A stretch of 64,000 nt of DNA from an uncultured Actinomycetes bacterium (GTDB taxonomy: Bacteria > Actinomycetota > Acidimicrobiia > IMCC26256 > PALSA-610). The notes beneath the pieces were generated by a model. It ran no database searches. It worked only from the letters and a program-made list of their open reading frames with translations, and was not told the DNA's origin. Where the stretch lies: contig CAWASN010000007.1 of NCBI GenBank assembly GCA_963784845.1, positions 1,169,200-1,233,199 on the forward strand, written 5' to 3'. A program made the position numbers and the translations under genes. Positions 1 to 64,000 of this stretch are shown here, one piece after another (the stretch's first letter is position 1; each line of letters starts with the position of its first letter).

Positions 1-77
1 CGTCGGCCTTTCGAGCCAACGACCCGTGCCACTTCCGTCATCGGCGGCAGGCTACCGAAAGAGGGAAGAATGGCGGC

Positions 78-1117
78 ATGCGCGACGAACTCCGTAGCGG
101 TCTGAACGCGCTCGGCGCGTCGGACGACGATATCGATCGAGCCGAGGCGCAAGGATGGCTTCCGTTGCTCGCGTTCGAACGGACGTTGTTTCCCGGCGCG
201 CATCGCTACGACCTCGCCGCGCTCGTCGAGGCGGCGGGTATCGACGAGGATCTCGCCCGCGGGCTGTGGCGCGCGGTCGGGTTCCCGGATGTGCCGGCGG
301 GCTTCGCGGCGTTCACCGATCGCGACGTCGAGGCCGCGCGCCTTGTGCTGCGCGCAGGCGCCCGACGCGCGACATCGAGCACGGGACGTTGCTGCAACAG
401 GTCCGGGTCATCAGTGGCGCGCTCGCGCGGGTCGCGTCCGTAGAGGCCGACGGCTTCACCGACCTGCTCGACGAGATGAGGGCCGACGGAATGTCCGACG
501 ACGAGATCGCGCTCGGGATCCTCTCGGATACTCGCCTCGACGAGGTCGGTGTCTTGATCGACTACGTGCACCGATTGCAGCTCCGGGCGGCCGTGTGGCG
601 CCGCAGTGTTCTCGCCGCCGAACCCGATATCGCGGTGGCGGTGGGATTCGCCGATCTCGCGGGTTACACGGCGCTGAGCGCAAAGCTCGATGCGATGGAG
701 TTGTCGGAGCTGGTCGGCCGGTGGGAGGCCGTCGCATACGACGCGGTCGCCACGAGCGGCGCGCGGGTCGTGAAGACCATTGGCGACGAGGTCATGTACG
801 TAGGACTCACCGACGAGGCGGTCGCGGCGTCGCTGGCACTGCGCGACGCCGCCCTCGAAGCCGGACTGCCACCTCTGCGGATCGGTCTCGCCGCCGGTCC
901 TGTCGTGTCTCGCGACGGCGACTACTTCGGCCCGGTCGTCAACCTCGCGAGCCGCCTCTCCGAACTGGCGGCTCCCGGAGAGATGCTGGTGCCGGGCACG
1001 TTGCACGACGAGCTGCGCGCCGGACCGAGCGGTGCCCTGCGCTGGGTCTCGAAGGGAACCCGGCAGGTGCGCAGCATCGGTCCGGTGGAGGTCTTCGCGC
1101 TGGAGCGCAGCGGGTAG
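78..1117 (+). CDS. Class III adenylate/guanylate cyclase with N-terminal regulatory domain (one apparent frameshift ~365)
   Basis: VGFADLAGYT, VKTIGDEVM, GDYFGPVVNLASRL motifs; N-terminal LWRAVGFP segment lies in ORF 78..443. Confidence 0.9.
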
Positions 1118-1127
1118 CGTGCCCAGG

Positions 1128-2019
1128 GTGACCGAGGAACGCCTGAGCCTGCTGCAAGTCCACGCGCACCCCGACGACGAAGCGTCCAAAGGGGCCGGCA
1201 CCACCGCCAAGTATGCGGCCGAAGGTGTGCACAACGTGCTCGTGTGTTGCACCGGTGGTGAAGCCGGGGACATCTTGAACCCGGCGGTCGAGTACCCCGG
1301 TTCGCCGGAAGCCATGTACGAGCTGCGCATGGCCGAGCTCGCCGAGAGCGTCGCGCGTGTTGGGCTACGGAGCGCTGCACATGCTCGGCTATCGCGACAG
1401 CGGCATGCCGGATACCGACGACAACGCCCGTGCCGACAACTTCGCCAACGCACCACTCGAAGAAGCGGTCGGTCGTCTCGTAGCGATCATCCGCGAGGAG
1501 CGGCCGCAGGTGATCATCACCTACCGCGACGACCGCAACTTCTATCCGCACCCGGACCACATTCGCGTGCACGAGATCTCGGTACCTGCTTTCGATCTCG
1601 CCGGTGATCCCGAGGCCTACCCCGATGCGGGAGATCCGTGGCAGCCCTTGAAGCTGTACTACGTGTCGTGGTCGATCGCGCGGGTGAAGGCGCTGCACGA
1701 GGCATACCTCGCGCGAGGTGAAGAGAGTGCGTACACCTCGTGGTTCGAGCGTGGGTTCGACACCGACCGCAAGGACGAGTTCACGACGCTGATCGACGTC
1801 GGCGACTACCTCGCGAAGCGGCGGGCCGCGCTCCTCGCCCATCGCACGCAGGTGGATCCCGAGGGGCACTGGATGCGACTGCCGGACGACGTCGTGCGTG
1901 AGGTGTTTCCGTGGGAGGAGTACACGCTTGCGCGCTCGCTCGTCGACAATCACCTACCCGAAGGCGAATTCGAGGACGACCTCTTCGCCGGCGTGCGCGA
2001 GCGCGTGCAACACCAGTAG
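1128..2019 (+). CDS. mca: Mycothiol conjugate amidase (PIG-L family), frameshift ~1355
   Basis: VHAHPDDEASKGA, GYRDSGM, YPHPDHI, WQPLKLYY, ALLAHRTQVDP, EDDLFAGV. Confidence 0.9.
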
Positions 2020-2024
2020 CGATC

Positions 2025-2324
2025 ATGATCGTCGAGTTCGTCGTCGCCGCCGGCAAGAAGGAGCAGGCTCGAGGTTGGGCGCAGGTCGACGGAAGCACGA
2101 TCGTCGCCCGAGGCGCCGGAGCGCCCGCGCCGCCCGCCGACGTCACCTTCACCGCGACGCCCGCCGACGCGCAGGCACTGCACGACGGCTCCCTCGACCT
2201 CTCGGTCGGTTTCATGCGCGGACAGGTGAAGATGGCCGGCGATTTCGGGGCCTTGTTGCAGTTCCTGCCGCTGACGAGCGGGGCCTCGCCTCGCGTCGCG
2301 GTCGCCGAGTTGCTCCCCGGCTGA
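2025..2324 (+). CDS. Small SCP2 sterol-binding-like domain protein
   Basis: ADVTFT...GSLDLSVGFMRGQVKMAGD is typical of SCP2. Confidence 0.7.
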   Translation: MIVEFVVAAGKKEQARGWAQVDGSTIVARGAGAPAPPADVTFTATPADAQALHDGSLDLSVGFMRGQVKMAGDFGALLQFLPLTSGASPRVAVAELLPG

Positions 2325-2327
2325 GCG

Positions 2328-3524
2328 TCAGCCGACCACCCCGGCCACGCGCAACTCCTCGATCCGCCGGCCGAGACCGAGCTCGCGCAGGATCTCGTCG
2401 GAATGCTGCCCGAGCATCGGAGCCGGTCCACCGAGTGGAGGGCGGGCGTCAGCGAACTCGGCCGGGTGTCGAGGTTGGCGCAACCGGCCCGCGGTCGGAT
2501 GGACGGAGTCCTGGAGCAGACCGATCGCCCGCGCGTGCGGGTCGTTCGCGAGCTCCGTCGGAGCGAGCACGACGCCGCAGGGAACGTTGTTCGCTTCCAA
2601 CGCTCCGATCGCGGTCGCGGTCGTCATATCCCCGGCGGCGTCGTAGCAGCGGTCCATGATCTCGCGCATCAGGTCCCGGTGCTGCACTCGCTGCCCGATC
2701 GTCGCGACACGCGCGCATCGTCGTGGCCGTCGACGCCGAAGGCCTTGCACATGCCCGCGAAGTCGGCATCCGATGTCGGCGTGCAGATTCCCCAACCGTC
2801 GCGGAAGCGGAAGGGACGGAAATTCCCGACGAAGCTCGACGGTTGCGAACGGTCGGCATCCTGGAGCACTTCATTGCCGGCCGAGTCGGCCCACAGGAAC
2901 GATACGACCGCGTCGAGCATCGCCAGCTGCACGTGCGTACCCGCACCGGTGCGCTCACGCGCGAAGAGCGCGGCCGTGATGGCTTGTGCCGCGTAGAGCG
3001 CAGTCACCTTGTCGGCCGCGGTCTGGTTCAGGAAATGCGGATCCCCCGTCTGTGGATCGGCTTGGTTCGCCGCGAAGCCCCCGTACGCCTGTATCACCGT
3101 GTCGTAGGCACCCTTGCCTGCGTACGGTCCGGTCGGCCCAAAGCCCGACAGTGAGGCGTAGACGATCCGCTCGTTCACCGCCCGGGCCGACGTCGTAGCC
3201 GATACCGAGCCGTTCGACGACGCCGGGCCGAAAGTTCTGCACGACGACGTCGGCCGTGCTCATGAGTTGCAGAAGGATGTCGCGCCCTTCGGTCCGGTGC
3301 ACGTCGAGAGCGAGCGACCGCTTGCCCCGGTTGCACATCTGCGCCAGGGCGCTGAGACCGTTGACCGACACGCCGACGTAGCGTCCGATATCGCCGAAGC
3401 CGGGTCGTTCGACCTTGACTACCTCGGCACCCTGGTCGCCGAGAAGCGCGACCGCATACGGTCCGGTGAGCGCGATCGAAAGATCTACGATCTTGATGCC
3501 GGCGAGCGGGCCGTCGGCGCTCAT
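2328..3524 (-). CDS. CoA-transferase family III (CaiB/BaiF), frameshifted
   Basis: GPLAGIKIVDLS, NRGKRS, VQNFRPGV, SGFGPTGPY, PAPMLGQHS across 3 frames. Confidence 0.9.
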
Positions 3525-4640
3525 GCGTCGAACTCCGCGTTGCTCCTCGGCCGTCCGCCGGGACCACTGTACGCGAGTCCGTATCCGGGGGTGACGACGA
3601 ACTCGGGGTCGGGGAGGGCGCGCGTCGCGGCGAGCCAGGTGTCGACGAGCCGGTCTTCGGCCTCGTAGTCGAAGGGATCGGTGAGCACGACTTCCTCCTG
3701 ACCTCCGCGGGGGCGGGTGCTCGACGAGCCACTGCGCGGTCGCGGCGACCGCGCGCCGGGCCGGGACCGTGTCGCGATAACCGAGATCGGCGCGGACACG
3801 ACTGATGTCGAGGACGCGGTGGGTGGGCAACGGCTGGGCGAGCAGCGGGCGAGCCGGGAGCGCGAGCTCGAACGGCATCGAGATGATCTCCAACGTGCGG
3901 CCGAGTGCCGTCGCGACCAGCTGAACGACCTGGCGGACCGACAGCACCTCCTCGTCCCCGACATTGAACAGCTTGCCCGCGGCCGCGTCGGGCTGCTCGA
4001 TCGCCAGCAGGAGCGCATGGGCGAGGTTCTCGGTGTAGCCGTGGTGGTGCAGCGTGAGCCCATCGTCGGCGACGACTATCCGGTCGCGCCCGTCGAGGAT
4101 CCGACGGACGATCAGCCATTCGCGAGGCGCGAGTTGATGCGGACCGTACACGTACGGGTAGCGAAAATGCGCCGCGCGCGGATGGTGCTCGAACACCGCG
4201 GCCTCGGTTCGGGCGATGCGGTATCCCTTCTCGTCGTCGCCCGGTCGTTGGACGACCGGCGCGTCCTCGCCGACCGGTACTGGCAACCCGGCCGGGTCGT
4301 GCATCCACGGATTCATCCATCCCCGTATGGCGGGTACGCCTCCTACCGAGACGAACTGGCCGACGCGGCCGGCGGTGAGCTCCGCGATACGACGCAGCCG
4401 GCCGTACATCGCGGCCACGACGTCGAAGGCCGCGTTGTCGAAGGTTGCCGCATCGAAGAACGCCCGAAGGGCGTCGTCGTCATAAGGGTCGGTATGGACG
4501 TGCGTGACGGCCGGTGGTGTCTCCGCGCGCTCGTGCGTCCCGCGGTGCATGATGGTGACGTCGTGGCCGCGTTCCACGAGGCCGCGCACGAGCGGGATGC
4601 CGGTAGGCCCGGTGCCGCCGATGACCAACACGCGTCCCAC
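3521..4640 (-). CDS. NAD-dependent epimerase/dehydratase family protein, frameshifted
   Basis: VLVIGGTGPTG Rossmann motif, RYPYVYGP, FNVGD. Confidence 0.8.
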
Positions 4641-4654
4641 GGTGGGGACGCTAC

Positions 4655-5648
4655 CTAGTCCCAGTCGAAGGTCGCGGCGATGCTCCCGAGCGCGGCCTTG
4701 GTGCTCGCGTCGCAGAGGGCGCCCCGGAGTCCGGCGTCGTACGCGGCTCGGGGTGAGAGACCGAGCAACTCGGCCGCGGCGTAGTCGCGGTCCAGGTCGG
4801 TGTCGAACATCGCCGGATCGTCGGTGCTGATCGAACAGACCACGCCGGCTTCCAGCATTCGGGGGAGCGGATGATCGGCGATGGCGTCGACGGCGCGGAG
4901 ACTGACGTTCGAGATCGGGCACACGTCACACACCACACCGCGTGCGGCCAACTCGTCGAGCAACCCCGGGTCGTCGGTCGCCCGGATCCCGTGGCGGATC
5001 CGGTCCGCACCGAGCGCGTCGAGCGCACCGCGGATCGATGCCGCGCCCTCGGTCTCCCCGGCGTGCGGCACCGAGCCCAAGCCGCCTTCCTTGGCGAGGC
5101 GGAACGCAGGCGCGAACGGCTCGGGCGGGAATCCGACCTCGGGTCCACCGAGCCCGACGCCGACGACGCCACGGTCGCGGTACTTCGACGCGAGTAACGC
5201 GCGGTTTCCAGCGCGGCGTCGAGCGGGAAGGTTCGGGGGATGTCCGGCGTCAGGCGCACCTCGACACCTGTCGTGGCTTGCGCTTCGGCCGCGCCGTCGC
5301 AGAAGCCGGAGAACACCTCGTCCCACGACGCGCCACCGAGCACGCGTTCGGCGGGCGTGAAGATGCCTTCGACGTACACCGCGCCGTGCGCGGCCGCCTC
5401 GCGCGATACGCCAAGACCACTTGGCGGAAGTCGACCTCGGTCCGGATGACGCTCGTCGTCATCAGCCACAGCTCGATGAAGTGGTCGAAGTCGCGGAAGC
5501 GGTAGAGCTCGGCGAGCTCCACCGCGTCGTGAGTGGGGAGGGTGAGGCCGTTGCGTTCGGCGATCTCGATGAGGGCCGCCGGTCGCACCGCGCCTTCGAG
5601 ATGGACGTGCAGCTCGATCTTCGGTGTCGGACTCTTCGCAGCGGACAT
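4655..5648 (-). CDS. add: Adenosine deaminase family amidohydrolase, frameshifted
   Basis: KIELHVHLEG, PHAGE, DRIRHG, CPISN, STDDP. Confidence 0.85.
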
Positions 5649-5768
5649 ATCGGCTCCCGGGCGCGTCGAAAACGGAGAGTATTCGTGCTTTCGTGAGTTC
5701 CGTGCCTTCGCCTGCGAACCGGGGCCGTCAGGCCCTGCCCTTCTGGTCAGCTCGTGACGGATCGGATG

Positions 5769-6595
5769 CTAACTCGGAGACGGTGCGGGCTCGAGGCTCA
5801 ATCTTCCGCCGAGGAACACCCGCGAGACCTGCGCGCCGCATTTGCCGTAGAAGCGGAGGTTGCTGACCCACGAGATCTCCCCGGTCGCGCAGTCACGAGC
5901 CAAGAGGTCTGCGCAGAGCGCGGCGACGATCGCCGATCCGACACCGCCGTGCTGGAGCGTGGGATCGGTCGCCATCGGGCCTATCCAACCGAAGCGGTTG
6001 ACCGAATGGCAACCGAACCCGATCGTGTTCCCGTGCGTATCACCGCGGCGAACGCGGTGCCGAGCGTCACCGAACGATCGAGCTCGGGCACCCAGTACGG
6101 ATACGAGCGCGTCGCGAATTCGTGCGCGCCGCTGCCCGTCTCGCGTTCGACGACGACTCCGGGCGGCGCCGGTCTGCGGAACCGTGTGTCAATGGACATG
6201 TTCGTCCCGATCCAGTCGCGAGCGAAGCCGCACGTCTCCAGCAGCATGCCTGCTCGCGTGTTGTGCACGTCGACGCCCGGCCAGAGGTAACGCGGCACCG
6301 CGCTCGCCAGCAGCAAATCGCGCGCGCCGAGCGCCCGCGCGCGGTCGGCCGCCGCGCGCACCAGTTCCTTGGCGCGGCCGCGGCTCTGGTCGTCGGGGTG
6401 CACGACGACCAGGGTCAGCCACGCGCCGAGATGTGCGCCGAGGTGCTGGATCTGCAGTACCGCGGCGGCGCGGTCGTCGCCGAACTGCTGGTCGGTCGCG
6501 CCGAAGCAGAGGTATTCGAGCTCCGCGGCCGTGAGATGCTCCTCGGGCATGGCCGCGTCGCACAGCGCGGCAAGTGCTTCGGGACTCGTGTTCAC
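5769..6595 (-). CDS. GNAT-family acetyltransferase (tandem domains), frameshifted
   Basis: VVVHPDDQSRGRAKEL and ATDPTLQHGGVGSA acetyl-CoA motifs; FYGKCG. Confidence 0.75.
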
Positions 6596-7434
6596 GAACT
6601 GACGGGTTGCTCGGCTCGCTGCAGCTCGCGCAGTGCCCGGTAGCCGATCGGCACGACTCCTGCGCGTTCGATGAGGTCGCGAAGCGAGGGATCTCTCGTG
6701 AGGTACGCGTGGTCTTCGACACGCGACGCCCAGTCGGGATGCGACGCCCGCAACTCGTCGGTGTCGATGCCCGGATGGAGATAGACCTCCGTCACGCCGG
6801 GCGCGAGCTGGAAGAGCGCCTTTTCGATCGCGCGCCGTGATCCCACGTGGGTGTATACGAAGTGATCGGGGAACACGACGCCTTCCTCCTCGGCGAGGCG
6901 GCGGTACGGAAATCCGACGAGACGTTCGGCGCTGGCGCCCGCCATCCGCAGCGGGAGCCGGAAATCGACGGCGAGCTCCAAGTAGATGTCGAAGAACTCG
7001 GGCCGCAGCTGCATGGTGCCCATGTGCGAGTCGAGGTGCGATACGTCGAAACCCCAATAGATCGCGCGCTCGAGCTGGGCCCGGCACTCCTTGCGGACCT
7101 CGTCGAGGTCGGCGTGGTCCCAGACGTCCTCGATGGTACGGGGAAAGCCGCCGTCGCCGTCGAGGAGACTCGGAGAGTGGGTGACCGGACCCCACCGGTA
7201 CGTGTCCCATTCCGAGTTCAGCGTGAGGTGCACACCGACGTCGTCACCGCGGTACATCGCCGCGGCATCGCGTGCCCACGGGCACGGGACCATCAGGGTC
7301 GCGCTCGTCGCCAGTCCCTCTCGCAACGCCTCGTAGACAGCGACGTTGGCCGATCGCGACGATCCGAGGTCGTCGCAGTTGACGATCAACAACTTCGCGT
7401 CGGGCTCGTACCCGAGGCGCTCGACGAGGCTCAC
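6592..7434 (-). CDS. ChbG/HpnK (YdjC) family deacetylase
   Basis: IVNCDDLG, GVHLTL, SHLDSHMG, EVYLHPG. Confidence 0.9.
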   Translation of the reverse strand: MSLVERLGYEPDAKLLIVNCDDLGSSRSANVAVYEALREGLATSATLMVPCPWARDAAAMYRGDDVGVHLTLNSEWDTYRWGPVTHSPSLLDGDGGFPRTIEDVWDHADLDEVRKECRAQLERAIYWGFDVSHLDSHMGTMQLRPEFFDIYLELAVDFRLPLRMAGASAERLVGFPYRRLAEEEGVVFPDHFVYTHVGSRRAIEKALFQLAPGVTEVYLHPGIDTDELRASHPDWASRVEDHAYLTRDPSLRDLIERAGVVPIGYRALRELQRAEQPVSS

Positions 7435-7514
7435 GAGCAGGAAGGCTACGCGAAGTCCTGGCTGAGCAGTCCTCCGGCGCCGGATGACGCCGCTGACGTG
7501 CGGATCGTCCGGCG

Positions 7515-7584
7515 ACGGTCAACAGACAACGGTCACCAGACAACGGTCAACAGACAGTGGCCACCAGACACCGGTCAACAGATG
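7515..7584. repeat. 14-bp tandem repeat x5 (ACGGTCA-A/C-CAGACA), degenerate
   Basis: Units at 7515, 7529, 7543, 7557, 7571. Confidence 0.9.
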
Positions 7585-7628
7585 TGCGAGATATCCGCGC
7601 CAGGCGCGGTTTTCTCGCACATCTGTTG
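7576..7628. repeat. 53-bp near-perfect palindrome (REP-like or terminator)
   Basis: CAACAGATGTGCGAGA-tat-CCGCGCC-a-GGCGCGG-ttt-TCTCGCACATCTGTTG. Confidence 0.85.
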
Positions 7629-7658
7629 TGGTCGGTGGGTGGTGCGGGCTCCCAGGAG

Positions 7659-8105
7659 CTAGCGAGGCGGGAGGCATCTTTCGACGGTCTCGGCGAAGCG
7701 GCGGAGCTTGCGCCCCCGGAGGGCTTCGATCTCGACGACGGCGCCCTCGGCGAGCGCGAACGCGACCCCGGTGACGAGGCCGTGGGAGGTGGCCACGATC
7801 TGGGCGATGCCGGTGAGGTCGAGCGCGCTCCAGTACCGCGTCGGTGGGCGGCCCCAGAACGTCGGCTTGCCGAACAGCACCCGACGCTCCGACGCGGCCA
7901 CGACCATGTCGGGGGGAACCGTCGGGAACCCGGCCGACGTCACGGCATCGTGCCATTCCCCGTAGGCACGCATGCGCATGCGACCCGATCCGAGCGCGAA
8001 CGTCGCCCGGGTGCTCGTGACGGCCGCACCCCGAAAGCTGGCGCGCGCGATCGCGAGGATCTCTTCCCCTGGCTCGAGCTCGACGAGCTCGCGCGGTGCG
8101 GTCAA
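7659..8105 (-). CDS. Hypothetical protein (possible PH-like fold)
   Basis: ORF with TTG start overlapping the thiolase stop; LEPGEEILA N-terminus. Confidence 0.55.
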   Translation of the reverse strand: MTAPRELVELEPGEEILAIARASFRGAAVTSTRATFALGSGRMRMRAYGEWHDAVTSAGFPTVPPDMVVAASERRVLFGKPTFWGRPPTRYWSALDLTGIAQIVATSHGLVTGVAFALAEGAVVEIEALRGRKLRRFAETVERCLPPR

Positions 8106-9289
8106 ACGCGTTCGAGCACCGTGCCGGTGCCGAGGCCGCCGCCGCAGCACATGGTGACGAGCGCGTACCGCCCGTCGATTCTCTCGAGCTCGTGCAGCGC
8201 GGTCGTGACCAAGCGGGCGCCCGTGGCGCCCACCGGGTGGCCGAGCGCGATGGCGCCGCCGTTCGGGTTGACCTTCGCGAGGTCGGCTTTGACCTCGCGC
8301 TCCCAGGCCAGGACGACGGATGCGAACGCCTCGTTGATCTCGATCGTGTCGAAGCCGTCGATGCTCAAGCCCGTGCGTTCCATCATCCGACGGGTCGCGT
8401 CGATGGGTCCGGTGAGCATCAGGACCGGATCGACGCCGACGAGACACTGATCGACGATGCGCGCCCGCGGTCTCAGCCCGAGCTCGCGCGCCTTTCGCGC
8501 GGTCGTGAGCAGGACGGCCGCGGCGCCGTCGGTGATTTGGGATGACGACCCGGCCGTGTGGACACCGTTCTCGCGAGCGACGGGCTTGAGTTTCGCGAGC
8601 GCCTCGAGGGAAGTCTCGCGCAGGCCTTCGTCACGGGTGACGCGGTGTGTCGTGCCGGTGGGCTTGCCTTCGGCGTCGACGTCGGGCGCATCGACGGGCA
8701 GCACTTCACGTTCGAACCGCCCCTCGGCCCACGCCTGTTGGGCACGTTGCTGCGACAACAGACCGAACGCGTCGCAGTCGGCGCGGGTGACTCCCCACTT
8801 GTCGGCGATGCGTTCCGCGCCTTCGAACTGGCTCGTCAGCTCGAAGTGGTCTTTGTACGACGGGGGATTGGGTCGACCGAGACCTTTGACGACCGCCGCT
8901 CCCAACGGCACACGGCTCATCGACTCGACCCCGCACGCGAGCGCGACGTCGACCACACCGGAGCCCACCATCGCGGTCGCGAGGTTCGTGGCCTGTTGCG
9001 ACGAGCCGCACTGGCTGTCGACGGTGGTGCCGGCGACCTCCAGCGGAAGCCCGGCGCTCAACCACGCAGTGCGGGCGATGTTGAAGGTCTGCTCGCCGAC
9101 CTGGCTGACGCATCCACCGATGACCTGGCCGACTTCGAGGGGATCGATCCCGGCTCGGTCGATCGCGGCGCGCTGGACGAGGCCGAGCAGGTCGGCGGGG
9201 TGCACGGTCGCCAGGGCGCCGTTGCGCCGCCCGAGCGGCGCGCGCACCGCTTCGATGATGACGACGTCGTTGTCGTTGAGCTCGGCCAC
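8102..9289 (-). CDS. Acetyl-CoA C-acyltransferase (thiolase, FadA5-like)
   Basis: QCGSSQQ, EINEAFA, NGGAIALGHP, CCGGGLG; SD GAGGAG before GTG. Confidence 0.95.
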   Translation of the reverse strand: MAELNDNDVVIIEAVRAPLGRRNGALATVHPADLLGLVQRAAIDRAGIDPLEVGQVIGGCVSQVGEQTFNIARTAWLSAGLPLEVAGTTVDSQCGSSQQATNLATAMVGSGVVDVALACGVESMSRVPLGAAVVKGLGRPNPPSYKDHFELTSQFEGAERIADKWGVTRADCDAFGLLSQQRAQQAWAEGRFEREVLPVDAPDVDAEGKPTGTTHRVTRDEGLRETSLEALAKLKPVARENGVHTAGSSSQITDGAAAVLLTTARKARELGLRPRARIVDQCLVGVDPVLMLTGPIDATRRMMERTGLSIDGFDTIEINEAFASVVLAWEREVKADLAKVNPNGGAIALGHPVGATGARLVTTALHELERIDGRYALVTMCCGGGLGTGTVLERV

Positions 9290-9374
9290 GGGTACTCCTC
9301 GAAGATCGGAACCGGAGTCAGCCGAATCGTAGTAGTGACCGCTCGCTCCCGGTCCGGGGCGCGAGGATGGGTCG

Positions 9375-10025
9375 GTGCGAACCGCTCCGACCGCGTTCCT
9401 GTGCGCGACCTTGCTCCTCGCCGCGTGCGGGGGGAGCAGTGCGAAACAGACGGTCTCGACGGAGACGACCGGCACCGGGCCCGGATCGACCACTTCGGTG
9501 TCGGGCGGGCCGGCCACGACGGACACGACGGACACGACGGTCGAGCTTCCGACCACCTCACTGCCCTGCCAGCCGGTTCCGATCCCGACCACTCCCATCA
9601 CGAGCCCGGTGCCGTCGCCCCACGCGGCGTTGCTGACGAACGTGCAGGATCAGAGCGATGGGTGTGTGGACCATGTGATCTTCGACTTCACAGGCAAGAG
9701 CACGGACGTGCCCGGTTACACCCTGAGCTACGGCGCCGCACCCTTCGTCGGCGATGCTTCGGGCACGCCGATCGCGGTGGCGGGCAGCGCGTTCGTCGTC
9801 GTGAAGGTGCAGCCCGGCTACGGCTTCGACTTCGAGGCCGCAAAGGCGACCTACACGGGACCGAAGAGCCTCCCGATCGGGCACACCAACCACGTGAAGG
9901 CGATCGTCGAGACGGGAGATTTCGAAGGCGTGCTCACGTGGGTGATCGGCCTCGACTCCAAACGTCCGTTCAGCGTGCAGGCCACCGGAGCCCCCCGCCG
10001 CCAAGTCGTCGTCACGATCAGCTGA
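9375..10025 (+). CDS. Lipoprotein with AMIN-like domain
   Basis: LLLAACGG lipobox, Thr-rich linker, GDFEGVLTWVIG. Confidence 0.8.
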   Translation: MRTAPTAFLCATLLLAACGGSSAKQTVSTETTGTGPGSTTSVSGGPATTDTTDTTVELPTTSLPCQPVPIPTTPITSPVPSPHAALLTNVQDQSDGCVDHVIFDFTGKSTDVPGYTLSYGAAPFVGDASGTPIAVAGSAFVVVKVQPGYGFDFEAAKATYTGPKSLPIGHTNHVKAIVETGDFEGVLTWVIGLDSKRPFSVQATGAPRRQVVVTIS

Positions 10026-10046
10026 GAGCGCCCGCGAACGCCGGCG

Positions 10047-11039
10047 TCAGCGACAGTCGAGGATGACCTTGCCGAAGGTCGTGTCCGACTCGAGCAGCGC
10101 GTAGGCGTCCTCGGCCCGCTCGAGCGGAAGAGTCGCTTCGACGACGGGCTCGATCCTGCCGTCGGCCAGCATCGGCATGACGTCGCGGACGAAAGCGTCC
10201 ATTGCGGCAGCCTTCTCGGCGATGTCCCGGCCCCGCAGCACGGTTCCCATGATCGTGAGTCGCTTGCCGAGGATCGCCATGATCGGCAGGGTCGCGCGTC
10301 CTCCGGCGATCGTGCCGATGCACACGATGCGTCCCTTCGGTGCGGCCGCGTTCACGTCGGTGACGAGGTAGTCGCCACCGACGAGATCGAGCGTGACGTC
10401 GGCACCGCCGCCGGTCACGTCGACGATCGTCCACGCGAGCGCATCGGTATCGAGTGCGCCCTTGACGGTGCGCAACGGTTCGATGCCTTCGTCGAGTCCG
10501 AGGGAGCGGCAGCGTTCGATCTTGCTCGCGGTGCGCGCCGTGCCGACGACGTAAGCACCGAACTCGTGCGCGAGTTGGAGCGCGGCGGTACCCACGCCGG
10601 ATCCGACTGCGTGTATGAGGACCCATTCGCCGTCGGTGACATGGGCCTGGGTGACCATCGTGTCGTGCGCGGTGACGAACACCTCCGGTACGCCGCCCAT
10701 CGTCACGAGGTCGAGGTGATCGGCGACCGTCGCGGAGTGGGCCGCGGGCACGGTGACGTACTCGGCCTGCGCGCCGCCGCCGATGATCCCGCATACTCGA
10801 TCGCCTACGGCACGGGCGGTGACCTCGGCGCCGACCGCCGCGACCTCGCCTGCGAATTCCATGCCGGGAATGTCGTCGGGAACCCCGGCCGGCGCTGGAT
10901 AGCGACCGGCCCGCTGCAACAGGTCGGCGCGGTTCAGGCCCGCCCCGTGCACCCGCACCACGACCTCGTGGGGGGCAGGTTCCGGCACGGCCCGGTCGGC
11001 TGCGACGAGCCGGCCATCGACGATCGTGATCGCACGCAC
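10047..11039 (-). CDS. NAD(P)H-quinone oxidoreductase (zeta-crystallin/MDR)
   Basis: GLNRADLLQRAGRYP, HAVGSGVG, FGKVIL. Confidence 0.9.
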   Translation of the reverse strand: MRAITIVDGRLVAADRAVPEPAPHEVVVRVHGAGLNRADLLQRAGRYPAPAGVPDDIPGMEFAGEVAAVGAEVTARAVGDRVCGIIGGGAQAEYVTVPAAHSATVADHLDLVTMGGVPEVFVTAHDTMVTQAHVTDGEWVLIHAVGSGVGTAALQLAHEFGAYVVGTARTASKIERCRSLGLDEGIEPLRTVKGALDTDALAWTIVDVTGGGADVTLDLVGGDYLVTDVNAAAPKGRIVCIGTIAGGRATLPIMAILGKRLTIMGTVLRGRDIAEKAAAMDAFVRDVMPMLADGRIEPVVEATLPLERAEDAYALLESDTTFGKVILDCR

Positions 11040-11096
11040 GAGCCAGCAACCTAGCGGGCTGCGGGGCGGACCCGGGCCCGGCGCTACGGTCGAGGC

Positions 11097-11447
11097 GTGG
11101 CCGCTGGGCTCGTGATCATGGACGAGGACGGGAACGAGGTCGTGCTCGACGAGCGCGAGAGCGAGTGCCTCTTCGCGCTGACCGGAGGGCTCGAGGCCGC
11201 GACCATCTCCGCGTGCCCCGGGTGCCGTTGTCGGGTGCTCGCGAGTAGGGCGCTCGTCGACGTCCTCGATGCGGCACCGCCGCACCCGCGTGGGACCGAG
11301 CTCGTGGAATTGGCAGACGACGCGCCGACCCTGCATCTGTACGTGGTCGACGGTGCGAGTGCATGCGAGCATCCGCAGTGGCGGGACCCATTGTTCGACG
11401 AGTGGCTCGACGCGGGTGCCGCCCCCGGTCCACAGATCCGGCGCTGA
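11097..11447 (+). CDS. Hypothetical Cys/His-containing protein
   Basis: Acidic ORF with CPGCRC and CEHPQWRDP; leaderless -10 TACGGT upstream. Confidence 0.65.
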   Translation: MAAGLVIMDEDGNEVVLDERESECLFALTGGLEAATISACPGCRCRVLASRALVDVLDAAPPHPRGTELVELADDAPTLHLYVVDGASACEHPQWRDPLFDEWLDAGAAPGPQIRR

Positions 11448-11476
11448 GCCCGACCGGTCGAGCGGCGGTGGGCGGT

Positions 11477-12862
11477 CTACGCCACCGCGCAGACGGAGCG
11501 GTACGCGTCGCGCACATCGGTCATGAACCCGGCGACGTCGGTGATCGCGGCGGGGTCGATGTTGAGGCCCAGGTGCACGTCGTCGCAGTACGACAACATC
11601 GTGACATTGAGCGCGCAGCCGGTGCGGGGACCCAAGGGGTAGCTGGCGAGGATTCGGGTACCGGCGAGATACAGCGGCACCGGGCTACCGCGCAGGTTCG
11701 ACGCGGCGAAGTCGATCGTGCGGGTCTGAGAGCGGGTCATCGTGACGAGAACGGAGGTGGGCAGCCCGGCGATGACACCGGCGAGCCCTTCGGCGTTGGT
11801 CAACGCGGTCTCGTGCTTCGCGGCGCGCAGTCGTTCGCGGATCTCGTCGAACAGCGCAACGATGTCGTGCGCCGGTTGGATGGGCACGAGTACCCGGGCG
11901 GGGACGAAGGAGTTGGTCGTCTCGGTGTCGCCACGCCGCCGAGTGCTGATCGGCATCGCGAGGCGAAGCTCGCCGGTGCCGCTGCCCGTGCGCTCGTGAT
12001 AGCGCCCGAGCGCGTCGGCGAGGCCCGTGACGAACACGTCGTTGACACTCCCACCGAGTTTGGCGGCCGCCGAGCGCAGTGGCTCGAACGGCAGTTCGTA
12101 GATCTCGAAGTGGCGCCGCAGTGAACGGTCGCTCATCACGTCGGAGCGCGCCGCGTCGGTGAGGAGCGCCTGGCGTTGGAGTGACGTCAGGAGGCGGGCG
12201 GCATCGTTTGCCCGACCGGGGACCTCGCCCGGATGACTCACGACGTGGCCGGCTGCGCCGACCGTGCGCCGCACGATTCCCAAGCTCCGCTGGGCCGCGT
12301 CGACGACCGCGTCTCTGGCCGTGGAGAGGGGGGTCGGAGATGAGCCGAGTGGCGTCGGCCGGGGGTGTTCGTGCGCACGCAGCCCGGGGTCGCGTTCGAG
12401 GTCGACGAGCGCGAGCGACAGCTTCAGCCCGCCGACGCCGTCGGTGACCGTGTGGTGAATCTTCTGGAGCAACGCCGAACGTCCGCCGGTCAACCCCTCG
12501 ATGATCGTGAACTCCCACAACGGCCGTGCCCGATCGAGCGGTCGCTCGGCGAGCGCGCCGCACAGGTCGAGGACCGCACGGTCGTCGCCCGGGTCGGGAA
12601 CTGCGACGACACCGACATGCGCCCCCAGATCGAGGCCGGGGTCGTCGGCGAAGTCCGGCGGGACGATACGCAACGGCGCGCCGACCACACGCTGGCGCAG
12701 CCGCGGAATCGACTCGAGCGCGCGCTGCAACGTTGCTTGCAGCCGGTCGTCGCGGGGACGCTCGTCGAGGAACGTCAGGTTGCAGAAGTCGGAGCGCAGC
12801 GCTGGATCCTTCTCGACCGCCCACATGATCGCTTCCGCGTTCGACATGCGCACGGACACCAA
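11477..12862 (-). CDS. Wax ester/triacylglycerol synthase (WS/DGAT)
   Basis: PLDRARPLWE, KIHHTVTDG (HHxxxDG), ALNVTMLSY. Confidence 0.92.
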   Translation of the reverse strand: MVSVRMSNAEAIMWAVEKDPALRSDFCNLTFLDERPRDDRLQATLQRALESIPRLRQRVVGAPLRIVPPDFADDPGLDLGAHVGVVAVPDPGDDRAVLDLCGALAERPLDRARPLWEFTIIEGLTGGRSALLQKIHHTVTDGVGGLKLSLALVDLERDPGLRAHEHPRPTPLGSSPTPLSTARDAVVDAAQRSLGIVRRTVGAAGHVVSHPGEVPGRANDAARLLTSLQRQALLTDAARSDVMSDRSLRRHFEIYELPFEPLRSAAAKLGGSVNDVFVTGLADALGRYHERTGSGTGELRLAMPISTRRRGDTETTNSFVPARVLVPIQPAHDIVALFDEIRERLRAAKHETALTNAEGLAGVIAGLPTSVLVTMTRSQTRTIDFAASNLRGSPVPLYLAGTRILASYPLGPRTGCALNVTMLSYCDDVHLGLNIDPAAITDVAGFMTDVRDAYRSVCAVA

Positions 12863-12975
12863 CGCTACTCAGTCGTGGGCCGCACGACGCCCGCTACGAA
12901 GCGATTGAGAACGCCGAGATGAAGCCGTCGGCGCGTGGGGAGTGCGCGATCTCGTCGGATGGTGCGTTCACCGAG

Positions 12976-13563
12976 CTACCTCGGGACCGACGTGTGCTTG
13001 AACTCGTTGAGATCAGTCCATTCGAACAGGTCGAGCACCCGGTCGACGTCTTCGGGGTTGGCGCGGTCCATGAGGCGGACGAACGCGGCCCGGTCGCCGA
13101 CGACGAAGGTCGGGACTCCGAAGACCGCATGGAGGCTCACCGCGTCGGTGTGCGACTGCGCGAGGGCCTTCAGCGGGCGACCAGTGTCCACCTCGGCCTT
13201 GATCGCGGCCGGGTCGAGCCCGACGGAGCTCGCGATCTCGGCGAGCACGTCGTCCTTGGCGATCTTCGCACCGTGCTCGTGCCGGGCGGTGAACGCGGCG
13301 AGGTGCCAGTCGAGGAACTTGTCGGGGTACTCGCCGCGCACCGCGATGGCCCAGCACAGCGCTTTCGCACCCGAACCCTGTTGGTCCGGCTCGCGGTCCC
13401 AGATGGCAGGTTCACCGTCTTCGACGTGTACCTGGTCGAGTGAGAACGGAAGGAAGTCGACCTCCCAGTCGCGCCCGGCACGCAGGCCGGCGATGACCGA
13501 TTCGTGGCCGTTGCGAGCGAACGGGCACCGGTAGTCGTAGGTGACTGCAAACTGGCGTGCCAC
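12976..13563 (-). CDS. DsbA/thioredoxin-fold protein
   Basis: YDYRCPFA (single Cys), VFGVPTF. Confidence 0.8.
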   Translation of the reverse strand: MARQFAVTYDYRCPFARNGHESVIAGLRAGRDWEVDFLPFSLDQVHVEDGEPAIWDREPDQQGSGAKALCWAIAVRGEYPDKFLDWHLAAFTARHEHGAKIAKDDVLAEIASSVGLDPAAIKAEVDTGRPLKALAQSHTDAVSLHAVFGVPTFVVGDRAAFVRLMDRANPEDVDRVLDLFEWTDLNEFKHTSVPR

Positions 13564-13863
13564 GAGGCCTCCTCGAACCAGGACTACGTGATACTGGCAA
13601 CGGTCGCGGCGCCGTCGCCATTCCCCCGGCGTGCACAGCTCATGGGCACCGTTGACGCGGCCCGGTGATTGCCCGAGGAAGGCTGACCCGGATCTCGGTC
13701 GAGGTCGCTGCCTGCAGGCTGCAGTCGTCCTGCTCTTGCACAGTACAGCTTGCCTCTGCAAAAATTACGGAACGGCTCCGGAGGACTGCGGAAGCGCTCC
13801 GGGGAAACCACGCAGGTGTTGTCGGGGAGGAATTCCGATATCGAGGGTGATCGGGGGCAATTT

Positions 13864-13942
13864 GTCCCGAGTGATGTGTCCCGAGTGATGCGTCCATGCG
13901 TCCCGAGTGATGTCGTCCCGAGCGATACGTCCCGAGTGATGT
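13864..13942. repeat. 14-bp tandem repeat (GTCCCGAGTGATGY) x5 plus one partial unit
   Basis: Units at 13864, 13878, 13900, 13915, 13929. Confidence 0.9.
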
Positions 13943-13963
13943 GGGCAAGCAGCGGGAGGGGGG

Positions 13964-15125
13964 GTGAACGTGGACTCGGGGCGTCGAATACTGGTTTGGT
14001 CACAGCGCGGCCTGAACGCAGCACCGTTTCGCTGTGTCGGCTACGAGTTCGAGGACGTCATTGCGTTGATCGAACCGGATGCAACGATCGTAACTCCCAC
14101 TCCGTTCGTCCGTTCTCCGTCGATTCGAGTCATCAATCTCGTTTCGCGCGACGCACGCATGCGGATCCCGGCGTCTCTTGGCTACCGCAAGCCGTCCGTC
14201 GACGACGAATACGACCTGTTCTTCGCCGACTTCCAATTGCTTGCCGATCTCGACTCCCTCCGCGCGGCTCCCGCACTGGCAGAAACGGGCCCGGCGGTCT
14301 GTTTGTGTCATCGAAGAACTCTGGGCGCGTGATATTCCGAGATGGAAGCGAATCCCGCGCATGCTGGAAGGGTTCGACCACGTGTTCCTCGAATGCAGTG
14401 GCAGCGTCGAGCCTCTCGAACGGCTGACCGGCATCCCGTGCTCGTTCCTACCGCCGGGAGTCGATGCCCTGCGCTTCTGCCCGCGGCCGGCACCGCCGCG
14501 CGTTGTGGATGTGTGCCGGGTGGGTCGCCGCGACCCTGAAATTCACGCATCGCTCCTCGAAGCGTGCAAGCGAGGCGAGATCTTTTACGAGTTCGACAGT
14601 GTGCGGCCCGAGGACGTGTGGGATCCAGCCGAACATCGTGAACATCTCGCCGGCGTGCTCAAGCGGAGTCGCTACGTCATTGTAAATCCCGGAAAATACA
14701 ATCGACACAGCGAGACGAGCGGTCAACAAGAACTGGGCTTCAGGTTCTTCGAGGGCGCTGCGGCCGGAACGGTGATGATCGGTACACCTCCGAAGATCCC
14801 GGCCTTCGACGAGAACTTCGATTGGCGGGACGCGGTCGTCGAGATCGAATCCGCATCTGTCTTGGACGCGATGGCCTCACTCGACACCGATCCGGCGCGC
14901 CTCGACCGAATTCGGTGTGACAACGTCGCGAACTCTCTCCGCCGACACGACTGGGTTCACCGATGGGAGCGTGTGCTCGACGCTGCCGGACTCCCGACTT
15001 CGAGTGCAGTGGAGGCGCGTAAGCGCCAACTCGAGGACGTGGCCGCGACCGTCGAGAGCGACCAAATCATTGACCTTCGCGAAGATGGGTCCGCTCTACC
15101 CAGCCGCGCAGCTTCGCTTCGATAG
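13964..15125 (+). CDS. Glycosyltransferase (CgeB/Glyco_trans_1_2-like), frameshift ~14265
   Basis: LPPGVDALRF, QQELGFRFFEGAAAG, LRRHDWVHRW. Confidence 0.8.
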
Positions 15126-15169
15126 CTCTCAACTCGCGCAGGTCCGCCACATTCACATCGCCTTCGCGA

Positions 15170-16732
15170 TCACGCCGCGGTCGCGAACCTGACGACGCCG
15201 GCGATCAAGGTTCCGGGGCGACCGCGCACGGACGTGGCGATCCACGCGCCGTCCATGGCGGGTACCGTCCGTAACCAGCGCGACAGTCCGGCGAAGACGA
15301 ACAGCGCAGCTGCAGCGCCAAGGGCAATTCCGGTCGGGCCACCGATGGTGATGATGACGACCCATCCGAAGCCGGCTGCGCTCACAGCTACGGCGACTGC
15401 GCGCGCAAGAACCTGCGCCTGCCAGTCGACAGGTCCGAAAGCGCGGGCTGTGTATCCGAGCACGCATACGGCGGCTGTCAACTGGGCGGACGTGTTCGCC
15501 ACTGCGGCGCCGATCTCCGCGAGATGTGGCACCAAGACGAAGTCGAGGGTGATGTCCACGACTGCGGCCATGAGGAACACCAGCAGCCAGAGCCGCACTC
15601 GTCCGCTGCCCCAGAGGAGGCCGCCACAGAGGGTCATGAGCGCGAGGAGCGGGAACGGCACGAGCATGATTCGTAGTGGCCCGGCGGTTCGCGCGTACTC
15701 GGACCCGTACACCGCACGAATAACCGGCGGCCCGAAGACGGTTCCCAGCGCGGTGATCGGCACGGAGACGAGCAGGACGAGCCGAATCGCTCTGGAGAAA
15801 GCAGGTCCGACGCGGCTCATCTCGCCGGAACCGTGCAACGACGCCACCGTCGGTGCGACCACACCGGCGAGCGCCTCCACGGCGGACCCGAGACCCGCAA
15901 TCACCGCGAATGCAACCGAGTAGTAGGCGATCGCCTTCGTGGATGAATAGCGCTCGAGGAAGAAGAATTCCGAACGGCGCATGACGATGGTGGTGAGAAG
16001 GAATCCGGCCCAGATGGTCGCGGCATAGCCGAGCAGTGGACGGTGGAGCGCGGTGTGCGGCCCGCTGCGTGGCGCGACTGCCTTCAGGTGCTGCCATGCC
16101 AACCAGCTCGTCCACACGGCTGCGATGCCGCCCAAGATCGTGCCGATGCCGAAGACGCCGGCGAGACCCCAGCCGAGCGAGAGCACGATCGCGATGGCGA
16201 GCGTGTACGCCAGGCCGATCACGAGAGTGATGACCGATGCCTCCCGCCAACGGCGGAGCACGAAGAGCACGCTGGCCGGAATGTTCACGATCGTCCCGAA
16301 TGCGGACCCAACCGCCCCCCACATCCAGAGCACCTGATCGTGGCTGAACAAGCCGATCGTCGCCATCGCCGCCCCCGCGACGAGGGCGCCACCGAGCTGG
16401 AGCTTGGCGGTCCACCAGATCAGGCCTCGCAGGCTGTCCAGCTCGTTTCGACCCACCAATTCGCCGCCGTACCGGACGAGAGAGCCAGACAGTCCGAAAC
16501 TGCAAACGAAGATGATCGAGGCAGATACGAACGCGATGAAGCTCTGCAGCCCCATGTCGTCGACGCTCAGGAAGCGCGCGATCAGGATCGACGACGCGAG
16601 TACGTAAACCTGCGGGAGCGCGCTGCTGGCGATGACCCATACGCCACCCGCCAGGAGGGTCGGGCCGGAAAGCTCGTCGACAGACGCGGGGGGCGCTGCG
16701 TCTGTCGTCAGCGCCTCCTCGACCACGCCCAC
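15170..16732 (-). CDS. Oligosaccharide flippase (Wzx/MOP superfamily)
   Basis: Many hydrophobic helices; ARFLSVDDMG, AYYSVA, GAAVA. Confidence 0.85.
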   Translation of the reverse strand: MGVVEEALTTDAAPPASVDELSGPTLLAGGVWVIASSALPQVYVLASSILIARFLSVDDMGLQSFIAFVSASIIFVCSFGLSGSLVRYGGELVGRNELDSLRGLIWWTAKLQLGGALVAGAAMATIGLFSHDQVLWMWGAVGSAFGTIVNIPASVLFVLRRWREASVITLVIGLAYTLAIAIVLSLGWGLAGVFGIGTILGGIAAVWTSWLAWQHLKAVAPRSGPHTALHRPLLGYAATIWAGFLLTTIVMRRSEFFFLERYSSTKAIAYYSVAFAVIAGLGSAVEALAGVVAPTVASLHGSGEMSRVGPAFSRAIRLVLLVSVPITALGTVFGPPVIRAVYGSEYARTAGPLRIMLVPFPLLALMTLCGGLLWGSGRVRLWLLVFLMAAVVDITLDFVLVPHLAEIGAAVANTSAQLTAAVCVLGYTARAFGPVDWQAQVLARAVAVAVSAAGFGWVVIITIGGPTGIALGAAAALFVFAGLSRWLRTVPAMDGAWIATSVRGRPGTLIAGVVRFATAA

Positions 16733-16885
16733 TCCCCACGTCCGCCCGGCTCACGATCATAGTGAAGACGCCCCAGCTCAGACTTCTATGAGCGTCCACG
16801 CGCCCGCTGTACGCGCGCGTCGAGTCGAGGCGATGCCCGTGGAAGAGCTGTTCCGATGGGGCAGGAGCGTCTCGTGTCGCACATC

Positions 16886-16970
16886 GTGGCGCTTGAGTCT
16901 GGGTGGCGCTTGAGTCTGGGTGGCGCTTGAGTCTGGGTGGCGCTTGAGTCTGGGTGGCGCTTGAGTCTGG
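16886..16970. repeat. Perfect 17-bp tandem repeat x5 (GTGGCGCTTGAGTCTGG)
   Basis: Five identical contiguous units, no spacers. Confidence 0.95.
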
Positions 16971-17445
16971 CGAGTAGTTCGGGTGGTGACGGCCACGAGC
17001 GCGCGTGCACCGTGTATCGACCCGCAGCCACGCGCATGTCTCTGCACACAATGTCTCCTCGACAAGATGTCCGCGCGGGAAATCTCACTTGGCAGAGAGT
17101 GTTTTGCGTGGACGGCCCCGACACAGGTGACGCCAACGATATTGGCGCTCGCTCAGTGACTATGACGGAATCATGTGTCGTCCGCCGGTCTGTCAGTTCG
17201 ACAATCACGAACCGTGACGACAATGCTTGCATGCGACACTGAAGGTGCGGGGGTCGGAAGGCACGGAGGCGGGGCAGCCAGCATGAGCAGGATCTTCATC
17301 GCGCGCACGCATTTGCCTGTGAACGCGGTATCAACGCTGCCGAATCGCGCGGTCGCGTTACCCACCGTCGCCGGCGGCGCATAGTGGCACCCCGGGATCC
17401 GTCGCTGCCGAGCGGAGAGCACGGGAACGACGGCGTCGCGCCGAA

Positions 17446-18690
17446 CGCGTTCTCTGGGTTCTGAGTGTCGATCCGACGCGACCTCCGGACGGTCAAATCA
17501 CCTACAGCCTGGGACTGATCCGCGCGGTTGCCTCACTCGGAACAGATGTCGCAGTCGTGCACCTCGGATCGCAGTCTCCGGAGACGCGCACGGGACACTC
17601 GGTCGTGTGGCATGCGGGTGATACTTCGAACCGGCATCGGCTGCGCAGCGTGCTGTCCCGGCTCCCGGCGATGGCGTATACGGCGGGATCGCCGAAGATG
17701 CGCCGCGTCTTGGTCGAGGCGCTCGGGTGCCACTGGGACGCGATCGTGCTGGATCACGTGCAGTCGGGCTGGGCGCTCGACGCGTTGGAACGACGTCTCG
17801 ATCGGTCAACTGTCCTGGTGCATGTCAGTCACAACAATGAGGGCAGCGTGCGAAGGCGAGTGGCGGCGGGGACCTCGAGGAATCGAGGCGCGCGGTTCGC
17901 GTTGGAGCGAGATGCCCGGAAGGTTGCTGCGTTGGAGGACCGACTCTTGTGCAGCGCTGACGTGGTCACCGCCATTACACAGGACGACGCCATTGCGCTC
18001 GAGACGCGCCGAGGCAGGCACAACGTCGTTGTGGTGCCGCCCGGCTATGACAGTGTCCGTTCGACGCAGCGCGAGATCACTGCCGCCGTTCCGCGCCGCG
18101 GACTCATCGCCGGGAGCTTGCTTTGGCGCGTGAAGCAGTTCGATCTCATGGCCCTCCTACGGGTGGCCGACGATCGCTTCGCTGCCGTCGGCGCGGAGAT
18201 CGTGGTTCTGGGAGAGGCGCCCGAGTGGTTCGAGGCGGAGGTCAGGCGCACGACAAAGGTGACCAGGATGCGGGGACGCGTCGACTCGTTCGCGAACGAG
18301 TTCTCGAACGCTCGCCTGGCTCTTGTGTCCGAACCCCACGGCGGCGGATTCAAGCTGAAGGCACTCGACTACGTCTTTCAGCGGCTACCGATGTTCGTGC
18401 ATACCGGATCTGTGTCCGGACTTCCGCTTCGCGACGGAGTGGGACTGCGCGAGTTCCCGACCGTCGAAGCGCTCGTCGACGGCGCGGTGAACGCGCTCGA
18501 CGACTTCGACACTCTGAACCGGTTGCACGACGACGCATACGAGCGGTGCAAATCGTCCTTCGATTGGGCCATCGCAGGAACGCGGCTCGCCCGCGCGATC
18601 GTGCGGGAAGCGCAGGGTCGTTGTGCGCTCGGGGAACGTTGCGATACTCCCGACCGACCGGGCAGTCAGGCACGACGGTCGGCCGGCTGA
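17446..18690 (+). CDS. Glycosyltransferase family 4-like (start uncertain; open frame extends upstream of 17557)
   Basis: RVLWVLS...YSLGLIRAVA N-terminus in frame, SHNNE, GGGFKLKALDY, FDW. Confidence 0.75.
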   Translation, partial: RVLWVLSVDPTRPPDGQITYSLGLIRAVASLGTDVAVVHLGSQSPETRTGHSVVWHAGDTSNRHRLRSVLSRLPAMAYTAGSPKMRRVLVEALGCHWDAIVLDHVQSGWALDALERRLDRSTVLVHVSHNNEGSVRRRVAAGTSRNRGARFALERDARKVAALEDRLLCSADVVTAITQDDAIALETRRGRHNVVVVPPGYDSVRSTQREITAAVPRRGLIAGSLLWRVKQFDLMALLRVADDRFAAVGAEIVVLGEAPEWFEAEVRRTTKVTRMRGRVDSFANEFSNARLALVSEPHGGGFKLKALDYVFQRLPMFVHTGSVSGLPLRDGVGLREFPTVEALVDGAVNALDDFDTLNRLHDDAYERCKSSFDWAIAGTRLARAIVREAQGRCALGERCDTPDRPGSQARRSAG

Positions 18691-18747
18691 AGGGCGGGCG
18701 TCGTGTCGTCCCGGCGGCGCTGAGGTCGCCGCGCGGTGAGCATCTTC

Positions 18748-19272
18748 CTATCCGCGATGACGGTTCACGAGCGGGCGCATGAGGCGACCCAGGGCCAGAC
18801 CGAAGGCGGCTCCGGCGAGGACGTCGGAGGCGTGGTGGAGGCGGACATACACGCGGGTTGCAGCAATCGCCGTCGCCGCGACGTACAAACCGGGTCCGGC
18901 GTCGATCAGCGCGGCCGCGCAGAAGGCCGCGGTGGCGTGCCCCGACGGGAACGAGCTCGTCACCGGTCGGCGCAGACCGTGGTGGAAGTCGAGGTCGGCG
19001 TACGCGGCCGGTCGGACGCGGCGAAACAGCGATTTCACGGCTCCGTTGGTGATCGCCGATTCCGCGCCCATCGCCAACGAGAAGCGCGCCGCCCACCCGA
19101 CGTCGTCGTGGTGGGCCAATGCTCGTACCACTCCGCAGGTGTGCCACACGAGGCTGTGGTCGGCCGCGCTGGAGAGGGGATAGACGACCCGGTCGAGGGA
19201 TGGGTTCCGGATTGCGTCGAACCGTCGGTCGACGGCCTTGTCGAACGCCGCCACCCGATCCGCGATGCTCAC
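18748..19272 (-). CDS. PAP2 family phosphatase
   Basis: KSLFRRVRP, SSFPSGHA, TRVYVRLHHASDVLAG. Confidence 0.92.
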   Translation of the reverse strand: MSIADRVAAFDKAVDRRFDAIRNPSLDRVVYPLSSAADHSLVWHTCGVVRALAHHDDVGWAARFSLAMGAESAITNGAVKSLFRRVRPAAYADLDFHHGLRRPVTSSFPSGHATAAFCAAALIDAGPGLYVAATAIAATRVYVRLHHASDVLAGAAFGLALGRLMRPLVNRHRG

Positions 19273-19311
19273 CGAGCGCTGCTCATCGCGGGATCTTCGC
19301 CGGCCCGAGAC

Positions 19312-20275
19312 TCACGCAAAGACGAGCGGAAGCTGGGGCCGACCTTCGCGCTCGGCCTGGCGCGCCAGGAGCGTCGGCTTGGCGAGCTCGGGGTGCCCGT
19401 CGAACTCGGGGCAGAACTCCTGGAACGAGCAGTAGTTGCACAACGCCGAAGTGCGAGGGCGGAAGTCGTCGCGCGTGCACGCCTGGCGCACGGCCTGCAT
19501 GACCGCGTTGGTCTTGACGTCGACGCCGCGCAGGCTCTGGTCGGAGGGTGTGGTGATGATGCGCTCGGGCTTCGACAGGTACAGAAGCTGCACACGAGCC
19601 GGCCGGCGACCGAACATGCGCTCACAGAGCAGCGAATAGACGTGCACACCGGCCATGCTCTTTTGTTCCCAGCCCTCGCTCGGAGCGGATCCGGTCTTGT
19701 AGTCGGTGACGACGAGCTCGCCGTCGGCGTCCAGTTCGAGCCGGTCGATGATGCCGCGGATGGTGACACCGCCCGTGGTCTGCGCGCTCACCCGGAGCTC
19801 GACGCCGAGCACCGTGACGTCGCGCGGGTCTTCCATCTCGAAGTAGCGGCGGACGAGTTCCTCGGCGTCGGAGTGGAACGCGGCACGTTCGTCGTCGGTG
19901 AGGTCGAGATGCGCGAAATCGGGGTGCGCGGAGACCTCGGCCTCGGCGCGCCGCAGATCGGAGAGCGCGGCGTCGAGCGTCCGTTCGGCCGGGTGGCGCC
20001 ACATCAGGTGCTGCAGCGCAAGGTGCACGAGCGTGCCCTTGCTTGCAGGCGCGGACGGCGGTTCGGGGAGTCGCTCGATGTATCCGAACCGGAAGGCCAG
20101 CGGGCAGCTCGTGAACGTGCCCATCGAGCTCGGCGACAACGAGACCGGCACCGGGTGGATCGACTCACGTGCCCGGTCGTTGATCTTCTCCGCGGTGATC
20201 TTCTCCGCGGAGATCTTCTCCGCGGTAGATCTTCTCCGCGGTGATCTTCTCCGCGGTGATCTCCTCCGCCGTCAT
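19312..20275 (-). CDS. RecB-family PD-(D/E)XK exonuclease with N-terminal TAEKI repeats (one extra base in the repeat tract)
   Basis: LSPSS..CP, GTLVH, GIIDRL, TDYKTG, LCNYCSFQEFCP; leaderless -10 TATCGT 6 nt before ATG 20275. Confidence 0.85.
20182..20272. repeat. 15-bp tandem repeat x6 (GATCTTCTCCGCGGT)
   Basis: Six near-identical units, one with a 1-bp insertion. Confidence 0.9.
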
Positions 20276-20369
20276 GCACCGACGATACCGCCGGGGTGTG
20301 CCACCTAGAGCGGACGGTCTAGTTTTCCCCGTCATGGTCCCGAACGGCGACGCGATTGAGGTATCGAGG

Positions 20370-21385
20370 ATGAAGGTCGACACCGGAGTGATGGCCCCGT
20401 CGTTGAGTGACATCGGGCCCCGGGCCCGGGAGCTCGAAGAGCTCGGCTACGACGGGCTGCTGACCGCGGAGACGGGCCACGACGCCTTCCTCCCGATTGC
20501 CCTCGCGGCCGAGCACACCGAGCGCATCGAGCTGGCGACGGGGATCGCGGTGGCGTTCGCCCGCACGCCGATGGTGCTCGCGTATACCGCCAACGACCTC
20601 CAACAGATGTCGAAGGGGCGTTTCTCGTTGGGTCTCGGCTCCCAGATCAAGCCCCATATCGAGAAGCGGTTCTCGATGCCCTGGTCGCATCCGGCGCGGC
20701 GTATGCGCGAGTACATCCTCGCGTTGCAGGCGATCTGGACGTCGTGGAACGAACAGACCCCTCTCAAGTTCGACGGCGAGTTCTACAAGCACACGTTGAT
20801 GACGCCGTTCTTCGCGCCCGCACCCAATCCGTACGGCGCGCCGAAGGTGTTCCTGGCGGCGGTCGGCCAGTTGATGACCGAGGTCGCCGGCGAGGTGGCC
20901 GACGGCATCATCATCCACGGCTTCACGACGGAGCGCTACGTCAAGGAAGTGACGATGCCCGCGGTCGAACGAGGCCTGAAGAAGGCGGGCCGTGAGCGTT
21001 CGTCGATCCAGGTGTCGGGTCCGTTGTTCGTCGTCACCGGCTCGACCGACGAGGAGGTCGCCGCGGCGAAGCAGGGCGTGAAGCAGCAGATCGCCTTCTA
21101 CGGCTCGACGCCGGCGTACCGTGGGGTGCTCGAGTTACACGGTTGGGGAGATCTGCAGACCGAGCTCAACGCGCTCTCGAAGAAGGGCGACTGGGTCGAG
21201 ATGGGCGAGCTCATCGACGACGAGATCCTGAACACCTTCGCGGTGGTCGCCGACCCCGAAGGTGTAGGCGCCGAGCTCAAGCGCCGATACGGCGGCGTCG
21301 TCGACCGCTGCTCGTTCTACGCCCCGTACCGCACCGATCCCGATCGCTGGACACGGACGATCGAAGACCTGAAGCGCGCGCATGA
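20370..21385 (+). CDS. LLM-class F420-dependent oxidoreductase (TIGR03617-like); stop probably 21385 via an indel
   Basis: AETGHD, IAVAFARTP, GLGSQIKPHIEKRFSMPW, IAFYGSTPAY. Confidence 0.88.
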
Positions 21386-21425
21386 TCGCTCACACCCCCA
21401 CCGGCGCCCTGACCGCGGTGGACGC

Positions 21426-22278
21426 TCACGATGCGAAGCGCAGGATCGACGCGGCGCACGCGTCGGGATCCTGTTGCGGGCCGAAGTGTCCGAGGCCGGG
21501 CAGCACTTCGACGCGCCCGTTCGGGATCCGTTCTGCGATGCCTGCCGCGAGAACGGCATCGATCGAGGTCGACACTTCGCCACACACCACGAGCACTTCG
21601 CTCGCGATCTCACCGAGGTGCGCGTACGCGCCGTGGTTCGGGCCCATCGCGTACGACGCGTGCCTCGACCTCGGGCGAGCACTTCAGCTCGAACACACCG
21701 TCTCCCCGGTCGCGGAGGCCGTACTCGACGTACGCACGCAGCGATTCTTCCGTCAGCACGTCGAGCGGCGGCTTGGATGCGTACACACCGAAAGCCTGTT
21801 CCGTCGACTCCCATTCGTTCCGCCGCCTCCGGGCCGCGCGCGCCAAGAAGAAGTCGTCTTGCGGTGCCAGCGGTTCTTCCGACGCGAAGATGATCGGCTC
21901 GTACGCCCAGATGCGCGCGTACGTTCCCGGCTCCTTCTGTTCGCCGAGGACGAGCGCGGCGCCGCCCTTGGAGTGCCCGCACGCGACGAGGGCCGGATCG
22001 CCCGCGAGGCCGAGGTGCTCGACGACGGCGAGCGCGTCGTCGGCGAAGCCGTGCCACGAGTAGTCGCCGCCGGGCGCGTCGCTGTCGCCATGGCCGCGGA
22101 AGTCGAACGACCACACGTGCCGTCCCGCGGCGACGAGCCTTCTCGCGACCGGCGCCCACACGATGCCGTGGAAGCCCGTCGGGTGCGCGAGCACGACGGG
22201 CCCGCCCCGGCCACCCCAGTCGTGGACGACGAGCCGGATTCCGTGTGCTTCGAAAGCGTGCGTCGAGGGTGCGGACAC
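21426..22278 (-). CDS. Alpha/beta hydrolase, frameshifted
   Basis: AHPTGF, DFRGHGDS, GHSKGG, GHFGP. Confidence 0.88.
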
Positions 22279-22295
22279 GTCGTTCGGAAACGCCG

Positions 22296-23445
22296 TCAGG
22301 AAGTCGCCTGCCGCTCGGCGGCGTAATCCGTGATGGCTTTCGAGATCGCGCCGATGGCGCGGTTGACGAACTCGCCACCGCTTCCGGTGACCCAGTCACA
22401 CGATGCCTGCGGTCGCTCGAGCTGGCCCGCGAAGTGTGGCATGACGTACTGCGCGAAGAGCTCGAAGCTGTGCTTGGTCGCTTGCGGGCTCGCCCAATCA
22501 TGGCCGAACAACAGGAACGTTCCGAAGCCTCCGGACTCGTCAACGAGCGACTGGATCTTGGCAATGGCGTCGTCGGGTGTACCGATGACCGCGAAGCCGT
22601 CTTCGTCGGTGTTGGCGATGATCTCCTCCGGAGTATCGCCGCGCGTCGGGCCCGCCGGAAGCACGTGGGTGAAGTACTTCGAGAACGGGACGATGCCGTA
22701 CGCCACGTCCCGCGCGCTTGTTTCTTCGTCTCCGCGAGATGCATCGGCCCGACGAGACGCCACTTCGATCGCTCGGCGGTGTTGCCGTGCTGAGCGGCGA
22801 CGTCGTTCCACGTCTGCCAGTGTTGACCGATCGCGTCGAAACCCTGTTTGGTCGTGGCCGCGATCGAGAGGAGCCCTGCCCCGTACTTCCCGGCGGCTTT
22901 GGCCCCCGTCGGCGAGATCGACGCCGCGACCGCGACCTCGATGCTCGGCTCGCTGTACGGCTTCAGCTGGAGTCGGGCGTCTCGGAGTGTGAACCAATCG
23001 GTCTGCCTGGTCACGGTCTCGCCCCGGAAGAGCGCCATGATCACCTCGAGCGCCTCGTCCATGCGCGGGCGCTGTTCGTCGGCGGGAATGCCCAGCATGT
23101 GCGCGTCGGAGGTGAGTTGGCCGGGACCGCAGCCGAGCATCGCGCGCGCCGACGAGTGAGGTGATCGAGCAGCACGAAGCGATCGGCGAGCATTAGTGGC
23201 TGGTGATAGGGGAGCGAGTTCACGCCGCTGCCGAGCCGGATGTACTTCGTGCGCGCGGCCGCCGCCGCGATGAAGACCTCGGGCGACGAGATGATCTCGT
23301 ACCCGCCCGAGTGGTGCTCGCCGATCCAGACCTCGTGGAAGCCGAGCCGGTCGAGATGCTCGATGAGGTCGAGGTCGCGTTCGAGTGCGAGCGTCGGATT
23401 TTGCCCGGTCGGGTGGAACGGAGCCATGAAGAGTCCGAAGCGCAT
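22296..23445 (-). CDS. LLM-class flavin-dependent monooxygenase (limonene 1,2-monooxygenase-like), frameshifted
   Basis: MRFGLFMAPFH, WIGEHHS, SLPYH, GHDWA. Confidence 0.88.
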
Positions 23446-23465
23446 CGCCCTATTCGACCCGCGAC

Positions 23466-23481
23466 TTGACCGATCGGTCAA
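23466..23481. promoter_or_regulatory. Perfect 16-bp palindrome, candidate TetR-type operator
   Basis: TTGACCGATCGGTCAA 20 bp upstream of the monooxygenase ATG. Confidence 0.6.
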
Positions 23482-23516
23482 CTTGATCGGTCAGCTTGAT
23501 CGGCCGACCGGAGGGC

Positions 23517-24218
23517 CTACGAGGTCTGCGAGGTGATCCACGCGTCGAGCGCGGGACCGCTCTCGTAGCTCGTGATCAGCGCGTACCGGGGCTCGGTGCC
23601 GTTGTGCACGACGACGTGCCACAGGCGTTGCGTGTCGACGACGAATCGGGAGCCCTTGTGCAGCGGGACGCGTGCTTCGGTGGCCGGATCGGGCAAACCG
23701 TCGGGGCCCGTGTCCATCAAGAGCATGTAGCTCGTCGGATTGTCGGTGAGCTCGAGCCAGGTACGAACAACCCAACCGTCGGTCGGGGGATTGAAACGGT
23801 TGTTATCGTCTCGATGGAAGCTGCGAAACGCCGTCTCGTGGTCCTGGGGTTCGAGCTTGATCGTGCGCACGCGTCCGAAGTCGGCGCCCACGCTCTCGAC
23901 GTATTTCTTGATCGTCGGACACTTCGACGCGTTGGTCGTGAACCGTGCGCCTTTGTCGGGTCGTTCGTCGCCGGCGTTCCAAAAGCCGCGGCAGTCGAGC
24001 TCGCCGTCGGCGGTGGCGATGGGAGCGAAGTTGGTGTCGCCGCCGCTCTTCCAGTCCATGTACTCGAGATCGAGGTACTCCCGCGCCGGCATCTCGAAAG
24101 CAAGGTCCGCGAGTTGGACGAAGCCGCGCGCGGCGAGCACGTCGAGCCGCAGGTGGGGTGTGTCGAGCGGGATCTCGCACGACCAATGCTCGGAGCTCGG
24201 CCAGAACGTGGTTGCCAT
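23517..24218 (-). CDS. Hypothetical cupin protein, Asp/Asn beta-hydroxylase-like Fe(II)/2OG dioxygenase
   Basis: GRVRTIKL, HRD, WHVVVHNG...RYALI. Confidence 0.65.
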   Translation of the reverse strand: MATTFWPSSEHWSCEIPLDTPHLRLDVLAARGFVQLADLAFEMPAREYLDLEYMDWKSGGDTNFAPIATADGELDCRGFWNAGDERPDKGARFTTNASKCPTIKKYVESVGADFGRVRTIKLEPQDHETAFRSFHRDDNNRFNPPTDGWVVRTWLELTDNPTSYMLLMDTGPDGLPDPATEARVPLHKGSRFVVDTQRLWHVVVHNGTEPRYALITSYESGPALDAWITSQTS

Positions 24219-24249
24219 CGAACCGAGTCTACGACGGCGCACTCGCAGA

Positions 24250-25800
24250 TCAGGGGCGTAGACCGTGGGACCTTGGACCCTTTTTCGAGACGCGACCGGC
24301 CAAGGCCGCGAACTCGCAGAGCAGCGGCCGCGTGTCGCGTGGATCGATGATCTCCTCGACGAGGAAGGCCTCCGCGGTCTTGAACGGCGATTGGCGCGCC
24401 GCGAGCCGGTGTTCGATCTCCGACCGGAGCGCGTCGGGGTCTTCGGCCGCTTCGAGTTGCGCTTTGTAGGCGGCCTCGATGCCGCCTTCGAGGGGCAGGC
24501 TGCCCCAGTTGCCCGACGGCCACGCGAATCGATACGAGAACTTCGACGCGTCCTGATGCGCGGCCCCGGCCACGCCGTACACCTTGCGCAAGATCACCGA
24601 GCACCATGGAGTGGATGCCTGGTAGATCGCGGCGAGGGCGCGCGCGCCGTAGCGGATGGTCGCCGCCTTCTCGGCCGTAGTGCCGATGACGAAGCCGGGA
24701 TTGTCGACCAGATGCACGACCGGGAGATGGAACGTCTCGGCGAGATCGACGAAGCGCGTCACCTTCTCCGACGCCGCTCGCGGTCCAGCCTCCGCCGTAG
24801 AAGTACGGATCGTTTGCCAAGAACCGCGACCGGGCGGCCGTCGAGTCGAGCCAAGCCGGTCACCGCGCTGCGCCCGTTGCAGCGACCGAGCTCGAACCAT
24901 GATCCACGATCGACGACGGCTTCGATGACCGTCCGAACCTTGTACACCTTGCGCCGATCACGCGGGATCGCGCCGAGCAACGACTCGTCGCGCCGCTGGG
25001 GATCGTCGCCGGTGTCGACGCGTGGTGGAAGCTCATCGACCGACGACGGGAGGTACCCGAGGAATTGCCGGACGCGGGCGAAGGCCTCGATCTCGGTCGT
25101 GACCTCGTCGTCGACCGCGCCGTTGCGGGTGTGGATCGAGCTGCCGCCGAGTGTCTCCTTGTCGACATCCTCGCCGAGCCGGGCAACGACCGGTGGTCCG
25201 GCGACGAACAGCTGCGAGGTCCCCTTCACCATCACGCTGTAGTGACTGCTCACGACCCGGGCAGCGCCGAGGCCGGCGACGGAGCCGAGGCAACACGACA
25301 CGACCGGAACGGTCGCGAGGTTCGCGACGACATGCTCCCAACCCGGATTGAACGGGATGAACGAGCGGCGCTCGGTCTCGAGCGACTTCACCGAACCCCC
25401 GCCGCCGGACCCATCGACGAGGCGGACGATGGGCATCAGCAGCTCGCGCGCCATGCGCTCGGCGTGCACCTGCTTTTGGAAGATCGACGCGTCGGCCGCG
25501 CCGCCCCGCACGGTGAAGTCGTCACCGCCGACCACGACCGGGCGGCCGTCGATCTGCCCGCGGCCCATGACGAAGTTCGCCGGCGTCAGGTCGACCAGGT
25601 TCCCTTCGTCGTCGTAGGTCGCGCGCCCGGTCAACGCCCCGACTTCGTGGAACGAGCCCGGGTCGACCAGGGCGGCGATCCTCTCGCGCACGGTGAGCTT
25701 TCCCTGGGCATGGTGCCGGTCGATCTTCTCGGCGCCGCCGAGTTGCCCGGCGCCGCGCGGTGCGACGCGCGAACTCTTCGAGCTCCGCCTCCCAGGTCAC
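24250..25800 (-). CDS. Acyl-CoA carboxylase carboxyltransferase subunit, frameshifted
   Basis: GKLTVRERI, DDFTVRGG, VDNPGFVIG, IIDPRDTR. Confidence 0.9.
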
Positions 25801-25825
25801 GCCCTGACTCCTCTCGGGATCTCGC

Positions 25826-27046
25826 TCAGAGCGGGAGGTTGCCGGTCGCGGCGGCTGTGCTCCCGGTGTCGCGGAATGCCGAGATCGCGCGTTCGGCCGT
25901 CCGCATGAGATGAATCTCGTCGGCGCCGTCCGCGAAGCGCGCCCAGCGCGCGTGCAGGAACATGTCGGCGAGAGGGGTGTCCTTCGAGTAGCCCAGCGCG
26001 CCGTGCACCTGGATCGCCCGGTCGATGATCCGGTTGAGCGCGTTGGCCACGAAGTGCTTCGTCATCGACACCTCGCTCTTGAAGTCCTCCTTGCGGTCGA
26101 TCTTGTAGGCCGAGTGCAACACCATCAGCTTGCACTGGTACAGCTCGATCGTCGACTCCGCGATCATCCACTGGATGCCTTGCTTCTCCGCGAGGAGCGA
26201 ACCGTGCGAGTAGCGGTTCAGTGATCGCTCGACCATCAGGTCGAGCGCCATCTCCGCCTGCGCGATCCAGCGCATGCAATGCGCGAGTCGAGCCGGCCCG
26301 AGCCGGTACTGGCCGAGCAGATGCCCCTGTCCCCGGCCGCCGAGCATCTGGTTCTGGTGCACGCGCAGGTCAACGATTCGGATCTCGGAATGGCCGCCCG
26401 GACCGTGCATGGTCTCGATCTCGCGAACCTCGGTCCAACCGTCCTGGGGGAGATCGACGATGAACGCCGTGTTCGCGGCTTGCGGGATGTCGGGATCCTC
26501 CTCGGTGCGCGCGATGAAGATCGCGAACCGGGCTCGGTGCGCGTTGCTGATGAACCATTTGTGGCCGGTGATGACCCACTCGTCACCGTCCTGGTAGGCC
26601 CACGTCTTGATCAGCGTCGGGTCGGAGCCGGCGACCTCGGGCTCGGTCATCGCAAAGCACGAGGCGGATGTACCTTCGCACAGGGGCTTCAGGTACCTCT
26701 GTTTCTGTTCCTCGGTGCCCCAGTGCAAGAGCGTGTGCATGTTGCCCTCGTCGGGCGCCTGGGCGTTGATCGCGAACGGCCCGAAACTCGAACGCGCGGC
26801 TTCGGCCTGCACCATCGCGAGCTGCACGTGGCCGAGTCCCATGCCACCCCACTCCTCGGGCATGTGCGGTAACCACAGACCGCGCTCTCGCGCCGCGGTG
26901 CGCATCTCGACGATGCCTTCGATGAGTTGCTTGCGATCGCTGCGGTCCCAGCGCTTCTCGATGGGACGCACGACCTCGTCGATCAAGGACCGCACGCGGT
27001 TGCGGATGTCTTCGAGCTCGGGGGAGAGGCTGAAGTCGATGGCCAT
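25826..27046 (-). CDS. Acyl-CoA dehydrogenase (ACAD10/11, LvaC-like subgroup)
   Basis: APDEGNM, FAMTEP, RLGPARLAHCMR, ADGADEIH. Confidence 0.92.
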   Translation of the reverse strand: MAIDFSLSPELEDIRNRVRSLIDEVVRPIEKRWDRSDRKQLIEGIVEMRTAARERGLWLPHMPEEWGGMGLGHVQLAMVQAEAARSSFGPFAINAQAPDEGNMHTLLHWGTEEQKQRYLKPLCEGTSASCFAMTEPEVAGSDPTLIKTWAYQDGDEWVITGHKWFISNAHRARFAIFIARTEEDPDIPQAANTAFIVDLPQDGWTEVREIETMHGPGGHSEIRIVDLRVHQNQMLGGRGQGHLLGQYRLGPARLAHCMRWIAQAEMALDLMVERSLNRYSHGSLLAEKQGIQWMIAESTIELYQCKLMVLHSAYKIDRKEDFKSEVSMTKHFVANALNRIIDRAIQVHGALGYSKDTPLADMFLHARWARFADGADEIHLMRTAERAISAFRDTGSTAAATGNLPL

Positions 27047-27059
27047 TGCCGAAGTGTCG

Positions 27060-27517
27060 TGCGGCCTTGACCCAGCGGTCAAGGCCGCACGACAGCAGCT
27101 GGCCGACGCGGATCGGGATGTCGGTCGTCGCCACGGCGTTTCCGGTCGCCCGGTTACGGGCGGTGACCTGAAGGATCGTGGTTCCGGCGCCCGTGCGGGT
27201 GAGATCGATCTGCGCCGTCGGGTCGGCGCCGAGCAACGACTCGTGGAGTGTGCGGTGTGCCTTGGTGTCGTAGGTGTCGATGCTGACGACGCCGGGATTC
27301 CTCACGATCGAGTCGTACTTGTACGCGTTCGGGTTCTCGACGCATGACCACTAGGGGAACACCCCACGAACGCTTCTCGCGCGAGATCCTCGCCGACGCG
27401 TGCATCCTGGGTGAGCAGTGCGGCCAACCGAACCGCGCCCGGCCACATCTGTTCGTAGAACGCGGAGGAGTCCGATGGCGCGGGCACGCCCGGCGGTCTC
27501 GCTTGCGTCACAACCAC
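27060..27517 (-). pseudogene. ECF (SigE-like) sigma factor region-2 remnant joined to unrelated sequence
   Basis: FYEQMWPGAVRLAALLTQD..GEDLAREAF; frameshift plus TAG, then ENPNAY; no region 4. Confidence 0.55.
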
Positions 27518-27654
27518 GTCCGCTTCCCGTCCTCGTTTCGGGCCATTTGCAGATCCGGACCGGCGAACCAGGGGTTCGGTTCCATCTTGATTGCTCGGTC
27601 GCGCGGCGCCCCCCATCCGGTCGGTTCCGCTGTCGCTCGATCTAGTCTCGTCGT

Positions 27655-28710
27655 GTGCGCGCTGCAGTAGCCCGACAGGGTGTGCTCGTCGTAGAGGACG
27701 TCGCCGATCCGGTTCCGGGTCCGGGCGACGTGCTGGTGGCGGTCAAGGCCTGCGGCATCTGCGGCTCCGACCTCCATGCGTTGCACTACGCCGACGAGCT
27801 GGTCGCGATCACGCGGGAAATGGGTGCGCCGATCGGCTTCGACCCCAGCCGCGACTTCATCATGGGTCACGAGTTCACCGCGGAGGTGCTCGAGCTCGGA
27901 CCGATGACCGACGGGTCGCCGGTGCAGCCGGGCGACCTGGTCACGTCGTTGCCGATCGCGCTGACGCCCACCGGGATGGAACCCGTCGGGGCGTACTCGA
28001 ACATCTACAACGGCGCGTACGCCGATCTCATGCGGTTGTCGGCGGCGCTGTGTATGAAGGTGCCGAACGGCCTCGACCATCGCCGCGCCACGCTGACCGA
28101 GCCGATGGCGGTCGGGCGGCATGCAGTCGTGCGTTCCGCGATCACGCCTGCGGAAGCGGCGGTCGTGCTCGGCGCGGGACCGGTCGGCCTCGCGGTTGTG
28201 GCCGAGCTCGGGCGGATCGGGGTCGAGACGATCGTGGTCTCCGACTTCTCGCCCCGCCGGCGTTCTGTCGCGCTCGCGATGGGCGCGAGTCTTGCGGTCG
28301 ATCCTGTGGTCCAGGCCCCGATGGAAGCGTTGGCGGCCGCGGACGGCAAGCGCGTCCCGGTCGTGTTCGACGCGATCGGTGTACCGGGTTCACTCGAGGC
28401 CGTGATCAAGGCCGCGCCGGCGTTGGGGCGCGTCTGCATCGTCGGTTCATGCATGCAAACCGATTCGGTGCGACCACTCGTCGCGCAGGTGAAGCAGCTG
28501 ACGATCGTCTTCTCGTTCGCGTACGACCCGTTCGAGTTCGGCGACACCTTGCGCACGATCGCGGAAGGTGAGATCGACGTGACGCCGATGATCACCGGAA
28601 CGTGCGGTGTCGACGGCGTCCCGGCCGCGTTCGACGCACTGGGGAATCCCGAAGAGCACGTGAAGATCCTCGTCGAGCCGGGCGGCCCGACGATTCCCGC
28701 AGCGATCTGA
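27655..28710 (+). CDS. Zinc-binding dehydrogenase
   Basis: CGICGSDLH, MGHE, GAGPVG. Confidence 0.92.
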   Translation: MRAAVARQGVLVVEDVADPVPGPGDVLVAVKACGICGSDLHALHYADELVAITREMGAPIGFDPSRDFIMGHEFTAEVLELGPMTDGSPVQPGDLVTSLPIALTPTGMEPVGAYSNIYNGAYADLMRLSAALCMKVPNGLDHRRATLTEPMAVGRHAVVRSAITPAEAAVVLGAGPVGLAVVAELGRIGVETIVVSDFSPRRRSVALAMGASLAVDPVVQAPMEALAAADGKRVPVVFDAIGVPGSLEAVIKAAPALGRVCIVGSCMQTDSVRPLVAQVKQLTIVFSFAYDPFEFGDTLRTIAEGEIDVTPMITGTCGVDGVPAAFDALGNPEEHVKILVEPGGPTIPAAI

Positions 28711-28737
28711 CCGCCGCTTCGGCGACCGGTTCCCGGC

Positions 28738-29127
28738 CTACGCCTCGAGCTTCTTCTTCAGCTCGACGACGGATCCTTCGTAGATGGGCACGAAGAGACC
28801 GAGCAGGTCGTCGGGAACCACGTCGACCGACCAGGTGACGTGCGACCCGCCGCCCTCGGGGTCGACGGCGATGGTCACGAGGTGCGACTCGAGGTTGCCC
28901 ATCGGCGATTCGACGACCGAGTAGGAGATTCGGCGCGCGGTGTCGTCGAGGCTGCGCAACTGTTCTTTGATCTCGATGCCCATCATCCCGATCGTGCGTA
29001 CGTCGCCGTCGACGGTGCATGTCTCGACGCCGGGCATCCACGACGCGAGTCCGCCGAACTCGCGGACGAGCTTCCACACCTCGTCGGGGCTCTTGTCGAT
29101 CGAGATCTCTGCTTTTCCGTCGGCCAT
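28738..29127 (-). CDS. SRPBCC (polyketide cyclase/START) family protein
   Basis: SPDEVWKLVREFGGLASWMPGV. Confidence 0.85.
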   Translation of the reverse strand: MADGKAEISIDKSPDEVWKLVREFGGLASWMPGVETCTVDGDVRTIGMMGIEIKEQLRSLDDTARRISYSVVESPMGNLESHLVTIAVDPEGGGSHVTWSVDVVPDDLLGLFVPIYEGSVVELKKKLEA

Positions 29128-29134
29128 GGCGACA

Positions 29135-30355
29135 TCATTGCATGCCGGGCCGGGCCCGGTCAAGGCTCCGGCACCGTGATCGCGGCGCCCGGACGGCGGA
29201 ACACGCCGCGGTGCCACCGGTCGGGCGTGCCGAGCGGGCGCGCGGGTAGTCCTCCCACATCCACCGTGCAAAGCTCCGGCGTGTCCACGGGGTGAGGTCA
29301 GCGGCGCGAATCGCGGCGCGAGCGCCGAGCGGGCGGCGGAGGATGCGCTGCAGCGCGTGGGCGAATCGGAGGTCGCGGCCGATCGCTTGGTGCACGAGGT
29401 GGCGGTAGTCGGCGCCGGTCGCGATCGCTTGCGCCGCGAGCATGCCGGTCTCGATCGCCTGCGCGATGCCTTCGCCGGTCATCGGGTCGACCACTCCCGC
29501 CGCGTCCCCGGTGAACAGGACTCTGCCGTGGGCCAGGCGCGCAGGGTCGTAGCGGGTCGGGATCGGCCAAGCGCGGACCGGTTCGGACGGCCGGGCCGCG
29601 CGCGCCGAGCACGTCGCGCAGCGCCGGCCGCGCCGAACAGGTCGGACCAGAGGTCCTTGAGCGCGGGGCCGCGGCGACCGTCGGACCGCAGTACGCCGTA
29701 GCCCACGTTGGCGCGGCCGTCGGGCAACGGGAAGACCCACGCGTATCCGGGTAGGAGGTCGCGTTCGAAGATCACCCAGAGCCGGTCGTCGTCGACGCCT
29801 TCGAAGTACTGGCGAACGGCGTGCCACTCGCCGAGATCGCGCGGCGCGTGCGGGCTCCAGCGCACGGCGCACAGACGACCAGTGACCGTCGGCGGCGACG
29901 ACGAATCGGCTGTCGAGTCTCTTGCCGTTCGTACAGGTGAGGTGGACCGCGTCGGCGCCGTGCGCGACCGTCTCGATCGCCCAGCCTTCGCGGATATCGA
30001 CGCCGCGCCGGCGGGCGACGTCGACGAGTGCCGCGTCGAGGGCGCGGCGAGGCACGACCGCGGCGTGGGCACCGTTCGTCGGCAGCGTCAACCGCGCCCG
30101 CCGGCCGCTCGGCGAGACCAAGACGGTCTCGCGAACGAACATCGGGTGGGCCGCGGCGAGATCGCCGGCCGAGACACCCAGTTGCTCGAGGAGGCGCAGC
30201 GCATTCGCGGTGAGTCCGTCACCGCAGGTCTTGTCTCGGGGGAAGGTTGCCTTGTCGACGCAGACGACGTCGAGACCTTGCTCGGCGGCGGTGATGGCCG
30301 CGGCGGTGCCGGCCGGACCGGCACCTACTACGACGACGTCGACGGGTTCGGCCAT
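29135..30355 (-). CDS. Geranylgeranyl reductase family flavoprotein (MenJ-like), frameshifted
   Basis: VVGAGPAG, FPRDKTCGDG, YAWVFP, GDAAG..DPMTGEGI. Confidence 0.88.
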   Translation of the reverse strand: MAEPVDVVVVGAGPAGTAAAITAAEQGLDVVCVDKATFPRDKTCGDGLTANALRLLEQLGVSAGDLAAAHPMFVRETVLVSPSGRRARLTLPTNGAHAAVVPRRALDAALVDVARRRGVDIREGWAIETVAHGADAVHLTCTNGKRLDSRFVVAADGHWSSVRRALEPARAARSRRVARRSPVLRRRRRRPALGDLRTRPPTRIRVGLPVARRPRQRGLRRTAVRRSPRPRAQGPLVRPVRRGRRCATCSARAARPSEPVRAWPIPTRYDPARLAHGRVLFTGDAAGVVDPMTGEGIAQAIETGMLAAQAIATGADYRHLVHQAIGRDLRFAHALQRILRRPLGARAAIRAADLTPWTRRSFARWMWEDYPRARSARPTGGTAACSAVRAPRSRCRSLDRARPGMQ

Positions 30356-30540
30356 CGCGGCGACGGTACCGGCTTCGATGCGATTCGGCGCACTTCGGAC
30401 CGGGCGCTTGGGGATCCCGAACGCACCCCCCGGGAGTGGCGCGATGTTGCACGTTTCGACGCCGTGGCCGGGGGATTGGCAGAATCGTGGTTTCCCGGAC
30501 CGGCGCCCGCGCGCCGGTTCGCGCCACGAACAGGAGTCGT

Positions 30541-31323
30541 ATGAACGTCGCCGTCTGCGTCAAGCAGATTCCCGACCCGGCAGTGCCGGGCACGCTCTCG
30601 GCCGACCACACGCTCGAGCGGAGCGGCAAGCTCATCCTCGACGAGTCCGACAGCTACGGCGTCGAGATGGCGCTGCAGCTCGTCGACGCCGCCGGGCGGC
30701 GGCGAGGTCACGCTGATCTCGATGGCCCCGAACGACGAGGTGTCCGGCCTCCGCACCGCGCTCGCGATGGGCGCGGCGAAGGCCATCCTCGTATCCGACC
30801 CGCGCTCGTCGGGCTCGGACGCGCTGTCGACCGCGAAGGTGCTCGCCAAGTGCATCGAGCGCGCGGGCGACATCGACCTCGTGCTCACGGCGACCGAGTC
30901 GTCCGACGGTTACACCGGCACGGTGCCGGCGCAGGTCGCCGAGCTGCTCGGGCTGGCCCGCGCTGACGTTCTCGAAGCACGTCGAGATCGCCGACGGCAA
31001 GGTCAAGGTGCAGCGCCAGACCGAGGCCGGGTACGACGAGGTCGAGGCGTCGCTGCCCGCGGTCGTGAGCGTGACCGCCGGGGTCGTCGAGCCCCGCTAC
31101 CCGTCGTTCAAGGGGATCATGGCGGCCAAGAACAAGCCGGTCGACAAGGTGACCGCCGCCGACCTCGGGCTCGACGCCTAGCAGGTCGGATGGGCGGGGG
31201 CGCGCCAGGAGATCGTCGAACGTCGAGCAGGCGCCCGCACGCCAGGCCGGCGAGAAGTTCGAAGACGACGGCACGGGCGCCGAGAAGGTCGTCGCGTTCC
31301 TCGAGCAGCTGAAGGTGGTCTGA
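30541..31323 (+). CDS. etfB: Electron transfer flavoprotein beta subunit (several indels, one TAG at 31179)
   Basis: VCVKQIPD, ALAMGA, EPRYPSFKGIMAAK; SD AGGAG. Confidence 0.88.
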
Positions 31324-31324
31324 C

Positions 31325-32296
31325 GTGAAGGTCTGGGTGTTCGCCGAGGCGGTCGCGGCCGACAAGGTCACGACCGCCACGCTGGAGCTCCTCACCAAGG
31401 CGCGCGAGTTCGGTTCCGAGGTCGAGGCGGTCTACTCGGGCTCGGGCGACACCGCGGCAATCGCGGCGACCGTCGGTGCGTACGGCGCGACGAAGCTGCA
31501 CGTGATCGACCCCGGCGACGGGCTGCCGGGTCAGGTCGCGGCCGCCGCGATCGCGCAGATCGCCGCCGAGCAGAAGCCCCGACGTCATCCTGTTCGCGCA
31601 GAGCTACGACGGCCGCGACGCGCTCGCGCGACCTGTCGGTGAAGCTCGACAAGCCGGTACTCACAAACGGCATGTCGCTGTCGGCCGACGGCGGAGGTCT
31701 CGACGTTCGGCACCGCCATCTTCGGCGGGGTCACGCTCGTCGACGTGAAGCTCACCGGCGACGGCCCCGCGCTCGATCGCGATCCGGCCCGAAGTCGTTC
31801 GCGGCCGAGGAGTCGGGCGGCGAGCGCGGCCGCGGTCGAGGCCGTCGCCGCCGCCGACGCCGGACGTGCGGCCGAGGCGAAGGTCCTGGCCCGCCACGTC
31901 GAGGAGCAGCAGGGCCCGAAGCTGGAAGAGGCGCCGGTCGTCGTCTCCGGGGGCCGGGGCATCGGCGCGGCCGAGAACTACGAACCGCTCGTCGAGGAGC
32001 TGGCCAAGCTGCTCAAGGGTGCGTGGGGAGCGTCCCGGGCGATCGTCGACGCCGGCTGGGTGCCGTACGCGCTGCAGGTCGGCCAGACCGGCAAGACCGT
32101 GAAGCCGAAGGTCTACATCGCGCTCGGCATCTCCGGCGCGACCCAGCACCTCGTCGGCATGAAGAGCAGCGACAACATCATCGCCGTCAACAAGGACGGC
32201 GAGGCGCCGATCTTCTCGGTCGCCGACCTCGGCATCGTCGGCGACGTGCACAAGGTCGTGCCCGCGCTGATCGAGGCGCTCAAAGCGAAGCAGTAG
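31325..32296 (+). CDS. etfA: Electron transfer flavoprotein alpha subunit (several indels)
   Basis: [38 protein letters not shown]. Confidence 0.92.
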
Positions 32297-33027
32297 TCAG
32301 CTCTGGGGCGGAGGATGGGCGCCCACATATCGCCCTCGAGGCGGTACGTCGGATCGGTCGCGGCAGCGCAATGCCGCGACCGTTTCGCGATGCCGCCACA
32401 GCACGAGCGCCGAGCCGACGGCGTCGCGCTCGTGCTCGTTGCCGAACGGGCCCGACTCCGGCGCCGCGAGTCTGAGCGCAGAGCGGATAGATCTCGACAC
32501 GCGTACGCGGCGCGGGCGGATCGAACGGCCAGATCGCCGTTCCGGCATCTCGCAGCCGAGCGAGCAGAGGCATGCCCCGGACCGATCCCGGCGCCGACCT
32601 GGCCGTTCCCGACGAGCTGGAACACCGACTTCGCCGTGCGGGTACCGGGTCTCGCATCGACGGAAGCGGTCGCTCGGGCGGCACCTCGCAACGGGTGCGC
32701 CAAAACGGCGGCCGTCGGCACGAGCCAGTGTCACCTTCGCTCGCGGCGAGCGACCAGACCTCGTCGGCGGTGGTGCAGCCGAGCGCGCGCGCGAACCATT
32801 CCGGCACACCGAAGGAGAAGTCGAAGCCGGCGATGACCGGCGGGGCGACAATCCCGGACGTAGTCGGTCGCCTCCTCGCGAGTCGCCACTGCCCGGCTCT
32901 CGACGAGACGGCCCTCGCGTACGACCGCGAGCCAGATCCCGCTCCTCGGGTGCGTCCTTTTCGCCCCCGACCAGTCGATCGCGATCACCGTCGGCGGTGG
33001 CGCCGGAATATCGGGTGGCTCGGCCAC
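32297..33027 (-). CDS. DUF429-like predicted RNase H-fold protein, frameshifted
   Basis: [35 protein letters not shown]. Confidence 0.6.
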
Positions 33028-33049
33028 GGCCAGAAGCTACCGTGCGCGG

Positions 33050-33819
33050 ATGGTCGCCGAAGTGGTGTTGGAAGCTCGCGGCCTCGTGAAGGACTACCGG
33101 CGTGACCGCGCGGTCGACGGTGTCGATCTCGTCGTGCGCACGGGGGAACGGGTCGGCTCTGCTCGGTCCCAACGGTGCGGGCAAGACCACGACCTTGCTC
33201 ATGATCCTCGGCGTGGTCTCGCCCGACGAAGGCGCGGTGACGATCTGCGGACTCGATCTCGCACGGCAGCGGAGCCGGGCGGCGGAATGCACGTCGGATT
33301 CGCCGCCGGGTACCTTCCGCTCACCGAACGCATGCGGGTGCGCGAGTACTTGCGGCTCTACGGGCAGCTCTACGGCATCGCCGACCCGAATCCACTGATC
33401 GAGCAGGGGCTGGAGCGGTTCCGCATCGGCGATCTCGCAGCCGCGATGGGCACGGAGCTGTCGTCGGGTCAGCGGACGCTCATCGGCATCGTCCGCGCGA
33501 CATTGCACCGACCCCGGCTGCTCGTGCTCGACGAGCCGACCGCGTCCCTCGATCCCGACGTCGCGCAGCGGGTCCGCGACGGGGCTGCTCGACTCTGTGC
33601 ACCGACGGCACCGCGCTGCTTGATGACGAGTCACGACATGAGCGACGTCGAGCGGGTGTGCGAGCGCGTCGTGTTCTTGTCTCACGGGCGCATCGTCGCC
33701 GACGGCACCGCCGGCGAGGGTCGCGGCCGTCGTACGGCCACGGCGATCTCGCGGGCGTGTTCCTCCACCTTGCCGAGAGTCACGATCCGACCCGTACCCA
33801 GCAGAGCGACCACCCGTGA
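33050..33819 (+). CDS. ABC transporter ATP-binding protein, frameshifted
   Basis: [22 protein letters not shown]. Confidence 0.88.
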
Positions 33820-34662
33820 GTCGCGCGACTGCCGGGACCCGATCCAGGCCGACGAGCGGCGCAAAGTCGTGGCTGCGTATGCGCGCCGATCGTCGCGCCG
33901 GCACGCGTACGTGCTCGTGCGGAGCCCTCACCGCCTGTTCGACGTATCGCTGTGGCCACTCGTCGACGTGCTCTTGTTCGGATCGCTCGCCGCGTTCGTG
34001 GGCACGTCGGGTCACGGCGCCCGCGGCGAAGGCGTCCGGCTACCTGCTCGCCGGCATCGTGCTCTGGCACGTGATCTACCAGTCGCAGATCGCGATGAGC
34101 ACCGGGCTGCTCGAGGAGACCTGGACCCGCAACCTCCTGAACCTGATGGTCACGCCGCTGCGCGAGGTCGAGTACCTCGGTGGGCGTGGCGCTGTTCGGC
34201 ATGGTCAAGCTCGTCATCGGCGTCGGGGTGATGGTGCTCGGCGCGCTCGCGTTCTTCTCGTTCCGACACGTGGTCGCTCGGCTTCGGGCTCGTGCCGATC
34301 GCCGCGGTGCTGCTGCGTCGTCGGGTGGGCGATCTCGTTGCTCGTCATGGGACTGGTGCTGCGATTCGGCACGGGCGCCGAGGCGCTCGCCTGGGGGGTC
34401 ATGTTCGTGCTGTTGCCGCTGTCGGGCGTCTTCTATCCGACCAAGGCGCTGCCGGGCCTCATGCAGCCGCTCGCCCTCGCGCTGCCGACGACCCACGCGT
34501 TCAGCGCGTTGCGGTCGCTCGTCGACCACCGCGGCGACGACTGGTCGCAGCTCGCGATCGCCGCGACCGGCTCGTCTCGCGATGCTCGGATCGACGATGT
34601 GGTTCCTCGTCGCGATGCTGCGCACGTTTCGCAAGCGCGGCTACATCACTCGCTACACGTGA
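33816..34662 (+). CDS. ABC-2 type transporter permease, frameshifted
   Basis: LEETWTRNLLNLMVTPL, PLSGVFYP, LPTTHAF. Confidence 0.85.
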
Positions 34663-34747
34663 GACGGTGACGGCTCGCAACCACGCCGGGAGCAGCGCCG
34701 GGCAATCCGGACGACTACCGGTCCGGAGCCACTCGAACGAGCGGAGC

Positions 34748-35532
34748 TCAGTCGCGGAGGTCGACGATCACGGGCGCGTGATCGGACGGCCCGGTTCCCT
34801 TCCGTGCGTTGCGATCTACGACTGCCCACGTCGCCCGCGTCGGCCACGGGCGCGGTCGCGAGCACGAGATCGATGCGCATGCCTCGATGCTGATGGAAGT
34901 CGCCCGCGCGGTAATCCCAGTAGCTGTAGAGCCGGTCGGCATCGGGGTAGACGCGGCGGAACAGGTCCTGGAAACCCCACTCCTCGAGCCGCGCCACCGC
35001 TTTGCGCTCCGGCTCGGTCACGTGGGTCGAACCCACGAATCGCTTCGGATCCCAGACGTCTCGATCTTGCGGTGCGACGTTGAAGTCGCCCATGACGACG
35101 AGCGGGTCGTCGCGGGTGTAGCTCGCGTCGATCCAGTCGTACATGCTCGCCAACCAGCCCAGCTTGCGTTCGTAGAAGTCGGTGGCGACCTCCCGCCCGT
35201 TCGGTACGTAGACGCTGACGACGCGGAGCCCTCCGCAGGTTCGCGGCGAGAACGCGCGCGTCGCCTTCGTAGGGATCGAGGTGCGCGTCGCCGAAACCGT
35301 TCGAGGGGTCGGTGATACCCACGCGCGACAGGATCGCAACGCCGTTCCACTGTCCCTGTCCGTGGTGCACCGATTCGTACCCGAGCGACTGGAAGGTCAG
35401 CGCGGGAAACGACTTGTCGGCCAACTTCGTCTCCTGTAGGCACAACACGTCGACCTCGGCGTATCCGAGGAACTCCTCGACGCGCGGGAGCCGGGCCTTC
35501 AAGGAGTTGACGTTCCACGTCGCGATCCGCAT
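34748..35532 (-). CDS. xth: Exodeoxyribonuclease III, frameshifted
   Basis: IATWNVNS, LQETK, VYVPNG, GDFNVAP, RID, SDHAPV. Confidence 0.92.
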
Positions 35533-35543
35533 CGGACGGCAGG

Positions 35544-35944
35544 CTAGGCCGGATCAACGGGCGGGCCCGCCGCGTCGGCGGGAAGGTAGCCGGGGTTCGC
35601 GACGAGGAGCTTTTCCCGCACGGTGGCGCGTACGTGCAACCGCACCGCGTCGAGACGATCGTCGAGCGATCCGTCCCGGATCCCTTGCGCGATCGCGCGC
35701 TCGAGGGAGCGCACGTCGGCGGGTGCTCCCACATCGCGCTCCGGGAGCAAGGCGGCCGCCCGCGCGCTCCGCGTCGACGAAGGCCGGGCCGTCGATCAGC
35801 TCCCGTTCGATCATGGCCGAGCGCGTTCACCGAGACGCGAGTGTGGAACTGCACTCTTGCCTCGGTGGCAGGCATCACGTCACGCTCGAGGAATTCGCGC
35901 ACCGCCTGCACGAGCTCGGCGGCCGTGGGTCGATCCTGGGCCAT
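35544..35944 (-). CDS. DUF6285 (LvaB-like) small protein, frameshifted
   Basis: MAQDRPTAAELVQAVREFL...KLLVANPGY. Confidence 0.8.
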
Positions 35945-35947
35945 CGT

Positions 35948-36953
35948 TCACCACCCGCCGTCGAGGATCTCGAGCAGGTCCCACTCGGTCTCGGCGACCC
36001 GGCGGCCGAGAGTGGCGAGCTCGACCGAGCGCACCAGGCCATGGAGATGGGTGAAGGCCTGGCCCACGCAAATGACGCCCCACTTCAGGGTTCCGAGCGC
36101 GATCCAGAACCGGAGATCGTCCTCGCTGACGGGATGGCCCCCGCTGCGCTCGTACGCGGCCAGGAGATCGGCGACATCGCCGAACCCGCCGACGAGTTTC
36201 TCCCGACTCCGAAACGCCACGACTTCACGCAGAGCCAGCCCGAGATCCTCGGCGGGATCGCCGAGATGCGCGAGCTCCCAGTCGAGCACCGCCCGGATTC
36301 CTTCGGACCCGATGATGAAGTTGCCATTGCGGAAGTCGCCGTGCACCAGCCCCGGCTCCGCGGGAGGCGCGCGGCACTCGTTCGGCGAGCCACCGGAGTC
36401 CGAGCTCGAAGGCGGGATGGGGCTCGTCGAAGGTGTCGAGGTAGGTGCGGTACTGATCGAGCTGTTCCGCGGCGCCGAGAGTCCGAAGCTGCGGCAGCAC
36501 GCCCGCGTCGATGGCGTGGATGCGGGCCGCGATCTCACCGCATTGCGCGGCCAAGCCGGGACGGACGCCGGCGTAGGCGTCGTCGCGAAGAATCTTGCGT
36601 GGAATCGTCTCGCCGTCGACGCGGTCCATCACGAAGCCCCGGCCGAGGTCGTCCTCGGGCCGCAACAGCACCCGGACGCGAGGCACCGGCACGCCGGCCG
36701 CAGCCGCCGCTTCCAAGAGCTGGTACTCCGTCGAGCGGTCCGATTCGCCCCCGTGCTCACCCGGGTCGCGACGCAGTACGAATCCGCGGCCGTGTTCGGT
36801 GCCGACCAGATCGAACGACCACGTTTCCCGCGACGCCCCACCCGACAGACGCCTGAGCTGGTCCACCGAACCGGGCCCGCACGCCGGAGCGATCGCACGT
36901 GCCAGCGCCTCCGGGATCTGGGGTTCGAGCCACGGGCCGACGCTATCGAGCAC
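35948..36953 (-). CDS. APH-family phosphotransferase (LvaA/ACAD10 kinase-like), frameshifted
   Basis: LSGGASRETW, VHGDFRNGN, LDWELAHLGDP. Confidence 0.88.
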
Positions 36954-37125
36954 GACCCCGCCGAACCCACTACGGCATTGGCGCAGTCCCGGAGCGCAGC
37001 GTGGCCGCATCACCCGCGAAAATGCGCAGCTCGACGTCCGCTCCGACGCCCGCCCGGGCCCGATCTGCACACTTTCTCCACAGGTGCGTGAGGACTCCTC
37101 CACCGCGGATCCGTATCCTCGCGGG

Positions 37126-37845
37126 GTGACCTCGCTTGCGCCGAGAGCGCGAGATGGGCTGGTCCGCACGGTCGTCGTGATCGAGGACGAACAGCCGATC
37201 GCCCAGGCGGTCGCCGCGCGGCTGCGCAGCGAGGGCTACCGGGTCGAGATCGCAGCCGACGGTCCGAGCGGTGTCGCGCTGTGCGAGCGGATCCAGCCCG
37301 ACGTCGTCGTGCTCGACCTCATGCTCCCCGGCCTCGACGGCATCGAGGTCTGCAAGCGCATCCAACGCGACCGTCCGCTACCCGTCTTGATGCTCACGGC
37401 TCGCGACGGTGAGACCGACCTGCTCGTCGGGCTGGCGGTCGGTGCCGACGACTACATGACCAAGCCGTTCAGCATGCGCGAGTTGATCGCCCGGGTCCAC
37501 GCCTTGCTCCGGCGGGCCGAGCGGTCGGGCGATTCGCCGCTGCCGGCGGTCGTCCGGATCGGCGACGTCGAACTCGACGCAACGACGCGTCGGGTTCGCG
37601 TCGACGGTCAGCTCGTGCACCTCACGCCCATCGAGTTCGACCTGGTCCACTATCTCGCGGCTCGGCCCGGGCGAGTGTCGACCCGCGAGGAGCTTCTCGC
37701 CCAGGTGTGGGGTTACGACGTTCCCTCGGGGGCGCGGACCGTCGACTCGCACGTCCGCACGATCCGGCGCAAGCTCGGCTCTTCGATCGTGCGCACGGTG
37801 CACGGTGTGGGCTACGCCGTGGAGGAGGCCCACGCGTGCGCCTGA
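37126..37845 (+). CDS. OmpR-family response regulator
   Basis: VIEDE, LDLMLPG, GADDYMTKPF, TVDSHVRTIRRK. Confidence 0.93.
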   Translation: MTSLAPRARDGLVRTVVVIEDEQPIAQAVAARLRSEGYRVEIAADGPSGVALCERIQPDVVVLDLMLPGLDGIEVCKRIQRDRPLPVLMLTARDGETDLLVGLAVGADDYMTKPFSMRELIARVHALLRRAERSGDSPLPAVVRIGDVELDATTRRVRVDGQLVHLTPIEFDLVHYLAARPGRVSTREELLAQVWGYDVPSGARTVDSHVRTIRRKLGSSIVRTVHGVGYAVEEAHACA

Positions 37846-38868
37846 AACGCCCCCGCACACCGGAGCGGCCACTCGACCCGCTGCCGACGCTGAAGCTCAA
37901 GATCAGCGTGATCATCCTCGCGGCAGTGGCGGTCACCGTCGGTGTGTTCTTCGTCGGCTTGAAGGTCGGGCTCTGGCCATCGGTCGCGGGCGTGCTGTCC
38001 GGGTTCGTCGCCCTCGCCGTCGTGTGGGTCCTCGCCCGGGGACTCACCTCGCCTTTGCGCGAGATGGTCGCCGCCACCGAGGCGATGGCCCGTGGCGACT
38101 TCTCGGCCCGTGTCACCGCGATCTCGCACGACGAGATCGGCACCCTTGCTCACGCGTTCAACCAGATGGCGGGCGAGCTCGCCGAGACCGACCGCTTGCG
38201 TCGGGACTTGGTCGCCAACGTGAGCCACGAGCTGCGAACACCGATCACCGCGCTGCAGGCCGTGCTCGAGAATCTCGTCGACGGTGTCGGGAACGGCCGA
38301 CCCGGAGACGCTACGTACGATGCTCGCCCAGGTCGAGCGGCTGGGTCGCCTCGTGCAGCAGCTCCTCGACCTGTCCCGACTCGAATCGGGCACCCTGCCG
38401 CTCGACCGCACTTCGTTCGATGTCCGCCCGATGCTCGAGCACGCGATCCGCGAGTCACAACTGCACGCCATCGACGTCCATTTCGACATCGAGATCGCTC
38501 CGCGCGACTTTCGCCTCGAGGCCGATGCCGAACGCCTGCACCAGGTTGTCACCAACCTCGTGGAGAACGCATTGCGGCACTCTCCCCCCAAGGAACGGTG
38601 CTGGTGCGAGCGGTGGCCGCGCCCGAAGGAGGAGCCCGGCTCGAGGTCTCCGACGACGGCCCCGGCATCCCCGACAGCGAAGCGACCCGCGTCTTCGAAC
38701 GTTTCTACCGCGCCGACTCCGCTCGCTCGTCGAGCGACGGCGGTGCGGGCCTCGGTCTCGCGATCGCACGTTGGATCGTGGAACTCCACGGCGGCGACAT
38801 CCGCGTGACTCGCAACGAGCCGCACGGGTGTCGCATGATCGCCGTCATCCCGGGTCGCGTCGATCTGA
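37836..38868 (+). CDS. HAMP-domain sensor histidine kinase, frameshifted; end uncertain
   Basis: 2 TM segments, DEIGTLAHAFN, VSHELRTP, NLVENA, DDGPGI, GAGLGLAI. Confidence 0.9.
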
Positions 38869-38912
38869 GCGCGCGCTCCCACTCCCGAGCTCATCAACTG
38901 AAGGACGGTCCC

Positions 38913-39555
38913 GTGCCGCTTACCTCTATCGACGACGCACTACGACGCATCCGCCGGGGCGAGATGGTGCTCGTGGTCGACGACGAAGATCGCGAGAACG
39001 AGGGCGACCTCACGCTCGCGGCCGAGTGGGTCACGCCCGAGGCCATCAACTTCATGATGCGTTGGGCCCGCGGGCTCGTCTGCATGCCGTCCAGCGTGAG
39101 CCGCCTCGACGAGCTGGAGATCGGGCCGATGGTTCCGCCCGACGTCGCGGGCTGCGACACCGCGTTCACGGTGTCGATCGACCATCGCGAGGCCGGAAGC
39201 GGCATCGGCGCCCACGACCGCGCGCTGACCGTGCGCAAGATCCTCGATCCCGCGTCGCGTCCCGACCACTTCATCCGCCCGGGGCACGTGTTCCCGTTGC
39301 GGGCGAAAGAGGGCGGCGTGCTCGAGCGGCGCGGCCACACCGAAGCAGCCGTCGATCTTGCTCGCCTGGCCGGTTGCGCCCCCGTCGCGGTGATCTGCGA
39401 AGTGCTGCACGACGACGGCTCGCCCGCCCGCTTCCCCTACCTCGAGCTGTTCGCCCAGGAGCATCGCATCGCGCTCGGTCTCGGTGGCACAGCTCGTCGA
39501 GTACCGCGAGCAGGCCGGCACCGCGTCCGGCGTGCGGCACACGCTCCTCCTGTAG
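38913..39555 (+). CDS. ribB: 3,4-dihydroxy-2-butanone-4-phosphate synthase (stand-alone)
   Basis: DDEDRENEGD, RPGHVFPL, RRGHTEAAVDL, ICE. Confidence 0.92.
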
Positions 39556-39585
39556 CCGCGGGACGGGATCGGGGCGGGAACCCCG

Positions 39586-40608
39586 CTACGCGCTCTCCTC
39601 GGCCGCGCCGACGGGGCGGTCGTCGATGATCTGGTCGAGGTACTCGGACAGGCCGTAGCCGGTCATGCCGTTGCACGACCACTCCGTCATGCCTTCGGAG
39701 ATCCGCGTCACCAGCTGTTCCCCCTCCGGCGTCGTGCGCCGGTTGCGCAGCGGGATGAGGTTGAGCACGTTGCCGGTGATCTCGTAGGTCTGGGTTGGCG
39801 TTGTGGCCGTGGCGCGCACCTCGGCGTGGTACCGGTCGTCGCCGCTCCACACGGTCTCGATCGTCGCGGCGCTGATGTGCTCGTAGGCGCCGTCCCTGAG
39901 CACCATCCCGCCGTAGCGGCGGCCACCGTCGCGCGAAGCGATGATCGACACGACGAAGCCGAACTCGCCGCCGAAGTTCGCGGTGAGCCACCGGTACCAC
40001 CACGGCGCCTGCCAAAAGCGTGGTCCCCACGAGTGATCGCGCAAACCGAACCCGGTGACGGACCACTCGTCTCCGGCGACCCGGATGGTTCCCTCGACCG
40101 ACATGTGCTGCTCGTAGTGGCCGCGCGCGAACCCTCCGGAATGGTCTTCGGACAACGGCGACCCGTCGTCGTTCACGGGCTCGCCGCCGTACATGGGGGA
40201 CACGCCTCGGTGTGTCAGCTCGACGTGCGCGTCGACCCATGGGTTCTCGGTGAACGCACGGCGCGGGTTCGCCATCTGCAACGGCTCGGTGAGCACTGCC
40301 AGCTTGCCGTCGTAGGTGGTACGCACCTCCTCGAACGGAGTGACGATCTCGAAGCGCGTGCCGCCCGCATCGAAGGAGCTGTTGTCGGAGATTGCCGGCC
40401 GGTTGTAGGTGAACGCCACTCGTCCGTCGGGGAGGTACAGGCACGTCGTCAGCTCCGCGTACCCCTCGTTCGCACGATTCCCGAGGCGGAGGAACCCGCC
40501 GACGCGAGTGGTGGGGTCGAACACGTTGAAGTACATCGACTCGTTGAAGTTCGATGCCTCCTCCAGCGCGTGCATGTACTCGTCCTCTGGCTCCATTCGT
40601 ATGCGCAT
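39586..40608 (-). CDS. Uncharacterised beta-barrel protein (tocopherol-cyclase/DUF7064-like)
   Basis: FNESMYFN, GHYEQH, GLRDHSWGPR. Confidence 0.7.
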   Translation of the reverse strand: MRIRMEPEDEYMHALEEASNFNESMYFNVFDPTTRVGGFLRLGNRANEGYAELTTCLYLPDGRVAFTYNRPAISDNSSFDAGGTRFEIVTPFEEVRTTYDGKLAVLTEPLQMANPRRAFTENPWVDAHVELTHRGVSPMYGGEPVNDDGSPLSEDHSGGFARGHYEQHMSVEGTIRVAGDEWSVTGFGLRDHSWGPRFWQAPWWYRWLTANFGGEFGFVVSIIASRDGGRRYGGMVLRDGAYEHISAATIETVWSGDDRYHAEVRATATTPTQTYEITGNVLNLIPLRNRRTTPEGEQLVTRISEGMTEWSCNGMTGYGLSEYLDQIIDDRPVGAAEESA

Positions 40609-40661
40609 GTGCGTATCTTGACCTGCGGCGAGTCCTGATGCTCAGCTGCGGTGGGAGCGAG

Positions 40662-40720
40662 CCGGAGAGCGGCTGTCCAGAGAGCGGCTCTCCACAGAGC
40701 GGCTGTCCAGAGAGGCGGTA
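40662..40720. repeat. 15-bp tandem repeat x4 (CCAGAGAGCGGCTGT), degenerate
   Basis: Units at 40662, 40677, 40692, 40707, in a divergent intergenic gap. Confidence 0.8.
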
Positions 40721-40728
40721 CGACGAGT

Positions 40729-41646
40729 ATGAGTCAGCCGGAGATCACCGAGATCACGTCGGGACTGCAGTTCCCGGAGGGCCCCGTCGCGATGCCCGAC
40801 GGCAGTGTCATCGTCGTGGAGCTGAAGGGTGCGTGCGTCACGCGCGTGCAACCCGACGGCACCAAGAGTCGGATTGCGGCCTGCGGGGGATCCCCGAACG
40901 GCGCCGCCGTCGGTCCCGACGGCGCGCTGTACATCTGCAACAGCGGCGGGTGGCGCTTCAGCGAGATCATCGGCTTGACCATCCCCGACACCGAGCTCCC
41001 GCCTGATCACAGCGGCGGCCGTATCGAGCGCATCGATATCGAGACGGGCGCAGTCGAGGTCCTCTACTCCGAGTGCGACGGCCACGAGCTCATCGGACCG
41101 AACGACATCGTGTTCGACTCCTTCGGCGGGATGTGGTTCACCGATCACGGACGTCGTGAGGGCCGCGTCCAGCACGTCGGCGCGATCTACTACGCGTTGC
41201 CGGATGGTTCGTCGATCCGCGAGGTCGTGTTCCCGAGCGACTCGCCGAACGGCATCGGCTTGTCGCCCGACGGTACGCGCCTCTACGCGGCGGAAACGCA
41301 CACCGGGCGTGTCTACGCGTGGAACGTCACCGGCCCGGGAGAAGTCGAACGCAACGCCGTCGGCACGGCCGGCGCGATGCTGTGCGGCCTTCCCGGCATG
41401 CAGCTGTTCGACTCCCTCGGCATCGACAGCGACGGCAACATCGTCGTCGCGACCCTCGTGACAGGCGCGCTCACGGTCATCTCCCCGGCCGGTGACGTGC
41501 TCGACCAGGTGCTCACCGGGGATCCGATGACGACGAACGTGTGCTGGGGTGGTCCGGACGGTCGCACCGCGTACGTGACGTGCTCGGGGACGGGCCGCCT
41601 CATCTCGCTGCCGTGGCCGCGTGCGGGGCTCGAGCTGAACTACTGA
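40729..41646 (+). CDS. SMP-30/gluconolactonase family protein
   Basis: GLQFPEGP, GPNDIVFD, PNGIGLSPDG, TTNVCWGG. Confidence 0.92.
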   Translation: MSQPEITEITSGLQFPEGPVAMPDGSVIVVELKGACVTRVQPDGTKSRIAACGGSPNGAAVGPDGALYICNSGGWRFSEIIGLTIPDTELPPDHSGGRIERIDIETGAVEVLYSECDGHELIGPNDIVFDSFGGMWFTDHGRREGRVQHVGAIYYALPDGSSIREVVFPSDSPNGIGLSPDGTRLYAAETHTGRVYAWNVTGPGEVERNAVGTAGAMLCGLPGMQLFDSLGIDSDGNIVVATLVTGALTVISPAGDVLDQVLTGDPMTTNVCWGGPDGRTAYVTCSGTGRLISLPWPRAGLELNY

Positions 41647-41715
41647 TCCCGGAACGGTTCGCGCGCGACACCTCCGGTATGCAGCCGGTGGGTCGCCGCG
41701 CGTAGCTTGCTGCGC

Positions 41716-42858
41716 ATGGGACCGCTTGCAGGAGTCAAGATCGTCGAGTTGGCCGGTATCGGACCGGGGCCGTTCGCCGGCATGTTGCTGTCGGACATGG
41801 GCGCCGACATCGTTCGGATCGACCGCGCGGGTCAGGTCGATCCGGCGCAGTTCGCCAAGCCGAACCTCGAGCCGCTGTATCGAGGCCGGCGCTCGATCGG
41901 CGTCGACCTGAAGAACCCGGAGGGCCGGGAGCTCGTGCTCCGCTTGGTCGAGAATGCCGACGCGTTGTTCGAGGGATACCGCCCGGGCGTGACCGAGCGC
42001 CTCGGTCTCGGGCCCGACGACTGCCTGGCCCGGAACCCGAAGCTCGTGTACGGACGCATGACCGGCTGGGGTCAAGAAGGTCCGATGGCGCAGGCTGCCG
42101 GGCACGACATCAACTACATCGCCCTTGCCGGCGCGCTCGCCCACTTCGGTCGAGCCGACAGCAAGCCGACGCCGCCCATCAACCTCGTCGGCGATTTCGG
42201 TGGTGGCGGCATGTTCATGGCGTTCGGGCTCGTGTGCGGCATCCTCGAAGCACAACGCTCGGGTCGGGGGCAGGTGATCGACGTCGCGATGGTCGACGGC
42301 GCCGCGTCGCTCATGGCGATGATCTGGGGGCTCAAGCAGATCGGTGCGTGGAAGGAACAGCCGGGTACGAACGTGCTCGATACCGGCGCGCCCTTCTACG
42401 ACACCTACGAGACCAAGGACGCCAAGTTCGTGTCGCTCGGGTCGTTGGAGCCGCAGTTCTATGCCGAGCTGCTCGCTCGGACCGGCCTCGACGCCGAGGA
42501 GCTTCCCGCGCAGATGGACGCCGCGGGATGGGACACGCTCCGCACGCGTTTCACGGACCTCTTCCGCACCAAGACGCGCGCGGAATGGGACGAGTTGTTG
42601 CTCGGCACCGACGCGTGTTACGCGCCCGTGCTGACGATGAGCGAAGCTACCAATGATGCGCACCTCAAGGCCCGTAACACGATCATCGAACGCGACGGCG
42701 TGCCCCAGCCGGCTCCGGCACCGCGCTTCTCGCGTACGGCCGGCGAGGTGCAGCGGTCCGCGCCGTGGCCCGGCCAGCACACCGACGAGGCTCTCGCCGA
42801 CTGGGGTCTCGGCGACGCCGAGATCGCGAAGCTACGCGAGGCCGGCGCGGTCGCATAG
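41716..42858 (+). CDS. mcr: Alpha-methylacyl-CoA racemase (CaiB/BaiF)
   Basis: ELAGIGPGP, AGHDINY, GDFGGG, QPAPAPRFSRT. Confidence 0.85.
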   Translation: MGPLAGVKIVELAGIGPGPFAGMLLSDMGADIVRIDRAGQVDPAQFAKPNLEPLYRGRRSIGVDLKNPEGRELVLRLVENADALFEGYRPGVTERLGLGPDDCLARNPKLVYGRMTGWGQEGPMAQAAGHDINYIALAGALAHFGRADSKPTPPINLVGDFGGGGMFMAFGLVCGILEAQRSGRGQVIDVAMVDGAASLMAMIWGLKQIGAWKEQPGTNVLDTGAPFYDTYETKDAKFVSLGSLEPQFYAELLARTGLDAEELPAQMDAAGWDTLRTRFTDLFRTKTRAEWDELLLGTDACYAPVLTMSEATNDAHLKARNTIIERDGVPQPAPAPRFSRTAGEVQRSAPWPGQHTDEALADWGLGDAEIAKLREAGAVA

Positions 42859-43953
42859 GTCGCGCACCCGTCCGAGCGAGGGTTCGAGCTGGGCCGCGTC
42901 GTCCGCGGTGACGGTGACGTGCCCGAGTTTGCGCCCGGGCCGCTCGGCCTTGCCGTAGTCGTGCAGGTGGGCTCCCGGTACGCGCAACACGGCCTCGCGG
43001 TCGGGCATGACGCCGATGCAATTCACCATCGCGCTCACGCCGCGCGCCGAGGTGGCGCCGAGCGGCAAGCCGAGGATCGCGCGGAGGTGGTTCTCGAATT
43101 GGCTCGTCTCGGCTCCGTCGATCGTCCAGTGCCCGGAGTTGTGCACCCGCGGCGCGATCTCGTTCGCGAGCAACTCCGTGCCCGTGTCGAACAGCTCGAC
43201 GCAGCACACCCCGACGTAGTCGAGATCGGCGAGCAGAGGAAGGATCGCGGCTTGCGCGCGGGTCTGGAGCTCGTCGTCGAGGCCGGGCGCGGGCGCTCGG
43301 GTGAGTCGCAGGATGCCGTTGCGATGATGGTTCTCCATGACGGGCCAACACGCGACGTCGCCATCTCGGGCACGCACCGCGATGATCGAGAGCTCGCGTC
43401 CGAACTTGACGAATCCCTCGAGGATGCACGGGACCTCCCCGAGTCGTGCCCAGGTCGCCTCGAGCTCGTCCGCGGCGCCGCCGGTCGGCTGGTTCAGCAC
43501 GACCTGACCCTTGCCGTCGTACCCGCCCCGCCGGGTCTTGAGGACTGCGGGCAGGCCGAGCGCGTCGACGCCGGCGCGCAGGTCGGCGGCGGAATCGACC
43601 GCCCGGAACGGCGCGGTCGCGATCCCGAGCGCGCGTAACGCCTGCTTCTCGACGATCCGGTCCTGGGAAACGTCGAGGGCGGCCGCCGACGGTGACAGGG
43701 GGGCAAGGTCCTCGAGCGAACGGGCGGTGGCGGCGGGGACGCCTTCCCACTCGTAGGTGATGACGCTGGCGCCTGTCGCCAACCGGCGGGCGGCCGCGAC
43801 GTCCTCGAGCGCACCGACGACCAGATCACCAACCGCCGCGCCGGGCGCATCCGCGGCCGGGTCGAGGAACGCGAAAGAACAGCCCAACGGAATCCCGGCC
43901 AGGCCCAGCATGCGCCCGAGCTGGCCCCCGCCCAACACCGCAACCCGCGCCAT
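42832..43953 (-). CDS. purK: N5-carboxyaminoimidazole ribonucleotide synthase
   Basis: GGGQLGRML, GGYDGKGQ, NEIAPRVHNSGH, RKLGHV. Confidence 0.95.
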   Translation of the reverse strand: MARVAVLGGGQLGRMLGLAGIPLGCSFAFLDPAADAPGAAVGDLVVGALEDVAAARRLATGASVITYEWEGVPAATARSLEDLAPLSPSAAALDVSQDRIVEKQALRALGIATAPFRAVDSAADLRAGVDALGLPAVLKTRRGGYDGKGQVVLNQPTGGAADELEATWARLGEVPCILEGFVKFGRELSIIAVRARDGDVACWPVMENHHRNGILRLTRAPAPGLDDELQTRAQAAILPLLADLDYVGVCCVELFDTGTELLANEIAPRVHNSGHWTIDGAETSQFENHLRAILGLPLGATSARGVSAMVNCIGVMPDREAVLRVPGAHLHDYGKAERPGRKLGHVTVTADDAAQLEPSLGRVRDLCDRAGLA

Positions 43954-44001
43954 GCCGCGGCACGATACCTGTCGCTCGGAACGATGTCGGGAGCGGACGG
44001 A

Positions 44002-45133
44002 TCAGGCCTCGAGCGCGAGCGGCACGATCTGCGGGTCGACGAGGGCAGGTTCCTCGAGCCGAAGCGAATCGATCTTGTCGAGCGGGCGTTGCAGCGCGCG
44101 GTGGCGGGTGGTCATGAGCGTCGCGTATTCCTTGGCGACACTGTCGAAACGTTGCTGGACGCGGTCGAGCTGACCGGAATACTTCTCCCACTGCAGCGAG
44201 AACTCGCGCAGGAGCCCGAGGATCTCGTTCGAGGTTCGTTCGAGCCGGAAGTTGTCGACCGCCTGGCGCACGACTGCGAGCACCGCGTACAGCGTGAGCG
44301 GGGAGCACAGCACGATCTTGTGCCGCATGGCATCGTCGATCGCGTCGCGATCGTTCTCCTGCACGAACGCGTATACCTGTTCGTTCGGGATGAACAAGAG
44401 CAGACAGTCGACCGTCTCGTCGGTTGCATCGAGGTAACCCCGAGTCGTGAGCTCCTTCACGCGGTCGCGGACGTCCCGCAGGAACTGGTCGCGAAAGCGC
44501 GCGCGTTCGACATCGTTGGTCGCTTCGAGATGACGGACGTAGTTGTCCAGTGGGAACTTCACGTCCATGTGCATCACGAGGCCGTTGGGCAGCAGAAACG
44601 TGTAGTCGGGGCGTCCCGCGCCCGCGAGCGTGGCCTGCTTGCGGTAATTCACGCCCTCGAGGAAGCCCGCGAGCTGCAACACGTCCTCGGCCATCCGCTC
44701 TCCCCACTGGCCCCGCACCCGGGAGCTCGCGAGCGCTTCGCGCAGCTGGTGCGTGTGCTCCGACGAGCGCGTTGAGCCCTTCGTGCTGGCGCTTGAGCTC
44801 GTTCGTCAGCTGGCCGAACGACGTATGGCGGTCGTGTTCGAGCTCGCGGACGAGCAGGTTGACCTTGCCGAGCTCATCGGTCATCGAGACCAGCTGCTGG
44901 TCGATCAGCCCCTTCTTGGCGTCGAGCTCGGAGGTGGCGCGGAGGCGCTCCTGTTCGAGGAGGACGCGGTTGGCCTCGATGAGCTGAGTGACGACCGCGT
45001 GGGTATCGGGGGCGGGTGGCGCGTCCACTCGGGCCCGACGATGCCGCGCCCGCTCCGCCGTCAGCAGCAGCGCGCCGACCCCGCATCCGAGCACGCAGCC
45101 GCCGACCAGGCCCAGAACGAGTGCAATCACCAT
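44002..45133 (-). CDS. rmuC: DNA recombination protein RmuC, frameshifted
   Basis: N-terminal TM and coiled coil, RGQWGE, RPD, DVKFP, FIPNE. Confidence 0.9.
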
Positions 45134-45163
45134 GGCGGCGACCCTAACGACAGGGTGTGACAG

Positions 45164-45728
45164 TTACGCCGATCGCGCCGACACGGACGAGGCCGTGGTG
45201 TCGAGCACCGGGATAGCCCCGTCGCCGAGCATCGAGGCGACGATCGCGCGCACCGGGCCGTGCCGCTCTCGCTCGTAGCTCACCACACGTTGGTTGAAGG
45301 CGGTGGAGGCGTCGCCCGACGGATCGGCCAGGAACTGGGCCTCGGCGGTGAGGATCGCGGCATTCCCCTTCACCCGGGGAGAGGCCTCGGCGGTGGCGAG
45401 CATCCGCCGGGCGAGACCCTCGACGTCGTTCGCCGCGCCCACCTGGGCCGCGAGCGAACCATGAGGCCGGACGTCACGCCAACGCGCGAGTGCGGCGTCG
45501 ACCTCGCTCACGAGTGTGTGCACAGGGCCGGGAATCGGTCGAAGGTTGGTGTCGACGACGGCCAACAGATCGTAACGGTGATCGAGCTGGCCCGATGCCG
45601 ACGTCCACGCCGAGTCGACGTCGCGCTTGGCGCGTTGGAGATCAGGGCGTGCGCTCAGCACCGACGATCCGGCACCGACCACGGCGGCCACGATCAGGAC
45701 GGGAACCAGCACGCGTATCGACGCGCAT
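45164..45728 (-). CDS. LemA-like membrane protein
   Basis: TM, VDSAW...RYDLL, FNQRVVSY...P..IVA. Confidence 0.6.
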
Positions 45729-45864
45729 CACGTGCATGACCGACGACCCTAGTCGTGGAGGCGTCGGAATTCCGGGCATGCGGCCCCTCGGGAGCTTCGT
45801 CGCGAGGCCCGTGGGAAGGGCTCGTGGCCGAAGTAGGGTCTCGCCCGGTAGAAGGAGCGCGAAC

Positions 45865-47283
45865 ATGGCACGGATCGTCGTCATCGGCGGTGGGATCGGC
45901 GGGCTGACGAGCGGGATGTTGCTCGCGCGCGACGGGCACGAGGTGACGGTGCTCGAGCGCGACGGCGCGCCACCTCCCTCGTCGGCGGACGACGCGTGGA
46001 ACACCTGGGAGCGCCGCGGCGTCAATCAGTTCCGCATGATCCACCTCTTCGCCTCGCGCTTTCGCTCTCTCGTCGAGGCCGAGCTCCCGGAGGTCGTAGC
46101 CGAAGCCGAAGCGCTCGGAGCGATCCGCTACAACGCGATGGAGCTCGTGCCCCAGGAAGTGTCGGGGGGATACCGCGAGGCCGACGCGCAATTCGCGATG
46201 CTCTCGGCGCGCCGACCCGTCATGGAGACCGCTCTCGCGACCGCCGCCGCGCGTCTCACCGGGCTCGAGGTACGGCGCGGGGTCGCCGTCACGGGGTTGT
46301 CGAGCGACGGCGAGCTCACCGAAGGCGTTCCTCACGTCGTCGGCGTCCGGACGGACACCGGTGAGGAGATCCTTGCCGATCTCGTCGTCGACGCGTCGGG
46401 TCGTCGTTCGCCGTTGCCGGCGATGCTCGACGCCGTCGGTGCCCGCGCGCCGGCGGAAGAGATCGACGACTCCGGGTTCATCTATTACGGCCGGCACTTC
46501 CGGTCTGCCGACGGCAGCATTCCGCCGCTCATGTGCGGAATCCTCATGCCGTGGGGCACGGTGTCGACGCTGACGCTGCCGGCCGACAACGGCACCTGGG
46601 GGCTGGGCATCATCGCGAGCTCGAAGGACGCGGCGATGCGCGGTCTGAAAGACGTCGACACGTGGATGCGCACGTGGCGTTCCTTTCCGCTCGTCGCGCA
46701 CTGGGCCGACGGCGAGCCCCTCGACGACGAGATCGCGGTCATGGCCAAGATCGCGGACCGGCACCGTTCGTTCGTGGTGGACGGCATTCCGGTTGCCACC
46801 GGGGTGATCGCGGTCGCCGACTCCTGGGCGTGCACGAACCCGTCGCTCGGACGTGGCGCTTCGATCGGGCTGATGCACGCCGCTCGCGCTGCGCGACCTC
46901 TTGCAGGTCGCGTCGATCGACGTTCCGACGGAGCTCGCGCAACGATGGCACGAGGTCACCGAGTCGACGGTGGAGCCCTACTACCGCGCCACGCTCGACT
47001 TCGACCGGCACCGTCTCGCCGAGATCGAGGCGGGCATCGAGGCAGGCCCTACGACCCGGGCGATCCGCAATACGAGATGACCCGAGCCCTCGCGTCTGCC
47101 GCGGGCAAGGACCCGGAGCTGTTCCGGGCGGCGCTCAAGATCGCTACGGTGCTCACCTGCCCCGACGACGTCTTCGCCGAGCCCGGCGTCGCCGAGAAGG
47201 TCCTCGAGCTCGGCTCGGGCTGGCGCGACGACCCGACGTTCGCGCCGACCCGCGAAGAGTTGCTTTCCATCGTGACCGGCTGA
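45865..47283 (+). CDS. FAD-dependent oxidoreductase, frameshifted
   Basis: IGGGIGG, VLERD, VDASGRRS, TNPSLGRG. Confidence 0.85.
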   Translation: MARIVVIGGGIGGLTSGMLLARDGHEVTVLERDGAPPPSSADDAWNTWERRGVNQFRMIHLFASRFRSLVEAELPEVVAEAEALGAIRYNAMELVPQEVSGGYREADAQFAMLSARRPVMETALATAAARLTGLEVRRGVAVTGLSSDGELTEGVPHVVGVRTDTGEEILADLVVDASGRRSPLPAMLDAVGARAPAEEIDDSGFIYYGRHFRSADGSIPPLMCGILMPWGTVSTLTLPADNGTWGLGIIASSKDAAMRGLKDVDTWMRTWRSFPLVAHWADGEPLDDEIAVMAKIADRHRSFVVDGIPVATGVIAVADSWACTNPSLGRGASIGLMHAARAARPLAGRVDRRSDGARATMARGHRVDGGALLPRHARLRPAPSRRDRGGHRGRPYDPGDPQYEMTRALASAAGKDPELFRAALKIATVLTCPDDVFAEPGVAEKVLELGSGWRDDPTFAPTREELLSIVTG

Positions 47284-47296
47284 AAGGCGTCAACAG

Positions 47297-48109
47297 ATGC
47301 GGGTCGACTCCAGTGGCGTGACCCTCGACGTGCAGGTCGAGGGCACGGGCCGTCCGGTCCTGTTGTTGCACGGCTTCCCCGACACCAAGCGCCTGTGGTC
47401 GCAGCAGGTCCCGGCTCTGGTCGAGGCCGGGTTCCAGGTGATCGTCCCCGACCAGCGCGGTTACGGCGCCAGTGACAAGCCGGCCGACGTCGCGGCGTAT
47501 TCCATCCCGTTCCTCGCGATCGACGTGACCGCGATCCTCGACCACCTCGGGCTCGAGCGCGCTCACGTGGTCGGGCACGATTGGGGCGCCGCGGTCGCCT
47601 GGGCGACGGCCGCGTTCGCGCCCGAGCGCGTCGACCACCTGGTCGCGCTGTCGGTCGGTCATCCGAGCGCGTTCGGGAGCAGCGGACTACGCCAGCGGGA
47701 GAAGTCCTGGTACATGCTGCTCTTCCAATTCACCGGGGTCGCCGAGCAGTGGCTGACGATGAACGACTGGGCGAACTTCCGGGACTGGTCGCAGCATCCC
47801 GACGTCGACGGGGTGATCGCCGATCTCGTGCGCGACGGGTCGCTCACCACGGGTCTCGACTGGTACCGGGCCAACATCCCGCCCCAGTCGCTCGTCGAGC
47901 CGCCGCTCGAGCTGCCCCCGATCCAGTCGCCGACGATGGGCGTGTGGAGCAGCGGTGACTTCGCGCTGCTGGAAGAGCAGATGACCGCCTCCGCCGACTT
48001 CTGCGCCGCCGGGTTCCGCTACGAGCGGGTCGAGGGGCCGGGCCACTGGATGCAGTGGGAGGCGCCGGAGAAGGTCAACGCGTTGCTGGTCGACTTCTTG
48101 GAGCATTAG
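47297..48109 (+). CDS. Alpha/beta hydrolase (epoxide hydrolase-like)
   Basis: LHGFP, DQRGYG, GHDWG, GHW. Confidence 0.92.
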   Translation: MRVDSSGVTLDVQVEGTGRPVLLLHGFPDTKRLWSQQVPALVEAGFQVIVPDQRGYGASDKPADVAAYSIPFLAIDVTAILDHLGLERAHVVGHDWGAAVAWATAAFAPERVDHLVALSVGHPSAFGSSGLRQREKSWYMLLFQFTGVAEQWLTMNDWANFRDWSQHPDVDGVIADLVRDGSLTTGLDWYRANIPPQSLVEPPLELPPIQSPTMGVWSSGDFALLEEQMTASADFCAAGFRYERVEGPGHWMQWEAPEKVNALLVDFLEH

Positions 48110-48197
48110 CCGCGCGGGTTTCCCGGCCGGGCCTGCCCGACCCCCGGTGTGCCACAATCCGTCAAGACACGCTCAAGAGTGTGGTCATGAACTCGGG

Positions 48198-49494
48198 ATG
48201 ACCGGATCGGCGGGCACGGCTCTTCGCCTTTTGGGGCCTGCACAGGAGGCGGAGTTGAGGATCGACGCGGGCGATACGGCCTGGGTTTGTGTGTCGGCGG
48301 CGCTCGTCATGTTCATGACGCCGGGACTCGCCTTCTTCTACGGCGGCATGGTGCGGGCCAAGAACGTGCTCGCGATGCTGATGCAGAACTTCTTCAGCCT
48401 CGGGCTCGTGAGCGTGCTGTGGGCGGTCGTGGTGTACTCGCTCGCGTTCGGCGGCACGAGTCGGTGGATCGGCAACCTCGATTTCTTGTGGCTCGGTCAC
48501 TTCCACACCGCGCCACCGGGGCTGGCGCTCACGATCCCTCCGTCGCTCTACATGGCGTACCAGATGATGTTCGCGGTCATCACGCCTGCACTGATCACCG
48601 GTGCGATCGCCGACCGCATGAGGTTCGGCGCGTGGGTCTGGTTCCTCGGGCTCTGGGTGGTCCTCGTGTACGCCCCGATCGCGCACTGGGTGTTCGCGCC
48701 GGCAGGGTGGCTCGCTCGACGCGGTGCGCTCGATTTCGCGGGCGGCACCGTCGTGCACATCAACGCGGGGATCGCCGCGCTCGCGGTCGTGCTCGTGATC
48801 GGCCGGCGTCGCGGTTCGGCCCAGGACCCCGATGCCGCCCCATTCGCTGCCCCTCACGCTGCTCGGGACCGGGATCTTGTGGTTCGGCTGGTTCGGCTTC
48901 AACGCGGGCTCGGCGCTCGGTGCCAATGGCCTTGCCGCCCAGGCGTTCGTCAACACGCAGTTGGCGGCCGCGGCCGCGATGCTCGGCTGGCTGCTCATCG
49001 AGCGACTGCACGGTGGTCACGCCACGACGCTGGGCGCCGCCTCGGGTGCGGTCGCGGGCCTCGTCGCGATCACGCCGTGTGCCGGTTTCGTGGGCGGCAT
49101 GTCACCGGTTGCCATCGGATTCGTCACCGGACTGGTCTGCTACGCGGCCGTCAACGTGAAGTTCAAGCTCCACTTCGACGACGCGCTCGACGTGGTCGGA
49201 GTGCACCTCGTCGGGGGGATCGTCGGCTCGGTCCTGTTGGGTCTGTTCGCGGACAAGCACGTGAACGGAGCCGGCAGGAACGGCGTGTTCCTCGGCGGCG
49301 GTTGGGGGCTGCTCGGCGAGCAATTTCTCGCGGTCGCGGTCACGCTCGTCTACTCGTTCGTGATGACCGGCGCGATCGTCTGGGTCCTCGCCCGGGTGCT
49401 CCCGGACGGCGTTCGCGTCAACTCTGACGAAGAGGACTCGGGACTCGATCTCGCCGAACACTCCGAGACCGGCTACACGTTCGCCGAAAGGTGA
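48198..49494 (+). CDS. amt: Ammonium transporter, frameshift ~48815
   Basis: GDTAW, FYGGMVR, DFAGGTVVH, WFGWFGFNAGS, DDALDV..VH. Confidence 0.93.
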
Positions 49495-49743
49495 TTCACG
49501 CCGACGCCGTGCCCGAAATGTGTCGGTATAGTCGATGCGGGGTCCGGGCCCAGAGGCCAACGGGACGCGCCGGTCATGGTGAGCCGGCCCGCCCTCCGGG
49601 AGCTCCTTCCCCGGGATTTCCGGCCTGGTAGGCGCCGAGGCCACGGAGCGTCACAGGGGTGTCACCGCGCGCGACGCCGCCTGTGCGCCAATAGGTCTTG
49701 TGCACAGCAACCGTGTCCGCCGGCAGGCCTCCGCGAGTCACCG

Positions 49744-50502
49744 GTGACCGACACCGAGACCCCGACCGTCGACGACATCCACAAGAGCCTGGCGGTCTCG
49801 GTCCTCGACACCTTCACCTTCTGCGCCGGGGACAAGGCACTCGCCCTACCGAGCGGGTCGCGCAAGCTTCTCGCGTTCTTGGCGCTCAGGGGCCGCCCCG
49901 CCACCAGGCACCTCGTCGCTTCTACGCTCTGGCCGGAGGCGCCACCCCAGGACGCCGCGAGCAGTCTGCGTTCGGCCCTGTGGCGTCTCAAGCCGATCGC
50001 GAGCGCCGCGGTCGTCGTCGAGGACCTCGATCTGAGCCCACACCCGGATGTTCGCGTCGACATCCGGGACTCTCGGGCGTTGGCGCATCGTCTGCTGGAC
50101 CCGACGTGCGAGATCCTGCCCCAAGACGAGACCGCGGCCGCGGTGGCCTCGCTGTCGGTCGATCTGCTCCCCGGCTGGTACGACGACTGGGTCGTGATCG
50201 AGAACGAGGAGTGGCATCAACTGCGGTTGCACACGCTCGAGGCGATGGCGGCGCACCTGACGCTCAAAGGCAGATGGGCGGAAGCCGTGATCGCGGCGCT
50301 GGCCGCGATCCGGGCCGAGCCGTTGCGGGAGAGCGCGCACGGCGCGCTCATCAAGGTGTTCCTTGCCGAAGGCAACCAGATGGAGGCGCTCGAGGCGTTC
50401 AACCGTTACCGGGCAATGTTGAAGGCCGAGCTCGGGATCGCGCCGACCGCGCAGCTGACCGGCCTGGTGAGCAATCTCGGCCGCCGGCACTCTGACCCCT
50501 GA
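49744..50502 (+). CDS. BTAD-domain (SARP/AfsR-like) transcriptional regulator
   Basis: LLAFLAL, LWP...SLRSALWRL, LLPGWYDDW, EPLRESAH, ELGIAP. Confidence 0.88.
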   Translation: MTDTETPTVDDIHKSLAVSVLDTFTFCAGDKALALPSGSRKLLAFLALRGRPATRHLVASTLWPEAPPQDAASSLRSALWRLKPIASAAVVVEDLDLSPHPDVRVDIRDSRALAHRLLDPTCEILPQDETAAAVASLSVDLLPGWYDDWVVIENEEWHQLRLHTLEAMAAHLTLKGRWAEAVIAALAAIRAEPLRESAHGALIKVFLAEGNQMEALEAFNRYRAMLKAELGIAPTAQLTGLVSNLGRRHSDP

Positions 50503-50562
50503 GCGAGGGGCTCGGCGCCGCCACGGATTCCGATGGGCGCAGCCCGTTGCTAGGGTGCATCC

Positions 50563-51085
50563 ATGGCTCTTTCCCGAGCCGCCTGCGCGACGCTCGCCGT
50601 CGCCCTGCTCGGGAGCGCCGGGTGGGGTTGGCGTTCCGGTGCTCGTGCCGCGGCGAAATTCGACGCGACCGTCGTGCACGTCTCCGACGGCGACACGATC
50701 ACCGTGAAGTTCGGCACGGGGGATGCCGGCGATCGCACTGAACGCGTGCGGATTCTCGGGGCGGACACACCGGAGACGGTCGATCCCCGCAAGCCGGTGC
50801 AGTGCTACGGGCCGGAGGCGAGCGCGCACACCAAGGAGCGGTTGCGCCCGGGTTTGCACATCGTGCTCGAGACCGACGTCGAGCCGAGGGACAAGTACGG
50901 CCGCCTGCTCGCGTACGTGTATGTCGAAGGTGCGCGCTACGACGACGAGCTCTTGCGTCTCGGTTTGGCGAGACTCCTGATCATCGCGCCCAACGGCATG
51001 TACGCCGCGCGCGATGTTGGGCGCCGAGCTCGAAGCCCGCGCCGCGCGGCGCGGCCTCTGGGGCGCCTGCGACCACTCCAGGTAG
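50563..51085 (+). CDS. Secreted thermonuclease (SNase) family protein, frameshift near the C-terminus
   Basis: Signal peptide, DGDT, RILGADTPE, DKYGRLLAYV, GLWG. Confidence 0.9.
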
Positions 51086-51134
51086 CAGGCCGCGACGTAG
51101 AAAGCCGCACCGTGTCTCTTCGCTGAAGGGTCCG

Positions 51135-53673
51135 TCAGTGAGCGTGGCCGCGCCGGTGGTCGAACTCCAGCACCTGCTGGAACGTCGGCCGGTTCGTCGC
51201 GCGCATCGTGTTCGGGATCAGGCCGGGCGTGAAGCCTGTGCGCGACGCGGTGCTCCGCCACGCACCCGGATCGGGGCCGTTGACGGCGGCGAGCTGTGTG
51301 GCGACCTGATCGACGACGGCCCACAGCGACGTCCGGCACGCGGTCAGCGATCCCTTTCCGCAGTACCGGAGGTGAAACGGTCCCTTCACCGGCTCGTGAA
51401 GCAGAGTGCGGAGGTCCTTGTCGACGAACGACTCGCCGGAGAGGCCGCCGAGGTCGCGAATGTTGTCGAGATCGCTCGTGAGCGCTCCGTACACCGGTCG
51501 CATCACCGCGTCCGCGACCTTCGGCCACAGCGCGTCCATGATCGTCGGGCCGGCGTCGTCGTATTGGCCGTTGTTGTCGGCATCGAGGCGCGGCGCGTCA
51601 CGGCGCACCCAGTCGTCGAGCACGCTCACGACCTTGGCATCCAACGCGTTCGGCGCCGCGCTCCGTGCAGGACCTTGCTGACAACGGGCCAAACCGGCGA
51701 GCGCACGTCTTGGGTCGCGGCGCGATTCATGACGCCGACGTCCTCGGCGAGGGTGACCCGACGCGGGAAGTCGTCGAAGAGCTCGACGCGGTGCACCGAT
51801 CCGAGCGGTGTGTCGTCGCCGTGCATGAAACCGGGTGCCGATTTGTTGTTCCAGTTCAGCAACAAGTCTCCGGGTCCACCGACGTCGTGCGGGTGCTCGT
51901 CGCGGGTGAGGAATCCGCGCCACTCGTACGTCGCCGGTTCCGAGCGTGGGAAGACCACGGTCGAGGCCGGGTGCGCGGCGGGGAAGCAGTCCCGACGAGA
52001 AGTACGCGGTCGCTTGGCGCGACACGTACGCCCAGTTGAAGGTGAATCCGAACTCGTTCGCCGTCGACCAGAAGCGTTGGGGCGTAGTCGCCTGCCCGTC
52101 GGTCATGTCCTTGAGCGCGGCGAGGTTGAGCCCGTCACGACCGAACGTCGAACGTTGGCGCGTGAGCGCGATCGGTCGACCGTGCGACGTCGCGGTACCG
52201 ATCACGGGCCCGTGGACCGACGTCGGGTAGCGGATCGGCGTGCCATTGAGCGTGCCGGCGTCGAACATCGTGAACGGAATGGCACTTGCCCTTGAACATG
52301 TAGTGGTCGGATCGGCGGGTCGACGGGACTGCCGTCGGGGTTGCAGAGTTGCTCGGCGAACACGTCGCGGACGTCGTGGTCCGCGGACGTGAGGCTCCAG
52401 GCGTAGTCGCGCGTGCGGCCGATCAGCAGGTACATCGCGGCACCGGGGACGGCGACGCCTTGGGCCTCGACGCCGGGCCCGGAGAGATGGATCTGCTCCA
52501 CGATCTCCGGGTAGTAGTAGCCGAGCTGCGGTCCCATCACCGCGAGGCTGTCGTGGGTGGCCGATCGTTGCGGCGCGACGACGAGGAAGTTCGAAGCCTG
52601 TTTCGACGGCACCGGTCCGGCCGCCGGATACGTCGACCCGTCGCCCGGCGTGGTGGTCGCGGTACGCGCCGTCGCGATCGCCGGCGCCGCCGCGGCGGCC
52701 GCAGGCTGACGCGGGTCGAGCGACACGATCGATCCTTCGTCGATCGAAACCGAACCGGTGACGCGCCCGCCGGTGAACTCGCCGTACGCGAAGGTGCGAT
52801 TGGTGGTGGTCGGCGCTTCGGGGTCGTTGAACAACATTGCGTCGTCCCACGCCTTGCGACCGAGGTCGGTGCCCATGTGGTTCTGCAACTCGGAGAGGAA
52901 CTGCGCATTCGTGGCTTCGGCGCCGCCTCCCGCGCCGAAGATCGATCCGATGAACGCGGTGACTGCGATGACATCGTTCACCGTCGCCGGTGGTTGGTCG
53001 ATATGGTTTGCCGCCCAATAGGCGTTGATGCCGTCCGCCTCGGCTTGGGCCTCGGCGATGATCTCACGGCCCTTGTTGCCATAGGTCTGGACGATGAGCT
53101 TCGCCTGGTCGGTCACGAGCTGTTCGGTTTGCGCGCTCGGCACGAACGACTGGCCGCTCGTGACGAGACCGAACGCGTTGATGCCGGGTACATCCGCGAC
53201 CGCGGACACGCGCCGGGCCGCGTCCGAGTTGGAGCAGCAAGCCGCGATCGCGAGCAGTGACCCAGCCCGCTCCGAACGCGAGATCGGCACGGGTCTTGCC
53301 GGTGATGTGCGGGACGCCGTACGAGTCGTAGACGATCGTCGTTCCCGGCCTTCCGGTCGGTTCGACGTGCGTCGCGCCCACCGGCTCGAAGTTCTCGGGC
53401 AGGAAGTGTTGGGTGATGTCGGTGTCCGAGATGTTGGCGCGTAGGGGTGTGAGCCCGTCGTAGAGCGGTAGCTGATCGAGCGACTGAGTGGTCGTCGGCA
53501 AGCCGCCGAAGTTGCCCGGCGGCAGCACGTAGTACCGCGCAATCACGCGAGGTCTCGCGGTGTCCCTCGCGGTGTGAGCTCGGGCTTGCCGCTGACGGGC
53601 TCCCCAATCCCACGGCGACGACGACCGCCAGCGCGGCGGCCACGGTCCCACCTCGACGAACCCCGAACTTCAT
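51135..53673 (-). CDS. Secreted penicillin acylase family Ntn-hydrolase, frameshifted
   Basis: DSYGVPHI, ASNF nucleophile site, GPQLGY, NWNNK, NRPTFQQV. Confidence 0.88.
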
Positions 53674-53761
53674 GCTCGACCCCCCCCGTCCGATGTGGGG
53701 GTCTAGCACTTCGGCGGCTGATCGACCATCAACCGGTACGGCGGCCCGGGGCCGGCGGGCA

Positions 53762-55116
53762 TCAGCTGGTGCTGGCGAGGATCTCGTCGACGATGTCGAG
53801 GGTCGTGTTCGGATGGAGGAAGGCGAGGCGGGCGACCGTCTCGTCGTGCCAGCGTGTCGGCACGACGAGCGCCACCTGGTCACGTGAGAGCTGCGCCGAC
53901 CACGCCGCGTACCGGGCCGCGCTCCACCCTGCGCGACGGAACAGGACGACCGACAGCTCGGGCTCGCGCACGAGCTCGAGGTGGGGGAGCGCGCGGATGC
54001 GGTCGACCGCAGCCCTGGTCGTCGCGAGGACTTGCTCGACCGCGGTCCGGGTACGCGTCCGAGCCGTGGACGGCCAGCGAGAACCAAAAGGGCAGCCCAC
54101 GGGCGCGCCGTGTGAGCTGGTATGCATAGTCGCCCGGGTTCCAACCGCCGACGCTCGTCGTTCACCGAGTCGAGATACGCCGCGTGCTGACCGTGCACCG
54201 ACCGTGCGAGCTCGGGATCGCGGTACAGGAGCGCCGCGCAGTCGAGGGGCGCGTACAACCACTTGTGCGGATCGATCACGAGCGAGTCGCAGCGCTCGAT
54301 CCCGACGAATGCGGGGCGGGCCGACGGGGCGAGCAGCGCACCACCTCCGTACGCGGCATCGACGTGCATCCACAATCCTCGCTCGACGCAGATGCGGGCG
54401 ATCCCCTCGAGGTCGTCGACCAGGCCCGCGTTCGTGCTGCCCGCATTGGCCACGACCGCGGACACCACCGAGGGATCCGGGCAGGTGTCGAGCGCGGCGC
54501 CGAGCGCTTCGCCGGTCAGGCGGTCGTCGACCAGCGGCACGAGGAGCGGATCGACGTCGAGCAGATGCATGGTGTTGCGCACCGACGAGTGTGTGTCAGA
54601 GGTCACCGCGAACTGCAGCCGCCGCCGGGCCTCGCCGAGCCGCCGCCGACCCGCGTCTCGGGCGACCGCGAGCGCGGAGAGGTTCGCCGCAGAACCGCCC
54701 TGAACGAAGGTCCCTCCCGCGCCTACGGGCATGCCGGCGAGATCCGCGATGAAGCGCAGCGCTTCGTTCTCGGCCCACACGGCACCCGCCGACTCGATCC
54801 ACGAGACCCCGCTGATCGACGCGAGCGACACGACCGCGTCGAAGAGCATCGACGCCTTCGTCGGCGCGGACGGGATCCACGCCAAAAAGCGCGGGCTGTC
54901 GGCCCGGATCACCGCGGGTGCCAGGACCGAGGTGAACAGCTCGAGCACGACCTTCGGGTCGTTACCGCGCGTGTTGATCAGCTTGCGGGCCCGGGTGGCG
55001 AGCTCGGAAGGCTGCACCGTTCCATTGAGCGGGGTCGGGTCGAGGGCTGTCAGTTCCCGGAGGAGCTCGATGATCGTGTCCGCGAGCTGTTTCGTCGCGG
55101 CATCGAACTCGTGCAT
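53762..55116 (-). CDS. Group II PLP-dependent amino-acid decarboxylase, frameshifted
   Basis: GTFVQGGSAAN, HVDAAYGG, DPHKWL. Confidence 0.9.
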
Positions 55117-55121
55117 CCCGC

Positions 55122-57009
55122 TCAGGGTAACGCCACGAAGCCGTCATCGGGCCCGGGTCTCGGCGGCGACGCCGAGGCGTCACGGTGCAATCGGTGGGCG
55201 CGTTCGGGCGGAGGGGACGCCGGTGACGCCGCGGCCAGGGTGGCGCGCAGCTCCGCGAGGTGGTCGCGTGGCTCGAGCCGCCTTTGCAGCAAGCCGTGCG
55301 GGGAGTGGTTCGCAACCTCTTCGATCAGTCCGAGCCAGGGTGACGGCTCGCGCTCGGCCCGCCGGGAGCCCACGGTCCGAGCGCGCGCCCAAGAGCAGTG
55401 CAGCTCGTCCTCCGCGCGGCTCAGGGCCACGTGCAGCAGCCGCCGTTCCTCGGCTCGGGCCGGAGCGGACGTGGCCCAGGAGATCGGCACCATCCCCCGT
55501 TCGAGCCCGGTGACGAACACGACCGACCACTCGAGACCTTTGGCGCGATGGAACGTGACCAGGTCCACGCCGGCCGACTCGGTCGTCGAGCCGTTGGTCG
55601 CGACGTCGAGCCAGGTCGTGAACTCGGCGACACCACCGCTGCCACCGACGGCTTCCAGGTACTCGCGTCCGAGCTCGAGCAGCATCTCGCGATGGGCGCG
55701 CGCCTCGTCGGTCTCGGATTCGGGCGTGCTCACGTCGGACTTGGGGCCCGCGGCGACGTCGGCGAGGTGCTCGGCAAACGGCCGACCCGGGGCGTTGCCC
55801 TCGGTCTCGCGGAGCTCGTCGAGCACTGCGCGGACCTGCGCGCGCGGCGAACCGCTGACCGTCGCCGATTCGGAACGGCACGCCCCGCCGGGTCAACGCG
55901 GCCTCGAACCGGGCCGACTGCGCGTTGGTGCGAAACAGCACTGCCATGCGAGGCCACGGAACCCCGGCGACGTGGTGCTCCCAGCACGCCTCGGCGATCG
56001 CACGCGCTTCCTCGTCGTCGTCGGCGTACGACACGATCGTGGGCGCGGCGCCGTCGGCGCGGACGGCCTCGGGAACCAGGCGGCTCGCACCGGCCGCCGA
56101 CCCGAGCGCGGCCTCGGCGACGGCCACGACCGATGGCGTGCTTCGGTAGTTGCGGGCCAGCACGACCGTCGTGCTTCCGGGAAAGGCGCGCTCGAATCCG
56201 ACGAGGGGAGCGGCGTCGGCGCCGGTGAACCCGTAGATCGCCTGCGCGGGATCGCCCACGACGGTCAGGTCGTCGGCGCCACCGAGCCACGCCCGCAAGA
56301 GCCGGAGCTGCAGCGGCGTCGCGTCCTGGAACTCGTCGACGAAGAAATGCCGGAAGCGCCAACGTTGCCCGGCCGCGAACTCCTCGTCGCGGGCGATGGC
56401 GTCGGCGCAGCGGCTCAGGACGTCGTCGAAGTCGATGAGGCGTCGCCGCCGCTTCTCGGCCTCGTAGCGCGCGTAGAGCGCCGAGACCTCACCGGCTCCG
56501 CGCGGCGGCCTGCGACCGGCCGCCTCGGCGGCGGCCTCGTAGCCTTCGGGAGAGACGAGGCGGGCCTTCGCCCATTCGATCTCGCCGGCGATATCGCTGA
56601 GCGCCACCGCCGGCGCTGCACCCCGCCCGCCCAGGAGGGGCGCGAGGATCCGGGCCTTGCGCTCGATGACCCGAGGTGCTTCGCGGTTGCGTTCCGCTGC
56701 ATGGCGCCGGAGCTGGCCGAGCGCGATCGCGTGGAAGGTTCCCGCCGTGATGCGGCCGTCGATGCCGAGCTTGCCCATCCGCGAGATCAGCTCGCCCGCG
56801 GCCTTGCGGGTAAAGGTGACCGCGAGCACGTGGCGAGCCTCGACGCGATCTTCGCGGCAGTGGTACGCGATCCGGCGGGTCAGCACCCGCGTCTTGCCGG
56901 AACCCGCCGGCGCGATGATCGCGAGCGGCGCGGCTTGCGACGTGACGGCCTCGAGCTGTGTCGGATCGAGGTCGTCCAGCAACGCGTCGCGCACTCTCCG
57001 ACCGTACAT
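55122..57009 (-). CDS. UvrD/PcrA-family helicase (UvrD2-like, no HRDC seen), frameshift ~55840
   Basis: APAGSGKT, VDEFQD, GDPAQAIYGF, NYRS, TFHRAKGLEW, EERRLLHVA. Confidence 0.92.
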
Positions 57010-57095
57010 ACGGCGACGGTACCCATGCGGTGTGACGCCCGCATCGACCACACGCCCGTGTCGGCCACGCGCCGGGCGACCCCGGAGAGGGTCGC

Positions 57096-57342
57096 AAACG
57101 CGGAAAGGCCCCGAGTAGTCTTCGCCGCTTTCGCAGCTCCGATCTCCTCGGGGCCTTCCTCCGGCGACGGATCTTCGGTGGCCCTCGCAGGCTTCCTCCG
57201 ACCGTGCCGGCCGTGTTCCTCGCCGCCGGGTCCCGCCCCGAAGGACGCAACCCCGTGGTTTCGGTCCACGCACCGGTGCGCACGTACGTCCGTTCCGATC
57301 CCGCAAGCAGTCTCGGAGTCCGACGCATCGGCGTCCCGGCAA
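57096..57342 (-). ncRNA. Candidate structured non-coding RNA, ~245 nt, family unknown
   Basis: Consensus-like promoter; successive hairpins capped by CUUG, UUCG, GCGA, GAAA; G-U pairs in minus orientation; long 3' stem; no credible ORF. Confidence 0.7.
57102..57159 (-). terminator. Long 3' stem, terminator-like
   Basis: GGAAGGCCCCGAG...CTCGGGGCCTTTCC followed by GCGTTT; weak U-tract. Confidence 0.55.
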
Positions 57343-57348
57343 GAGCGG

Positions 57349-57377
57349 ACACTACGACTGCGCGCACCGAGCGTCAA
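57349..57377 (-). promoter_or_regulatory. SigA/HrdB-type promoter
   Basis: TTGACG (57377-57372), 17-nt spacer, TAGTGT (57354-57349). Confidence 0.75.
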
Positions 57378-57521
57378 GAAGAATTTCAGCCTTCGCCGGG
57401 ACGTCTCGCGCAACGATGCCCGCGCGGTGCGGGAACGAAGCTCGTCGCGCCCGACGCAGTTCGCGGAGCATTCACACGTCGCGCATCGAGCGGTCGCGCC
57501 GGACGCGGTTAACTGGAAGAC

Positions 57522-58044
57522 ATGGAGATCGAGCTGGTGCGAGGTACGCCTCGACGCAAGCACGTCGAGGCGGTGCTGGTAGGTGATCGGCTGCGAGTGT
57601 CCTTCCCGCGCTGGATGACGATCGACGAAGCCCAGATCACCGCTCAAGAGCTCGCCGAGCGTATGCAGCGCCGAACGGATTCGTCGGCGATCGACATTGC
57701 CGCGCGTGCCCGCAGGCTCGCTCGGGAGCTCGGGCTTCCGCGGCCGCGCTCGCGTGCGCTGGGTCGACAACATGCGCCAGCGCTGGGGCTCCTGCACCCC
57801 CGAGGACGGCACGATCCGGGTGTCGTCGCGGCTCGCCGCGTACCCGTCGTGGGTGCTCGACTACGTGCTCGCGGACGAGCTCGCGGATCTGGTCGTGCCG
57901 CGTCACGGGCCTGAGCACGACGCGCTCGTCGACCGGTTCGACCAAGCCGAGCGGGCCCGGGGCTTCCTCATTGCCATCGACCTCGACCCCAGCGATGGCG
58001 ACGAAGACGTGCCGGTGTTGCTCGCCGGCGACGTGCGTCCCTGA
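57522..58044 (+). CDS. M48/YgjP (DUF45)-like protein with altered metal motif, frameshifted
   Basis: RRKHV, VRWVDNMRQRWGSCTP, IRVSSRL..YPSWVLDYVL-ADELADL. Confidence 0.8.
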
Positions 58045-58099
58045 TCGCACCCGGCCCGGATCCGGCCCCGAGCGCCACCGTCGCGCATAGAATTTCGGC

Positions 58100-58747
58100 G
58101 TGCCGTACCCCAAGAAGCTGCTGAACGACGGCGAAGAGGTCGCGCTCGATCTTCGCCCGCACTGGTGGTTCTTCTCCAAACACATCGCGAGCGGGATCCC
58201 GCTCTTCGTCGCGGTGATCCTCATCCTGGTGGAGACGCACGGCGACGTCGAGAAGTGGCTGTTCCTTCTGTGGGCTGTGGTCGCGGTCGCGTGGGCGGCT
58301 TGGCTCGGCCTCAAGTACCTCGAGTGGAATTTCACGCACTTCGTGGTGACCGACGACCGGGTGATCTTTCGCACCGGCGTGATGGCCAAACGTGGCGTCG
58401 AGATCCCGATGGAGCGCATCAACAACATCAACTTCCACCAGGGCGTGTGGGAGCGGGTCATCGGCGCCGGCGATCTCGACATCGAGTCGGCCGGCAAGGA
58501 AGGCCAGTCGCACTTCGACGACGTGTGGCATCCCGACGGGGTCCAGCAAGAGCTCTACCGCCAGATGGAGGCGAACGCGAAGAAACGAGCGAGCTGGTCG
58601 ACTCCGGCCGTGAACGCCGCGCCGGCGCCCGCGGCGGCGCCCACGGTCCCCGAACAGTTGCAACAGCTCGCCGATCTACGCGATCGCGGCGTGATCACGG
58701 CGGAGGAGTTCGAGACGAAGAAGGCGCAGCTGCTCGAGCGCATGTGA
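58100..58747 (+). CDS. Membrane protein with bacterial PH domain and C-terminal SHOCT
   Basis: RPHWW, 2 TM segments, VVTDDRVIFRTG, LRDRGVITAEEFETKK. Confidence 0.88.
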   Translation: MPYPKKLLNDGEEVALDLRPHWWFFSKHIASGIPLFVAVILILVETHGDVEKWLFLLWAVVAVAWAAWLGLKYLEWNFTHFVVTDDRVIFRTGVMAKRGVEIPMERINNINFHQGVWERVIGAGDLDIESAGKEGQSHFDDVWHPDGVQQELYRQMEANAKKRASWSTPAVNAAPAPAAAPTVPEQLQQLADLRDRGVITAEEFETKKAQLLERM

Positions 58748-59452
58748 GCGCGGTGAGAGTCGTCTCCCTGGTGCCCAGCGCGACCGAGACGCTGGTCGCA
58801 CTCGGAGTACGCCCGGTCGGTTGTACCCGATATTGCGATATCGGCGGCGTTCCGGTCGTCGGCGGAACCAAGACCGTCGACGTGGACGCAGTGGTCGCGC
58901 TCGTGCCGGATCTCGTGGTGGTGAACGACGAGGAGAATCGCATCGAAGACGCGCGGCGCGCTCGGCGTCGGCCGGTATCCCCCTGCACTCGATGTCACCG
59001 CGCGCGGTTGCCGAGATCGGACCGGCGGTTCGTATGCTCGCGGACGCGGTCGGTGCCGGCAGTGTGCCGGCACCGTTCGGCGAATGGGATTCGTGGATGC
59101 AACGCACGCGCCGCCCGCGCGCGCGACTGCGTTCGTCCCGATCTGGCGTCGCCCCTGGATGTCGCTCGCGGCCGACACCTACGGTTCGTCGCTGCTCGAG
59201 CTGGCCGGCATCACGAACGTCGTCGGAAGCTCGCTCGTCCGGTATCCGAGGGTTGACCTCGCCGCGGTCGACGCGGCCAAACCCGATCTTGTGCTCCTAC
59301 CCAGCGAGCCCTATGCGTTCGCGGAGCGCCACGCGGCGGAGGTGCGGGACTCGGTTTCCGGCGTACGCACGGTACTGATCGACGGGCGCGATCTGTTCTG
59401 GTGGGGGATCCGCACCCCCGCGGCCGCCGAACGACTTGCGGAGATCCTCTGA
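58744..59452 (+). CDS. Helical-backbone metal receptor (BtuF-like), frameshifted
   Basis: RVVSLVPSATE, GGTK, NDEEN, LPSEPYAF. Confidence 0.85.
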
Positions 59453-59890
59453 TGGCGCGAGTGCGCGTGCGTATCGACGATCTCGAACAAGGCGATCTCC
59501 CGGCGCTCTCGGTCAAGACCGGTGTGGCGTGCGCGAACCCGGTCGCGCTCGTGCTGCGCCCGGAGACGCGACTGCTGTCGCCGCTCGGGCGCAAGATCTC
59601 CGCGATCGTCCCGCTCGAGGCTCGGCGAGTCAGGGCCCGTCGGTCGGTGACCCGTCTCGCGTGGATCGCCCTCGTCGTCGGTTTGGCCGCCCTGGCCGCG
59701 GCGGTCTCCGGTGCTGGCTCGGCGGTCCTCCTGCTCGCCGCGTTCGCCGGCGTCGCGTACGTCGCGCTCGATCCTGCTGGGCGATCTGCGATGGGTCGGT
59801 TCGAAGCCGTCCGAGCACGACGGTGAGGTCGTGCTCACGCGTGTGCATCACGCCTTCGCTCGCGCCGTCGACGAGCAGTACGGGCGTTAG
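59452..59890 (+). CDS. Hypothetical membrane protein, frameshifted
   Basis: GDLPALSVKTG, 2 TM segments, LTRVHHAFA. Confidence 0.6.
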
Positions 59891-60306
59891 TCGCTGACCT
59901 CGGCGCAACCGAGCTCGCGCAACCGGGCGCGGATTCGGCTCGCCGCATCTTCGAGTGCTGTCGCCTCGGCCGGCCTGGCGTTGGCGAACGACAGTTGGCC
60001 CGGGTTGTCGATGGGAACGACGTGCAGATGCGTATGCGGCACCTCCTCGCCGACGATCAGCAGCCCGATTCTGCGCGGCTTCCATTCGAGATCCTGGGCT
60101 CGGCCGATGTGCTGTGCCACCGAGAACAGATGCGCGGCCAGCGTGGGTTCGACGTCGATCCAATGGTCGATCTCCTCGCGCGGCACCACCAGCGCGTGAC
60201 CGGTCATCATCGGCGCGATCGACAAGAACGCCACCGCGTGGTCGTCCTTCCACACGAAGGTGCCGGGGAGCTCTCCCGCGATGATGCGGCTGAAGATGCT
60301 CGGCAC
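59887..60306 (-). CDS. HIT family hydrolase
   Basis: SIFSRII, GHALVVPR, VPHTHLHVVP. Confidence 0.92.
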   Translation of the reverse strand: MPSIFSRIIAGELPGTFVWKDDHAVAFLSIAPMMTGHALVVPREEIDHWIDVEPTLAAHLFSVAQHIGRAQDLEWKPRRIGLLIVGEEVPHTHLHVVPIDNPGQLSFANARPAEATALEDAASRIRARLRELGCAEVSD

Positions 60307-60338
60307 GGGCGTCCTCCCTGGGTGCGGTCCTGGTCTCG

Positions 60339-61402
60339 TCAGGCAAGCAGGCCGGCGCCGTCGACGGCCCGGACGGCAAAGGGCATCGGCGTCAACCCGG
60401 TGGAGGAACGGTAGCGCGCTACGGCGTGGGCTTCGACGTCGTGGATCCCGTCGGCGGCGACCAACGCGACCGCGCATCCACCGAAGCCGGCGCCGGTCAG
60501 GCGGGCCCCGTACGCACCCGCGTCGACGAGCGCGTCGACGAGCGTGTCGAGCTCGGGCGTCGACACGCGAAAGTCGTCGCGGAGTGAAGCATGGCTTGCC
60601 GTCATGAGCTTGCCGCAGGTGTCGAGGTCGCCCGCCCCGAGCGCGGCGACGAACTCGAGCACTCGTGCGTTCTCCGAGACGACGTGGCGTGCGAAAGGAT
60701 CGCCGGCGACCTGGTGGATCGTCGCATCGCGCAGCGTCTCGACTCCGGCGCGGGTCGCGGCGGCAGCGCACGCCGCGCGCCGCTCCGTGTACGCGCTGTC
60801 CTCGAGCCGGCGGCCGATCCCCGTGTGCACCACGAGGATCGCGACGGGATCGGGAATCGCAACGTACACGACGTCGAGACTCCGGCAATCGAGCAGCATC
60901 GCGTGCCCGGCCCGCCCGAACACCGATGCCATCTGATCCATCACTCCGCACTGCACGCCGGTCGCCAGCTGTTCGGCGGACTGCGCGACGAGCGCAAGTG
61001 TGCGTCCGTCGAGGCCGAGCTCGTCGAGCTCGGCCGTCGTCATCGCCACGGCCACGGTGAAGGCCGCGCTCGGACGACAGCCCGGATCCGACGGGGATCG
61101 TCGAGGAGATCTCGGCGTCGAATCCGGTGGAGAGGTGCCCGGGTCCGGCCAGCTCGCGGAGGACCGCCGCGATCGCCCGACCCCACGGAACCGAGACCGA
61201 GGCCGGATCGGCCGAGCCGTCGGCGGGGAGGTCGACGGTTCCGGGGAACCCGTCGGAACGCGCGACCACGCGGCGAGTCGTCGCGGCGCCCGGCGCGGAC
61301 GACGACCTCGCGGTCGATCGCCGTCGGGAGACAGAATCCGTCTTGATAGTCGGTGTGGTCCCCGATCAGGTTCACCCGACCGGGAGCGCGTACGGCCGGC
61401 AT
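60339..61402 (-). CDS. galK: Galactokinase (copy 1), frameshifted
   Basis: [36 protein letters not shown]. Confidence 0.88.
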
Positions 61403-61488
61403 CTCCAGAGGCTACGGCCGGATCGCGCCCGCGAATCGCGATGGCGGAGCCACCGGTACGCTGGAGCGACACACCCTCGGGAGGGCAG

Positions 61489-62349
61489 ATGGGCCGGTTC
61501 CAGAACTCGATCGCCTTGGCGAAGTCGTCGTGGAGGGTCCTGCGCGACGACAAGCACCTCACGATGTTGCCGTTGCTGTCGCTCTTGACCACGCTGGCCG
61601 TCGGGCTCGTCGTCTTGTTGCCCATCGCTCTCATCGCCCGTGACGGCAGTGGCGGCTACTCGGGATCGAAACCACTGGTTTGGCTGCTGGGGTTCCTCGG
61701 CGCCGTGGCCCTCACGTACATCGTCGTGTTCTTCAATGCCGCACTCGTGTACGCCGCGAACAGCCGCTTCCAGAGTGAGCCCGTGTCGGTCGCCGACGCG
61801 ATCCAAGCGGCGCGGGTACGGGCGCACGTGCTCTTGCCCTGGGCGCTCGTCAGCGCGACGGTCTCGGTGATCCTGCGCGGGCTCGAACAGCGCGGCGGCA
61901 TGTTCGGCCGGATCGTGGGCAGCCTTGCGGGCGTCGCCTGGTCGGTCGTCACGTTCCTGGTCCTCCCCGTGCTCGTGTTCGAGGGCCTCGGCCCGGTCGC
62001 GGCGGTGAAGCGCTCGGCGTCCCTCTTCAAGAACACGTGGGGCGAGAACCTCATCACGAACGCGGGGATCGGGATCGTCGGCTTCGTCGCGATGCTCGTC
62101 GGCGCGGTGCCGCTCGTCCTCTTCCTCGCCATCGGTGGCCCGGTTGCCGTGCTCGGTATCGGGCTCTTCGTGGTGTGGTGCGTCGTCGTGATGTTGGTGA
62201 CGACCACCCTGACCGGCATCTTCCAAACGGCGCTGTACCGCTTCGCAACGGGAGCGCCCGTCCCCGGCTTCGAACCATCCGAGCTCGAGAGCTCGTTCCG
62301 CCCCCGCCGAGAGAATCACGGGCGGGGACTCTTCGGCACTCAGAACTAG
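61489..62349 (+). CDS. DUF6159-like membrane protein
   Basis: SWRVLRDDK, FFNAALV, AVKRSA..TWGE. Confidence 0.75.
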   Translation: MGRFQNSIALAKSSWRVLRDDKHLTMLPLLSLLTTLAVGLVVLLPIALIARDGSGGYSGSKPLVWLLGFLGAVALTYIVVFFNAALVYAANSRFQSEPVSVADAIQAARVRAHVLLPWALVSATVSVILRGLEQRGGMFGRIVGSLAGVAWSVVTFLVLPVLVFEGLGPVAAVKRSASLFKNTWGENLITNAGIGIVGFVAMLVGAVPLVLFLAIGGPVAVLGIGLFVVWCVVVMLVTTTLTGIFQTALYRFATGAPVPGFEPSELESSFRPRRENHGRGLFGTQN

Positions 62350-63475
62350 CCGGACTCGAGGACCTTCCCGGCGCCGTCGGATGCCGCGCACCGGCCACGC
62401 CGTCGGTTCGAGGCCGGTGCGCGCGAGATAGGTCTTCGTCGCGCGCGCCGCGATCGTGCCGATCGAGTGTGCCGGTACCAGCGCCACCACACACCCACCG
62501 AATCCGGCGCCGGTGACCCGCGCGCCGATCGCTCCGGCGTCGACGAGACATTCCACCAGCACGTCGAGCTCGGGGATCGACACTTCCATGTCGTCGCGAG
62601 ACGAGGCGTGGCTCGCGAGCATGAGCGGCCCGAGCGCGTCGAAGTCACCGGATTGCAGTGCCGCCGCGAACTCGCGCACGCGCACCATCTCCGTGACGGC
62701 GTGGCGACCGCGAGGGAGGTCGCGCACCTGTTCGAAGGAGGCGTCTCGGAGCACGCGGAGCCCGAGGTGAGCCGCGACCGCCTCGCTCTCGGCCCGCCGT
62801 TGCGCGTACGGCGAGCCTTCGAGCGTGCGCGCCACTCCCGAGTGGACGACGAGCACGCCGAGGTCCGTCGGGAGGGGTACGTGCTGGACCTCGAGGGTCC
62901 GGCAGTCGATGAACACCGCGTGATCGCTGCGTCCGTGGACCGAGGTCATCTGGTCCTGGACCCCGCACGGCACGCCGGTTGCAACGTGCTCGGAGCGCTG
63001 CGCGGCCAGCGCCAGAGGAGTCCCACGGAGCTCGAGTCCGCCCGCTGTCCGCGAGCGCGAGCGCACACGCCACCTCGAATGCCGCGCTCGACGACAGGCC
63101 CGCACCCACCGGCACGGTCGAGGAGACGTCGAGGTCGGCGCCGACGGGGGCGCGGCCCATCTCGGCGAGGACACGAGCGACTCCGGCGATCGCGCGGCCC
63201 CACTCGGGACGCGTCGCCGGTGGGTCGTTGCTCCCGTCGGCGGCGATGTCGACCTGGCCGTCGAAATCGGCGGATCGCGCGACGATGCGGCCGTCAGGAC
63301 GGGTGCTTGCCTCGATGACGACGTCGCGGTCGATGGCGAGGGACACGACCCAACCCTCGTGATAGTCGACCTGACCTCCGATCAGGTTCACCCGGCCGGG
63401 CGCTCGGTAGGTTCGCCTCTGCTTCACGCGCCCCGACCCGGCACGAGGTCCGACGTTCATGCGTCTCACGGTCAT
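62346..63475 (-). CDS. galK: Galactokinase-family GHMP kinase (copy 2, divergent sugar motif), frameshifted
   Basis: [39 protein letters not shown]. Confidence 0.8.
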
Positions 63476-64000
63476 GCGTCTCGCAGGGCCCGCGCCGCGG
63501 CTTCGGGGACGACCGGGTTGGACAGTGTGCCGCTACCGACCTCGCCCGACGCGACGAAGCGGGCAACGCCGGGCGCGCGCAGCGGCGGTGCGATGTGCGC
63601 GTGCAGGTGCCATTCGTCGCCGCCGGACGCGGGTGCCTGGTGGAACCACAGGAGGTACGGAAACCGGTAGTTGCGTTCGGGCGCGGGCCAGAGCCGGTCG
63701 TAGCGGCCGAGCGCGTCTGCGAGTATCGCCGCGAGGGCGTTGCGCGCGGGCGAGTCGAGTGCGGCCAGTGAACCGTGATGGGTACGACATGCCAGGCGCA
63801 TCCCGTACGAGTAGCCCGACGCGTACGGGACCCACGCCACCCAGTCGCCGCGCGTCGTCACGATGCGCGTACCCGCCTCGATCTCGTAGGCCAGCTCCGC
63901 GCAAGTCCCGCATCCGTGCTCACGAGAGACGGCGGCTTCGCGCTCGGGCGCCGGGGGCACGAAGGGATACGCGTAGATCTGGCCGTGTGGATGATCGATG
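63472..64000 (-). CDS. galT: Galactose-1-phosphate uridylyltransferase (5' part outside the window)
   Basis: HPHGQIYAYPF, FPYLLWFHQAP, WHLH, PEAAARAL. Confidence 0.88.
   Translation of the reverse strand, partial: IDHPHGQIYAYPFVPPAPEREAAVSREHGCGTCAELAYEIEAGTRIVTTRGDWVAWVPYASGYSYGMRLACRTHHGSLAALDSPARNALAAILADALGRYDRLWPAPERNYRFPYLLWFHQAPASGGDEWHLHAHIAPPLRAPGVARFVASGEVGSGTLSNPVVPEAAARALRDA

What the first reader, a model, noticed from the sequence alone, without database searches (positions are those of the whole stretch)
57096..57377. Unrecognised ~245-nt highly structured RNA with its own strong promoter, between uvrD2 and an M48/YgjP gene
Seen on the minus strand: TTGACG-N17-TAGTGT, then a run of hairpins. 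These are GACGC-cgat-GCGTC; TCCGA-GA-CTG(CUUG)CGG-GA-TCGGA with tandem G.A pairs; CGTGG-ACCGAAA-CCACG with a T-loop-like loop; GGGTT-G-CGTCC(UUCG)GGGCG-G-GACCC; a multibranch domain closed by CCGGCGGC/GTCGCCGG containing GCCT(GCGA)GGGC; and a long 3' stem containing GCTGC(GAAA)GCGGC. Four different canonical tetraloops plus strand-specific G-U pairs indicate a folded RNA. uvrD2 has a separate leaderless -10 (TACCGT, 6 nt before ATG 57009), which suggests a free-standing RNA rather than a 5' UTR. It lacks the SRP, RNase P, tmRNA and common riboswitch cores. Inference: it may be an Acidimicrobiia counterpart of RNAP-binding Ms1/6S-type RNAs (similar size; from memory the GGAAGC..GCGAGGGCC..AAGA..CCGGA..GAAGGC segment loosely recalls Ms1), a GGA-rich protein sponge, or a new class.
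Basis: partly seen in the sequence, partly recalled or inferred. Interest (0 to 1): 0.85.

Follow-up and report, generated by a model that had tools for sequence, protein, structure and literature searches.

The report
New structured small RNA of Acidimicrobiia
This is a real, separately transcribed, highly folded small RNA gene of about 240 bases, conserved in an uncultured soil group of Actinobacteria and matching no described RNA family; what it does is still unknown.

Summary
The finding holds. Window 57340..57100 (minus strand) is a free-standing gene for a ~241-nt structured RNA.

- **Structure:** the minus strand folds far better than shuffles (z -4.5); the plus strand does not (z -1.3).
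- **Conservation:** it starts at the -35 box and stops just after the 3' hairpin. It is seen in 20/20 genomes of the genus.
- **Fold:** four consecutive hairpin domains. On 22 sequences, 93% of cells pair and 34 of 94 pairs show compensatory changes, against 8-12 in slid controls.
- **3' hairpin:** nearly invariant across the order and present in variant form elsewhere in Acidimicrobiia and in a few other Actinomycetota.
- **Expression:** contigs from two soil metatranscriptomes lie on 57100-57333. Some carry A-tails at 57100.
- **Known families:** Rfam 15 gives nothing. SRP RNA, RNase P RNA and tmRNA lie elsewhere in these genomes.

It is not a uvrD leader. uvrD has its own leaderless promoter, keeps it in genomes without the RNA, and in some genomes the RNA sits next to other genes.

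Three family memberships fail: 6S/Ms1 (wrong architecture and synteny), CsrA sponge (11 of 20 RNA-bearing genomes lack CsrA) and Y RNA.

My best reading is a stable, trans-acting, protein-binding RNA of a new family. RNA polymerase is the leading but unproven partner.

The parts
57381..57387 (-). A/T-rich stretch (GAAATTC) just upstream of the -35 box; possibly an UP-like element
   Evidence: An A/T-rich block in this place is seen in the genus alignment and, as gaaattc/gaatttc-like letters, before the -35 of many other loci. Function is inferred.
57372..57377 (-). -35 box TTGACG
   Evidence: TTGAC is invariant in 20 of 20 genus sequences, and alignable sequence begins about here. A TTGAC-N16-19-TAnnnT pattern was found 144-331 nt upstream of the 3' end in 48 of 50 loci by regex. 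The E. coli-type scan does not flag it.
57349..57354 (-). -10 box TAGTGT (TAnnnT type), 17-nt spacer
   Evidence: The T, the A and the last T are invariant in the genus alignment. Same pattern evidence as for the -35 box.
57100..57340 (-). The RNA itself, about 241 nt. The 5' end is predicted at about 57342-57340. The 3' end lies at 57100.
   Evidence: The 5' end is inferred from the position of the -10 box, and metatranscriptome contigs reach 57333. An exact contig covering 57100-57153 carries 25 loose T on the low-coordinate side, which is an A-tail on the minus strand. Composition is G 0.40, C 0.30, A 0.18, U 0.11.
57271..57341 (-). Domain 1: a long hairpin that starts at the 5' end. It is closed by (U)GCCGG/CCGGU(G), has tandem G.A loops, and is capped by CUG-CUUG-CGG.
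   Evidence: Mean pair probabilities are 0.9-1.0 over 20 sequences. Cells paired: 94.6%. The sequence is largely invariant in the genus and recognisable in two other genera of the family, G054 and G168, at 105 and 102 bits.
57213..57270 (-). Domain 2: a hairpin whose base helix shows compensatory changes. Its apical part (57253-57228, GGGUU..UUCG..GACCC) is optional.
   Evidence: The base helix has 5 of 8 pairs with changes on both sides. The 33-column apical hairpin is missing in 8 of 20 genus members.
57161..57210 (-). Domain 3: a hairpin closed by CCGGC/GCCGG, capped by the invariant GCCU-GCGA-GGGC (57192-57181)
   Evidence: Helices 6-8 have 16 of 19 pairs with changes on both sides. The cap is invariant or nearly so.
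57102..57159 (-). Domain 4: the 3' hairpin, which is the family's signature. Its core is 57153-57109: CCCCGAG / G.A mismatch / AG:CU / bulged A / UC:GA / a 3x3 purine loop GGA/GAA / the apical stem GCUGC-GAAA-GCGGC (57137-57124). The 3' end of the RNA follows 2 nt after the extended stem.
   Evidence: BLAST identity is 79-93% across other families of the order, where the uvrD protein is only about 46-60% identical. In the 34-sequence alignment 9 of the 19 pairs never vary, while the apical pair 36:45 is UA 19, CG 10, UG 5 and pair 28:53 is UA 32, CG 2. The apical stem covaries strongly in 78 sequences. A-tailed contigs end here.
57016..57037 (-). The separate leaderless promoter-like element of the helicase gene: CGTCACACC-N7-TACCGT, then 6 nt, then ATG 57009
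   Evidence: A strict regex finds the element in 19 of 34 loci, and variants are visible in most of the others. It is also present before the uvrD orthologue in 4 of 4 genomes of the order that lack the RNA. Its likeness to the PafBC/RecA-NDp motif is recalled, not tested.
55180..57009 (-).
   Evidence: Pfam UvrD-helicase scores 171 bits on residues 14-276. The UvrD_C end matches in another frame, 55826..55122.
57522..58044 (+). Divergent YgjP-like (DUF45/M48-type) gene, frameshifted in this assembly
   Evidence: The N-terminal 59 residues are conserved in relatives by tblastn. The Pfam YgjP-like domain scores 50 bits only in a different frame, 57619-58044.

Best explanation
**What is shown.** Window 57340..57100 (minus strand) is a single-copy, free-standing gene for a ~241-nt non-coding RNA of a family not described before.
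- It is transcribed from its own conserved sigma-A-type promoter (TTGACG-N17-TAGTGT).
- It folds into four consecutive hairpin domains.
- It ends 2 nt after a 58-nt 3' hairpin.
- It is present in soil metatranscriptome assemblies.

**What is inferred.**
- Both ends are locked in helices: domain 1 starts at the 5' end and domain 4 closes the 3' end. The apical loops are stable UUCG/GNRA tetraloops. The molecule therefore looks built to be stable and abundant.
- The 5' three domains drift fast between genera and can be shortened. The shortest form is 144 nt, roughly one long 5' hairpin plus domain 4. They look like a scaffold.
- The part under the strongest sequence constraint is domain 4, with its purine-rich internal loop. 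It is constrained beyond what pairing alone requires. I read it as both the terminator/3'-end protector and a recognition module for a conserved protein.

**How it most likely works.** In trans, as a stable RNA that binds or titrates a protein.

**My odds.**
- Real free-standing structured RNA gene: 0.9.
- Acts mainly through protein binding at domain 4: about 0.5.
- The partner is RNA polymerase, filling the 6S/Ms1/CoRP niche with a different architecture: about 0.2.
For: **Strand-specific fold.** z = -4.52 on the minus strand against -1.26 on the plus strand.

**Conservation.**
- 35 of 41 relatives match. That includes 20 of 20 genomes of the genus at full length, 69-86% identity. One of the 20, G015, is unpublished.
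- The RNA is single copy in its own genome.
- Alignable sequence begins at the -35 box and ends at CCGCGU after the hairpin.
- It is not coding: the genus alignment has single-base indels at several places and a 33-column optional hairpin.

**Structure.**
- On the 20-sequence alignment, 91.0% of cells pair against 33-43% in slid controls, and 18 pairs show double changes.
- On the CM-refined 22-sequence alignment, 93.1% of cells pair.
- There, 34 of 94 pairs show double changes against 8-12 in slid controls, and the covariation score is 0.187 against 0.034-0.048.
- 0 of 500 shuffles reach the observed value on any of the five measures.

**3' hairpin.** It is conserved across the order and has compensatory changes in its variable pairs.

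**Promoter.** The promoter pattern is found in 48 of 50 loci, giving RNA lengths of 144-331 nt.

**Expression.** Contigs from two soil metatranscriptome runs, from two studies, lie on 57100-57333.
- Four contigs have no differences: 57126-57205, 57176-57263, 57100-57153 and 57130-57201.
- Three contigs carry poly-T loose ends before 57100, 57105 and 57106, which is an A-tail after the RNA's 3' end.
- Several contigs of 139-257 nt match only domain 4 and then diverge. These are relatives' RNAs in the same samples.

**Independence from uvrD.**
- The helicase has its own leaderless promoter-like element.
- 4 of 4 genomes without the RNA keep that element behind a short spacer.
- In G064 a convergent PAS-EAL gene follows the RNA. 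In G040 an opposite-strand reading frame that I read as EAL-like (not checked with Pfam) lies between the RNA and uvrD. In G046 a PD-(D/E)XK nuclease gene lies between them.
- In another lineage of the phylum the RNA lies between ligD (Prim-Pol) and xdhC.
- Ten flanking genes in other Acidimicrobiia are unrelated to each other.

**No known family.** Rfam gives 0 matches at gathering score in the window, nothing credible at E<=10, and 0 at E<=0.1 on 8 diverse loci. SRP RNA (5/5), RNase P RNA (4/5) and tmRNA (5/5) lie elsewhere in five relatives.
Against: - No experiment here shows any partner or any function.
- The expression evidence comes from assembled contigs of RNA libraries. These cannot rank abundance, cannot formally give ends or strand, and may contain DNA (tool note).
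- The A-tails may come from library preparation.
- The 5' end is predicted, not mapped.
- The structure was derived from these same sequences, and the second alignment was fitted to it, so the share of paired cells is inflated. Domains 1 and 4 vary too little within the family to prove their helices by covariation.
- The invariant blocks in the 78-hairpin alignment are partly circular, because the pattern scan demanded them.
- Distribution is patchy. A match was found in 31 of 151 genomes sampled from the class, with 0 of 35 in a family of 1.1-Mb genomes, so it is not a universal housekeeping RNA. Stricter filters were in force for that search, and a diverged hairpin would be missed.
- A conserved terminator hairpin could in principle be constrained for reasons other than protein binding.
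- For the RNA polymerase idea specifically, there is no open-promoter-like bubble in any domain.
Confidence: 0.55

Rival explanations
1. It is the Acidimicrobiia counterpart of the RNA-polymerase-associating RNAs (6S, Ms1, CoRP). On this reading it is an abundant stable RNA that binds RNAP core or holoenzyme and buffers transcription capacity.
For: - No Rfam 6S match was found in 0 of 31 relatives, while SRP RNA, RNase P RNA and tmRNA are all found. This leaves the niche unfilled.
- The RNA has a strong conserved sigma-A-type promoter, a size of 144-331 nt, structured and protected ends, and is present in metatranscriptome assemblies.
- Published work proposes that each species has one abundant RNAP-associating RNA and that such RNAs are lineage-specific. 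It also reports Ms1 candidates only in orders of the class Actinomycetes (passages read in PMC11077062 and PMC9130861). 'Acidimicrobi' occurs 0 times in the main text of PMC9130861.
- The RNA was not found in the smallest genomes sampled. [quoted passage not shown]
Against: - The defining architecture is missing. The fold is four local hairpins in a row, with pair probabilities near 1 for domains 1 and 4. There is no long hairpin with a central bubble and no 5'-3' closing stem.
- Synteny differs from Ms1, which sits beside a HAD hydrolase and an oxidoreductase.
- There is no Rfam match.
- The 6S control search rings in only 5 of 14 known genomes, so '6S not found' is weak evidence.
- The signature hairpin was not found in most large families of the phylum that were sampled.
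Confidence: 0.2
2. It is a base-pairing regulatory sRNA that acts on mRNAs through a conserved single-stranded seed. Domain 4 would then be only its terminator.
For: It is a free-standing gene with its own promoter and a terminator-like 3' hairpin. Many lineages have a U-rich tail after the hairpin.
Against: - The only part conserved across the order is a closed hairpin, not an open loop or linker.
- The 5' 190 nt drift beyond BLAST detection between genera of one family.
- The apical loops are structural tetraloops. CCGCAAGG occurs in 11 of 29 RNA bodies and CCUUCGGG in 8 of 29.
- The size and degree of folding are unusual for actinobacterial base-pairing sRNAs (general knowledge).
Confidence: 0.12
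3. It is tied to DNA repair. It would be an RNA partner or regulator of the neighbouring UvrD-family helicase, or of the DNA-damage response more generally.
For: - The RNA lies 37-131 nt upstream of the helicase gene, on the same strand, in 34 of the first 35 loci. One of these, L013, is from the unpublished genome G015.
- The same holds within 39-224 nt in 20 of 24 loci from the class search (distances worked out by hand), and within 300 nt in 33 of 80 loci from the pattern scan.
- Other neighbours seen are a PD-(D/E)XK nuclease (G046), LigD Prim-Pol (another lineage of the phylum) and an HhH-GPD glycosylase (L115).
Against: - Gene order is inherited, so the many uvrD-linked loci are few independent events.
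- Where linkage is lost the neighbours are unrelated: amine oxidase, GDPD, O-methyltransferase, a solute-binding protein, a cation-efflux protein, PAS-EAL.
- The RNA's promoter is a housekeeping type, not the damage-type element that stands before uvrD.
- uvrD orthologues exist without the RNA.
Confidence: 0.08
4. It is a cis-acting element of uvrD. It would be a long 5' leader or attenuator whose 3' hairpin gates read-through, or an insulator in front of the helicase gene.
For: It has the same strand and close spacing to uvrD in most loci of the order. The 3' hairpin sits where an attenuator would.
Against: - uvrD has its own leaderless promoter-like element 6 nt before the start codon.
- 4 of 4 RNA-less genomes keep that element behind a short spacer.
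- The RNA gene, with promoter and hairpin intact, exists without a downstream uvrD in G064, in another lineage of the phylum and in many other Acidimicrobiia.
- A-tailed contigs end at 57100.
Confidence: 0.05
5. It is a GGA-rich sponge for CsrA, of the CsrB/RsmZ type, or a Y RNA bound by Ro60.
For: The RNA is purine-rich (G 0.40, A 0.18) with many GGA triplets. Unexpectedly, CsrA genes exist in this order, in 22 of 41 genomes including this one.
Against: - Of the 30 genomes tested for both, 9 have the RNA and CsrA, 11 have the RNA only, 7 have CsrA only, and 3 have neither. Eleven further genomes were not tested for the RNA and were dropped.
- The GGA triplets sit in internal loops and stems, not in apical loops.
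- Ro60/TROVE was found in 1 of 41 genomes.
Confidence: 0.03

Closest known systems
Ms1 RNA (mycobacteria, Streptomyces; binds RNAP core)
   Same: It is actinobacterial. It is a single-gene unit with a conserved sigma-A-like promoter and a terminal hairpin, about 300 nt long, with sequence that drifts fast between genera and short hairpins at the ends (PMC4191392 and PMC9130861, passages read).
   Different: Ms1 is a long hairpin with a central bubble, which is its most conserved part and is needed for RNAP binding. It lies beside a HAD hydrolase and an oxidoreductase. This RNA is four local hairpins, its most conserved part is the 3' hairpin, and it lies beside a UvrD-family helicase. It has no Rfam match.
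6S RNA (RF00013)
   Same: An abundant, stable, structured RNA of similar size with a housekeeping promoter. No 6S RNA was detected in these genomes.
   Different: There is no closing stem, no central bubble and no terminal-stem rod. There is no match to the covariance model.
CoRP RNA of Corynebacterium (binds RNAP)
   Same: It is a precedent for a lineage-restricted RNAP-associating RNA that resembles neither 6S nor Ms1 in sequence (PMC11077062, passages read).
   Different: CoRP is 516 nt, lies between tRNA genes, is cleaved into two fragments, and is confined to one genus.
Orphan structured ncRNA classes found by comparative genomics (raiA motif, OLE, ROOL and similar)
   Same: Strong covariation, stable tetraloops, conserved purine-rich internal loops, a lineage-restricted distribution and no known function.
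   Different: None of their Rfam models matches. Here only one hairpin is conserved widely and the rest is a fast-evolving scaffold.

Membership tests
6S RNA | Match to the Rfam covariance model RF00013 | tested here: not met
   0 matches in the window at gathering score. No 6S row at E<=10 on 56800-57700. 0 of 31 relatives. The control rings in only 5 of 14 known genomes.
6S RNA | Rod-like fold: a closing stem of the 5' and 3' ends, a large central bubble and a terminal stem | tested here: not met
   Averaged pair probabilities and covariation give four consecutive local hairpins. Internal loops are 1-3 nt per side, apart from the optional part of domain 2.
6S RNA | Binds the sigma-70-type holoenzyme and templates pRNA | not testable with these tools
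   Needs biochemistry.
Ms1 RNA | Sequence or CM similarity to known Ms1 | tested here: not met
   No Rfam family of any kind matches at E<=10. Rfam holds an Ms1 model that finds only close relatives of mycobacteria (PMC9130861, passage), so this is a weak test.
Ms1 RNA | Synteny: an intergenic region between an oxidoreductase and a HAD hydrolase (SerB-like) gene | tested here: not met
   The flanks here are a UvrD-family helicase and a YgjP-like gene. Other loci have other neighbours, none a HAD hydrolase among those scanned.
Ms1 RNA | A long hairpin with a conserved central bubble plus two short terminal hairpins | tested here: not met
   No central bubble. The most conserved element is the 3' hairpin.
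Ms1 RNA | Binds RNAP core and accumulates in stationary phase | not testable with these tools
   Needs RIP or pull-down.
CsrB/RsmZ-type CsrA sponge | Many GGA motifs in apical hairpin loops | tested here: not met
   Apical loops are CUUG, UUCG, GCGA and GAAA. The GGA triplets lie in internal loops and stems.
CsrB/RsmZ-type CsrA sponge | Co-occurrence with CsrA | tested here: not met
   11 of 20 RNA-bearing genomes have no CsrA match, and 7 of 10 RNA-less genomes have one.
Y RNA | A Ro60 (TROVE) protein is present in the genome | tested here: not met
   TROVE in 1 of 41 genomes of the order, and not in this one.
cis-regulatory leader or riboswitch of the downstream gene | Part of the same transcript as the regulated ORF and always found with it | tested here: not met
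   There is a separate leaderless promoter-like element. The RNA exists without uvrD and uvrD exists without the RNA. A-tailed contigs end at 57100.
intrinsic terminator (domain 4 only) | A G+C-rich hairpin followed by a U tract | tested here: inconclusive
   The tool's scan finds none in 56900-57650, and here the tail is only UUUCCGCGUUU. Other lineages have U-rich tails after the same hairpin. The RNA's 3' end lies 2 nt past the extended stem.

The most novel reading that the evidence does not exclude
Acidimicrobiia, a large and mostly uncultured class common in soil and water, carry their own class of abundant stable RNA. Its invariant 3' hairpin, with a purine-rich GGA/GAA loop, docks onto a core cellular machine. 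The most excitingly possible partner is RNA polymerase. That would make this a fourth, architecturally unrelated solution to the 6S/Ms1/CoRP function. Alternatively the partner could be the UvrD-type helicase next to which the gene has been kept across an order.
Probability: 0.2. Interest if true: 0.8.

Novelty: new variant of a known kind. Interest (0 to 1): 0.62.

Why it matters
- Structured, conserved, expressed RNAs of 150-330 nt with no family assignment are rare finds, and they have often turned out to be parts of core machinery.
- This one belongs to Acidimicrobiia, a class with few cultured members and, as far as my searches reach, no described small RNAs.
- It is present in metatranscriptome assemblies of soil from two studies.
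- These genomes show no detectable 6S RNA, and Ms1 has not been reported for this class. The RNA is therefore a concrete candidate for the proposal that every bacterium has one abundant RNAP-associating RNA. That proposal can now be tested directly by RIP-seq or pull-down.
- Even if the partner is something else, the signature hairpin gives a simple handle for annotating the gene in hundreds of MAGs, and a defined motif for structural and binding studies.

Tried and rejected
**Rfam.** At gathering score there were 0 hits in the window. At E<=10 there was only noise: Pospi_RY at 22 bits on the wrong strand, BcKCsr2 inside the uvrD start, a snoRNA and ilvB-OMG. Eight diverse loci gave nothing.

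**Protein-coding reading.** An in-frame TTG ORF (57342..55180) runs through the RNA. I rejected it because of the single-base indels and the optional hairpin in the genus alignment.

**Alternative topology.** RNAalifold on the raw MAFFT alignment proposed that the 5' CCGG pairs with the CCGG before domain 4, giving a multibranch closure. CCGG is palindromic and occurs four times. Averaged pair probabilities favour local closure at 0.91-0.96. Covariation cannot decide between the two.

**The full-length model on other families of the order.** It recovers only domain 4 and forces the rest. I therefore make no claim that domains 1-3 are homologous beyond the family.

**Metatranscriptome flanks.** Bins 57338-57800 and 56969-57091 had no cover in either run, and uvrD had depth of about 1 in one run. 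The loose end at 57331 in run X2 reads like a sequencing adapter (recalled), not a 5' end.

**Literature.** Searches for any prior description gave nothing relevant:
- uvrD2 + small RNA
- Acidimicrobiia + structured or noncoding RNA
- Acidimicrobiales + small RNA + metatranscriptome
- Microthrix + sRNA / 6S
- three 10-nt motifs searched anywhere in text

The list of 824 Ms1 candidates in PMC9130861, which includes one unplaced 'Actinobacteria bacterium', could not be checked against this family.

**RecA-NDp.** The consensus is not printed in the passages I read. The likeness of the uvrD element to it is from memory only.

**Repeated boxes.** CTGGGGA / TGTGGAT boxes upstream of the RNA promoter in other lineages were noticed but not analysed.
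Full report
**What is there.**
- Pfam confirms the helicase: UvrD-helicase, 171 bits.
- It also finds the YgjP-like domain, but only in a second reading frame. The end of the helicase likewise matches in a second frame. Both neighbours are therefore frameshifted in this assembly.
- The minus strand of 57096-57350 folds to -140.2 kcal/mol, z = -4.52, with 0 of 200 shuffles as good.
- The plus strand gives z = -1.26, with 27 of 200 shuffles as good.
- Rfam 15 gives no match in the whole window at gathering score and only noise at E<=10 around the site.

**Conservation defines a transcription unit.**
- A BLAST of 57080-57390 against 41 related genomes matched 35 of them.
- All 20 other genomes of the genus match over the full length at 69-86% identity. 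One of them, G015, is unpublished.
- Other families of the order match only the last ~58 nt, at 79-93%.
- The RNA is single copy in its own genome.
- In the 20-sequence genus alignment, alignable sequence starts at an A/T-rich stretch and the invariant TTGAC. It runs through an invariant TA...T and stops at CCGCGU after the 3' hairpin. Both flanks are unalignable.
- The alignment has single-base indels, and a 33-column hairpin is missing in 8 of 20 members. This excludes the in-frame ORF that happens to cross the region.
- A TTGAC-N16-19-TAnnnT pattern lies 144-331 nt upstream of the 3' end in 48 of 50 loci examined.
- The E. coli-type scan flags neither a promoter nor a terminator. The promoter call therefore rests on conservation.

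**Structure.**
- Averaging the pair probabilities of the 20 sequences gives four consecutive hairpin domains.

| Domain | Window coordinates | Note |
|---|---|---|
| D1 | 57341-57271 | starts at the 5' end |
| D2 | 57270-57213 | optional apical part 57253-57228 |
| D3 | 57210-57161 | capped by GCCU-GCGA-GGGC |
| D4 | 57159-57102 | the 3' hairpin |

- On that alignment 91.0% of cells pair against 33-43% when partners are slid, and 18 pairs show changes on both sides.
- A covariance model of the whole RNA realigned 22 sequences, adding two further genera of the family (G054 at 105 bits, G168 at 102 bits).
- On that alignment 93.1% of cells pair, and 34 of 94 pairs show double changes against 8-12 in slid controls.
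- The covariation score is 0.187 against 0.034-0.048, and 0 of 500 shuffles reach the observed value on any measure.
- That alignment is fitted to the model, so the paired share is inflated. The compensatory changes in D2 and D3 are the independent part of the evidence.
These are GACGC/GCGTC, the 'T-loop' hairpin, and CCGGCGGC/GTCGCCGG. The tandem-G.A hairpin, the UUCG hairpin, the GCGA cap and the GAAA-capped 3' stem are kept.

**The signature hairpin.**
- D4 is the only part kept across the order.
- In 34 sequences the blocks CCCCGAG-GAG and CUACUCGGGG never vary. The helicase protein next door is only about 46-60% identical in the same genomes.
- The pairs that do vary keep pairing: UA to CG at 28:53 in 2 sequences and at 36:45 in 10.
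- Its anatomy is a 7-bp stem, a G.A mismatch, AG:CU, a bulged A, UC:GA, a 3x3 purine loop GGA/GAA, and an apical stem with a variable tetraloop.
- Constraint on unpaired and mismatched letters goes beyond what a terminator needs. That is my reason to read it as a recognition site. This step is inference.

**Distribution.**
- A model of the hairpin found it in 24 of 151 genomes sampled from the class. A broader model found it in 31 of 151.
- Most hits fall in the window's own order. There were 0 of 35 in a family of 1.1-Mb genomes and 0 of 17 in another family.
- Across the phylum it was found in 5 other genomes (first model) and 8 other genomes (second model) of 150. One of the 8, G315, is unpublished. 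None was found in most large families sampled.
Of these, 80 were listed.
- Nearly all listed records are titled Acidimicrobiia or Acidimicrobiales, including Iamiaceae, Microthrixaceae, Ca. Aldehydirespirator and Ca. Poriferisocius. I judged seven to be chance matches in coding sequence, for example one in clpP.
- These hits show variant internal sequences with strong covariation in the apical stem. The invariant blocks in that set are partly imposed by the pattern.

**Expression.**
- Two soil metatranscriptome runs from two studies hold parts of the stretch.
- Laid on 56600-57800, their contigs lie on 57100-57333.
- Four contigs have no differences: 57126-57205, 57176-57263, 57100-57153 and 57130-57201.
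- Three contigs carry 25-30 loose T before 57100, 57105 and 57106. That is an A-tail after the 3' end of a minus-strand RNA.
- Several contigs of 139-257 nt match only D4 and then diverge. This is what relatives' copies of the RNA would look like.
- Contigs cannot rank abundance or formally give ends. The A-tails may come from library preparation. The lack of cover on the flanks is not used as evidence.

**Not a uvrD leader.**
- The hairpin lies 37-131 nt upstream of the helicase start in 34 of the first 35 loci and within 39-224 nt in 20 of 24 loci from the class search (distances worked out by hand).
- However, the helicase has its own element directly before the start codon: TGTC/CGTC-RCACC, then N7, then TAnnGT, then 4-7 nt, then the start.
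- A strict regex finds that element in 19 of 34 loci, and variants are visible in most others.
- Four of four genomes of the order without the hairpin keep that element behind a spacer too short for the RNA.
- Conversely the RNA gene is intact where a convergent PAS-EAL gene follows it (G064) and where a PD-(D/E)XK nuclease gene lies between it and uvrD (G046).
- In G040 an opposite-strand frame lies between the RNA and uvrD. I read it as EAL-like but did not check it with Pfam.
- It is also intact between ligD and xdhC in another lineage of the phylum, and next to unrelated genes in other Acidimicrobiia.

**Tests of known kinds.**
- SRP RNA (5/5), RNase P RNA (4/5) and tmRNA (5/5) are found elsewhere in five good relatives.
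- 6S RNA is found in 0 of 31 relatives. The control rings in only 5 of 14 known genomes, so this is weak.
- Ms1 is defined by a long hairpin with a central bubble and by HAD-hydrolase synteny, and has been reported only in orders of the class Actinomycetes (passages of PMC4191392 and PMC9130861). Neither feature is met here.
- CsrA turned out to exist in this order, in 22 of 41 genomes including this one, but it does not track the RNA.
- Of 30 genomes tested for both, 9 have both, 11 have the RNA only, 7 have CsrA only and 3 have neither. Eleven genomes were dropped because they were not tested for the RNA.
- Ro60/TROVE is found in 1 of 41 genomes.

**Reading.**
- Shown: a free-standing, conserved, structured RNA gene of a family absent from Rfam and from the literature I could search, and present in RNA libraries.
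- Inferred: ends locked in helices and tetraloop-rich arms make a stable molecule. CCGCAAGG occurs in 11 of 29 RNA bodies and CCUUCGGG in 8 of 29.
- Inferred: a fast-drifting scaffold carries one strongly constrained hairpin that ends the transcript and is probably bound by a protein.
- RNA polymerase is the leading candidate partner, for two reasons. The 6S/Ms1 niche looks empty in these genomes, and the field now expects lineage-specific RNAP-associating RNAs (PMC11077062, passages read).
- The missing bubble architecture keeps that at about 0.2.

Noticed in passing
window 55122-57009 (-) and 57522-58044 (+): Both genes flanking the RNA are frameshifted in this assembly. The UvrD_C end and the YgjP-like domain each match only in a second reading frame. 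The genome is 8 contigs and 3.7 Mb but only 64% complete by marker genes. That combination fits indel errors of a long-read assembly better than real pseudogenes.
   Followed up: partly
window 57016-57037 (-); same place in L002-L035 and L198-L201: A conserved leaderless promoter-like element stands directly before the UvrD-family gene across the order: (T/C)GTCRCACC-N7-TAnnGT, with the start codon 4-7 nt later. From memory it resembles the PafBC/RecA-NDp damage promoter of Actinobacteria. If so, it would extend that regulon to Acidimicrobiia. The consensus was not available in the passages I read.
   Followed up: partly
G000:C2:83304-83456 and 21 other genomes of the order: CsrA (PF02599, 80-92 bits) is encoded in 22 of 41 genomes of this Acidimicrobiia order. 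This was unexpected for Actinomycetota. Its RNA partners here are unknown, and they are not the RNA of this report.
   Followed up: partly
L021, L074, L083, L085, L093, L139 (100-200 nt upstream of the RNA's -35); also L064-L068 directly abutting the -35: Arrays of 3-6 repeats of CTGGGGA(C/T), with TGTGGAT in L069 and L092, precede the RNA promoter in several other lineages but not in this genus. They look like binding sites for a regulator. A likeness to DnaA boxes is only my impression.
   Followed up: no
L074 4837-4879 and 5355-5397; G062:C1 21633-22240; G115:C12 88806-90268: Some genomes outside the order carry two copies of the signature hairpin 0.5-1.4 kb apart. In L074 and G115 the two copies lie on the same strand, suggesting tandem duplicates of the RNA gene. 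In G062 the two matches lie on opposite strands.
   Followed up: no
window 57457-57477 (-), i.e. 45-65 nt upstream of the YgjP-like start on the plus strand: A motif GTGTGAATGCTCCGCGAACTG recurs at the same relative place in at least 9 of the 20 genus sequences. It may be a promoter or operator of the divergent YgjP-like gene.
   Followed up: no
L064-L068, L102 (another lineage of the phylum): A ~230-nt RNA gene with the same type of 3' hairpin lies between a divergent LigD primase-polymerase gene and a convergent xdhC gene. It is present in 4 of 4 genomes of one genus.
   Followed up: partly
L070, L095, L086 (Ca. Aldehydirespirator and relatives): No promoter was found within 380 nt upstream of the hairpin. 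The upstream sequence holds repeated CCGACGGGGA-type hairpins. The RNA may be much longer in these lineages.
   Followed up: no
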